From Octopus vulgaris (Eukaryota): a DNA stretch of 64,000 bases. The first letter of the stretch is position 1. Every line of letters begins with the position of its first letter. The notes beneath the pieces are model-generated. The model was not told the origin of the DNA. It was given only the letters and a program-made list of their open reading frames with translations, and searched no databases. Positions 1-64,000 of the stretch are shown piece by piece. The stretch covers positions 68,944,001 to 69,008,000 of the forward strand of contig OX597821.1 in NCBI GenBank assembly GCA_951406725.2. Direction: 5' to 3'. A program made the translations under genes and the position numbers.

Positions 1-518
1 TGGTGGGTGGATCTTCAAGTTGTCACACACATTCTTAGTAGCTTAGAGTAGGCTCGAATGAGAGATTATTCTTTGTGGCTAATGGTGTGAGTCCTGATTG
101 GAAGAAGAAGAAGACAACAACTGAGTGAGGTCAAGCGGACCAATGAGCAAGGGTCAACTAATCAATAAAAATAAGATTAGTAATATCACAAAGTTGGCTG
201 TCATGTACCAAGTGTGCAGTGAATCATCAACGGTTATGCTATCAAAAACAATAACAAGTAAAAGAAAAGTTAAAAGACGCAAAGATAGGAGAAAGTGGGA
301 ACAAAATCTAAAACAAAGATTGTAATTCCAAACATCAATTTATGTGTGTGTGTGTGTGGTGGGGGGCAAAGATATTGATTTGTGTTCTTTCAGGCAAGTC
401 AACAAGTCTGATTCCATTTTCAAAATCTCATCATGGTAGCATCATTGTAATAGCAAAGACAGATGCAAAAGGGAGATTTTTAGAACTTCGTAATCTTTGC
501 ATTATTTTATTTTGTTAA

Positions 519-735
519 GGCGGCGAGCTGGTAGAAATGTTAGCATGCCAGGCAAAATGCTTAGTGGTATTTCGTCTGTCTTTACATTTTGAGTTCAATT
601 TCCACCAACGTCGACATTGCCTTTCATCCTTTTGGAGTTGATAAATTAAGTACCAGTTGCGTACTAGGATCGATCTAACGGACTGGCCCCCTCCCCCAAA
701 ATTTCAGGCCTTGTGCCCAGAGTAGAAAAGATTAT
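519..735 (+). mobile_element. tRNA-derived SINE, family A (GGCGGCGAGCTGG head; GCCTTTCATCCTTT central domain, possibly the Meta domain)
   Basis: A-box-like GGCGAGCTGGTAGAA and B-box-like GAGTTCAATTTCC. Further copies at about 8480-8690(-), 13250-13370(+), 15340-15528(-), 23055-23469(-), 24240-24640(-), 29870-30055(-), 48295-48365(-). Confidence 0.85.
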
Positions 736-1101
736 TACCACTGCCTTAGCAAAGGTGGAGGTATTGTTTTCAGTCATGTTTATTTGTCCATGGACGAGAT
801 ATCTCAAGAACCGGTGGATGGATTTGGATGAAATTTTCAGAGATATTTGACCTCATGACTGGTACAAATCGATTAGGTTTTGGGATCAATCCAGTACTGG
901 ACAAGGATTCTTGACTATTTTTTCCTGTTTTTCTTTTACTTAATTTTTGAGAGCGGTCAGGTACATTTTCAGTATTCTCGTTTGTGAGAGCAGTCAAGTT
1001 TATTTCAGATATTTTCATTTTAAAAATCATTTCTGGCTAATCGTTGAGAGGACGTTGGAGTTGTCTTGGTGGAGGTTCGTGCTCTCTGAGTGCTCTTGTT
1101 T
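735..1101 (+). mobile_element. Non-autonomous Helentron-associated (HINE/DINE-1-like) element
   Basis: 5' TTATTACCACTGCC subterminal repeat, internal GATGGATTTGGATGAAATTTTCAG core, and 3' TTGGTGGAGG followed by a short GTGCTCTCTGAGTGC hairpin and a T-run. Confidence 0.65.
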
Positions 1102-1374
1102 TATTTTATTTTTTCTTGATTGTTTTTTGAAACATCATAATCAACATTCATACTAATTAGAAAAAAAAAAAAGCTTTGATATTACAACTCTAGTGCTAGT
1201 AGATTGCAATAATTGGAAAACTTGCAAATTACAATAATGGCTAACGAGTTCAACAGCAGTGTAAGGAAGTGTTTTAAGATGAAAACATAACTTCTGAAGG
1301 TGCATAGAAAATATAGTGATCAAAGCTGAGAATAAAAATTTATGTGTGTTTGCGCATGTTTGCGTGTGTGTGTA

Positions 1375-1590
1375 TGAGAGGGCGCTGAAAAGTTCTTAGC
1401 TTTGGATAAAAGAAAATATAGGAGGATCAGTTAATAATGATTTTATTCAACATATTCCCCTGTCAGATTCACACACTTATTGCAGCAGTCCTTCAGTTTT
1501 TCTAAGCCTTGTAATAGAACTTGGAAGGTTGGGCCTCCAAACAGGCCTTTCACAATACCCTTAAAACCAAGAATTTTCCGGAACCCCCTA
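1375..1590 (-). mobile_element. Mariner-derived MITE (about 215 bp)
   Basis: TA-flanked TIRs of the GAGGGGGTGCTGAAAAGTTCCTGGCTTT type. Retains a transposase C-terminus (GLEKLKDCCNKCVNLTGEYVE*). Copies at 12689-12904, 17304-17495 and 34470-34975. Confidence 0.85.
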
Positions 1591-1612
1591 TGTATATATA
1601 TATATATATATA

Positions 1613-1975
1613 GGTGCAGGTGTTGCTGTTTGGTAAGAAGCTTGCTTCCCAACCACATGGTTCCAGGTTCAGTCCAACTGAACCTGGAACCATGTGTTTT
1701 CTACTATAGCACCACACTGACCAAAACATTGTGAGTGGATGTTGTAGATGGAAACAGAAAGAAGCCTATTGTATATGTGTGTGTGTGTGCTTATGCATGT
1801 GTTTGTCTTCCACCACCACCTGACAACCGATGTTGGTTTGTTTACATTCCTGTAACTCAGTAGCTCAGCAAGAGAAACTGACACAATAAGTACCAGGCTT
1901 TGTTTGACTAAATACTTCAAAGAGGTGTCCCAACATGGCCACAGTCAAATGAATGAAACAAGCAGAAGGTAAAAG
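1613..1975 (+). mobile_element. tRNA-derived CORE-type SINE, family B
   Basis: Head GGTGCAGG..TGGTAAGAAGCTTGCTTCCCAACCACATGGTTCCAGGTTCAGTCC, internal (TG)n and tail ..CATGGCCACAGTCAAATG..GAAACAAG. The CORE-like CCTTGGGCAAGTGTCTTC is clear in sister copies: 14930-15085(-), 27600-27960(+), 27960-28215(-), 30912-31215, 45240-45690(-), 47780-48175, 59168-59740, 60175-60600. Confidence 0.85.
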
Positions 1976-2187
1976 ATATATATATATATTTATATGTAGG
2001 TGGATAGACAATGGAAAGTGGCACTCAATTATATGCCTGATGAGTTAGATTCATTCCACGAGCCTATAAATTGCATGAAGCACACACAGAACATACATTT
2101 ATATATGTATGTATGTATGTATGTATATATATATATCGTCTAACCCATGCTAGCATGGAAAACGGACGTTAAACGATAATGATGAGG

Positions 2188-2226
<39 letters not shown>

Positions 2227-2658
2227 CGTATCCAACCCATGCTAGCATGGAAAGCGGACGTTAAAGGATGATGATGATATATAAATATATATATGTGCTA
2301 GGAAGGGCATCCAGCCGTAGAAACACTGCCAGATCAGACTGGGCCTGATGCAGCCTTCTGGCTTCACAGACCCCAGTTGAACTGTCCAACCCATGCTAGC
2401 ATGTAAAACTGACGCTAAATGATGATGATGATGAAATATATATACACATATGTATATACATATATAAACATATATATTTATGTATATACACACACACACG
2501 TGTGTGTGTATGTATGTATGTATGTATAACTCCCACATATACCAAATGTCAATTTCTAAAAAGAATTAGTGAAGTAAAATTATGTAGCAACACCAAATGG
2601 TGGTGCAACAGCTCATGAGCTGAAACTAGATCAAATAAAAAATAAAAATATGTATATG

Positions 2659-2725
<67 letters not shown>

Positions 2726-2905
2726 ATATCATCATCATCATCATCGTCGTTTAACGTCCGTTCTCCATGCTAGCATGGGTATATATGTATATGTGTGTGT
2801 GTACATATATATATGTGTGTGTGTGTGTGTGTATGTATATATCATCAGTAAATCATAAATCAAAAAAAGAAGCACACTCTAAGTTATAGAGCAGTAGAGT
2901 ATATA

Positions 2906-3147
2906 TAGATAAAGATAGATATGGCCAGTCTATGGGGTTAACTAGTGTTTCACGTCCAAAAAATGCTTAGCTTTAAAGCATTTCTTCAGACCCTAAACCC
3001 TATGGCCTCACTAGATAATTTTGTAGGGAGACCACTTACTATAGAGGCCATAGGGTTTAGGGTCTGAAGAAACACTGTAAAGCTAAGTGCTTTATGGATG
3101 TGAAACCCAGGGTAACCCCATAGACCAGCCATATCCATCTTTATCTA
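2906..3147. repeat. Fold-back element with a hammerhead-like motif in each arm
   Basis: Arms 2906-3009 and 3044-3147 are reverse complements. Plus arm: CTGAAGA 3064-3070, GAAA 3102-3105, GTA 3112-3114. Confidence 0.75.
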
Positions 3148-3707
3148 CACAAACACACACACACATCATCATTCTTATGTTCATATTTTCCATGTTAGCA
3201 TGGTTTAAATGAGACTTAGCGGGGGGGGGGGGCAGTATACTACAGCTGGATGATCTTCTGGTTACAAAACCTTATTAAAAAAAAAGAAAAAAGTAAGAGT
3301 TGGTAAGAGGAAGATTATTTATATTTTTATTCCACTTGTTTTCACAGAAAATAAAAAGCAATGAAAGCATGAAGCCGTTGAATGTACTATCATGAAGCCA
3401 ACATGAACAAACACACAACTGCTGATTATGTCAATGTACGTTAATGTGGAACAACCTCCCCCCCCCACACACACACACACACATATACCAAATGCAGGAA
3501 TATAATTGTTATTTTCAGTTTTATACAACATATGTACTTTCTCTGCAAGCTAAATGTCACTAATATGTAAGCTGATTGGCCTGTTATGCAATCTTATTGT
3601 GCATTTTTTTTTTTTTTTGCAGATAACCAAAAGGAGTGAGCCTGTCAGCAAGAGGCTATAATAGAAGAGACCTGACCAAAGTACTATGCTGTGGGAAAAA
3701 TACATAT

Positions 3708-3841
3708 ATTTATTATTCTTAAACAAGAATATTATTGACAATGACTTTGAAGGTTCAGCTAGTTAGGCTACTGTCAGACAATGGCCTGAATGGCTGAAAC
3801 TTCAAGGCCACTCTCAATATTCTTGTTTAAGAATAATAAAT
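3708..3841. repeat. Fold-back palindrome with degenerate hammerhead-like arms
   Basis: ATTTATTATTCTTAAACAAGAATATT / AATATTCTTGTTTAAGAATAATAAAT terminal arms, symmetry centre near 3775. Confidence 0.75.
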
Positions 3842-5887
3842 TTGTGCTTCACAAAAGTAAAGAGTAACCCATCAGATTAATGTTAAATTCTTCTGTTATA
3901 ACTGAATATAAAAGCAAACATTAATATATATGCATATATACACACTATGGGTATTCTGAATTTTAGAATAAGAACATTAAATCCCTGGAAGTTGTAAGAA
4001 GTGACTAAAAGGTTTGCATTAGGAAAGGCATCCAGCCATAAAATACTTCATTAAAATGCCTCATCTAACCCATGCCAGCCTGGAAATGTGTATGTAAAAA
4101 TTATATGTATGGGCCTTGTTCAGAAAGTCATTGGATCACCAGACATGGTGTTTTTTGACTCGACATAGTCTCTTTAGTAATGAATACCCTGGACATTTCT
4201 GAGCTAAGCCAACAGATGCTATTCCAACATAGAAGTTGGCAAACATACCATTTACTTATTTGTGTGAATGATAGCCAGGCTAGAATTAAATAAATATATG
4301 CACTTGAAACAGACTAAAATACCTTTATGTAGTCACTTATGCTAGAAATAGCAAATCACATATCCTAATAATTTTTTAAAAACCCACAAAACAGAAAATA
4401 CATTGGAGAATGTAGTCTTGTGTATGCATAGATATTGCCAAAGTTAAATAGACACCATCACTTTTCAATGATTTATTTCTAGAAACAAAATAATGTCATC
4501 TGATGCATTAAAATAGTTAATCTAGTATTTAGTTGGCCTGCCTCAAGCAGATTCCAATGACTTAACCTGTTTGGTCAATGTACTAATAAGTAGTGTCTGC
4601 ACAGATAAAATGATATAATGAGAGGTGTCTACTTTTGAGATGTCTGTGTATATGGGCAGCAGGAATGACTTTGATCATAGGGCCTGCTTAATGAGGACTG
4701 AGCAATGAGGGGCTTAACATTAGTAACACCAATACTTTGTACCTCCACAGTTTAAGTCTGAACTTGTTACAAAGCTATTAGTTTGATATTCCCATCATAA
4801 ACTACAGCAGTATACAAACCACCAAGTTACAGCAGGATGTAGTCTCTAGTCTTTCAATAGTCATTAATTTTTCACACAATCTCTCATTCAACCAATAAAT
4901 ATACATTTCTGAATGTTTGCTTAGTGATTTAATTGCTAATGCTTCAGCAAATTATAAGTTTGCATTTTGCTGAAGAAGTTCTGAGAATGAAACATGTTTA
5001 TGAATCTCAACCCACTTTAGATATTTCAGTGTTGCTTTAGCTAGTTAATGCATTAGATACACTTTCACCTACTTATCTATTAATTACCATGCAGGTGGCA
5101 TTGCAGAATAATTTAATTTTTCATTAAGTAATTGAATGAGCTGAGTGGGAATTGAATCCACATCGTACACACATATACACTATACTCTCCGCTAAGCTGC
5201 AGGTGAATTTTAAGAGCTAGTGCTTAACTAAAGAATCGTGATATTGGATGAGAGATAATCCTCCCACAGGTAAAACACTAGTCTTTATAACTAACATTCT
5301 CAGACAATGTGGCAACTATTTCTAAGAAATAGGTGAACTGAGGCAACGCAAAATAAAATTTTCTGCTCTGATACACAAAGAAATGCCTGCAGTACATTTG
5401 AACAACTGAACTGATATGAAACAATCCAATCCCTTACCTACTAATCCATATCACTTTTACAACTTAATACTGTTCATATCAGCTTTGACATACCCACAAA
5501 ACATTCCAGCCCAAATACTGTCAAATTTTTAACAAATACAAAGCTATGTATTAGAGCAAGGTGGGTTACTATTGGCCCAAGTTGTTCAAGTGCTAACTGT
5601 GTTCCTGACATTAGCTTTCATTAGTTGTGTTCACTTGACTGTGCAACAGTAAAATACAGTTCACTTATTTATGTAGAAGGCCTTTGTGTAAGCATAGAAG
5701 CATAGGTATGTGTATACATGCACACACATGTACCACTGTTTACTGTCCATTTCTTTGCTTGAATGGATCAAATAGAATTTGCAGAGGAGGATTATTTATA
5801 GCAAGATGCCCTTCCTGAATATATAGCAGCCACTGACTGGTTATGTTAATTCACCTCCAACAATAGAGAGCAGTTGCCATATTCCCT

Positions 5888-5995
5888 TCCATATCGGCTA
5901 ACTCTGATGAGAATAAGGTTATATAATCAGATTGTTATCTAACACTCCATTATATTCCTTGAGTGAAACCAAATGATAAGATCAGCTGTGATGGA
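5888..5995 (+). ncRNA. Degenerate type I hammerhead-like motif
   Basis: CTGATGA 5904-5910, long imperfect stem II (AAGG-TTATATAAT / ATTATAT-TCCTT), GAAA 5965-5968, and flanks partly complementary (CCAT..GCT..CT / AG..AGC..ATGG). Confidence 0.4.
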
Positions 5996-5999
5996 TATA

Positions 6000-7282
6000 T
6001 CAGGTTATTAAGAATGAAATGTGCAATTTTGAACTGAAAGTTTATTTTTACTTTATCTCAACAAAAAGCAATGCAGTTAATCAAAGTATGCACCTAAATT
6101 ATCAACACAATTTTGCCATTTTATCAGTAGCTTATTTATGCTCACAGCAAAGAATTCTGGAGAGCAAGAAGTGATTAAATTATGAAAGGCTGTTTTTGTA
6201 TCTTCTTCAGATTTGAAGTTTTTCCCTTGCAAAAAGTTGTCTAATGGTTGGGGTACATGATAGTCAGTTGGTGCAAGGCCTGGTGAATATGGTGGATGAG
6301 AGAGAACTTCCAAGTTCAGTTCCTATAACTTGAGTAGCATTCTTTGTGCAACATGTGGTCAAGCATTCTCTTGCAAGAGAATTTGCCTGTCTCTATAGAC
6401 CTATCTCAGTTGTTTAATTGCAAGTTCATGCATCATTTCATCCAGTTGGTTGATGTATACATCCACTGTAATTGACTTACGAGGTTTCATGAAGCTGTAG
6501 TGGATGACACCAGCACTGCACAACCAAACAGACACCATTAGCTTTTGTTTGGTGAATATTCTTTTTTGGATTGTGTTGGCACTTCGTCTCTATCCAACCA
6601 CCATGCATAACACTTGCTATTGTTGAAAAGAATCCATTTTTCATCACACATAACAACACAGTGCAAAAATAGTTTGCTTTTATGCTGTGACAGTAAAGAA
6701 CAGCAAGTTTCAAAATGACATGTCATTTGATACTCATTCAGTTCGTGTGATACCCACTTGTCCAGCTTCTTTACCATGACGATTTGTTTCAGATAGTCCT
6801 ATACAGTTGGAATCGAAACATCAAACCTTGCTCCTAACTCATGCATAATTTCAGATGTATGTTTCCACTATAGTTTCCAGCTCATCATTATCAAGCTAGG
6901 TCTCAGGTCTACCATGTGGATGATTTTCAAGAATAAAGTCACCAGACCAGTACTTCTCAAACCATTGATATACAGTATGTTCATCTGCCACATCTTCACT
7001 AAATACCTCATTGAAGTTTCAAGCTGTCTGAGATGCATTGGTCCCATGAAGGAACTCATATTCATAAACAACACAAATTTTTGATCTATCCATGGGTTCA
7101 CAAAAATTGATTTGAAAGAGAAAACTCACAATATAATCAGACACCATGAGTTGCATTTCAAAAAGTGATGATGTAACTCTTCAATGTCATAAAACAAAGA
7201 ATTGTCAGGATAAAACATTAGAGTTAACGACTGTCAAACATGGTGCATAAGAAAATCGGACATTTCATTCTTAACGACCTGA
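6000..7282 (-). mobile_element. Full-length but decayed mariner transposon (cecropia/Hsmar1-like)
   Basis: 31-bp imperfect TIRs (TCAGGTTATTAAGAATGAAATGTGCAATTTT at 6000-6030; complement at 7252-7282), TA at the left end, length 1283 bp. Confidence 0.9.
6077..7093 (-). pseudogene. Mariner DD34D-type transposase pseudogene
   Basis: MDRSKICVVYEYEF..., KKLDKWVSHEL, MCDEKWILF, HPPYSPGLAPTDYH, WQNCVDNLGAYFD*. Multiple stops and frameshifts. Confidence 0.92.
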
Positions 7283-7449
7283 GATAATACTATATATTTT
7301 GGATAACCATAATGATATCTGTGGGGCAGCTGATGATGGAGGTATGTTGGATTGTTGGTATAGCTGTTTTTGTATATGTGAAATAGCATTATTGGATTTT
7401 GGTATGGCTGTGGAATAGTATTATAACACATCCTTTTGATATATCAACA

Positions 7450-7830
7450 TCATCATCGTTTAACATCCGTTTTCCGTGCTAGCATGGACTGGACGGTTCG
7501 ACCAGGGTCTGGGAAGCCAGGAGGCTGCACTAGGCTCCAGTCTGATCTGGCAGTGTTTCTACAGCTGGATGCCCTTCCTAATGCCAACCACTCCGTGAGT
7601 GTAGTGAGTGCTTTTTACATGCCACTGGCACAGGTGCCAGGGGAGGTTGGCATCGACCATGATCGGATGGTGCTTTTTATATGCCACCGGCACAGGTATC
7701 ACAACTACAATTTCCGTTTGATTTTTATTTTGATGTTGATGTACTTGACTCAATAGGTCTCTTCAAGCACAGCAGGTCGCCCTATGATCCAAGGTAAGCA
7801 CAGCAGGCCATCCTGCAACCCAGGTACTTT
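7450..7830 (-). mobile_element. RTE-derived 3'-UTR repeat with (GAT)n tail, family C
   Basis: GAGTGGTTGGCATTAGGAAGGGCATCCAGC...CATGCTAGCACGGAAAACGGATGTTAAACGATGATG on minus. Many copies: 2295-2432, 7893-8045, 8717-8867, 41150-41380, 48430-48880, 59352-59527, 62095-62470. Confidence 0.8.
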
Positions 7831-8044
7831 GGATGGGCTGGGGCTGCTATGTGAAGCTGGTGCAGGAAACACACACACACACACACACATATCATCATCA
7901 TCATCATTTAACGTCCGCTTTCCATGCTAGCATGGGTTGGATGATTTTGATTGAGGGCTGGCAAACCAGACAGCCGCACCAGGCTCCAATCTTAATTTGG
8001 CAGAGTTTCTACAGCTGGATGCCCTTCCTAACGCCAACCACTCC

Positions 8045-8090
<46 letters not shown>

Positions 8091-10761
8091 TTTTTGTCTT
8101 TTACTGGTTTCAGTCATTGAACTGCAGTCATTCAAAGGCACTGCCTTAAAGGCTTTTACACAATCACATAGACTCCAGTATTTATTTCAGCTCAGTAAAT
8201 ATTTCATAGTCTCTATTTGACAAGCAACTATATTACAGCACATAAAAAAGAAAACAACATAGGTAATAGTATTGATTTTTAGACTGTTGCAAACACGGAC
8301 ACATTATGCAGATATACAATAGGCTCCTTTACAATTTCCATCTACCAAATTCAGCTCAAAATGTATTAATCAACATAAGGCTATGGCAGGAGACACTCAT
8401 CCAAGGTGCCAGCTAATGGGATTGAACTTCAATACAGTATGACTACACCTATATCATAAATATATATATATATTGTTTGCTCCTCTAGGCACAAGGCCCC
8501 AAATTTTTTTTTTGGGGGGGGCAGCCAGTCTATTAGATCAACCCCAGTACGCAACTGGTACTTAATTTATCGACCTCGAAAGGATGAAAGGCAAAATTGA
8601 CCTCGGTGGAATTTGAACTCAGAACATAATGACATGAAATACTACTAAGCATTTCACATGGCGCACCAACATTTCTGCCAGCTCACCACCTTTAAATATA
8701 TGTATATATATATTGCTGGGTGGTTGGTGTTAGGAAGGGCATCCAGCCATAAGAACCTTGCCATAACAGACACAGAAGTCTGGTGCAGACTTCTGCCTGG
8801 CCTGCTCCTGTCAAACCATCCAACCCATGCCAGCATAGAAGGTGGACGTTAAACGGTGATGATGATGAGATATCTATCTATCTATATCTGTCTATCTATA
8901 TATACATATATAAAACAGCTAAAGAGCAAGAAGTGTTGCCTCTGGAAATCTGACAGGGGGCAACACGGGGCAGATATGTTTTCACACCTTTTGCCACAAG
9001 AGAGAATTTTTTTCTCTCCATGATAAGTGCAGTGAAGTTGAAATATGTCACAAACATATTTTAACTAACCTAAAGTTTGCTTATGTTTAAATACTGTGTG
9101 GTACTGATACTGTGAACTTATATAGCTCGTAGTATGAGCTCCTGGATCTTAAGAACCTTCAGGTTCTAATGTTCTTAGCTTAGCTTTTCCTTAGGGCTGG
9201 CCAGATTGGAGCAATCTAAAGTATAATCAGCCAAAATTGCAAAGATAATCATGTACTTGGTTGAGGAAAGAAAACTTTGAATGACCCGTCCTTGTTTCCT
9301 TTGTATCGTCTATCACAATGTTTTGTTGTCCCATTTTTGTATCACCTAACTGTCTGGATGTTTTGTGTTCTTGTCCCATTTTGTATTTTATATATATATA
9401 TATATAAAATTTATATAGATTTGTCATCAGCATAAAACATCTGTCTTCTACACTGGCACAAGTGGACAGTTCAAGAGGACCTGAAAAACCTGAGGGCTAC
9501 AATGAACTCCATTATCTACTTGAGCATAGTTTCTATAACTGCATACCTTTCCTAGTATCAACCACTTTACAGAGTATACTGAGTGTTTTTTTTTTGTTTT
9601 TATTTTTAAAATGACATAGTGAGGTCAGCAAATAACTCACAAAACAAGACCCTTCAACTAGGTAGGGGTGTGGTATTGAGGGAGAATGCTTTGTGCCAGG
9701 TGTTGAAAGGTTAAAGTAGGATAGAGGGACAAGAACATACTCTTGTTGTAGAAGAGATACATGGCTACATCAGCAGGAAAGAGAGAAAATATGGTGGTGA
9801 TGAGGTGAGAGGCACACCTCAGAATACATGAAGGTGAATATAAGAGAGAATAGGGACAGAGAATAGAAGGGTCAGTGGGTAAATTTGCATGAGTGTGACA
9901 GGAGAATAATACATGGTCAGAGATGGGAATAGAGGTAAATGTAGGAACTGGTGAACAGGGGTGAAGATGGAGTTGATAGTGGATGTTAGTTTGGGGGAGA
10001 AGGTGAAGGAAAATGGGAGTCGGTCAAGGAAAATGAGATCATGAGGAGCAATACATAAAAAGGTGTGGAGAGCAGCAGCATAATAACACCACAGATAGAC
10101 TAGAGATGATGTGTAATGTGGGTAGTGAGAGAGGGAGGTACAGTGACAGAGACAGACGTCAGAGATATGTAGGGATGGATATAGTGAGTGACAAAAAAAA
10201 AAGGTGGGATGGGCATTGATGGCAGATATGAGAGGGTGTTCAAGGGAAAATAAAGAAGATAAGAGATGGTATTGAGAATCTTTGATGGGTCACAAAAGAA
10301 AGTGAGTCCAAGGAGTGGGAAAATGTTAGTACAAAAGGGAGGGGTCAAATAATTGCAGTTCTGTTCTCTTATAATTACAGCAGTAGAGGAATAGTACCAT
10401 AATTAGAAGAGTAATAGAAGGATGGGTGTAAGGAAGATGAGTAGTGGGGAAGACTTAGTAGGGGCAAATTGGGTGCAGAGGGCAGACATAAATAATATGC
10501 TTTTAGGACCTCATGTTTTGGCAAGATGGATAGGTGTTCTCGAGCACAGCAAACTTGCCAATTCTCTTAGTCCTTTGTCATCTCCTTCATGAATCTTAAC
10601 ATTCTGAGGTCAGTCTTCACTACTTTCTCTTGTTCTTTCTGGATCTCCCTCCTCCACAGGTTCTATTTTACCATCTCTCTCTTTCCAGCTGGGGTAGCTA
10701 TGTATTTCCTTCACCAAGACACCTGTTCCTGTCCCTCTATCACACTTCCACCTCCTTCAAA

Positions 10762-11002
10762 TAATAAATAAATAAATGCGCCCTTTTAAAGCCTAGCCAG
10801 GCTCATGGGCCTGGTTTCCCGGTTTCAATGGCGTATGTGTTCCCCAGCAGCGTTACTCCTTCTTGCCAGCTGAGTGGACTGGAGCAACGTGAAATGAAGT
10901 GTTTTGCTTAAGAACACAATGCATCGCATGGTCCAGGAATCAAAACCACAATCTTACAATCATGATACTGACATCCTAACCACTAAGCCACGTGCCTCCA
11001 CT
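10762..11002 (-). mobile_element. tRNA-derived CORE-like SINE, family D, with TSD
   Basis: Head GTGGAGGCACGTGGCTTAGTGGTTAGG. 12-bp TSD ACCTCCTTCAAA at 10750-10761 and 11003-11014. Relatives at 39370-39660(+) and 63512-63845(-). Confidence 0.85.
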
Positions 11003-11739
11003 ACCTCCTTCAAAACCACACCTATTTAGCTGAAGATGGGGAGGGGTTAGAGTTAGGAGTACTTGGTGATCTCACTAGTGCCAGTGCCATGAAAAAAGCA
11101 CTGGTACACTCTGTAAAAGTGGTTGGCATTAGGAAGGATCTCTAGGTTGGCATTAGGAAGGCATGTCTAGAATCTATGCCAAAAATGACAGTAGAGCTTG
11201 GTGCACTTCTCTGGCTTGTAAATTAGTAAGTAGCAGAATAAAGAACCAATGAAAATCATTTACACCTATCTGATCTTTCTGTACATCTAGGACTATACTG
11301 TCCAAAATGTATCCTATAAAAGTCAAATCAGCTATGAAATTATATATAAAAAAAAAAAAATTGTAACAGAAAAGTTACAAACAATTTTTAAATTGCAGAA
11401 ACTCAAAATCTCGAGGTAGAGTCTACTGTTAGTATTTAATATGTCTTCTTTTCAATCCCGTTGCAACTACTAAATACCATAATTCAATAAATTGACAATT
11501 AAGTTGATCACTTATGCATCAGTGAAACTGGAAACCCATGTTATGTTTTATTCTGTGAGTATTAAAGGCAGGAGGTTTTCGAGTTTGTGCTACCTCATGA
11601 GAAATTTGTCCAGAACATCACAAGCACATCTGCTCCCAATAACAGTGCAAAGAAAGACACAGATGTGTTACTGAGAACAAGTATTAATGCAATAGTGAGG
11701 AATCACCTTGAGTGGAATTGATAGCTATTAAGCTTAGTT

Positions 11740-12530
11740 TCAATGAGATTAGTAAGGTAATCAAGGAGATGAAGTTAGGGAAAGCTGCAAGTCTATCAGG
11801 GTTAGTTGCTGAGATGTTTGAAGTATCTGATTATATAGATATTAACTCTGAAAATTTTCCCAAGAGTGTTTTCTGCATGAAGAACATATAGATAAGTACA
11901 GGTTACCATACTTGATGTGCTAACCAAAAATAATGTAAGCAAAATTAGCATTAATGAAAATTGCCCTCAAAATGAATAAGGAAGAGCCATTTAACTAGCT
12001 AGTACAAATTGTTATCTCTAATGACTTACAGAAGTTTTACCAAGAGTAAAAGGCGTCCCTGAAGAAAGGTATTTATAGGGCTTTATAATGAAAAGTTATA
12101 ATGCTGTTTTTGTTGTTTAGCCCCAGGTCAGTTCTATCTCAATAGATCTATGATCAAAGGTGTAGTAACTTTGAGCATCCTGACTTTTATTTTTAGATGT
12201 GTCCAGGTCAACATTATCCAATATGCCTTTCCCTTTTTAAGACAGCAAGGTGTGATTTGGTTATTTCTTGTAGGTAGAATGACCAATTAGGGGTTTTCTT
12301 GTCGGCTTACAATGAATCAAGTTTTGAAAGGAGACAAGAAAGTTTAGCATAGTTAGTACAAAACAGGGTTCAGTTGGACAGGATACAGTTTCGGCTTGCA
12401 CAAAGTCTTAAACCACTGATTTAATAATTCTTATGGGACAAGAGCAAGAAAAATTCTTAAGTAAAAAAAAATATTCTACTCAGCATTTGTGAATCTGGAG
12501 AAGATCTTTAATGGGATCTCACTGCCCTTT
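11740..12530 (+). pseudogene. Highly decayed RTE-clade reverse transcriptase fragments
   Basis: GKAASLSGLVAEMFE and QEQEKFL..FYSAFVNLEKIF resemble RTE RT motifs. Interrupted by other repeats. Confidence 0.6.
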
Positions 12531-12688
12531 GTCGAGCAGGTACCAAGAAATCTAGGTGCAGATGAATGATTTGTAACATCCAAACAACAAATGAATGAAG
12601 ATATTGCGAGCAAGTTTAGGATTAGCAGTGAATTCATTGAAGAATTTAGTGGATGAGTAAGTGTTCAAAAGGAGATAGACAGAAACTA

Positions 12689-12904
12689 TGATGGGGTACC
12701 AAAAAGTTCCTGGCTTTAAGGGTATCGCAAAAGGCTTGGTTGGAAGCCCAACCTTCCAAGTTCTTTTACAGGGCTTAGAAAAACTACAGGACCACTGTAA
12801 TATGTGTGTGAATCTGAGAGAGGAATACATTGGATAAAATCATAATTAACTGATCCTCCTGTATTTCTTTTACTTAAAGCCAGGAACTTTTCAGCACCCC
12901 CTCA
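12689..12904 (+). mobile_element. Mariner-derived MITE
   Basis: TA at both ends (12687-88, 12905-06); TIRs ..AAAAGTTCCTGGCTTT / AAAGCCAGGAACTTTT.. Confidence 0.9.
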
Positions 12905-14143
12905 TATGCTGAAGTCCATTCATTCAGATAGACTGTACCTGTTCTATCAACAAGATGAATACCACAATATGGCCATTAAACATCCCTACTGGAGTCCATT
13001 TTTTTACTAGTATTTAGACCAAATCTTAAGTCTGGGGATAACTCAATACTGTGATGTGCACTTTCTTCCTGCAGCCTAGCAAATAGCAAATCATGAGTTA
13101 TGCTTCCATCCTAAATTTACCCCCAACATATCTCAGAGGCTGTACAAAAACAGGGCCATGGGCACTGCCCTTACTCTTGTAAGTAAACTACAGAAATGAG
13201 ATAGAAAAATACTTTTCAGTATTTAGTTAAGGTTGTTAATGTTTACAAGTTCAAATCCTGCCAAAGTTAATTTTGCTTTTTACCCTTTAAATAAGTACCA
13301 GTCACATACTAAGTCGGCCTCATTGACTACACCTAAAAATTTGTGGCTTTGTTCCAACATACGAAAACATGATTGTTTCCTATGTTACTTCTAGTGTTAT
13401 TGATTCTATCTCACTCAAACGATTTATTCATATCTTCTTATAGATGCCATCTTTTGTTTTATTGAATAAACAACATTGATTGTTCCTAAAACTGCACCAT
13501 CAAAAGAAGACCTGTCTATACATCAACATCTATGTATATGCCTGTGTGCATTTTTGTGTGCATATTGCATGTATAATGTCTCTCTATACATCTGCATCTA
13601 TGTATATATGTACTGTTATTAGTTTCAGTTATGAGATTGCAACCATGCTGATGCACCGCCTTCAATTTTTTAGACTATCACATTGACCTCCTTTAAATCC
13701 TCTAAGCAAGCCACACCAACACACACACACACACGCACACCTCACCAAGCCAACTACAACAACTCTTTTCCAGACATTTCTTTTTTGTTCCGATACACCT
13801 AGTTACAACAAACACTTGGTAAGCAAGTGCTCATCATTCCTCAAAACACCAACCAGTTATCGTAACAACACACTTGCACATCAATAAAGAAAATTTTTAA
13901 AAAAAACATTTTTACAAACTTAAAAAAGTTCAATAGAACAGGTGAGACTAAGAAATGGAATCAAGGTTTTTTTTAATGTTTTTGTTCTTTTCTACAAAAT
14001 TCAGAAGCATTACAACAGCAACATAGACACTGCAGCTCATGCATTCAACAAAACAATTAGACATCAAAAAAAGAAAAAAATACATCCCACAAAGCAACAT
14101 AGAAATATAACCCTAGTTACACACCCAGAAACAGTGGCCTTAA

Positions 14144-14361
14144 TCCTTTAGCATTTAAGCAGGTCATATCCAGCCAAGATATTCTACCTGTTTTATATTC
14201 AAACTGGCCAGATCTAGCCTCTCACACAAACCCTAGTGTCATTCCAAAACTACACAACCACATTGTTGAAATCTCAAAACTATGAGATAATGCATGATTA
14301 ATTCAAAACGATGTGAATAAATAAGTATTACATTTGACAGAATAATCTGAATGCTAAAGGG
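14144..14361. mobile_element. piggyBac-type (TTAA-flanked) MITE
   Basis: TTAA-(T)CCTTTAGCATT ... AATGCTAAAGGG-TTAA. Confidence 0.75.
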
Positions 14362-14511
14362 TTAAAAATAACCCTCTAAAATCAAACTCAACTCAAATAA
14401 AATTCAACACAAAACAACTAAAAAAAAAAGGAAAAACGAAAACAATAAATTATAGACAAACAAAATTGGTAAACAATTTTATACAACACAAACTACAAAA
14501 CTGACGTCAAT

Positions 14512-14725
14512 TCTATATTTCTGAGATGAGGAATTTTAAAATTAGGTATGTTGCTTACATCAGTTGGACTGGTATCCTTTTGACTGTTGCTTTCACTATG
14601 TTTTGACCGCATATGCTGCAGCCTTCTTCAGGTGTCTTGCGATTCACCTTAGTGCCTTGTCTGGGATTGAATTCAGAACCTCTAAATGAGGACCACCATT
14701 CCAACTAATGTAAGCAGTGTACATA
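14512..14725 (-). mobile_element. Older relative of the hammerhead-bearing PLE/SINE-like family
   Basis: Minus strand: B-box-like GTTCTGAATTCAATCCC, then GACAC-CTGAAGA-AGGCTG...CGGTC-AAAA (GAAA decayed). Ends with the same AATTCCTCATCTC..AAATATAGA terminus as the 33.9 kb and 63.1 kb copies. Confidence 0.65.
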
Positions 14726-15532
14726 AAACTAACATTGTTTTAACAGCTTTTAACAGTTTTTCCATGCTTGTCCAGGTCAGATGGAATTAGTTGAAGCAGA
14801 TTTTTTTATGGCCAAATGCCCTTCCTGTTGCCAACCCTCATTTATTACCAAGTAAGGTAATATTTCCAACCCATGCCAACATGGAAAATGGATGTTAAAG
14901 GATGATGATAGTGATGATGATGATGATGGCAGGTTTCTTTCAGTTTCCATGTACCAAATCCATTCACAAGGCTTTGGTCAGCTTGGAGCTATAGAAAACA
15001 CTTGCCCAAGGTGTCATGCAGTGAAACTGAACCTGGAACCATGTGGTTGGGAAGCAAACTTCTTACCACACAGCCACACCTACACATATGCAGATATTCC
15101 AACTCTACTTAAACCACCCAGACACTTGGCTCCATAACCACAGATTCAAAGTAACAACTACAAAACCCAATGTCTTCCAACTATCGAACTCATCATCGTC
15201 TTTCAACATTCACATTCCCACTTGCATGAGTCAAATGGAATTTACTGAGGCAGATCCGCTATGGCCAGATGCCCTTCTTGTCACTAACTCTCACCTGTTT
15301 CCAAGCATGGAAATACAGATTTCAAATTTTGTCTCAAAGCCAGTAATTTCAGGGGAGGGGGTAAGTTGATTACATCAACCACAGTGTTCATCTGGTACGC
15401 TTTATTGACCCTGAAAGGGTGAAAGGCAAAGACAACCTCAACAGGATTTGAACTGAGAACATGAAGACAGATGAAATGCCACTAAGTATTTTGCCTAGTA
15501 TGCTAATGATTCTACCAGCTTGCCACCTTTAA

Positions 15533-16003
15533 CCCATTGCCTGACATGAGCCCCATTTGGGGATCTGCTGAAAACAGTCTCACAAGTGAATTGCTCATGT
15601 AAATTGCATTTGCAGAGGTGTGTTTAACAATATCCAGTAGTTAAAGTTTGTCATTATCAGTTCTGGCTAATTCTAGAGGACAATTTATGTTGTTAATCAC
15701 AATATTGACTGTTTTGAAAAGGTTTTTTTTTTTGCATTTCCCATTAATACCATTCATTGATATTTCATACACAATTGCATTTGATACTAGTTTGAAAAAA
15801 ATAACTGAAATGTTTATTATTGCAATTGAACAGAAAAGGATAAATATGCTTTTTCAGCAATTTCCATTTGGGACATTTTGAAAAAGTTATAATTTCCAAA
15901 ATAATTCACATATGAAGAAAATTTTAATCTATTTACTATTTTGTCTCCTAAAACACCTGGCAAAGCCAAAAAACATGAATGAAAAAATTTGGCAGTTAAT
16001 GGG
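15533..16003. mobile_element. piggyBac-type (TTAA-flanked) MITE
   Basis: TTAA-CCCATTGCCTG ... GCAGTTAATGGG-TTAA. Confidence 0.65.
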
Positions 16004-16239
16004 TTAAGCAAGGTAATATTGGCCCAACATGTTTTTTATGAAAGACTGAAAATGATCAGTCTGTGTAACAGTGATGCTTGTTTAAAACCATATCTGGAAA
16101 GTATTAACTTCCTTAGAAATAAGTGAGGGTAGGTGACAAGAATGGCATCTAACCATACAAAAATCTATCACAACAAATTCTGTCTGACTCATGCAAACAT
16201 GGAAAGGCAGATGTTCAATGACCATTCAACAAACTCCTT

Positions 16240-16540
16240 GTTTGTTCCTTCTCGAGCCACGTCTGGCTCATAAGGGCTGGTTTCCCGGCTTCCTTGGCGT
16301 ATAGGTTCCTCACCTGGACGGGACACCGGTCCGTCGCAGGTGAGCTGCAAGATACAAGAGGAAAGAATGAGAGAAAGTTGTGGTGAAAGAGTCAGCAGAA
16401 GTTCGCCATTACATTCTGTCGGAGCCGCGTGGAGCTTAGGTGTTTCGCTCATAAACACACACATCACCCGGTCTGAGGTTCGAACTCGCGATCCCTCGAC
16501 TGCGAGTCCGCTGCACTAACCACTAGGCCATGTGCCTCCA
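16240..16540 (-). mobile_element. Young tRNA-derived SINE with TSD (tRNA-Arg-like head)
   Basis: GTGGAGGCACATGGCCTAGTGGTTAG..GACTCGCAGTC..GAGTTCGAACCTC, CpG-rich. TSD (A)CAAACTCCTT at 16229-16239 and 16540-16550. Confidence 0.88.
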
Positions 16541-17303
16541 CAAACTCCTTATTCTGACTGAATTCTGTATGAAGAGATGGAAGGGGAGCTTTGAGTTCCA
16601 TTTAAATAACTAAAACACAGCTGAGCAGTATTGCCCTCTGCCTCTTGGTTCAGCACTGGATTAACCATTAAGCAAATTAAGCACATGCTTAGGGCATCAA
16701 AAGAAGGAAGGAGCACCACAGAAATGGTAAATGGTTTACAGAACAAAAGAAATCACTTTTAAACTTGCTAAAATAATATTCGGAATGCCTTTATCACTAC
16801 TAAGTATAGACGCAGATGTGTTACTTAAGATTAATTTTGAAGATCTGATCAAAGATTTTGCAATTCAAAAAAGTAGGAGGAAGCTTTTCAAATATAAATA
16901 AAGTGGAAGTATACAAAAATAAACATTATTTTCCCTCTTGCTGTTTTGTTTTGTTTTGAAAAATAAAAATTCATTTTATGGTTTGTTATTGTTTATATTT
17001 TGAATGATATAATCTTTTATGGGGGTACCAAGATCTTTTAAGTGCTGAGGGCCTCGATGGGTCTTAATCCAGCCCTGCCTTGGTCCAATAAGCTGGTGAA
17101 AACGAGCAAGTGGCTAAAACTTTACATGTTGCAAGAGGGTTGCTACACATCCATACATATACACACACATATGTATATGTGTGTATGTATGTAAGAAACT
17201 GTGTTCAGAGCAAGAAAGATCACTAAAAGCAATGTCTTGAGCAAAACAAAATAGAAGTGAACATTTAGCGGATGAGTGTTCAAAAGGAGATAGACAGAAA
17301 CTA

Positions 17304-17495
17304 TGAGGGGGTGCCAAAAAGTTCCTGGCTTTAAGAGTATCACAAAAGGCTTGGTTGGAAGCCCAACTTACCAAGTTCTTTTACAGGGCTTAGAAAAAGT
17401 ACAGGACCACTGTAATATGTGTGTGAATCTGAGAGGGAAACATACTGAATAAAATCATAATCAACTGATCCTCCTGTATTTTCAGCACCCCCTCA
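17304..17495 (+). mobile_element. Mariner-derived MITE inside a local duplication
   Basis: Same MITE and same flanks as 12689-12904, with a small deletion near the right TIR. Confidence 0.88.
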
Positions 17496-19365
17496 TATAC
17501 TGAAGTCCATTCATTCAGATAGATTGTATCTGTTCTATCAAGTAGATGAATACCACCATATTGCCATTAAACATCCCTAGTGAAGTCCATTTTGTTACTG
17601 TATCGTTCTCATAACTTATCCTGCAACTGAACAATGGCTGAATGTCAGTGCAATTAATGAATCTGCCAAAAACAGCATCAAATCTCCCTCAAATCATCTT
17701 AACCAACCATCTCAAAAAAGAGAGAACACATTGAGATAAGTGGTCCTTATATATTGTGTCTGCAAAAGAGGTAGGATGACCACAGTTTGGACACCTTTAA
17801 TCAAAGGTTTGTTCAATCATAGCTAAACTACTGCTGACCCATCATAATCACCTCAAATGTGGGTGGTGGTTTGTTTAAATTTACTCGCTGAAACAAGTCA
17901 CAAAGATCTGTATTGCCCAATACATACAGCGAACAATTAATACATTTAATTTTGCTGTTGCTTAGCCCCAAGTCAACACTGATCACATAGACCTATGATC
18001 AAAAGCCTTCCAGCTGTGGCCATCCAATATTTTATCTAGGTACTGATCACAAGCATCTTTGTCCATGAAGATGTGTTCACAACATTTAAATATTTTTGAA
18101 CTTATAAAGTTTTGCATTTTTGCATGGTATAAATGAAGCCAACATAAGTTGTGCGGTGCAATTAGTCAGCCATTTAGACAAGTCCCATCTCCAACCAACA
18201 CCTAAAGATTATTTATAGACAGAAATGATGATTAAGCATCTCTGTACATTTATTTTGTGTTTAAAAAGTAAGATCTAACATCGTTCCCATCTTTCTTATC
18301 TATGACTGCTGTTTCTAACTTGCCATGCAACCACAGAGCTTCCATCACTTGTTTGATAACATTAGTTTGATGATTACTGTTCTCAGGATAGTCTTGACCA
18401 AGCAGACGTATGAGCAAAGACATCCCATGGCCATTCAATCCTTTTCTCAAATATTACATTTATAGGACTGTATTATCAAATGTACCTCTCCTTTTTCAAC
18501 ACAAAAGGATGTACTTCAAGCAAAATTTGGTTGCTACCTCTAGCATGCCAAGCGAGGAAATAGAAACTCCGTCATGATGGCGGGAACAGAGATGTTAGTG
18601 GTAGGTGCTAGCATCAATAATGATAATGGGATAGTGACAGTGATGGCAATAACGATGATGATGCCAAAGTTAAATATGATTGTTGCGCTGATAGATGTTG
18701 ATGTTATTGTTTAGTTTCAGGTTAGTCTTGATCGAGTGGACCCATAACTGAAACTGCTCCACCCAAGAGCAACCATTTTTTTTTTTAGCCAATGTATCCT
18801 TCCCCCTTCAAAATGCTGGGTTGGTGATTTGACAGCTATTCCTACGTGGTATAGCAACCATGTAGGTGCAATACCATCTAAGAATAGCTGTAGTGGCGAT
18901 GTCGGAAGCAAGTAGTAAAAAGCAATGACAATAGTAATAATGATGATGATAATGTAATAGATTTTGGTGGTGGTGATGACAAGAATAGTAACCGAGACAG
19001 TGAGGCGACGACGATGATGATGATCGTAATGAAGCCATAGATATTGTTCAACAATTAATTGCAAAATACCAAAATGTCGAATGCATCAATTAGATATCGA
19101 TATATTTAGATAGCTCTCTCTCACTTTACCAACACAAAGCATTGTATTACTGACATAGAAAAAGAAAGAAAAAAAGAATGCTGTTCTAATTGTATGTGCG
19201 AAGGAGGGGCGGGGTGATTGAGAATTCCATGCCGAATAAATTACAAGCAACAAACAACGAAGATCGATCGCTCGATTAGAAAGAGGAAGTAAAGAAACTG
19301 ACAGAGAGGATTCCCGATCAGTAACGTTTGCCGGAGCGTCAGCCAATCTCTTGTGTTTTGCTTAC

Positions 19366-19405
19366 TTGGCAGTATCATCACGCGACCCCTGCCCAAATTA
19401 CTGGT
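19366..19405 (-). CDS. Candidate coding exon 2 of an unidentified host gene (TSNLGRGRVMILP)
   Basis: Acceptor TGTTTGTATCTGTTGCAG, donor CAA|GTAAGC, 40 bp. Only the phase-0 frame is open, which matches the upstream exon. Confidence 0.55.
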
Positions 19406-20592
19406 CTGCAACAGATACAAACATTCAGACAGAACGTCGTACACATACAAACATATATACACATGTGTGTGTGTATATCTATATCTATATATATATATAT
19501 ATATAACAACAATATAATAAATAAAACATATGCATATATACATACATATATGTACATACTTACATCTATATGTATATATATACATGCATATATGAGTACA
19601 GGACACCACAAATAAACGTAGAACACGAGAAACGAAAACATAAAATCAAACAAGGAAACGGACTTTTTTTAACAACGAAAAAACAGAGTACAGGACAAAC
19701 AATACAAGGAAAATTCCCCTTCATCAGCTATATATATAGTCACACACACAGGTACTAGGTCAAATAGGGAAACTAAAGTATAGTCAGACGGACACATAGA
19801 CAAATAATTAAACAAATAAATCAAGCAAACAAACGGATATATATAAAGTTATGTAGATAGTTATTATAAGGGGACTGTGAGTTCATAAGCAGTGATATAT
19901 AAACAGATATACCCCTTTTCTGTCAACAGAGATACGAACATATATTAAAGATATACGTTTGTGTGCTGGGGCACGCACGTTAGTACAAGTCTATACATGC
20001 ATGTATTAGTAATGTCTACCCAAAACAAAATGAGATATCCTCTAATAAATCTACATTCAATATTCACACTAACATGCACTTATATGTATACAGCACCAAG
20101 GAAGCAGCCAGTGTGAGCTTTGTAACCCTTAATAAAGGAGTTTAAAACTAAAAACAAAAGCCCTAAATTTAAAAGTTGGCTATTTTGTCCAATTACAATT
20201 ATTTTTAAAGGATCCAAAAGTTTAATAGAAAGAGTTCTACACACATAAATCGGGCTAACATGGGAGATGGGGCACACAAACTTGTTGCCATTGGCTTGCT
20301 AGGTTTTTATTAAACAGACGAATAATAATAATTACTTTCTAGTTAATTTGAAGGACCAACAGCATCCAAAAGTTGATGGCTTGATTGCATCATTGTCAAA
20401 AATATTATTTGGCGGTTCGGTTCGAAATCACGATGTCATCAAACAAGCAATTGATGCCAATATAATTCCTTTACCTCCAAACGTTATCCAAATTTGGGCG
20501 GGGTTAACCTCAGTCTTAAAACATCATTGTGTTGTCTGTCATTATCTAGAACGAGTGTTTACCTAGGTCATCGCCGTAACAAAAACCCTTAC

Positions 20593-20640
20593 CCTAAATC
20601 CTAACACCCGGGTGTGCGTTTTCTTTACTTTCGTCGCCAT
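20593..20640 (-). CDS. Candidate first coding exon (MATKVKKTHTRVLGFR)
   Basis: gcaATGG start context, 16 codons, donor AGG|GTAAGG, in a locally CpG-retaining non-repeat region. Confidence 0.55.
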
Positions 20641-23054
20641 TGCCTAGAATAAGTTCATCCTTAACTCTCTAAGTGTCTTTGATTAGAACGGATGTTTACT
20701 TAGCTCCTTCAATCCTAAAGACATTGGGTATTTTCCATGCTTCCTAAGAAGGAACTGCAAAATGACCTAACCTCAGTCAGCTTCTGCCCCACACACAACT
20801 AACGTACATCGATCAGCTGACATGGATGGCGGTGGTATACGATATGAATATAATGGCTCCACTTTTAAAACTCGATAATTTACCTGCTAGCCGACGTGTT
20901 TAAAACAACTTGAAGGAAAACCCGGGAAAATGATAGCTTAGACGTGGTAGATTATGTAGCGAATCTGAATTGGGGTAACCTTCGTTTATAAACCCTGATT
21001 TCGTTTGAAATAATGAACATAAAAACAAAGCTGGGGAGAACATTCACTTATATATAATTGTTAAGCACAAGTGATATATTTCCTTTAAACGCACATTCAT
21101 AATATTATGTAAATTTGTTTTATGGTCTGAAGCTTAATTTAAAAGTGTTATTTGTGCAATGTTTTTGTTTGACAGCATAAAGAGGAGTTACAATACACAA
21201 TAAAATGTTTATCTTTAAAAATCCCAATTAGATTTAATAGGGATGGTTAACATTGCGATGACTATAATACATTAGCAATAATCTGATTCGTTCAATCGAT
21301 CTTATTATGAGGGAAAATAATAATTAAACTCAATTATTGTTGATGAGTTTAATGCCTCGAAAAGGGAAATGGAATGGCAAGTCTGTTAATTAGCGTTTGA
21401 CAAAAATGAAATCTGTCCATTTACTGTTGCCACTCAAATTTGATTGTAGTAATTTGTTTAATTATGGTAATTTGTAATTTGTTTTAATTCAAACTATATT
21501 GAATCTAAGAAGTATTCCGAACATTGGCTCAACTTTAAAACACTCAGCCATCCACGAAAGTTGAAAGCATTATAATACTACAATAACAAATCATTTAGAG
21601 AGGGGCCTGTAACAAATTCCACTTGGTTAATCCGACACTGAATGTATACACATACGCACTTAAAAAGCCAACACATACCAAAGCAAAGTACACGCCAGTA
21701 TCAGCAACACATATACTTAACATCGAGATATACATATAAAGCAAGATGTACATATACAGAAGTAATCAAAGTACACACTCAACAACATGAACGCACACAC
21801 AAACCCAACAATAACACAAATACATATCAATCAAAATACACAACATCTTATACATTTCATTGTTGCTCGACCTGCTGGAATGTACAGCCAACTCTTCCTC
21901 GAGCCACAACTTACCGTTTCAATAAAAGAACGCTTTGATCAATGTAGTTCTCGATGTACCTCAAAGACGGGATGACCACACTGGAACAGTTCGATCAAGC
22001 CTGGCCGGAACTTGTGAACAACACAGAAACATCACCGCTTACATAAACCAATGGATGGAAGACATACACACACATTAACCTAAATACATATACACAATAC
22101 ATGACAGACGATACAAAGAGGGAAAAAAATGTTAGACAGTCAAAACAATCACTTAGTTTGTCTAGTCTACATCCTAAATAAGAAACTACCACCCTACAAG
22201 ACATATGTGTGTGTGTATGTATGTATGTATGTGTGTGTGTTGTAGATCACATAAAATTGTGAGTGTAGTTTACCTTTAAACAAGCTCAGAAGACCAACTG
22301 CCATCGACGAAGGGACGTAGTGTGTAATATCCACAACACTGCCAAGTAGAACGAAAGCTAAGCAAATATATATGTCTGTATATAAAGAGGTGTGTGTGTT
22401 AAGCTTAATAAAAAAAAGCGGAGCACATAAGTGACGACAGTTTCACACCATCATCGACATCATTATCTTTAATAGCCTACCTCTCTTTCAGTCAGCCGCA
22501 GATACACACACAGATGTATTTTTCGTACTCTCTGTAATTCTATTTAAACACTGTAATTGAACAAATGACAATAATAAACATAGTAATAAAACACAAAAAG
22601 AAACATATATATATTTTTTTTATTCACTTGTGCTTTACTTTCCGAACGCTGAATTAGTAAGATTCGAACACGAAGCTAAATTATGCTAGCTGTCAGACTC
22701 TGGCGTTTGGGAAATGATGATGTTCAAAATGTAATTAAGATTGCCAAGATTATTTGTCTCATGTTTATTTTATTAACCTTAGGGTTATTTTGGATATTGC
22801 TATATAAAATATTTGAGTTGAAGTGAATGTGTTTAATTCTTTGAATCTATTTCTTAAGTGGGATTGGTAACTAGTTTTCAGTTGATGTTGGCTGATGTAG
22901 AATGAAAATACCGCAGGGGACCATACTAAATCGAAAACCCATACATAATACAGTGACTTACATAATACAGTCATTTGAAAAAACCGACAGGGCAGGCATA
23001 TGTTCGGTTAATATTTACATCTTGACTCGGAAGATGTAAACATTAACCATATAT

Positions 23055-23469
23055 ATTTCTTTACTACCCACAAGGGGCTACACACAGAGGGGACAAACAA
23101 GGACAGACAAACAGATTAAGTCGATTATATCGACCCCAGAGCGTAACTGGTACTTAATTTATCGACCCCGAAAGAATGAAAGGCAAAGTCGACCTCGGCG
23201 GAATCTGAACTCAGAACGTAACGGCAGACGAAATACCTATTTCTTTATTACCCACAAGGAGCTAAACACAGAGGGGACAAACAAGGACAGACAAACAGAT
23301 TAAGTCGATTATATCGACCCCAGAACGTAACTGGTACTTAATTTATCGACCCCGAAAGGATGAAAGGCAAAGTCGACCTCGGCGGAATTTGAACTCACAA
23401 CGTAACGGCAGACGAAATACCGCCAAGCATTTCGCCCGGCGCGCTAACGTTTCTGCCAGCTCGCCGCCT
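23055..23469 (-). mobile_element. Young head-to-tail dimeric family-A SINE with 18-bp TSD
   Basis: Full unit about 23237-23469 plus a near-identical 5'-truncated unit about 23055-23236. TSD TAAACATTAACCATATAT at 23037-23054 and 23470-23487. Confidence 0.9.
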
Positions 23470-25182
23470 TAAACATTAACCATATATTCAAAGATATACC
23501 AGTTGTAACCATGCTGGTTTTCACGGAGTTTTAGAGTAGCTGTCCACCGAAGTTCCATATAATATGGGAAAGAAAAAGGAGGACACAAAAATATTTAAAA
23601 AATTGAAAGTTCCGGAAACTTTTTTCATTTTATTAATCTTCTTATTTTTCCCTAGATCTTTATTACCGTTATATGAAATATAGGAATACAACTAAAGGCA
23701 TGAAGGAAAAAAAACTACCCTTTACTTTTCCGGGGAGGTATGGGGTTTCGAGGGGCGGCTATTTCAAAACTCTACCTTGATTTTTATAGTTGTCTAAGAT
23801 TGCTTTATCTAATGTTTACTTTATTTATTTTTAAGATGGTAGGACATAATTTGGATTTTTTTTTTTTGTCGAGTGACCATATAAAAACTTCCCTCATTGG
23901 CGCAATACACAGACATAATCAGTTAAAATCCGTAAACGAAGGAGACACTAAGCTGCACAGTAAAAGCTGCTATCTTCATAGTTCGTCTTGAACTTCTGTA
24001 AGTTGATATTTGCTGGGAAAACATGGATTGGGTGTTTGGCTTCTTAGCCCTATCTGCCATCACATGGGTGGGTGCCTGTATATAGTTACTTGAGCTGTTC
24101 AGAGAGGATCCAAATCCCCCCAACTCTTTAAAAAAGAACACATCGTAGTCCTAGATACTCTGTGTCTTAAAAAAAAAAGATTTTGAGGTAAACATCTGGA
24201 ACAGTTTTAATCACAGATGTACTCAATCGGGATTTATCTGGGGTTCCTAGAGGGTTGAGAAGCAAAGATGACCTCAGCGGGATTTGAACTCAGGACATAA
24301 AGAGCCGGAATACTAAAAAGCGTTTTTCCTAACACTCTAAAGATTCTGCCATTCCACTCCGTGCCTTCACCATCAGAACTTAACTGATATTTATTTTCAT
24401 TTATGTTGGAGGAAAAGGAATTCAGAACATAAAGAGCTAGCATAAATAGCGCCAAAGCAATTCTTTCAATGATCTAATCATCCTGCCAGCTCACCACGTG
24501 ACTGGGATTTCTTATTTAGGGCCAAGGCTAGTAATTTTTAGGGGTAAGGTGTTGGGTGATTACATCAATCCCGGCAACTTGACTGGTATTTTAATTTATC
24601 AGCCATGGAAGAATAAAATAAAAAGTTGACTCTGATGGGAAAGCCTGTATAGGAGAGGCTTCCTTAATGTGACGACAAACATATTAGGCACAGCCATGAA
24701 TATATGACATCAAAGCAACAGGAGGCTTTTTTAAAGCCAGACTGAATAACAATATATGCTCTTTTAGAACCCAGGGAAAGTACAATTCCATGACTAGCTA
24801 CTTATGAGTGGTGATTAAAAGAGAGCAGAATATCATATAGCACTAAAACTAAAGGTTGCAGAAAATATCTAGGTTATATTGTAATGGCCGAAGGAGATGT
24901 AGGTTTAGTTAGTGGAAAAGAAGATCATTTTATAGAACTCGTGATACAGATATGTTTCTGAGCTTGAAAAGCAAGATTTTTGGTTATTGCCCTTATTTGC
25001 ATAAATCTATTTTGGTGACAGTAGTGTCTCACATAGAGCTGAGGAACAATACATACATAAGCTATGCAATTTATGCAATGCTACTACCATTCCTTGCGCT
25101 ATTTCCAGTGCTAGTCCCTTGAAGGGTTCTCTATTCCTCCAACCTTCCAGTCCCTCCCACAAGTGCGATCACCCTGATTTTC

Positions 25183-25887
25183 GCATGATAGTCGCATTGA
25201 CCACGACAGAGAAAGTTGCCATGGAGATACCTACAGAAGTTGCAGAAAGTGTATGGAGAGGAATGTATGAGCCACACACAAGTGTACGAGTGGTTCAGAC
25301 GTTTCCAAGATGGCTGAAAATATGTCAATATTGACGAATTATGGGAGACCCGCAACCAGCAGAACTGAGAAAAACATCACAGATGTGCTTGCAGCTGTGA
25401 GGGGAAATCGTCGAATCACCGTCCATGAGTTATCAGAGGATGTGGAGATTAATTATGGTTCAGTTCAGTTCATTATTACTGAAGATTTGGGTATAAGATG
25501 CATGTCTGCCAAGTTTGTGCCAAAACTGCTTTCAACTGACTAAAAAGACACTTGGGTTTCAGTTGCACAAGATCTCCTTGATTGTATCGAGAATGATGAA
25601 AACTTTTTGAAATTTTTTGTGGGCCTCTGAGCAGGTATCACCAAGCTTTTGGCAAAATTTGAGGCAGATTCTCTGCTCAACTTTCTCTGTCATGGTCAGT
25701 GTGACGATCACATGTTACACACCTTCCTTCCAAGCACTACTGTAGACAGAAATGAGCTAGAACGTTAAAACTTTGTGCGCGTACACAGCAGAGTTCAAGG
25801 TTAATCTGTGCCAAGCGGCTTCACTCTGTATGTTTTAGCTTTGTTACTGTAGCAACAGTCAAGATACTTATTGATCAGACCACATAT
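25183..25887 (+). mobile_element. Mariner deletion derivative: N-terminal HTH remnant plus an inverted copy of its 5' end
   Basis: LQKVYGEECMSHTQVYEWFRRFQDG, GRPATSRT, LGIRCMSAKFVPKLL on plus. Minus strand near 25693 encodes MTEKVEQRICLKFCQKLG. Mariner-type TIR plus TA near 25856-25889. Confidence 0.8.
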
Positions 25888-26270
25888 ACACATATAATAT
25901 ATATTTCTTTACTATCCACAAGGGGCTAAACACAGAGGTGATGCTTATGTATATTTACATGTACCCTCAGAGGTACCGTTTAGAAGTGATCCGTATTACT
26001 GACGATATTAGCATTCATTGCTATTGTTAACAATTTTGGTTTTTTATCATGTTCATTATTATTGGCTTTATTACTATTTTTATTATCTCTCAATCCTATG
26101 CATTTCCCTTTGTTTTTTTTCTTTGTTTTTTTCCACGCTTTGATAAGTAACACCAATCCATGGGAAATAACTCTTCTTGTTTTACCGTTTTTTCATTAGG
26201 TCTCCAACTAAAATTTTTTCCACTTAAATGTCTGGCAGGCATAAATGCATGCATACATGCATACATACAT

Positions 26271-26323
<53 letters not shown>

Positions 26324-26335
26324 TACATACATACA

Positions 26336-27560
26336 TACGAGTTGTACAAAAGTAATGTAGAAGTGAAAAAGTTACTCTGTTAACGCCTGTAATTTGAATG
26401 ACAAAAGTCATTCGAATTACACATGTTGGTAGTGTAATTCTTCTTGTTTTTCATTGCAGGCAAATAATGGGTTTCAAAAATAAGCACTATGCCATCAATG
26501 AGTTCCTGATGAAGGATGAGTGAAGGCTCTCAAATATCCACCGAAGGCTCCAGGCTCATTACAGAAATGACACCATAGGCAAGAGCAATAGATAGATGAA
26601 TTTTAAAGAAAAGAATCTTGCATTGAAGACAAAGAAGGAAACCATCAGCTGTGACCACATTGAAACTCCGACGTCTGGCAGCTGACTTGGCAGACACCCA
26701 TAAAATTATCAACCATCTTACAAACAATAACTCTGAGCACCTTTTCAAACTCCACCCATCTAACACCCGTGGACATGTTTACAAAGTCAGAAAACAGCAT
26801 GGCTCCCATGACTTTAGGAAACATTTTTTCACGCTAAGAGTTGCTGAAGCATGGAACAAACTGCCGGTATCAGTTGTTAGTTGTTGGAGCACTGCATCCT
26901 TCAAAACTTCCATGCTTTCTGAGATTCGCCAACACTACACCTGATTTCCTCCCCTCCATACACACACAAGCATGTATCTGACTCATACAATGTTCACTTT
27001 CCAGACATTTGTATATTACTGCATATACTTTATATGCACTTTCTGACAAGTTGTGATGCACCTGAGCACTGTATACAATAATTTCATTATTATTATTTTA
27101 CAAGACTCACAAGCAAGTGGATAAACTGATTCATGTGGCCAGAAGAATTACAATCTGTGAGATTGCTGTGTTGTAGTCATAATGCAGATGGTGGAAGGCT
27201 TTGGGTATCAGAAAGTATGTGGAAAGTGAGTACCTTGGTAGCTGACATTTGATTTGAAGCAGAGAAAGATGCATGTCTGCTCTGATCTGTTGGAAGCATT
27301 TGAAGCCAATGATTTTTTTCTGATCTGGTGACAGGAGATAAAAGGTGATTGTAGTTTTATCATCTAGAAATAAAGGATCAGTCCATGATACGATGTCCCT
27401 TCTCTTCTTCAAGGCCTAACAAGTTCAAGAACCAGTGATCAACACAAAGGTTATGGTGACCGTTTTTGCAATGACAAGAGTATCACCCTCCTTGATTGTC
27501 TAGACTGTGACTGTGCTGTGAAGAAGCTGTGCAATGAGATACTAAAAAGTTTACAGATGG
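26336..27560 (+). pseudogene. Decayed mariner transposase (irritans-like), split by a CR1 fragment
   Basis: AINEFL, NIHRRLQAHY, KQVDKLIHVARRITICEIA, GYQKVCGK*VP, VTGDK, KVMVTVF. TACGAG-like left end. Confidence 0.72.
26655..27095 (+). mobile_element. 3' fragment of a CR1-clade LINE
   Basis: LKLRRLAADLADTHKIINHLT...HDFRKHFFTLRVAEAWNKLP...EIRQHYT*, closely related to the end of the 791-aa ORF. Shares the GCACCTGAGCACTGTA-(ATT)n 3' end. Confidence 0.93.
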
Positions 27561-28256
27561 AAGAAACCAAACAGACATTGGAAAATAATCCACATTTGAG
27601 TGGCTGTTTGGTAAGTAACTTGCTTACCAACCACATGGTTTCGGGTTCATTCCCACTGTATGGCACCTTGGGCAAGTGTCTTCTTCTATACCCTCGGGCT
27701 GACCAAAGCCTTGTGAGTGGATTTGGTAGACGGAAACTGAAAGAAGCCCGTCTCTTATATATATGTATGTGTGTGTATATGTTTGTGTGTCTGTGTTTGT
27801 CTCCCCCTACCCAACATCGCTTGATAACTGATGGTGGTGTGTTTACGTCCCCGTAACTTAGCGGTTCGGCAAAAGAGACCGATAGAATAAGTACTAGGCT
27901 TCCGAAGAATAAGTCCTGGGGTCGATTTGCTCGACTAAAGGTGGTGCTCCAGCATGGCCGCAGTTACGGGGAACATAAACACACCAGCATCGGTTGCCAA
28001 GCGATGCTGAGGGGACAGACACACACACATACATACATACATACATATATACGATGGGCTTCTTTCCGTTTCCGTCTACCAAATTCACTCACAAGGCTTT
28101 GGTCGACCCGAGGTTACAGTAGAAGACACTTGCCCAAGGTGCCACACATTGGGACAGAACCCGGAACCATGCAGTTCGTAAGCAAGCTACTTACCACATA
28201 ACCACTCCTACGCCTATGTATAAATATATATATATATATATATATACATACATACA

Positions 28257-28290
<34 letters not shown>

Positions 28291-28501
28291 CATACATACA
28301 TACATACATACATACATACATACATACAGAGAGATAAATAGATATACATAATATACACAAATATATTTATAAATATCTATAGAGACATATATATGCATTA
28401 CACACACACATAACAAATGATAGAGATGGAAAATGGAATACACAAGAAACTTTATTGTTTACAATGATCGTTTTAAGCCATTTTGCTTCGATCCCTTGCA
28501 G

Positions 28502-28546
28502 GTAGGAGACTGTGCAACTGGTTGTGGTGCAGAAGCGTCTCGTCAG
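28502..28546 (+). other. Candidate 45-bp exon (VGDCATGCGAEASRQ in phase 0)
   Basis: Acceptor TTTGCTTCGATCCCTTGCAG, weaker donor CAG|GTGATT, GC-rich non-repeat island. Confidence 0.3.
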
Positions 28547-28763
28547 GTGATTTTACAAGGGGTATCTTGTTAAATATATATATACCCTGTTTCACTCAGT
28601 TTTAATACAGCTTGTTGTTAGTGACCCTAGGTTTAAGTCGTTGGGCAGGAATGATGAGCGACAGATTCCGTTGTGATATTATAGACAGTTGTCTCTCTAT
28701 GTCTATAGTTGTAAATCAAAGACAGGGAATAAATATTGACTGAAACAAGAATTAAAAGTTGTA

Positions 28764-28794
<31 letters not shown>

Positions 28795-29007
28795 GCGCGC
28801 GCGCGTGTGTGTGTGTAGCAGGTGATGTTATGATTAAGTTGTTCAAACTCTGTGAGACAATGTAATAATTAACATGGAGAACAAAATATTGCCTAAGTTT
28901 TTTTTTTTATTCATTTATTTATTTATTGTAATTTTTCATGTAGGGTCAGTATACAAAATTGTTATAGTAGCCAGTAGTTTAACAGTGATACAGGAAGAAT
29001 AACAATT

Positions 29008-29139
29008 ACTGGTCCCCTTCCCCAAAAATTTCAGGCCTTGTGCCTTTAGTAGAAAGGATTAATTATTACTAAGTTTCAGTCTCTCTTAATCGAACAAATA
29101 CGAAAAGCATGTGTGTGTGTATACATAAAAGATAGAGGG

Positions 29140-29196
<57 letters not shown>

Positions 29197-29751
29197 CGTG
29201 TGTGTAAGAAATCGGTAATTGTTTCCTGGAGTCTTAGCCAGGAATTGAAACCTTAGCCTAGATTTTCCTATGAAATTTCCCCCCCCCACTTCCGTTTTTG
29301 GCATTAGCACTAGGAAATTTATGGTAAGATGTGTCTATCGGATACACCTGCTTGTTAGAAAGCGAATGGCGTGTGGAAACAAAAAAACTACTGTGATTTT
29401 ATTAAAACCACAAAGATTAAACAAAGTGGGGACAATACAAGGGGTCAATGGAGTCGTGACTTATCGAACGATATTACATGAATAAATGTATTATAATTGA
29501 CTGCTAATACTTTCTGAGGGCTCGTATTTATAACATATTGAAAAGACGAATGTATGTCGTAGAATAAAGGAAAGTACTAATCTTATCTGTGATAACCTCC
29601 AGTTGACCGTAAGTGTGACAAGGGACCTCATAAATTTCCTAGTGCTAATGCCAAAAACGGGGAGGGGTGGAATTTCATAGGAAAATCTAGGCTAAGGTTT
29701 CGATTCCTGGCTAAGACTCCAGGAAACAATTACCGATTTCTCACACACACG

Positions 29752-29783
<32 letters not shown>

Positions 29784-29917
29784 AACACACTCCCCTCTAT
29801 CTTTTATGCATACACACACACACACACACACATGCTTTTCGTAATTGTTCGATTTGTAATAGTTAATCCTTTCTACGAAAGGCACAAGGCCTGAAATTTT
29901 TTGGGAAGGGGACCAGT
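29008..29917. repeat. Local inverted duplication (arms about 290-315 bp, 305-bp spacer)
   Basis: 29008-29323 is the reverse complement of 29629-29917, including unique sequence, microsatellites and a SINE tail. Confidence 0.92.
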
Positions 29918-30859
29918 TCGTAATTGGTACTTATTTCATCGACCCCGAAAGGATGAAAGGCGAAGTCGATCGCGGCTGAATCTGAAAATCAGAAGGTAAG
30001 GACGGACGAAATGCCGTTAAGCATTTTCCCCGGCATGCTAACTATCCTTTCAGCTCGGAAAATAAATACAACAATGTGGGTGTATAATTCCCGGTTACAA
30101 AGTCTCAGCAAGAATTAAATAATTTTAGTTTCCGTATATAATCTCAGATCAAATCACTTGCCTAAGAAGTGCTATTCAAACTAAAATTTTTTTCTCTCAA
30201 CATTTAATCAATATATATTTTTTTTAAACAAGGTAGATATATTTTATTTTCTAACTTTGAATTGTCTGCAGTGGGTGGGGGTGTCAACTCTAAAGGGAGA
30301 TAATTCCAGTAAGACATTATTGTTTAATTATGCGCATGTCAATACCATTTCACTGTTAAGATATTGCAATTTTATATTCAAGGAGGATAACTCTGGGTTC
30401 TCCTCAGTATTTCAGCAAAACTTGGTTATGAAATTAAGTTGGGAAAATAATTCCTGAAAGAAAATAAATATAATGTATTTTCTCATCTACCGCTTCATGT
30501 TGGAATACGATTTTAGATCATATTTCATTAATTCATAAGCTAAAAGAACAAGTAATTTACAATACAATATTTCTTTTCAATTGTCATTGTGAAATAGAAG
30601 TAAACCAGAGTAATGCACCTTGTTTTCAGGGACCCGCACGATAGCAACAAAGGAGATTAAACGCCCTTTACTTTTGTGACAGCTCACCACTTGGTTCTTG
30701 ATAATCGATTGGTTAGACTGTTGTCATAAGAAAAGATTATTCTTTGTTTAGGATCACAACACTTAAACCTAATATGTATTTATGTGTTTAAGCATATATG
30801 TATCTCTTCTCCGTGTTGTGTGTGTGTGTATATATATATAGGTATGTATCTATGTATGT

Positions 30860-30894
<35 letters not shown>

Positions 30895-31272
30895 AAATGT
30901 ATATACAGATAGGCGCAGGCGTGGCTGTGTACTAAGAAATTTGCTTCCCAACTACATGGTTCCAGGTTCAGTCCCATAGCGTGTCCCCTTGGGCAAGTGT
31001 CTTCTCCTAAAGCCTTGGGCTGACCAAAACTTTGTGAGCGAGTGTGTGTCTGAGTTGGTCCCCCACCATCGCTTGACAACCGGTGTTACTGTGTTTACGT
31101 CCCCGTGACTTAGCGGTTCGACAAAAGAAATCGATAGAATTTGTACCAGGCTTAAAAAAATTACTGGTGTTGAATCATTCAACTGACTGTAGTCTAATGA
31201 CTGAAACAAGTAATAAAATAAAAGCTATATATATATCTTTTATATCTCTCCCTATATATATATATATATATA

Positions 31273-32028
31273 CGAGCAAAACGCCACCCGTCCAATGGAC
31301 GGTGCTGAGTTGTCAAACATTTAAACCAAATTTTCTCAAAACAACTTCTCCGAACGTCCCATAGGCCTCCCCTTTGAGAAACACTGGATTAACCTAAATT
31401 TGAGACACCAGTAAAAGAAGAAATAAAGATAGACTTTTTTCTCTATTCCAAAGAAAAACGATTTTATTCACGCAAATATACAACCAAAGAGTTTAAAGTA
31501 CCAATAATGATAAGGCTGTTGACTGGGAGAACACAAACATGGTTTAAACAGTTCTTTTCATTAAAAAATAATTAAGCATGCCTTTATTTCAATAAAATTT
31601 TTGGTTTTGTTAAACGAAGTTACGGCAAAAAAAAATAGTCTTTCCTTCCTTCATGCCAAGTTTGAAGAAAATATCTCTTTTGCATCTTACTTTTTTGGTC
31701 TCTTAAATATACTGCATTTTGTGGCATTATTTCAAGCCAGCCGGCTTTTTTTGCGCAAACTGCACGTCCAGTTTTCTCACGTATGCATAGTAGCGATAGC
31801 AACAGCTGATGTACTTGCATGTACTAATGCACGTTCCCACGGCTTTATCGATTGCATTCTCACCTGGAATCAATTTTTGTAATTTTTTCAAGACTTATAC
31901 ACATTCTGATACCGTCGGTGTCTACATATCAAATTTGAGCATAATCGGATGGAGGATGCCCGAGATCCTAGAAGATACACACAGACAGACAGAACGGATT
32001 TTATATAATATATATATATATATAGGGA
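31273..32028 (-). mobile_element. Non-autonomous Helitron
   Basis: Terminal hairpin CACCCGTCCAATGGACGGTG next to a CTAG-like end (CGAG on plus). The other end has the (CAGA)n + TTTATAT signature seen in the other copies. Confidence 0.6.
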
Positions 32029-32040
32029 GAGAGAGAGAGA

Positions 32041-32310
32041 TTGTTCTGTGTGTTCACCATTTGATCTTGGCAGAAATTGTTCTCATCTGAGAAAAACCAA
32101 ACCATGTTCGGTTGGAGGGGATGCTTGAGTTTGTTAAAAAGTTTCATAGCACTGTCTTACCTCTTGTCCTTGATGGTTTCAGATAAAAATTGGCTCTTTC
32201 TCATCTTGTATGAAGAATACCAAATGTCTTCATACACTACCTGCTTGATAAAATTGCTCAGACACTTCCATGTCCCTGGTAATGGACCTGATTGACTTGG
32301 AGGGATCGCT
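32041..32310 (-). pseudogene. Tc1/mariner-superfamily transposase fragment (maT/rosa-like)
   Basis: DPSKSIRSITRDMEVS...YKMRKSQFLS...VWFFSDENNFCQDQMVNTQN, carrying the FSDE and NxQN motifs. Confidence 0.75.
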
Positions 32311-33486
32311 GTCAAAAAGGTCCATAGGTAAAAAATTGTTCAGAATCCCTTGTCTAAAGAGATCATTATTTAAGGCAAACACAGATTTCTTTGGTTTTTG
32401 TTCTTTTTGGGATTCCTGGCAGAACTTATCTGACAACACAACTGCTATTAACATACAAGTCCTGTAATGGACTCCAAAACTCTCTGTGAACCATTGTGCT
32501 TTTAGCATAGACAATCATTTGTTATTTCTTAAGAACATATCTGATTCCCAATTTCTTGACATTGTTCCATTTAGATTGATCATTTGTGATCAAGAACTAA
32601 AGAAATTTAAAAGCAGAATGTACTGTATAGCCTTCAGAATGGAGTATGGCAACATTATCAGGAGAAAAACTGCAACATCAAAGAAGCAAATTTCAGCTTC
32701 TTGTTATCAAACCCTGTTGCAGAAAGCAAAAGAGACTCTTCTCTGTTCTGTAGTGAGTTTGGGTGCATTTTCATTGGCATATGCTATTAATGTGTTAACA
32801 GAAAATGATACCTCTTTCAAAAATTTATGTTGATGGATCTTTAACTTTAGTGTATTTAGTTTTAATGATGTCATATTTGAAGTTTTTGGATATTTATATT
32901 CAGCTGTGTGCACTATTTTCATACTGGAGTACGCTTGGTGAATTTGGTGCTTGAAATCTTTGGCAAGGTTATCATGATACTTGAACAAAAACTGAAGCAG
33001 GTTGGATGATTTACAGCATTTTGACAGTAAATTGAAAAGAACCCTAAGATTTTTGGATGTTTGAAATACAGAAGTTCCTAATTATGTTACATCCCACTGA
33101 CCATCATTCGCTAGAAATTCAAGGAAAAGCCAAACCTCTCTGTTGGTGTGTTGTAAACTTAGCCACTAACTATTCAAATATGTTGAAGTGAATTTAAGCC
33201 TAGCACTTTACATAAAAGAAATTGTAGAATGAAACATTCATATTGGACTAGTGTGTACAATCTACTCTCTTCCAATAACACTGTCAAAACTTGCATTTTT
33301 TTTTTTTTGCCTCCATTGCTTCTTTCCTCTGTGTGTGATATGATGAAACTTGAAGGTACAGCAATGTTTTTGTAAATGAGGAAAACAGTTGTAAGTATTA
33401 TGTCCTTTGGACTGCTTGCTGTACAGCATTTGTCTGAACAAAGTAATTTTGTTACACATTTTCAAATGGACAACAACTTGTTGAAT

Positions 33487-33643
33487 ATACATTATTTACA
33501 TTTGACAGATATTTGTCCTCATATTGTTTGTTGTTAACATGTTTCGGCTGATATACCCTCCAGCCTTCTTCAGGTGTCTTGGGGAAATTTCGAACCTGAG
33601 TTCTCATTCCTAAGGTATTTTTCAATGTTGTTGTTGTTGTTGA

Positions 33644-33704
<61 letters not shown>

Positions 33705-33976
33705 GTTATTATTATTCAGGTCACTGCCTGGAATCGAACTTAGAATCTTGAGGCTAGTAGCCTGTACTCTTAAACCACTACGCCATAATAACAACATTGA
33801 AAAATACCTTAGGAATGAGAACTCAGGTTCGAAATTTCCCCAAGTCACCTGAAGAAGGTTGGAGAGTATACCAGCTGAAACGTTGTGTTAACAACAAACA
33901 AGATGAGGACAAATATCCGTCAAATGTAAATAATGTAAATAATGTACATAATTCCTCATCTCTTAAATATAGCACT
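33487..33976. mobile_element. Palindromic non-autonomous retroelement: inverted hammerhead arms, (TTA)n spacer and tRNA-like segment
   Basis: Long inverted arms. Hammerhead cores at 33567-33573(-) and 33849-33855(+). A/B boxes on minus at 33775-33785 and 33730-33739. Flanking direct repeat ACTTGTTGAAT at 33476-33486 and 33974-33984. Confidence 0.85.
33844..33889 (+). ncRNA. Minimal type I hammerhead ribozyme motif
   Basis: GTCAC-CTGAAGA-A-GGTTG(N10)CAGCT-GAA-ACGT-T-GTGTT: helix I, core, stem II, palindromic ACGU helix III, GUU triplet. Confidence 0.65.
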
Positions 33977-34529
33977 TGTTGAATGTTAGAGATATCTTCC
34001 TGGATGGCAAAGATAAAAGAAAAAAAAGCAAGAATTTCTCATTGCCGCAGATGTTTTGTCTTTGCTTGTATCAGGTGGCTTCATTGAAGAGGTTTTGCTA
34101 TTTCAGGGCCAGGATTACTGCATCAGGTTCCTTAATGGCATATTTTTAGATAAATCTGATGGACATTATTGCATTGCAAAACTTAAAATTGATGTATGCA
34201 TTAAATATGTTGGTCAGCAGTGGGCTGTTACTCTGGTGTTTATATTCTATAAAAGGTATATCCATCTTCATCTGTTTGGGTGTTCTTGACAAATGGTCTT
34301 GGAAACTTTGGGGAGATATTAGTTGGCTTATACACTAAGTGAAATTCTGTTAAATACACCACAAGGGCCATGGCCAGTTGGCCTTAACAATATTTAAGAG
34401 TTCTTTATATTTGCAAGGATCTTGAAGCTTTGCATTTATTATGAAATCAGTATGTTTGGAAGAAATCTTATGATGGTTTTAGGTAAAAGAAAATACTGGA
34501 GGATCAGTTCATTATGATTTTATTCAAAA

Positions 34530-34836
34530 CTAGCAGTATCGCCCAGCGTTGCTCGGGTTTGTAAGGGAAATAACTATATAAGCATTTTTAGAGAGTTACT
34601 TCCCTTATATAACCCGAGCAAAAATCATAAAAAATGCGGAAAAATGATGGTAAATTTTTTTTTAAATCGTAGACTCATCGTAGACGCACGCTAATACCTA
34701 GAAGGGCTCGATATGAATGACGACTATAAGATACCCGCTTTTCGTTAAACTGCACCGCAAAATGTGGGAGTGGTTAGGAATCTAAATCGGAGGAGACAGA
34801 GTCTCAAACACACTACTTCAATTTTATATATAAAGA
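34530..34836 (-). mobile_element. Non-autonomous Helitron inserted into a mariner MITE
   Basis: Minus strand 5'-TC and 3' hairpin CCCGAGCAACGCTGGG + CTAG. Inserted between A and T with no TSD, and the MITE sequence resumes on both sides. Confidence 0.9.
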
Positions 34837-35417
34837 TATTCTCCTCTCAGATTTACACACTTATTGCAGTGGTCCTTCAGTTTTTCTAAGCCCTGTAAAA
34901 GAACTCAGAAGGTTGGGCTTCTAACCAGGCCTTTTGCAATACCCTTAAAGCCAGAAACTTTCCAGTAACCCCTCACTGCATTTGTTAACCAGATCAAAAT
35001 GTATGCACTCAAATAGGAGGCCTTTTTCTTTCCTGTGGGGATCAATGATGGAAACCTAATTTGCATAAATTATAACATTAAAATGTCGGGCCACATTTGA
35101 TCACAATTATATGAACTCACATACATAAAACTTTAGTTCCTAATTAAATTAATTATAAATCAGTCATGTCAGTTTCAGTTACTGAAGCATGTACCAGCAT
35201 AATCAGCAGCAGCTTTACATTAATCAAGTCTTTTGCTAAAAGTTACTTTGCAGGAGAGAGAGAGAGAGACAAAGAAAGAGAAAGAGAAAATTTGGAAGTA
35301 ACAAAGCTTTCAATGGGAAACACAAAGAAGACAGATGTGTAAAACAAGCTGAGTAAAAAGTGGTCGGATGGTTGCACTCATAGACAAATTTTCCCAAATA
35401 TGATATATATATATATA

Positions 35418-36099
35418 CTAGCATTAAAGACCTGTTGTTGCCGGGTCATAGTGCTAGTGCATGTATATATGTGTATATATATGTGTACATTTTACATGTA
35501 CATCTATATATATACATCTACACATAAAATGCAAAATACAAATTTATATCTTGATATCGCTAGTGATAACAATACTGAAGATATATAACAGACTGGAATT
35601 TTTAGCTCTTCTTTTTTCTCTACATTGTATACTTTATAGACAATAGTCTTTTCTTTAATTTAATTTTTTATTATCCATCTGAACTATTCCATTTCTGCAT
35701 GCTAATTTTATTTTTAATTTATTTCCATTCATGTGAAACCACTTATTCAAGTTCAAATCCTTGACGCAATTTTATATCAATTGCTATTTTACTTTTGTTA
35801 TGTTACGATTATATTATACTTTAGTTTGATTTTAATTATTACTTACTACATATAATTCAATTGTTATTATTATTTTTATTGTTAAAGCGAAAGTATCTGA
35901 CATAAAATAGAGAAATGTTTTTGTTTCACTTTTAACACGTAATACTGAAATAGTGGAGAAGATATGATATTGCCATGGGCTCGCCCTAGGCAAGAAGCTG
36001 AACATTTTTTTTGCCCATGGAACTACATGGACCCTAAGTGAGGCATGTGTAAAATTTGAATGAAATTGGTTGTGTAGTTCTCAAGTTTTAGGGAAACAC

Positions 36100-36130
<31 letters not shown>

Positions 36131-36158
36131 CACATTCTCAGTTTTATATATATAGAGA
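35418..36158 (-). mobile_element. Non-autonomous Helitron
   Basis: CTAG at 35418-21, hairpin GACCTG..CGGGTC, (CAGA)n, 5'-TC at 36158, A|T insertion. Confidence 0.85.
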
Positions 36159-36232
36159 TAAATAGTGATATTATTATTTATTAATAATAATAATATAGGT
36201 GGCTAGTTAGCAAATAAACAAAAAAGCAAATT

Positions 36233-36454
36233 TATAAACAAGGGTACTAGATAGCACCAGCGTTGCTAGAAATGAGAGTCAAAATGACTCAATTAGTCAC
36301 AATCAGGGATCTCCATTGCTTTGGTATGTTGGCCGTTTATTTTTCACTCCCCTGATTTCATCAGCCTATTAACTTTCAGTACTATTGTGACTAATTGAGT
36401 TGTTTTTTACCCTCATTTCTAGCAATGCTGGTGCTATCAAGTAACCCTTGTTTA

Positions 36455-36456
<2 letters not shown>
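36233..36456. repeat. Fold-back element enclosing a hammerhead-like core
   Basis: Arms 36233-36303 and 36384-36456. Minus-strand CTGATGA-AATC-AGGG-GAGT-GAAA at 36342-36364. Confidence 0.7.
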
Positions 36457-36510
<54 letters not shown>

Positions 36511-36564
36511 AATATTATCTCCCGCTTCTTCCTAGCTCTCCTAGGTGAGCCCTCTGTCCATCAT

Positions 36565-36755
36565 TCACCATGATAGATCGCTAGCCACTACACATTCTTT
36601 ATTTTCTCTCTTTGTTTCTTTCTGTGTTCCTTTCTGTGGAAGAGCATAGGCTCGAAATGTTAAAGACTTTTTTACTTTCTGAGCATTATACTAATACATC
36701 TGTTTGTTGTCTACACCACCTCTCTTCGTCTTTTTTTTTGTGAATTCTCCCCCTA
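36565..36755 (+). mobile_element. PLE-like terminal repeat abutting (TA)n, with a variant hammerhead core
   Basis: CTTT-CTGTGGA-A-GAGC-ATAG-GCTC-GAA-ATGT-T-AAAG at 36630-36665. Second copy at 55050-55252. Confidence 0.7.
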
Positions 36756-36760
36756 TATGT

Positions 36761-36893
<133 letters not shown>

Positions 36894-37140
36894 TGTATGT
36901 GTGCATATATGCATGTATGTATGTATGTATGTATGTATGTATGTATGTATGTACACATGCATGCTAGCAAGCAAGCAGTATATATGGAGAAAATTTCTCC
37001 AAGACAAAATACACTGAATAGCTTTTTTATGGACTTGAATATACCTCAAGCATATTTGAACAGGTAGCAAGTTTGTATTTATCAACATCACCACTTAGTG
37101 CAATTGCCCCATTATATATAAATATATATATTTACCAATA

Positions 37141-37840
37141 GAAGAGGCAGACCGCGGAAGAGGCAGACCCAAGAAAACCTGGGACAAGGTGGTGAAGCAT
37201 GACCTTCGAACTTTAGGTCTCACCGAGGAAATGACTAGAGACTGAGACCTTCAGAAGTATGCTGTGCATGAGAAGACCCGGCAGGACAAGTGAGACCATA
37301 ACCCGTGGCCTCTACATGGGATTTAGGCAGTCCACTTATGCATACCTTTCCTTCTTAGGACACAAAACTCTACTTGTGAAGACCTGTTGAGGCAAGTGAA
37401 AATCCAAATAAAAATCGAAATCGATCAACATCAATGGGAATTGCAGCTGTGATACCAGTACCGGTGGTACATAAGAGAACCGTCCGAATGTGGCTGTTGC
37501 CAGCGCCACCCCGACTGGCCTCGTGCCAGTGGCACGTAAAAAGCACCATCCAATCGTGGCCGTTGCCAGCCTCGCCTGGCCCCCGTGCCGGTGGCACGTA
37601 AAAAGCACCATCCGATCATGGCCGTTTGCCAGCCTCATCTGGCACCTGTGCCGGTGGCACGTAAAAAGCACCCACTACACTCACGGAGTGGTTGGCGTTA
37701 GGAAGGGCATCCAGCCATAGAAACATTGCCAGATCAGACTGGGCCTGGTGCTGCCTTCTGGCTTCCCAGACCCCAGTTGAACCGTCCAACCCATGCTAGC
37801 ATGGAAAGCGGATGCTAAACGATGATGATGATGATGATGA
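37141..37840 (+). mobile_element. 5'-truncated RTE-clade LINE: ORF C-terminus, minisatellite 3' UTR and (GAT)n tail
   Basis: RGRPKKTWDKVVKHDLRTLGLTEEMTRD...EKTRQDK* (stop 37291-93) runs directly into the family-C repeat. Confidence 0.85.
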
Positions 37841-37902
37841 TAGAAAACAAAGATAGGAAAATTAGAAGTTGAAAATGCACTGAGAATAGTTAAAATATTT
37901 AA

Positions 37903-37945
37903 AGCATTAACCGGTTTCACAGTTTACACTGCTTTTCAAAAAGTT
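37903..37945 (-). ncRNA. Degenerate hammerhead-like motif next to a PLE endonuclease remnant
   Basis: TTGAAAA-GCAG-TGTAAA-CTGT-GAA-ACCGGT-T with palindromic helix III and a mutated core. Confidence 0.45.
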
Positions 37946-38184
37946 CAAATAGAAAGGCATGGCTCATGTTGCAGCTGTCTTGTTTCTGACTTGTGTTTGA
38001 AGTTTGCCCTGTTTTATAGGTTGCTCATGGCTCAAATTAATATATGTTTTGAATAGGATTTGATTGGTAGAGGATAGTTGCATGAGTGGTCTTAGAAATT
38101 TTTGTAGGTTCCCTGCTATGTCAGTGTGTTAGTATCAAGTGACAATGTTTGGTGTTGTGTGTTAAGGCTGACACAGTTGTGCAT

Positions 38185-38870
38185 TTGAAATACACAAAAT
38201 GATCAGAAGTGAAAGACAATCAAAGTCCCTAAAAACATTCCTCACAAGTGCTAAATTATCTTCTACAATTCCTACACCAACAGTCAAAAAATGTGGCCAC
38301 CCCAATTGTGGGACCCGCATCAACCTTATTGAAGACACAACTTGAAAATTCAAATCAGGTCAGACTTTCACCATAAAAAAATCACTTTACATGTTATTCA
38401 AGGAATTTAATATGTTATCAAATGTCAAGGATGTAATGAAGATTACATAGGTCAAACAAAGCTTACTCTAAGATATAAACTGACCATTCACTGACAACAA
38501 ATATGGGACCCCAATACTAGACAGATCCCACTGAGTGGTCACATAGACATATGTGCAAAAAAATAAGTCTCCCAAATTCCAGGTCTTCCCACTCTACCTA
38601 TGATTTCCGTAGATTGCTCGGAAATCTCCCGTAGATTGCCCGGAAATCGCCAGGAGATTGCCTGGAAATCGCCAGGAGATTGCTCGGAAATCGCCTGGAG
38701 ATTGCCTGGAAATCGCCCGGAGGTTGCCCAGAAACCGCCTGGAGGTTTCCTGGAAACCGCCCGTAGATTGCCCGGAAATCGCCCGTAGATTGCCTGGAAA
38801 TCACCCAGATAAACAAAGAAAATACTTTCACACATAAGTACAAATGAAGATTTAACAGAGTACAAACACA
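38185..38870 (+). pseudogene. Penelope-like (Neptune-type) GIY-YIG endonuclease remnant
   Basis: RQSKSLKTFLTSAK, KCGHPNCGT, FTCYSRNL..VIKCQGCNEDYIGQT..H*QQI..HIDIC..FQVFPLY. Interrupted by a minisatellite. Confidence 0.85.
38600..38810. repeat. GC-rich 22-bp (2 x 11-bp) minisatellite
   Basis: About 9 copies of GATTGCC(T/C)GGA-AATCGCC(C/T)G(T/G)A. Confidence 0.95.
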
Positions 38871-39894
38871 AATAACTATTCACACACAAAATTCAATCTG
38901 CCATTTATCATGAGGAAGCTACACAGCTAACAACGTAAATTTTAACCACTGGAGTACATACGAATGACTCCTATCCACTCTCACACGAGACAGATTAAAT
39001 TTGGTCTGCCTTGATTATAACTAAACATATTCACTCAACCGTATTAGCCCTCTTTTTAGGCTCAAAATATATTCTCATGTGATACTAACAGGATATGTAC
39101 AAAAGGTTATAAATTTAATCATGTGTTCATTCTCTACAAACACTCAACAGAAAACATTCAGGGCATTGATTGTTTGGACTTGTTCAGTCAACCGTGTTAG
39201 CCTTAACTTATGATGGTCCATAGGAGATTTTATCTCTGGACGACTACAACAATAAATTTTGTTTATCATATCATGTATGACACAAACACAAACACACACA
39301 CACTCATACATGCATACATACACACACACATACACACATACACATGTGCATGCACACGCACACATATATGTAGGCACATAGCCTAGTGGTTAGGTGTTAC
39401 ACTAATGACTGCAAGATCATGGTTATGGTTTTGATTCCTGAACCTGGCAGTGCATTGTGTTTTTGAGCAAAACACTTCATCTTGCATTGCTCTGTAATCA
39501 CTTTGACCTCTGACGTAAGGTGCATAGTGCATATGTACAGGCAATGTTGATTTGATACATACAACACAAACATTAGATTGCTATAAATAAATCATCTGAG
39601 CTGGTTGTTCAGCAAGGAATTGCAGAACACTCATCTGTCATCCATGACAGGAGAGTCAGCTATCCATCCGTCCGTCCGTCCGTCCGTCCATCTATCCATC
39701 CATCCATCCTTCCATCCATCTGTCTATATACATATGTACATACACACACACACATATATAAAGTAAAAAGTAAAAGAATCAAAAGGAAGAGTAAATACGG
39801 TGACGCAGCTTTTTAATCACTACAAATATTTCGATACATACAGATCCTCGTATGAGCAGGGTTTAAAGTTTAAATATATACATATATATATATA

Positions 39895-40694
39895 TGAGGA
39901 GACCTGTTGAGTCAAGTGCATGTACATGAGAATCGAACCAAATATCAATGGAAACAGTAGTAGTTGTGATACCTGTGCCGGTGACACATAAAAAGCACCA
40001 TCCGAACGTGGCCGTTGCCAGTGCAGCTTCCACTGGCTTCTGTGCCGGTGGCACATAAAAAGCTCCATCCAAACGTGACCGATGCCAACCCCGCCTCGAA
40101 TGGCTTCTGTGCCGGTGGCACATGAAAAGCACCATCCGAACGTGGCCGATGCCAGCACCGCCCCGACTGGCTTCTTGTGCCGGTGGCACATAAATAGTAC
40201 CATCCGAGCGTGGCCGACACCAGCACTGCCTCGACTGGCTTCTGTGGCACCAACCGATCGTGGGATCCCGGAACATCTCGCTGTGCTTGAGGAGACCTGT
40301 TGAGTCAAGTGCATGTACATGAACATCGAACCAAATATCAATGGAAACAGTAGTTGTGATGCCTGTGCCGGTGACACATAAAAAGCACCATCCGAACGTG
40401 GCCGATGCCAGCACCGCCTTGACTGCCTTCTGTGCCAGTAGCACATAAAAAAAAAAGCACCAACCGATCGTGGCCGATGCCAGACCCCTCTGGCACCTGT
40501 GCAGGTGGCACGTAAAAAGCACCCACTACACTCGTGGAGTGGTTGGCGTTAGGAAGGGCATCCAGCTGTAGAAACATTGCCAGACCAGACTGGAGCCTGG
40601 GGCAGCCCCTGGCTCCCCAGACCCCGGTCGAACCGTCCAACCCGTGCTAGCGTGGAAAACGGACGTTAAACGATGATGATGATGATGATGATGA

Positions 40695-40698
<4 letters not shown>
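39895..40698 (+). mobile_element. RTE 3'-UTR repeat (family C) with expanded about 60-67-bp tandem units and an internal duplication
   Basis: Repeated GGCACATAAAAAGCACCATCCGAACGTGGCCGATGCCAG units. The GAGGAGACCTGTTGAGTCAAG block occurs twice. (GAT)n tail. Confidence 0.88.
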
Positions 40699-40733
<35 letters not shown>

Positions 40734-40767
40734 CATACATACATACATACATACATACATACATACA

Positions 40768-40798
<31 letters not shown>

Positions 40799-40799
40799 T

Positions 40800-40835
<36 letters not shown>

Positions 40836-40877
40836 GCAAATGAAAGACAGAAGATGGAATATACAAGAATTTATTAA

Positions 40878-40980
40878 TCACAACAATTGTTTCGACACAT
40901 CTAGCATCAATCCCTCATTGGGTGGTACACTCAACAACTGGTTCAGGAGCATCCGGTAGTGCAGATGTATCTCACAACTT
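40878..40980 (-). ncRNA. Hammerhead remnant with a damaged 5' core
   Basis: 9-bp stem II GATACATCT/AGATGTGTC, then GAA-ACAATTGT-T. CUGAUGA is replaced by GTTGTGA. Confidence 0.5.
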
Positions 40981-41429
40981 GTTAAAATACACAACTTGTT
41001 AAAATAACAGTTCTACAATGTAACTTCTCATTTTGTAGAAGGAAAAGTAACCTGATGGAGGAAATATCTTCATTTACATCGAAGAACAAGTAAGCTACCA
41101 GGTGTAAACCATTCGTTTTATTATCCAATATATATATATATATATATATATAATCCAATTGTGGCCGTTTGCCAGCCGCGTCTGGCACCTGTGCCAGTGG
41201 CACGTAAAAAGCACCCACTACACTCACGGAGTGGTTGGCGTTAGGAAGGGCATCCAGCCGTAGAAACACTGCCAGATCAGACTGGGCCTGGTGCGGCCTC
41301 CTGGCTTCCCAGTCCCCAGTTGAACCGTCCAACCCATGCCAGCATGGAAAGCAGACGTTAAATGATGATGATGATGGTGATGATACACACATGCATACAA
41401 GACAGAAGACTGTGCTGGTTTGGTTATGT

Positions 41430-41720
41430 GATACATATGGATGAGGACATCTGTGTAAAGAAGTGCCAAGCTCTAATTGTGAAGGGAACCTGTGGAAGGG
41501 GTAGACCATGAAAGACGTAGGACAAAGTGCTGAGAAAGGATCTTTGGACTCTGAGCCTCAATGAGCAAATGACAAGGGACTGAGAGATGTAGCAATTTAC
41601 TGTACTTGATAAGATACATCAAGCTAAGCAAAATCACTGTCTCCCACACATACAGGCTTGTCCTTTCAGGTGCCAGTGCCACATAAAGGGTACCTGTGTC
41701 AGTGCTGCATGAATGCACTC
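41430..41720 (+). pseudogene. RTE-clade ORF C-terminal remnant
   Basis: CQALIVKGTCGRGRP*KT*DKVLRKDLWTLSLNEQMTR. Confidence 0.75.
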
Positions 41721-42476
41721 ATGCTGGTGGCACATAAAACACACCCAGCACACTCTGATCCTGATAAGAAAAACTGAAAACCAAAGTCCCATTTTTTTGC
41801 TATATTCATTTCACACTTGTTTTTTTCAGTATGACTTGTTGACCACCACTAAAATTAATGAACTTTGTACATTCAAACAAATTGATATACAGTTTTAATT
41901 TTATTGACTGCTATGAACACGCAAACTTACACCTGTTTTGAACATGTTGATTTATCAACATTGAGACATTTTAATTTATCAACATTAAAACTTTTAAAGA
42001 TGTTTTTACTAATTTTAAACTTTTACCGTTGATAAACAAAAAATATTCATTTACGAGTTTTTGAAATTTAGGTGCATTTTCAACAATACATTTTCCTATA
42101 TATACACACATGCATACACTGTTGTGTCTGGGGAGAGCCATTTTCTTTTTGTGCCTTATAATTTAACACACTCACTGGTAAAATTTCCACTTATTTCTTG
42201 CTTCAACACACAAACTCACATAAAGAATCTTGCAAACCAAATCCAAAAACGAAATACATGCATATATATTATTAAGCAAGCATGTGTGCACACATGCTTG
42301 CTTATTAATATATATATATATATATATATATACAAACACACAAAGTATGGAGTTTAGTTCACAGGTGATCTAAACGATTAGGTATGCTAGTTAAGTGCCG
42401 TAATGGATTACTAGGGCCCCAAGGTTATAGCCGAGATGGTAGTTATGGAGCTATTGCAGATTTCCACTGCAGCGGA

Positions 42477-42630
42477 TATATAATTGTTAATGAGGACAGC
42501 AAATATTAAGGCAAGGCAAATACCTCAAGTTGTATACAATATTATTGAATTTTTTCCAATAATAATATTGTTTTTGACTTGAGATGTTTGCCTTGCCTTA
42601 ATGTTTGTTGTCCTCTTTAATAATTATAAA
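42477..42630. repeat. Fold-back palindrome next to (TA)n
   Basis: GAGGACAGCAAATATTAAGGCAAGGCAAA / TTTGCCTTGCCTTAATGTTTGTTGTCCTC. Confidence 0.85.
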
Positions 42631-42714
42631 TATATATATATATATCTAAGATGGACAAAATGCCACTAAGTACTTTGTCTGGCGTGCTAATGATTCTGCC
42701 AGTTTGCCACCTTA

Positions 42715-42765
<51 letters not shown>

Positions 42766-42867
42766 TAAATAATGAGGGTGTTTGCTGAATTTCTCTAGAG
42801 AACATTCTTTTCTTTGGTTAGATCATAGGTGATCTTCTTCAAGCATATTGTGATGTCCCTTCTTATA

Positions 42868-42908
<41 letters not shown>

Positions 42909-42971
42909 CTTAATGTTTATTTTTATGTCAGATTATCTTAATCTAAAGAGTCAACTTTAATCTTGGAAAAG

Positions 42972-43055
<84 letters not shown>

Positions 43056-43141
43056 CAGAGAGAGAGAGACAGACAGACAGACAAAAAGACCGGTGTACAG
43101 ATGGACAGTCAGACATGCAGTTGGATATGATAGATGGATAA

Positions 43142-43201
<60 letters not shown>

Positions 43202-43687
43202 ATTTGTATATATATATATATATAATTATATAGACAGACAGACAAAGTGTATGGGTGTGTGTGTGCTTCATATGTTTTGTGTGTTAAAAGGAGGAAAGAA
43301 TACTATAGGAAATGAAACAAAACATACCCCATTCCCCACCCCTGCTTCCACTTATACTACTCCAGTGCTGAGAAAGGAAGGGGAAGAAACAGGAGATCTG
43401 AGAATTATAAAACACGAAATAGTGGAAAGCCCCGGAAGGAATTAGACTGTATGGGGCGAAAATGAATATCCTCTTTCTAAATCCTAAAAAGGCATTTAGT
43501 GAAACTCTTCTGACAAAAGAGTGCAGAAACTACTAAAAATAGTTTAATCAATAGACAAACCCCAAGTGTTTGTGTGTGTGTGTGTTTGTGCATATGCATG
43601 TGCATGCGTGTATGTACATATATATATATATATATATATGTGTGTGCACACACTCATACACTAACACATATATACGTATATATATAC

Positions 43688-43741
<54 letters not shown>

Positions 43742-43954
43742 TATGAAACCGAGTGCATGTATGTATTCAAATATAATAAATATATCACTTAATTTACTAT
43801 ATAATATAATGCAGGGATGGGAGATGTTATTCCCTCTATCTCTCCATATACATATATACATATACACACACATGCACACACATATATATATACACACACA
43901 CATATATATATATGTACACACACATACACACATATATATATGTATGTATATGTG

Positions 43955-43985
<31 letters not shown>

Positions 43986-43998
43986 GTATGTATCTATC

Positions 43999-44077
<79 letters not shown>

Positions 44078-44201
44078 TGAAAACGTTGCAGTTGCCATGA
44101 AAATTCTTGTAAAAAATAAATAAGAAAATGAATAGAAATCAGACTGGTGAGTGTGTTAAATTAATAAGGTACTAAAGGAGAATGACTCTCCCCAGACACA
44201 A

Positions 44202-44247
<46 letters not shown>

Positions 44248-44277
44248 GTTTAACGTCCACTTTCCATGCTAGCATAT

Positions 44278-44320
<43 letters not shown>

Positions 44321-45462
44321 TGTATGTATGTACATATATATATGTATGCATATATATATGTGTGTGTATATGTGTGTGTGTGCATATATAAACACACACA
44401 CATACACATACCTATGGATACAAACTTATACAACATTTGAAAGTATTATCACCATCAGCATCATTGTCATTGACATCTTTGCCTTTGTCATCCTCATCAA
44501 TCATCAACATTGCATCACCATTATTTTATATCAGTTCTCCATACTGGCAGTGTATAGTCTCGTCATCACTATTCAAGAGTCTCTCAGAGTTACTGCCTTT
44601 ACTAGAGGACCCAAAGGATCACATCTTATTTGCATGTCCATTTCTGCATGTTGCCTTTAATTTTGCTAAATGTCCTACTGAACAGCAACCACTTTACAAA
44701 GTGTGTGTGTATCGAATGTGTTTTATTGTGGCACCAGCACTAGAGAGGTTGTTATATCCTCGACAGGACAAGACAAGACTGAAGGGTCTTAATAAAAATG
44801 GTTACAAGTAAGAGAGTGTGATGGCCATCTCTAATGTTTCAGCTGAGGAGAAGGATGGTAGTTTGGAGTATAGAAGGGTAATGATAGTTTGTGGGACAGA
44901 AAGTGAGTGGTGAGTAGTCAAGATGGCAATGGTCCTAGGAGGAGGGAATGCAATGAAAGAGTAACCAGTGAAAAAGGGACAGGGGAGATGGTTTGGTTTA
45001 CAGGATGGTTTAAGGGAGAGATTAATAACAGTATAGAATGGTAAATAGGATGGTGCATCAAATATTACCAGGAACATACATACTCATACTCACACACACA
45101 CACATACACACATGCACATACACATACACACACATGCACACACACATACATACATAGATATAGATATGTGTATGTACATATATATTCATTCATGCATACA
45201 TACATACATACATACATATATACATACATACATATACTCTTTTCTCTTTTACTCTTCTATTTGTTTCAGTCATTTGACTGTGTCCATGCTGGAGCACTGC
45301 TTTTAGTCAAACAAATCAACCCCAGGACTTATTCTTTTTAAGCTTAGTACTTATTCTATCAGTAACTTTTGCCGAACTGCTAAGTTACGGAGATATAAAC
45401 ACACCAACATCGTAAAGACACCAACATCACAAACACAGCAACTAATACAGACGCACAAATGT

Positions 45463-45518
<56 letters not shown>

Positions 45519-45689
45519 ATGCACACATATATATATATATATATACATATATACGACAGATCCACTCACAAGGCTTTGGTTGACCCAAGGCTACAGTAGA
45601 AAATACTTGCCCAAAATGCCGTGCTGTGGGACTGAACCCGGAACTATGTAGTTGAGAAGCAAGCTTCTTACCACACAGCCACTCCTGTG

Positions 45690-45787
<98 letters not shown>

Positions 45788-46521
45788 TGCACACACATAC
45801 ATTAATCTATCTATATCTATATCTATCTATCTATATATATATATGTATGTATATATATATATGTGTGTATATATATACGTGTGTATATATATATATTTAT
45901 ATATATATACAGTGAATACACACACACACACACATATGATGTTAAAAAAAACACAAAAATATAAAAACTACATGACAGGGTATGTTCACAATCAAAATTA
46001 TTTCTAGTTTCATGTTCAGTGAATGCAGTTTATTGTTACAACATTTTGAACATTGTCCTTCTTTAGACTGAGTGAAGATTAGAAAAGATGAAAAAAAGAC
46101 AAGAATGTGGCGGGTGGGGGGTAAAAAAAAAAAATTTACACATGTATTCAACTGATTTACTCTTTGTAAGAAATCTATATTATGATACTTTTCTGTTTGT
46201 CTGTGGCAAAATTTTTCTAGTTTTAATTTGTGTATGCCAACAATTTGGTGTATGCTGTCTGCTTTCTTGTCTGCCTTAAGGTTGGGTGGCTCTAAATATT
46301 AGATATATTATATTCCAATCTTTAAAAAAATGGTAAGAAAGGAGGACATGCTTTTAAAAATGTATCTAAAAAGTTTAATCAAAACTTTGCTTTAACAAAT
46401 AAACAGGTATGTGTTGGTCAATTAAAAATGAAGAAGTTAGATTTAGATTACTATCACTCTAACAAAAATTAAAATTTTATCAGCACTTTAATAAACTTAA
46501 CACTAACATCTTGCAAAGTAA

Positions 46522-46659
46522 ATTTTACCGTCTTTGTAGTAGATTGAATTTTATCAACTCTTTAATTAACTAAATTTTACCAATGCTCTTACAAATTGTT
46601 GGTAAAATTTAGTTAATTAAAGAGATAATAAAATCAGTTTACTACACAGATGGTAAAAT
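46522..46659. repeat. Fold-back palindrome within an AAATTTTA(C/T)C motif array
   Basis: CTCTTTAATTAACTAAATTTTACCAA / TTGGTAAAATTTAGTTAATTAAAGAG. Confidence 0.85.
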
Positions 46660-48427
46660 ACTAACTTTCCAGCAAATTTTATCAATTCACTGTTAAAAGT
46701 AAATTTTCCTTGCTCTCTGTACCAATTCTCTAGCAGATATAATATAATTTTACCGTCTCTTTTGCAAGCTAAATTTCACCAATATTCTTTCTAGCCAAGT
46801 AAAATTATAATTCTCAAAAAATAGTCAGTATACTGAAGTATATTTATAGGTTTATAACATATGTAATTATATTTTGGAATAAATCCCAGGAGATATAGTC
46901 CAAGTTCTTGGCAACATTCCTTGAATTTGTAATCCCCTAGCGGGATGAGTTTAGAGAGCTTCCCAGCACCCTAATAGGTGAAAATGCAGGTAAGCCCTTC
47001 CCTACACTGACAAGGAGGCCAATTGCTTTAGCAGTAGATGTTACTAAATGTTTAAAATAATGGCAATGGCACCAACAGTAAGGAGATGTTTGATATATTA
47101 TAATAATCAAGTTTGACCTCACCTACCTTACCTGAATAGTTCTGCGTTTAAATAGGTACCAGTTATATATGAAGTCACTTTCAGTGACTGTGTACTCATA
47201 TCCTGTACAAAAGTGGTAGCTTACATGGCCAAGAGAACTCTATAAAACCAGTGTACTTTAAGAATTGGAAGCTATAACATGATAGCTAAGCCTATTAGAA
47301 ACAGCAGCCAAATCTTTTTTTAAAAATCATATCCATTACCTTTACAAAGAAAGGAAGCATTAAATAATGCAGTCCTAAAAACTTCTAAAATAACAAAATA
47401 ACAAAATGCATTTCATCATAAGGCTGCTTGATCAAGAATGATCTGGAACAAAACAAAACAGCAACAATAAGGTAGAGTGCTGCTTGAAATAACAGCAGAA
47501 TCTCCCTCAAATCACACTGTGTGTTCTTAAACAAAGAAAGTAGTAGTCTTAAACTAGTCTTAACTATACTATATATGAAACAAAGAAATGGCATGATCAT
47601 GGCTGAAATACCTTTATCTATAGGCCTGGGGTTGCAAATTCATAATTTTATAAATTTCCCCCACCATTGCTTAACAACCAGTGTTGTGTTGTTTATGTTT
47701 CTGGTTTGCTTCATTAAACCCTTCATGATGCTGGCCCAACATGACTACACTCCAGTTACTGAAATGAGTAAAAGACGAACTCTAGGTACAGGTTGCTAAA
47801 CTTGCTTTGCAACCATGTGGTTTTAAGATCAGTTCCATTGTCTGACACTTTGGACAAGTGTCTTCTACTGTAGCCTTGGGCCAACCAGTGCCTTGTGAGC
47901 AGATTTGGTAGCTGGAAACTGTGAAGAAGCCTGTCATTTAAACACATTTGTGTATATATATGTGTGTTGTGTTAGTCCTCCACCTCCTCACCACACTTGA
48001 TAACCGATGTTGGTTTGTTTATATCCTCCATAACTTTATGGTTTTAAGCAAAAGAGACTAATAGAGTAGGTACTAGATTTTTAAAAAATGAGTCCTGCTG
48101 TTGATTTGTTTGACTAAACTTTTCAAGGTAATGCCCCAGCATGGCCTCAGTTCAATGACTAAAACAAGCAAAAGAAATATATATTTTTTTAAATAATTAA
48201 GAAAGACTTTTTTCAGCAGACATTCAAGCCCTTCGAGCAACTTTCCATAGTTAGAGATACTCAACAATGAAGTCTCAGTTTACTAACATATAGTTCTTTT
48301 CTACTCTAGGCACAAGGCCCAACACTTTTGCAGAGGGGGACAGTCGATTAGATTGACCCCAGTATGTGTAATTTAGATGACAATATACTGTATGTATATA
48401 TATATATATATATACACCTGTAAATGT

Positions 48428-48463
<36 letters not shown>

Positions 48464-48890
48464 TTAGCATCCGCTTTCCATGCTGGCATGGGTTGGATGG
48501 TTCAACTGGGCTCTGGGAAGCCAGAAGGCTGCACCAGGCCCAGTCTGATCTGGCAGTGTTTCTACGGCTGGATGCCTTTCCTAACACCAACCACTCCATG
48601 AGTGTAGTGGGTGCTTTTTACGTGCCAGACAAGGCTGGCAAACGGCCACGATCGGATGGTGCTTTTTACATGCCACCGGCACGGAGGCCAGGCGAGGCTG
48701 GCAACGGCCACAATTGGATGGTGCTTTTTATGTGCCACCGGCACGGAAGCCAGTCGGGGCAGCGCTGGCAATGGCTACATTCGGATGGTTCTCTTATGTG
48801 CCACCGGCACTGGTATCACAGCTACAATTTCCATTGATGTTGATTGATTTTGATTTTGATTTTGATTTTGATTTTCACTTTGGTAGCCAT

Positions 48891-48952
48891 GATAAAACTC
48901 CACGTTTCAGATGCCAGGGTGGAAATCCACGCCGACATCTCTTCAGTTATCC
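48891..48952 (-). ncRNA. Type I hammerhead ribozyme motif
   Basis: GATAA-CTGAAGA-GATGTC..GTGGA/TCCAC..GGCATC-T-GAA-AC(GTGGA)GT-T-TTATC: helix I GATAA/TTATC and a long stem II. Confidence 0.65.
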
Positions 48953-49047
48953 GGCCATTGGAAAAAATGCTCATTAAATTCCTCTATTTACATAATATCG
49001 AGGTCTCTTTCATTCTTTTGTTGTCTTACCATTTCTATCAACACACA

Positions 49048-49134
<87 letters not shown>

Positions 49135-49446
49135 CATGTATTTATTTTGCAAGATTCCAGATGTGAAATCATAATTTGAAGCAGATATATAGGGATGGTC
49201 ATATTTTGCCAATTAAACACATGCACTATACACTTGGTCATCACTTCAGCTTAATTGTTACTGTTTTTGTGTTTTTGTCTAATCTCTTCCCTTATGGAAT
49301 AAGCAGAACAAGAGGAGACACGTGGGATAGAGAGTTGCTGCTGAAGTTACAGGATGTATGACAAAAGATAAAAACACTAAGATAATAAAAATACAGCTGA
49401 AGTGAAGACCAAGTGTGTAGCATATGACCATCCCAAGCATCTAATA

Positions 49447-50138
49447 TTAGGTCATCAAGCATGAAATTTGTAGAAAAGAAAAAAAAGTTTGCTAGTGTTT
49501 TATAAATACAAGAAATAGTTTTATTCATCAAAGTATGCACCCATATTGTCAATACACTTTTGCCATTTCAGCAGTAGCTTGTCCAGCCCAGAACTGGTGA
49601 CTGAGTCAATAAAATATTGGAAGGCCTGTTTTACAGCATCGTCAGAATTAAATTTTTTTCCTATCAAAAAGTTATCCAAATTCTGGAAGAAGTGGTAGTC
49701 AGTGGGGGCAAGATCAGGTGAGTACGGTGGATGATGGAGAATTTCCAACTCCTGTAGTTTCGCCAATGTCATTTTTGGAATGTGTGGTCTGGTGTTATCT
49801 TGCAGTAAAATAGGAGTGGATCTGTTGACTAATTTAGGTTGTTTTTTTGTAAGTTTCTGCATCATTTGGTCAAGTTGGCTGCAGTATAATTTGCCTGTGA
49901 TTGATGAGCCAGGTTTAATGAAATTATGGATTACACCTGTGCCAGACCACCAAACACACACTATCAGCTTCTTTTGATGAATTTTGCTTTTTGGACTGTG
50001 TTTTGGTGGCTCATCTTTGCCCAGCCATTGTGCTGAATGTTTACGGTTGTTGTATTGGATCCATTTCTCATCACATGTTACAATTTGATTCACAAATGAT
50101 TCATTTTTGAGATGAGAAAGTAGCATAATGCAGGTTTC
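49447..50138 (-). pseudogene. 5'-truncated mariner: catalytic-domain half with one TIR
   Basis: IVTCDEKW, LLQDNTRPH, YSPDLAPTDYHFF, GAYFDE* (stop at 49521). TA + TTAGGTCATCAAGCATGAAATT TIR at 49447. Small in-frame deletions, no HTH domain. Confidence 0.9.
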
Positions 50139-50500
50139 CAAGGTTAGGACCATGGACCATACGTCCCCTACACAATTCAGGATCACAATTCATAAATACA
50201 CTGCAACACAATTACTTTTCCTCAACAGGCCCTGCTCTATTTAACATTGTTCCAAAACAGATCAAAGAGGGAAAGGATCTCATTACTTTTAAATGGAAAC
50301 TGGACAAATTTCTTCAAGGAGTAACAGATAAGCCACCTATACCTGTATACAACTCACTCAGCAAGAACTCCCTACTTGAATAGACTATGATACCACAAAA
50401 CTTAACTTAAAAGGATTCGGCTAATCCTATCAGGTGGTGCTATTAAGTTAGACATGGCCTGGACCAATCTTTGGTCAAAACATACCTAAGTTACCTAAGT
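50139..50500 (+). mobile_element. 3' fragment of a CR1/L2/Jockey-group LINE
   Basis: NYFSSTGPALFNIVPKQIK...FKWKLDKFLQGVTDKP...NSLLE*, with a short-repeat tail ACCTAAGTT x2. Confidence 0.75.
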
Positions 50501-50521
50501 TAATATATATATATATATATA

Positions 50522-50903
50522 CTAGCAGTATCGCCCGGCGTTGCTCAGGTTTGTAAGGGAAATAACTATAAAGCATTTTTAGAGAGTTATACCCAAAAAA
50601 TAGCAAAAAAATGGAAAAAAAATGATGGTAAATTTTTTGAGAGTTAAAAAGGTCGAGTTGCGCCCCCTAGACAGTCTGTGGTTTGTGTTTCTGATTCTCG
50701 ACCCCATGTCGAATTTATCGATTTTTTTCAGAACTGGGGGAACTTTTCAAAATTTTCGCTGCGTTAGTTTTGAATTATGACATTGGGCTATGTGTGTGTC
50801 AAGTTTCATCAGAATCGGTTGAAAGCCGTGGTCAGGGTGAGGGTACAACCTAACAGACACACAGACACGCAGACAGACAAACTGCCGTTTATATATAGAG
50901 AGA
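50522..50903 (-). mobile_element. Non-autonomous Helitron (same 3' end as 34530-34836)
   Basis: CTAG 50522-25, hairpin, 5'-TC at 50903, inserted in (TA)n. Confidence 0.88.
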
Positions 50904-50925
50904 TATATGTGTATGTATGTATCTA

Positions 50926-50959
<34 letters not shown>

Positions 50960-51017
50960 TAGATACATACATACATACATACATACACACACATCCATCC
51001 ATCCACCCATACATACA

Positions 51018-51053
<36 letters not shown>

Positions 51054-51137
51054 TTCATACATATTTATACATACATATATATATATATTTATATATATAC
51101 ATACATTTATATATGTATATATATATATATATATATA

Positions 51138-51574
51138 TGGAAGATGGCAGAATCCCCAAGGACATACTCTACGGAGAGCTTGCTAGGGGCACTAGGTCTG
51201 TGGGAAGACCGTTCTTATGATACAAGGATGTTTGCAGGACATGAAGGCCTGCAACATCAATATTAGCAACTGGGAAGCAGTTGCTAGCAACCGTGGAGAT
51301 TGGTGACGTACCGTAAAAGAGGGATCACAGAGGAATGACAGAGGGAGAGAGGAGAAATGGAAAGACAAGAAAAGACGTCAACAAGAAACTACGACATTAC
51401 AACCAGCCGGGCAAAGTCTTCGCTACATTTACGGCACCTGCCAGAGGGAGTGTTTGTTCAGAATAAGACTACACAGCCACAGCAGGAGATGTATTAGGAC
51501 ATGAAATGTAAAAGCCGGACCAGATTATTTTATGCACAACTCCATTGTCTCCCGAGACAAAAAGGATGCCAACA
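51138..51574 (+). mobile_element. RTE-BovB-like LINE 3' end
   Basis: [57 protein letters not shown]. Confidence 0.88.
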
Positions 51575-51689
51575 ATATATATATATATAAATATATATGT
51601 GTGTGTGTGTTTGTGTATAATTTAAAGAAAAACCTCTATTAAACAATTCAATAAAGAAAGATGTTATTCACACCATATAGAAAACATAT

Positions 51690-51835
51690 ACTACTATAAA
51701 AAAAAACTTATTCTAAAAATCAATAAAGTCCAATTAATAAAATCTTTAATATCATTAATAAGTTTCAAAATATATTCTTTTCTAGATGGTATAAGAATAT
51801 CCTTCAAAGATGAATTCCAAAATAGTGATTCTATC
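51690..51835 (-). pseudogene. Penelope-like ORF N-terminal remnant
   Basis: SSLKDILIPSRKEYILKLINDIKDFI resembles the SLKNIPIPS..Y..KLI start of some PLE ORFs. Confidence 0.5.
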
Positions 51836-52141
51836 TTGCCTGTAAGTTTCATAACTAATGAAATTGAGAATATAGATATACATACATACATACATACATA
51901 CATACATACATACATACATACATACACAGTAGAAGCCATAGCCACTCATAATGAAAAGGAATGCTGGTGGAATGTACCAATAAAGACCTCAATAAAATGT
52001 AAGCACAACAGACCTGATATAATTATTTGAGATAGAGAAAAGAAGCTGTGTATAGTTGTGGAAATTAGCTGCCCAGCAAATGTTAACATGAAGATGAAGA
52101 TCAGTGAAAAAGAGAACAACGATGCTGAACTATTGAGAAAT

Positions 52142-54678
52142 AATAATAATAATAATAATTGTGTACAGTGCTCAGGTGCACTACAACTCATCTAAAGTGT
52201 ATATATAATCAGGTGTAGTTTCGGCGGATTTCGGAAAGCATGAGGGCCTTAAAAGATGCAGTGTCATGGCAGTCAACAACTGACGCAGGCAGTTTATTCC
52301 ATGCTTCAGCAACTCTGAGCGTGAAAAAATGTTTCCGAAAGTCATGGGAGCTGTATTGTTTTCTGACTTTGTAGGCATGTCCACGTGTGTTAGACACATG
52401 GAGATCAAAAAGGTGTTCAGTGTTGTTGTTGGTGAGGTGGTTGATAACTTTGTGGGTGTTTACCAAGTCCGTCGCCAAACGCCGGAGCTTCAGTGAATCT
52501 ATGCCCAGGGAAACAAGGCGCTCAGAATATGGTAGGTGTCTGATGGAGGGTATGCGTTTGGTTGCACGTCTCTGGACAGATTCCAGGAGGTCAATGTTCT
52601 GTGCAAGATAGGGGTTCCAAACTGATGATGCGAATTCCAAGTGTGGTCGTACCATAGCTGTATACAGTTTTAAATAGATGGCTGGAGAGCGGCTAACAAA
52701 AGACCTGCTGAGTGATGCCAAGACACCCTCGGCCTTCCTGACAATCTTAGAGATATGCTTTGACCAACGCAAATCACTGCTGACAGTGATGCCTAGGTCA
52801 CGCTCACAAGAGGATTTCTTGATATCAGTGTTGTGGAGGGAGTATGTGAACGCAGGGTTTTTTCTCCCAAAATGCATGGTGGTACACTTGTCCACAGCCA
52901 GTTTCAGTTGCCAGTCTGTGATCCATTGCTGCATTGTGTCTAGGTCTGATTGCAGGAAAGAGTTGTAGACATCAGGATCTGTCCTCTTGATTTCAAGGTA
53001 CAGCTTGATGTCGTCTGCATATTTCAATACTGTGGCATTCTTTAAATTGGCATCTATGTCGTTAATGTATGCCACAAACAAGAGGGGACCAAGGACAGAT
53101 CCCTGTGGTACACCCGATGACATCTCATATGGTGTAGAGTGCTGTCCTAGAACTGTGACTACCTCCTTTCGGCTGAGGATGAAGGATTTCAACCAGTTAA
53201 AAAGGTCATCCCCCACACCCATTGCAGAGAGTTTCACCATAAGCCTTTTGTGTGGCACAGAGTTGAAAGCCTTAGCAAAGTCAAGGTAGACAACATCCAC
53301 CCATGAGCCACTGTCAGTAATCTGAGTAATGTCCTCAAGGAACTCGACAAGCTGGTCACTGCAGCTGGAGTTAGGGACAAATCCATATTGTGAGGGTCGG
53401 ATGAGACTGTGAGAGCTCCAGAAGTTCCAGAGTGTTTCTCTGACACACGATTCCATCAGTTTTGCAATACAGCTAGTGAGACTGACTGGGCGATAGTTGA
53501 CAGGTGATGTGCGGTCGCCCTTTTTGAACAGAGGAATGACACTGGCAGTTTTCCACTGCTCCGGAGTAGCACCATTGTTGAGACAGTACTGGAAGAAAAT
53601 AGAAAGCTGGTGTAAAAGGAAGTGCCTGCCACGTTTGAGAAGCAGGTATGTAACTCCATCGAGACCAGGGGAGGCATAGTTGCGCTTATTTTGAAGGTGA
53701 CGTCGCAGCATTGCAGGTGTAAATTCCATAGTTGTTATGGAGTTTGCTGTTAGTGATGGTGAAGATGGTACATTTTGACTTTCAACAGTGAATATGTTTG
53801 CATAGCACTCGGCAATGAGTTCTGCGCATTCCTTGGGGTCGTCAGTGATCTGGTTTGTGTGAGGGTTGCGAAGAGGGCCCACTGGAGAGTGAGGTCTCTG
53901 CTTTGAGTGCACATATTTCCAGAAAACCTTGCTGTCAGGATTGGCTGCCATGCACTGTTCAAATTCAAGCACTGCCTTTTTTGTCACCTGCTTGAGATGG
54001 TTGGAGGATTTATTCCGCTTCTTCCTGTTGGTGTCTGATTTATGCAACCTGTATTCCCGTTCAGCAGTCCGACGTTCCCTCCTGGCAAGTCGGACCGCTG
54101 AAGTTTCCCAAATTGCCCTTTTGGGGCGGTTCTTCTTTTTTTGTTTACGTGGCACTGATGCTGCACATGCTGCCCATATTGAGTCCAGGATACTCTGGAG
54201 TATAGTATTCACATCTCCAGAGTTGTAGAATTCACGCCAGTTTGGGTGCTGTAGTTCAGTGTGGTACAGGTTCCAATCTGCTCTCTTCCAATCGAAGGAA
54301 GCAGATTGGAGATGGTTCAGGTTTTTGTTGCCCGCAAGAGCCAGATTGGCGATGATCATAGCATGATCAGAGTCACCTAGAGGTTCCTCCGTAGTGCAAT
54401 TGATAACTGCTTCAGGAGTTGTGGTGAAGAGCAGGTCCAAGGTGTTGTCGCCTCTTGTTGGAGAGGTGACTACTTGTGACCAGTTTGAGTCCAGCACAAG
54501 CTCAACAAAATCGTTTGCACTCTGTGGCCAATGGAAGGTCTCCCAATCGATCTCAGGATGATTGAAATCGCCTGCAATAAACACATAAGTGGCTGTTTTC
54601 CTGGCAGCAGCTCGGAGGACATTGCAAAGCTGTGTGTCCCGATGGTAACTTGGGGGACGATAAACAACTACGATAAAT
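52142..54678 (-). mobile_element. Young 5'-truncated CR1-clade LINE
   Basis: GC-richer than its flanks, (ATT)n 3' tail, AAAT at both junctions (52138-41 and 54675-78). Confidence 0.95.
52209..54584 (-). CDS. CR1 ORF2: partial APE endonuclease plus complete reverse transcriptase (791 aa; frame open to the truncation point)
   Basis: VYRPP, GDFNHP, LDL, SDH (APE); PGLDG, YRPVSLTS, QYGF, YLDFAKAF, GVPQGSVLGP, YADD, DLGI, RPHLEF (RT). No stops. Confidence 0.95.
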   Translation of the reverse strand: MFIAGDFNHPEIDWETFHWPQSANDFVELVLDSNWSQVVTSPTRGDNTLDLLFTTTPEAVINCTTEEPLGDSDHAMIIANLALAGNKNLNHLQSASFDWKRADWNLYHTELQHPNWREFYNSGDVNTILQSILDSIWAACAASVPRKQKKKNRPKRAIWETSAVRLARRERRTAEREYRLHKSDTNRKKRNKSSNHLKQVTKKAVLEFEQCMAANPDSKVFWKYVHSKQRPHSPVGPLRNPHTNQITDDPKECAELIAECYANIFTVESQNVPSSPSLTANSITTMEFTPAMLRRHLQNKRNYASPGLDGVTYLLLKRGRHFLLHQLSIFFQYCLNNGATPEQWKTASVIPLFKKGDRTSPVNYRPVSLTSCIAKLMESCVRETLWNFWSSHSLIRPSQYGFVPNSSCSDQLVEFLEDITQITDSGSWVDVVYLDFAKAFNSVPHKRLMVKLSAMGVGDDLFNWLKSFILSRKEVVTVLGQHSTPYEMSSGVPQGSVLGPLLFVAYINDIDANLKNATVLKYADDIKLYLEIKRTDPDVYNSFLQSDLDTMQQWITDWQLKLAVDKCTTMHFGRKNPAFTYSLHNTDIKKSSCERDLGITVSSDLRWSKHISKIVRKAEGVLASLSRSFVSRSPAIYLKLYTAMVRPHLEFASSVWNPYLAQNIDLLESVQRRATKRIPSIRHLPYSERLVSLGIDSLKLRRLATDLVNTHKVINHLTNNNTEHLFDLHVSNTRGHAYKVRKQYSSHDFRKHFFTLRVAEAWNKLPASVVDCHDTASFKALMLSEIRRNYT

Positions 54679-54953
54679 CTGTAGTTACTCTATCCAGATT
54701 ACAAGTTCAGGTTTATACCTGTAATTATTGGGGCTCTGGGATATGTAACACACTGCTTAAATACCAATCTTGAGAAATTGGACTTCTCAAAACAGAAAGG
54801 AGAAAGCTTATTCAAAGGCTACAGATCCAATCCATCACTGGAACTGTAAGAATCTATAAAACTTTCCAGAAGTTTATCATTTAAATATCTATGAGCATGT
54901 CTAGATATGCAGTTATATGAATGAGAATACATACATAAAACATACAAATCTGA

Positions 54954-54984
<31 letters not shown>

Positions 54985-55049
54985 CATACATACATACATA
55001 CATATATACATACATACATATATATACATACATACATATATATATATCA

Positions 55050-55252
55050 GACGCCATGATAGATCGTTAGCCACTACACACATTTTTTTTCTCTCCATGT
55101 TTCTCTCCTTTTTTCTATGTCCCTTTCTGTAGAAGAGCATAGGCTTGAAACGTAAAAGATTTTTTCTATTCCTGAGCGTTATACTAATACATCTGTTTGT
55201 TTTGTACACCACCTGTCTTCGTCTTTTGTTGTTTTTTTCATAAATTCTCCCT
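55050..55252 (+). mobile_element. PLE-like terminal repeat with a variant hammerhead core (second copy)
   Basis: CTTT-CTGTAGA-A-GAGC-ATAG-GCTT-GAA-ACGT-A-AAAG at 55123-55158, ending at (TA)n. Confidence 0.72.
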
Positions 55253-55315
55253 ATATATATATATATACTAAATAAATAAATGTAGTTAAACGCGGGTGTT
55301 ATTCAAATCTTTATA

Positions 55316-55405
55316 CTCCCGACATATGTTTCGAAGAAAACATTGATATTATTCCAGAAGGAATAAAATGATGCAAAACAATGCAATCTTCTCATTAGGC
55401 AAAAA
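55316..55405 (-). ncRNA. Hammerhead motif (one core substitution), inverted and upstream of the PLE RT
   Basis: CTAATGA-GAAGA...TCTTC-GAA-ACATATGT-C with palindromic helix III and GUC triplet. Confidence 0.6.
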
Positions 55406-55489
55406 AGAGGAACAAAACACATCACTGAGACATTTTAACTGAATGTAATTACTGCATATATAATGAAAGGAACGCAAGATAAATGTATT

Positions 55490-56232
55490 CCTACTTAGTT
55501 AAAAAATTAAAGCTTAATTTATGCTCTAATTTGTTCCAAGTGGTTGACTGCTTTAATTCTATTAATAACAAGAAGTGCACTAAGTTTATCCAGTTTGATA
55601 TTTCCAGTTTCTATTTCTCTATCAACCCAATTGTACTCAACAAGGCACTCTGGTTTGCACACAACAAAACAGGTTTCACCAGGGATGAAATTAATGTTGT
55701 GTTAGCCACCAGAAAATCTATTATTAAATTTGATCACAAGCTGTGGATCCGTAAAGATACACCCAACAGTTTTGATGTTATGATGTGAAGTTCTGATTCA
55801 GCACAAATCACTGATTTAGTCGGTATCTATATCCTTTATGAGATGGCTGACCAATTCCCAAACATCAATGGAGGTCTATATTGTGATGATTGTCTACTCT
55901 ACCTTCAAAATGCCTTTAACCAAAAATTTAAAAGGGTTAAAAATAAGCTGGTTAAATTTTTCTGAAACATGGGCTTAAGCATTGTTTTCGATGATGATAT
56001 AACTAAAGCCAACTTTTTGGATATTACTCTTAACTTTCATAATGATTCATATTTCCCATACCATAAACCCTCAACTAATTAAAAATATATTAGCATTTTT
56101 AGTAATCACTCTTAGGCTATTACAAAGAATTTAGTTAGGAATATTTCACTTAGACTTTCTAGATTATCTGCTAATGTTGATATCTTCGATGATAAAGCTG
56201 AATTTTATAACTCTGCCTTACTTAAAGCAGGC
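55490..56232 (+). pseudogene. Penelope-like reverse transcriptase pseudogene
   Basis: FIQFDISSFYFSI, FDVMM*SSDSAQITDLVGIYIL, GGLYCDDCL, NFLDITL, YFPYHKP, SNH, RLSRLS, YNSALLKAG in one frame with several stops. Confidence 0.9.
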
Positions 56233-56789
56233 TTGGTTATGATATCCCTCTTTAGAATTAAAAAAATTTTATTTTTATACAACTTAATAATATCGTTTAT
56301 AAATGTTCTCCCACTGAGCCCTTAATGTTTTCCTAGATCTCATTGTAGCATCCTAGGTTTCGTAGTATTTGCCCCTTTAACTGGTAACAACATCATGATT
56401 TAATGTCACCCCTACCCTACCTCTTTTATTGACATTTACTACTATCTAATTGACTCTTTCTAAAGTTCTGTTTCTTTTTCTTGTGGGTAGAGGTGTACCT
56501 GTGACAGTATGAAATTTATGACCTACAGCCAGTTATGAGTTGTCAACTCATTTTGCTCTTTATTCTAAATATAAGCAGTCTTCTAGTCTTAGGTTTTTGT
56601 TAATGACCAGGAGATACAACCCTATGACCCCCTCTGTATTCCATGCCACTCTAAAAATTGTAGTCTGTTCTTCTCTTAGCTATTCTTGCTACAATAGTGC
56701 CAACATGAAATTCTTCCCTCCTCTTGTTCTGTTAAAATATTTAAGAACAATTATATTACTATATCTTGTCTGTTGAAAATCCATATTTG

Positions 56790-56875
56790 TGCAGCTGAAG
56801 ATAGCACTGTATTTAAATTGATGTAAAGACTGCATTGATCAATTAAATGGAGCCACTTGAAACGGTCGTACTGCA
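56790..56875 (+). ncRNA. Type I hammerhead ribozyme motif
   Basis: Helix I TGCAG/CTGCA (perfect), CTGAAGA 56795-801, long stem II (AATTGAT/ATCAATT), GAA-AC(GGTC)GT-A at 56859-70. Confidence 0.7.
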
Positions 56876-56982
56876 TTAATACTTAAAATCTGTTACTTAT
56901 TTTGATTATATATATATATATATCCAACACGACAAAGACAAAAATACATAACATCAATTTAGCCTTTTATTCATTATTATTT

Positions 56983-57713
56983 GCTAGCAAGGACACAGCA
57001 TTTCATTTTGCAACCTTAATATACTATGAAGTATATCAAAAGCTTATAAGTCAATATTGTGTCTTACTTTTGTGCTAGTTGTGCAATGTTTTCATTTTTA
57101 AGTTTATCTCTACAGATTTTCAATATAATTCAGAGCCAGCACTGCAAGTTATGATGTTTTGTATCTGAATACATTTATGTTTATAGATTGATTCCATCAT
57201 AGGATGAGACAAGCCTCTGTCTTCAGGGCAGAGATCTTACCTTTGAGGTGTTAAAGGAAAGTTCAAAGATGGAAACGCTTCAAATGAAAGATCTCTTCTC
57301 TGAAGATGGAAGCTCATCTCATCCTATGATGGAATCAATCTACAAACATTATTATGAATACACTTATGTAAACAATATAATCAAAGTTAGAAAAAAATAG
57401 GTAATGGATGAATATGCATATTTCAAGAATTATTGTTCTTTTATCAGCACCACATCCAACCCATTGCTTAAATACCCACAAAGTTTAGTGTTGTGACACT
57501 ATTGGATAGATCAATTTACATATTGAGCACATTCCCGGCCACTGGAACATAAATAATAATTGCTAACAAGGACACAGTATTTCATTGTACAACCATAATA
57601 TACTACGAAGACATCAAAGGTTTACAAGTCAATATTGTGCCTTGCTTTTGTGTTAGCAGTGTGATGTTCTCATTTTTAAGTTTATCTCTACAGATTTTCG
57701 ATAGAATTCAGAG
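56983..57713 (+). repeat. About 150-bp diverged direct repeats flanking a fold-back
   Basis: 56983-57135 matches 57562-57713. Palindromes at 57177-57349 and 57719-57917. Confidence 0.8.
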
Positions 57714-58344
57714 CTTCGATTCATTATTCCCATTTCTTAACTCTCTTAACATATTCTTAACGCATCTGGCAGAATCATCTTGGATAGTCAAAGTCAGCCT
57801 GATGTCAATCAATACACATAAATATATTTTCACCGGGATGACTTGATTACTGAAGATGTTTGTGCTGGATTTTTTTCAGAATGTGTTAAGAGCATTAAGA
57901 AACAGGAATATTGAATTAAAGGTTAACTGATGTTGTTCATTTCTGTCTTTATCACGTTGTACGTATATAGAATAGTATGCAGTTTTATGCCTAATGTATT
58001 AAATGTATGGATATTTACAGTAAGGTATGGTGTAACAATTTTTGTTGTCTCAAATTTGTAATCTTTTACAAAACTTTTTATTTCTTTTATTCTTTTACTT
58101 GTTTCAGTCATTTTGACCGCTGCCATGCTGGAGCACTACTTAAAAGGGTTTATAGTCAAAGCAATTGACCTGAGTACTTATTCTTCGTAATCCTAGCACT
58201 TATTCTATTGGTCTCTTTTGTTGAACCACTAAGTTACGGGAATCTAAACACACTGATATCAGTTGTCAAGTGATGGTAGTGGGGACAAACACAGACACAA
58301 AGCCATACATACATAAATATATACATACATATATGTATATATAT

Positions 58345-59075
58345 TGATAGCTTCCATTACCTAGGTGACCAAGTCAGTAGTGGGGGGTGGGTGCACTGAA
58401 AGTGTAGCTACTAGAATAAGAATAGCCTGGGCAAAGTTCAGAGAGCTGAGTAGACTGGAGCAACATGAAGTGAAATATTTTGATCAAGAACATGATGCAT
58501 CACCTGGTACAGGAATTGAAACTACAATCTTTTGATCACAAGTCCAATACACTAGCCACTAGGTCAAACACATCTACACCTGGTTTGGCAGCAAAGCCTA
58601 AAATCAAGTGGTTCAGACTAAATCTAGTAAAAACTGAAATTTTAATTAACAGGAATGAAGACAAGAGCCTACCATTGGTCAATGCTCAATGTGCAGGTGA
58701 AGAGTATGTAGGAAACCCATATAGTGTACCTGGTATAAACTATGGATGCACAAGAGGTATTGGGAGATCATTAGCAGGCTGAAAGAGGAAGCAGAATTTG
58801 TATGTAGCTGATCTACTGTAGTTGCAGGAAGAGTATAAATGAAATAAATTCCTTCAAATACCTAAAATGCTCCGTAGAAGTAACTAATAGCTTCAGTTAC
58901 CATGGTGATTTAATTAGCAGTAGAGCTGGGTCCAGAAAATATAGTAAGCCCATGTAAGAATTGGATAGGAAAAGTTCAGAGAACTATTACTTCTACTGGC
59001 AATGAAATGTTTCTCTTGGCAGACCAAGAGACAGAGAAAATAGAACTTCTGCACTTTTGATATCAACCCGCCTGA
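58345..59075 (+). pseudogene. RTE-clade ORF remnants
   Basis: DSFHYLGDQVSSGG..CTESVATRIRIAWAKFREL, a Cys-rich segment near 58670-58760, and a second decayed copy of the same motifs near 58890-58990. Confidence 0.75.
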
Positions 59076-59485
59076 AACTTTCCCTGGTTCTATGATACAA
59101 ACACACATTATAGATATATATATGAAAAATACTGAGAAAGGGTTGAAGTGCATTAAATTTATACATAGGCGCAGGAGTAGCTGTGTGGTAAGTAGCTTGC
59201 TTACCAACCACGTGGTTCTGAGTTCATTCCCACTGCGTGGCACCTTGGGCAGAGTGTCTTCTACTATAGCCTCGGGCCAACCAAAGCCTTGTGAGTGGAT
59301 TTGGTAGACAGAAACTGAAAGAAGCCCATCGTATATATGTATATATATATGGAGTGGTTGGTGTTAGGAAGGGCATCCAGCTGTAGAAACACTGCCAGAT
59401 TTGACTGGCCTGGTGCAGCCTTCAGGCTTCCCAGACCCCAGTTGAACTGTCCAACCCATGCTAGCATGGAAAGCGGACGTTAAAC

Positions 59486-59529
<44 letters not shown>

Positions 59530-60644
59530 GTGTGTATATGTTTGTGTGACTGTGTTTGTCCCTCCAACATCACTTGACAACCGATGGTGGTGTGTTTACA
59601 TCTCCGTAACTTAGCAGTTCGACAATAGAGACCGATAGGCTTACAAAGAATAAGTCCTGGGGTCGATTTGCTCGACTAAAGGCGGCGCTCCAGCATGGCC
59701 ACAGTCAAATAACTGAAACAAGTAAAAGAGTAAAAGAGTATATATAAATTGTTTGTTTAAATAAAAGTTTTATTCTTTAATGCATCTGGTATATACATTT
59801 TTAAAATATATTTTATATATATTTTATATATTTTATATATACAGTTTTTTTTTTATATATTTGTAAATACGTAAAAGTAAAAATATAAAATTATGTTTTT
59901 CCATTACAAATGTTTCTGCATAATAGTTTTACTGAGAATATATTTGTGTTTATATTCACAAGGTGAGTTTAACAAACAACACAAATAAAAGGGAGAGAGA
60001 TTAAAAATCACATTACTTTGAGAGTCTTTTGAATGAGAAAAATTTTAGAGAATAAATTTTTATGTATGCTACAGCCAAAAGAGATTTTGTAGTAGAAGAA
60101 AAATATTTAACTGACCAGGATCCAATATGCTCAGTGATTTAAATTATCAAAGTTTACTTTTGTTATATGGTAAGGTGCATGAGTGACTGTGTGTAATTAG
60201 CTTGCTTAACAACCACATGGTTCTGGTTTCAGTCCCACTGCGTGGCACCTTGGGCAAGTGCCTTCTGCTGTAGCCTCGGACCGACCAAAGCCTTGTGAGT
60301 AGATTTGGTAGACGGAAACTGAAAGAAGCCCATTGTATATATGTATATATATATATATATATGTATGTGTATGTGTATGTGTGTGTATATGTTTGTGTGT
60401 CTGTGTTTGTCCCTTCAACATCGCTTGACAACTGATGCTGGTGTGTTTACATCCCCGTAACTTAGCGGTTCAGTGAAAGAGACTCATAGAATAAGTACTA
60501 GGCTTCCAAAGAATAAGTCCTGGGGTTGATTTCCTCAACTAAAGGTGGTGCTTCAGCATGGCCAGTCAAACGACTGAAACATGTAACAGAATAAAAGAAA
60601 AAAGAATATGTTTGGATAATGTGTCAATCAATCTATTTGAGGGA

Positions 60645-60678
<34 letters not shown>

Positions 60679-61356
60679 ACACATTATATATCATCATCAT
60701 TATTATTGTTGAATGTCCATGTTCCATGCTGGCATGGGTTGGATGATTTGGCCAGATTTGATGGGTCCAGCAACTGGATCAGGTTCCAGTATCTGCCTTG
60801 ACATGGTCTCAATGGCTGGATGCCCTTCTTAAATGAACTACTTTACAGTGTGTACTGAGTGCTTTTTTTTCATGCAATTGACTCTAGTGAGGTCATCATG
60901 TCTCCCCCGCAAGCCTATGAAAACCAAGAGGAAGGGCTTTATGTTAGAAGATGAGGGTTAAGGTAAGAAAGAAGACTGTGAAGCAAAGTAGGTTCTGGTT
61001 ATAGGGGAGCTGCATGGCTTCTGACATTCAGGAGAGAGTTAGTACCTGCAAAGAGGCAGATAGTGGAGATGAGGTGTCCAGGTAGCACTTCAAGGTATGA
61101 GGTCAGCAAAAGTGAGTGGGGACAGAGAAACTGGAAGTGGGTGGAGGTTTGTAAGAGTGAAAGGTGGTGGGGAGAGAGAGGGGCAAAATAGAAGAGGGGA
61201 GGCAGGCAATGCTTGTAAGGACTGGGTAGGGTTGAAGGGTGGATGCAAGAAGAGAGCAGTAACAGGACAGTAATGATGATACAGTTGATGATGTGGGGGT
61301 GGGAGAAGAAGGCAAGAGAGAGAGAGAGTGAGGTGACATGTTTGGACAGGCTACAG

Positions 61357-61389
<33 letters not shown>

Positions 61390-62057
61390 AGGCATAGTGC
61401 ATGAGGATAGAACTGGGTGGTGCAGTGAAGGGATGGAGGAGATCAATGTGACATGTAAAGGACAACATTAATGGATAAAACAGTGTGGTATCAGGAAGGG
61501 GTGAGGTGAGTAGCAGTAGTGGGAGAGATGTTAGGCAGGGGAGGGGATGTAAGGGGGAAATTTTACACATACACACACACACACACAAAAATTCATTCAG
61601 TCACTATCTTATTAAGACCATGGGCAAAGTAATGCTCTGGAGCCTACAAACTTCAAGGAATCTGAATGAAATCTTTCCATCAAAATTTCATGTTAATTTA
61701 TACGTTCCTAACAGCAGGTTGATAATATCAAACAGTTATTTGGCTAAATTCTTTTTACCATTTATCTTTCACTTGTTTCGGTCATTTGACTGTGACCATG
61801 CTGGAGCATTGCCTTGAAGGGTTTTAGTGAGCCAAATCGTCCCCAGGACTTATTTTAAAAAAAATCTAGTACTTATTCTATCAGTCTCACTAATTTACAG
61901 GGACATAAAAAACACCAGTTGTCAAGCAGTGGTGTGGGACAGACACACACACACATAGTTATACACACACACATATATATAATCACCACATTTTGAATTA
62001 TATGGGTAATACCATACTAAATTCTGGTGCCTTTAACTGAATCTAAATTTTACTGAA

Positions 62058-62094
<37 letters not shown>

Positions 62095-62819
62095 ACAAAA
62101 TCAAAAGCAAACTCGATGAACATTAATGGAATTTGTAGTTTTGTGGTACCAGTGCCGGTGGCACATACGAAAACCATCCGAACGTGGCCGTAGCCAGTAC
62201 CGCATTGACTGGCCTCCGTGCCGGTGACACGTAAAAAACACCATCCAAGCGTGGCCGTTCGCCAGCCTTGTCTGGCACCTGTGTCGGTGGCACATAAAAT
62301 CACCCACTACACTCTCGGAGTGGTTGGCGTTAGGAAGGGCATCCAGCTGTAGAAACACTGCCAGATCTGACTAGCCTAGTGCAGCCTCCGGGCTTCCCAG
62401 ACCCCAGTTGAACCGTCCAACCCATGCTAGCATGGAAAGCGGACGTTAAACGATGATGATGATGATGATGACAACGGTATTCCAATTTCCCTCTACCAAA
62501 TCCACTCACAAGACACTTGCCCAAGTTGCCACATAGTGGGACTGAACTCAGAACCATGTGGTTGGGAAGCAAACTTCTTATCACACAACCATGCCATTTG
62601 AAAATTAATTGAAATAAAGGTTGTGTATGCCAACTAAAATATGGTAAGGGTTACAGACTAAATCAATTTCTGATTTCTGACCTATTAGTACAAAGTCATA
62701 AATTTGGCGAATGGAAATAAAGTTGACATGGAGGTTGAAAGGTGAAGTTTACTGTGAAGTGAATATGAACTCAGAACACAAAAGGATGGAAGGAAATACC
62801 ACAAAACATTTTGTCTGGT

Positions 62820-62950
62820 ATATTATTTACATTATTTACATTTGACGGATATTTGTCCTCGTCTTGTTTGTAGTAAACACAATGTTTCAGTTGATATACC
62901 CTCCAGCCTTCATCAGGTGTCTTGGAGAAATTTATAATAATAATAATAAC

Positions 62951-62988
<38 letters not shown>

Positions 62989-63178
62989 TAATAACATCAA
63001 AAAATACCTTAGGAAGGAGAACCAAGGTTTGGAATTTCCCTAAGATACCTGATGAAGGCTGGAGTGTATATCAGCTGAAACGTTGTGTTAACAACAAACA
63101 AGATGAAGACAAATATCAGTCAAATGTAAATAGTGTAAATAATGTACATAATTCCTCATCTCTTAAATATAGAACTGT
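62820..63178. mobile_element. Second copy of the palindromic hammerhead element, inserted in a SINE
   Basis: Cores at 62910-62916(-) and 63049-63055(+), (AAT)n centre, 12-bp TSD ATTTTGTCTGGT at 62808-19 and 63179-90. Confidence 0.88.
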
Positions 63179-64000
63179 ATTTTGTCTGGTGTTCTACAAA
63201 TCCTGACATCCGTTGCATTAATGAACCAAAGAGGAAGCCCCTATGTGGTCATTCAACCTGTTGAAAATATTGACTGAATCTTCTTCATACTGCCTCTAAC
63301 CATTTCAACCATCTTCAGAAAGGAAAGACACATTAGATTATTTACTTCTAGGTACACTGTGTCTGAATAAAAAATAGGATTGTCAGGATAGGAACACTTT
63401 TGGCAATAGGTCTGCTGGATGAGATTTTAAACAACAATAACATCAATCCATTGCTTTTGAGACTTACTAAAAGTTTATATATTAGTGACAGAGGTAGTAT
63501 TATTAATTGAGAGCCCCTTCGGTCATGACTGACCGTGGGATTGCACCTAGAAAGTTACCCTCTCAGACACAAGTCCGGGCAAGGTTGCTTATGGAAGACC
63601 AGCAAAAGCCCATGCATACTGGCCTCCCCTCTCCACGCCACCAGTGTTATCCAAGGGAAAGACAACAGTAGACACAGCTTGGCACCTGTGATGTTGCAAC
63701 TCATTTCTACAGCTGAGTGAACTGGAGCAATGTGAAATAAAGTGTCTTGCTCAAGAACACAACACGGAGATTGTCCGGGATTCGAACTCACAACTTCACA
63801 ACCGTAAGCTCGATGCTCTAACCCCTGAGCCATGCACCTTCACAATATTAATACTAAGAGGTAATATCTATCCTCATTTAAACATGGATGTTCTGTTGGA
63901 ACAAACTATACTGTGGTAAATGACAAGAGAAACTTGCATATTGGCTTTTGGTGCACAATGCACGCTTGTTTATATCACTAGTAGGGAGATAAGTCCCTGC

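Follow-up and report, generated by a model that had tools for sequence, protein, structure and literature searches.

The unit at positions 33487..33976 of the window, the whole 64,000-nucleotide stretch of Octopus vulgaris DNA analysed here, belongs to an abundant autonomous Penelope-like element (PLE), of which it is a solo pseudo-LTR; it is not a separate non-coding element. Its insertion as an inverted pair, together with the likely function of its tRNA-derived A and B boxes as an internal RNA polymerase III (Pol III) promoter that fixes the start of most copies, is a reading to which a probability of about 0.65 is assigned.

Layout and insertion of the window unit

The features of the unit and its surroundings are as follows.

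33476..33486: left target-site duplication, a direct repeat of 11 bp, ACTTGTTGAAT
33974..33984: right target-site duplication, ACTTGTTGAAT, overlapping the element end by microhomology
32369..33266, minus strand: host Helitron remnant, downstream part on the helicase side (tblastn)
34080..34305, minus strand: host Helitron remnant, upstream part (tblastn)
33487..33787, minus strand: main arm, a solo Penelope-like pseudo-LTR that begins at +5 of the tRNA-like segment and ends at the proximal 3' end, which has no tail
33717..33787, minus strand: tRNA-derived segment, in long copies about 30 nt after the ORF stop codon
33785-33775, minus strand: A-box TGGCGTAGTGG, motif read from the sequence
33739-33730, minus strand: B-box GTTCGATTCC, motif read from the sequence
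about 33716-33629, minus strand: (AAT/AAC)n linker, whose length varies among copies
33487..33607, minus strand: ORF remnant, the first ~40 Penelope codons, with the ATG at 33607
33542..33578, minus strand: minimal type I hammerhead core of the main arm, with the GUU cut-site triplet after the core deleted
33785..33976, plus strand: inverted arm, more 5'-truncated, with linker remnant, ORF start (ATG 33815), hammerhead and tail
33844..33889, plus strand: minimal type I hammerhead of the inverted arm, with helix I, CUGAAGA, an extra A, helix II and GAAACGUU; predicted cut after 33884
33946..33976, plus strand: ~33-nt tail, present on one arm only, a feature given as a Penelope signature in the available part of PMC11167929
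14505-14745, minus strand: copy of an older sister family, about 73-81% identical to the window copy

The A-box, the B-box and the (AAT)n run that the earlier note had placed on the minus strand are all present there, and the string GACAC-CTGAAGA-A-GGCTG(N10)CAGCC-GAAA follows them, as described, at 33578-33542 (-). The combined A and B box pattern was observed twice in the 64-kb window against 0.03 expected (100 Markov-1 shuffles), and the hammerhead core pattern CTGANGAAGGCTGG five times against 0.02. As neither Rfam, in gathering and E-value modes, nor ARAGORN, which found no cloverleaf, returned a tRNA at the unit, the label 'tRNA-like' rests on the boxes and their spacing. A BLAST search of the head against the phage collection gave a single weak tRNA match (E 0.06).

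The two arms (33485-33635 and 33787-33949) are 86-95% complementary and are fused at a 3-nt microhomology, 33785-33787. The direct repeat of 8-11 bp that had been reported to bound the unit proved to be an 11-bp target duplication, and the proposed insertion into a Helitron remnant was confirmed by tblastn matches on both flanks of the minus strand. These matches, to PIF1-bearing ORFs of the same genome, are colinear (34305-34080 followed by 33266-32369; best E 6e-18). The Helitron was not revealed by Pfam and PDB searches with the short flank frames, and BLAST of the flank against the phage collection gave no match. Further out, the end of a short high-copy repeat occupies 34474-34520 and is followed at 34530-34830 by another repeat, which may be Helitron-like.

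For the family as a whole, 90 arms were picked by the hammerhead alone within the initial 51 Mb of a single contig, a few insertions contributing both arms. An inverted partner arm was found for 53 of them. Among these two-armed insertions, the ~33-nt tail was present on exactly one arm in 49 and on neither in 4, and no insertion carried it on both; direct repeats of 8-14 bp flanked 34 of the 53. The source variant is mostly common to both arms, N7 being concordant in 84 of 92 pairs. The inverted arm, the tail and the direct repeats are among the insertion signatures of PLEs as outlined in PMC8557442 and PMC8969392. Mobilisation by PLE rather than LINE machinery, which the earlier note had inferred, is thus borne out by the inverted 5'-truncated arm, the restriction of the tail to one arm and the existence of an autonomous partner with the same sequence.

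A second inverted pair of the same family lies at 62820-63170 of the window. It is without the tRNA segment, both arms being truncated earlier, and has its tail on the right arm and a flanking direct repeat of ~11 bp. Elsewhere the (AAT)n linker often hosts insertions of other repeats, which part the head from the module (L029, L032, L066, L069 and L080).

The autonomous parent element and the question of a separate lineage

Exact matches to the 30-nt hammerhead core numbered 5,200 genome-wide, and those to a CpG-rich 31-nt head motif 714. The hammerhead module lay downstream of the head in 25 of 30 loci picked on the head; three of the remaining five carried other parts of the element and two did not. 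Hence, head, (AAT)n and hammerhead occur together across the genome, and the head is not confined to the window locus. In 7 of the 30 head-picked loci the shared sequence continues upstream of the head, where it encodes a putative GIY-YIG-type C-terminus. When loci were picked on this endonuclease-coding DNA alone, the tRNA-like segment was found ~30 nt behind the ORF stop in 28 of 30, and the module in 26 of 30.

Walking upstream from the endonuclease end reached the reverse transcriptase (RT) and full-length copies. The ORF of the autonomous element has ~840 codons and comprises an RT domain (Pfam RVT_1, E 2.8e-10, in L124) and the putative GIY-YIG-type end. The column majority of 102 segments gave a 783-aa open frame after the tail, for which 317 homologs were found. 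The C-terminal motif VYSIPCSCGRLYKGET..R..EH aligns by eye with homologs, some of which carry PF01541, while the fragments themselves gave no Pfam GIY-YIG match. The hammerhead module and the tail together make up the opening ~55 codons of this ORF, and an open frame runs through both into the ORF body (L142:691-1329); the N-terminal sequence TPDxG..PKRCVNN is also present in the distant relative P0004. Partial tandems that form pseudo-LTRs were seen at L156, L164, L169, L172, L180 and L181, and in four of these (L164, L169, L180 and L181) the order could be followed from the endonuclease through tRNA segment, (AAT)n, module and tail into the ORF.

Given that the tRNA segment, the module and the tail are contiguous with the autonomous ORF, the window unit can be identified as a solo pseudo-LTR paired with an inverted arm. 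The match of the 3' module to the pseudo-LTR of an autonomous PLE, proposed as a check in the earlier note, was therefore found, the module being the ORF start of that element. The same result, together with the position of the tRNA segment inside the 3' region of the autonomous element, speaks against the view of the unit as a separate non-coding element. One homolog is an 836-aa protein of Anolis carolinensis (P0057; 38% identity), which is not established as the PAc element discussed below; the likeness to Poseidon consists in this identity and the domain order. When another intact PLE family was sought in the same genome, all 30 of 30 loci recovered belonged to the family described here, and control PLEs were therefore taken from metagenome contigs. 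Of 80 such loci, the 43 with a qualifying frame of at least 330 aa were used and the other 37 excluded. The GCCC-AC-GGGC hairpin before the head was considered as a fold-back junction and dropped, as it is native element sequence.

The defined 5' edge at the A and B boxes, the short length and the thousands of copies would also fit an independent SINE with a tRNA head that has taken up a Penelope 3' end and propagates in trans from its own master copies. Any solo copy retains the boxes and is in principle transcribable, and one variant of the module occurs somewhat more often among short units (5/37 versus 1/40, P=0.10). However, the tRNA segment belongs to the autonomous element, and a comparison of 38 edge-starting units with 40 ORF-linked pseudo-LTRs gave no diagnostic substitution; the differences amount to CpG decay, sampling-related gaps and the cut-site deletion. 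The variants common to both arms of a pair lie mainly at three sites and are present in ORF-linked copies too. With no diagnostic substitutions and with the shared variants also ORF-linked, there is no sign of self-propagating short units. A SINE of this kind, as suggested in the earlier note, is accordingly considered unlikely, although solo copies may occasionally serve as sources.

The older sister family represented at 14505-14745 has the same A and B boxes, hammerhead and tail and is without (AAT)n; 294 candidates were found (loci L184-L202). In 4 of 20 loci (L184, L189, L193 and L195, judged by eye) the ORF 5' end is joined directly to the 3' UTR. The sister family is an ORF-deleted tandem mini-Penelope and thus a real non-autonomous element in the window. 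Another SINE-like repeat with A and B boxes lies at 16542-16240 (-). Its head is similar to the Penelope tRNA segment around both boxes, and a SINE of this kind may therefore be the donor of that segment.

The tRNA edge as a candidate Pol III start

The tRNA segment was reached by 57 of the 90 arms picked on the hammerhead alone. Among the 41 arms that reach +8, 29 stop within -8..+8 of the tRNA edge and 12 run on upstream; a further 11 end at +9..+19, and only 5 of the 57 at +20..+74. The stop hazard at the edge is 5.9 per 100 nt, compared with 0.16 inside the tRNA segment, and is ~47-fold the upstream rate; the p value (about 1e-20) is optimistic, since the -8..+8 window was chosen after the data had been seen. 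Independently of the arm sample, exact 18-mers fell 5-fold genome-wide, from 6,097 inside the segment to 1,172 about 55 nt upstream. Initiation from a type 2 Pol III promoter is expected 0-15 nt before the A-box. As the tRNA-like promoter sits where most copies begin, the element is likely to be switched on by the polymerase that makes tRNAs, and the sequence makes initiation of the Pol III type at this edge plausible.

Another account of the edge would be an ordinary 5'-truncated Penelope that picked up a SINE fragment passively as its tRNA piece, with RT stalling or microhomology at a palindrome as the cause of the pile-up. A palindrome, TGCCC-AC-GGGCA, does occur there and can form a 4-bp hairpin (-5.4 kcal/mol); two heads are joined near it in 9 of 29 edge junctions, and the segment resembles the head of the other SINE-like repeat near 16530. 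The palindrome is nevertheless unused in the remaining 20 of the 29 edge ends, 6 edge ends have no partner arm, and the hairpin is weak for a stop rate of ~70%. The boxes moreover persist in the sister family, where the sequence between them has diverged, and the sense strand is without TTTT. Passive capture is accordingly held to be improbable.

TTTT was found neither in the 2,376-nt majority ORF body nor in the pseudo-LTR references on the sense strand. As judged by synonymous shuffles, 2.6 occurrences were expected in the ORF body (P=0.044), a marginal result on a T-poor strand (21.6% T). Decayed single copies contain 0-3 TTTT each, with none in 15 of 30. The 43 control Penelope ORFs from other organisms contained 334 against 295 expected, and only 2 of the 43 had none. 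Likewise, A and B boxes were found within 300 nt upstream of none of 33 control hammerhead-like sites, two of which had less than 300 nt of upstream DNA. Variability at the box positions among copies (0.039) is not clearly lower than elsewhere (0.047), as expected for dead copies.

In three RNA-seq runs (labelled as the same or a related species), depth was equal on both strands, without pile-ups at starts or ends, and tracked genomic copy number (module far above head, head above the endonuclease end, and the ORF body far below). This symmetry, which would also suit passive capture of the tRNA piece, fits passive read-through and cannot test a promoter; nor did reads pile up at the cut site, an observation that is no test of circles. 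The pseudo-LTR at L164:1405-2235 drew about 5,400-7,700 reads per run on both strands, with many opposite-strand joints. Transcribed inverted pairs could form double-stranded RNA; editing and copy differences are not separable in these reads.

The boxes could also be incidental to, or assist, a Pol II internal promoter with its true start at the edge, as in Drosophila virilis Penelope. The internal promoter of Penelope overlaps a 5'-UTR intron (Schostak 2008, as cited in the available part of PMC8557442), and translation of the ORF would pose no problem with a capped RNA. That the start sits where a type 2 Pol III promoter would place it, and the absence of TTTT, which a Pol II promoter does not predict, make this quite improbable. 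The translation problem itself counts against Pol III, as the route for an uncapped Pol III RNA is unexplained. In addition, six of the upstream pseudo-LTRs that remain joined to an ORF extend as far as the edge. Only 2 of these end at it and the other 4 continue for 60-700 nt further upstream; RNAs of ORF length thus often do not start at the edge.

Overall, the unit is an ordinary Penelope insertion product, and the family from which it comes has an unusual Pol III-type promoter that is probably functional. A more extended proposal is considerably more tentative and, in our view, rather doubtful: the whole 2.5-kb ORF element would be transcribed end to end by Pol III from a captured tRNA-type promoter, with the ORF kept free of TTTT; internal RT initiation would shed thousands of SINE-like promoter copies; and the 3-5-nt deletions at the cut site described below would record cleavage in vivo followed by an RT jump. 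Literature searches found no PLE with tRNA-derived Pol III boxes. Repbase, Dfam, SINEBase or genome-paper supplements may already list the repeat, possibly as a SINE; the main text of an octopus repeat annotation (PMC13282606) and of the giant squid genome paper (PMC6962438), as far as available, gives class counts only.

Hammerhead, proposed mechanism and related systems

The hammerhead of the unit has the architecture of the minimal PLE type, as set out in the available text of PMC4209133. In the head-bearing arm a 3-nt deletion removed the GUU cleavage triplet. For the inverted arm a full minimal type I fold had been claimed; ACGU and GUU are indeed kept, but helix I includes one U-U mismatch (GTCAC/GTGTT) and the minimum free energy fold is not a hammerhead. 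By this measure neither arm (z about -0.5 and 0) nor the cofolded dimer forms one, and Rfam hammerhead searches in gathering and E-value modes gave no match in the unit. Because copies within the family decay neutrally, covariation, which the earlier note had wished to see across copies, was tested across families instead. Helix I paired at 54 of 64 positions, against 30 after shuffling, in 16 distinct control PLE hammerheads. The predicted hammerhead would probably cleave poorly, and only as a dimer or with the help of protein.

Small deletions of 3 and 5 nt peak at the predicted cut site, where they were found in 42 of 278 arms (~15%). The rate elsewhere is about 2%, rising to at most 12 of 288 at a perfect AAC repeat close by. 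The deletions are independent in paired arms (70 pairs with none, 20 with one and 4 with both). In the window, the family-wide deletion position corresponds to 33881-33889 (+), and the lost site lies at about 33541 (-). The deletions could be a record of cleavage and an RT jump or could have arisen by slippage in GTTGTGTT; as ends no more than 2 nt from the predicted cut site were seen in just 2 of 101 inverted arms, their origin is left between these two readings.

This scarcity of ends at the cut site also bears on a non-LTR retrozyme that spreads through self-cleaved, circularised RNA, a class named in the earlier note. The type I hammerhead is present, and the older sister family, as an ORF-deleted tandem unit, is closer to the retrozyme or non-autonomous PLE class than the window unit is. 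Most copies of the family, however, occur as inverted pairs or as solos whose 5' ends lie at the tRNA edge, and not as head-to-tail arrays, only occasional two-unit tandems being seen (e.g. L075 and L246), and the hammerhead is of the minimal Penelope type. A retrozyme is thus scarcely credible here.

A possible route from the parent element to the solo pseudo-LTR can be drawn from the Poseidon system. The Poseidon protein nicks both strands of AT-rich DNA, reverse transcription begins at two internal start sites that bound the tail, and the hammerhead cleaves only in the presence of protein and is dispensable for insertion (Frangieh et al., in the available part of PMC11167929). In the octopus, the RNA would start at the tRNA edge, and RT would initiate internally at either tail boundary, as it does in vitro for the Anolis element. 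With priming in the first pseudo-LTR, only ~250-300 nt would be copied to the RNA 5' end, which would yield a SINE-like unit. Both nicked strands would be primed, giving one arm with and one without the tail, and the two cDNAs would then be joined head-to-head by microhomology (3 nt in the window unit).

The available text of PMC11167929 shows several points in common with the A. carolinensis element PAc (Penelope/Poseidon): a single ORF of ~835 aa with RT and a GIY-YIG end (putative in the octopus family), a hammerhead that overlaps the beginning of the ORF, two RT start sites on either side of an optional tail of 30-40 nt, and AT-rich targets. It describes no tRNA-derived A/B boxes or (AAT)n in the PAc pseudo-LTR, and it places the PAc ATG at stem II, whereas that of the octopus family lies 34 nt before the hammerhead core. 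With metazoan PLE pseudo-LTR hammerheads, as portrayed in the accessible part of PMC4209133, the family shares the short helix I, the unpaired base before helix II, the lack of helix III beyond the palindrome, and the occurrence as dispersed singles and opposite-strand pairs 100-700 bp apart. Helix II, at 5-6 bp, differs from theirs, and cut-site deletions like those in ~15% of octopus arms are not described in that part of the source.

The A/B boxes at the 5' end, the short length, the abundance and the defined 5' end recall tRNA-derived SINEs, including octopus OR2 (CORE SINE; Ohshima and Okada 1994, as cited in the available part of PMC4758252). In organisation the unit differs from these, being a piece of an autonomous element, with Penelope inversion and tail instead of a LINE-type 3' tail and with no separate lineage. 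Non-LTR retrozymes (bioRxiv 10.64898/2026.07.22.740005; PMC7761336) and the non-autonomous Chlamys/MRC1 PLEs (PMC8557442) are similarly non-coding, pseudo-LTR-related, and hammerhead-bearing or PLE-dependent. As far as the available parts of these sources go, however, they form tandem arrays or separate non-autonomous families and are not mentioned with Pol III boxes.

The octopus family bears on how PLEs are transcribed, on the role of the hammerhead in vivo and on the origin of the inverted-arm and tail structure. It supplies thousands of insertions with a sharp 5' edge at a Pol III-type promoter, a one-tail rule without a two-tailed exception, and deletions that recur at the cut site. It further illustrates how SINE-like repeats can originate within an autonomous element, and it serves as a warning that automated annotation would label such units as SINEs.
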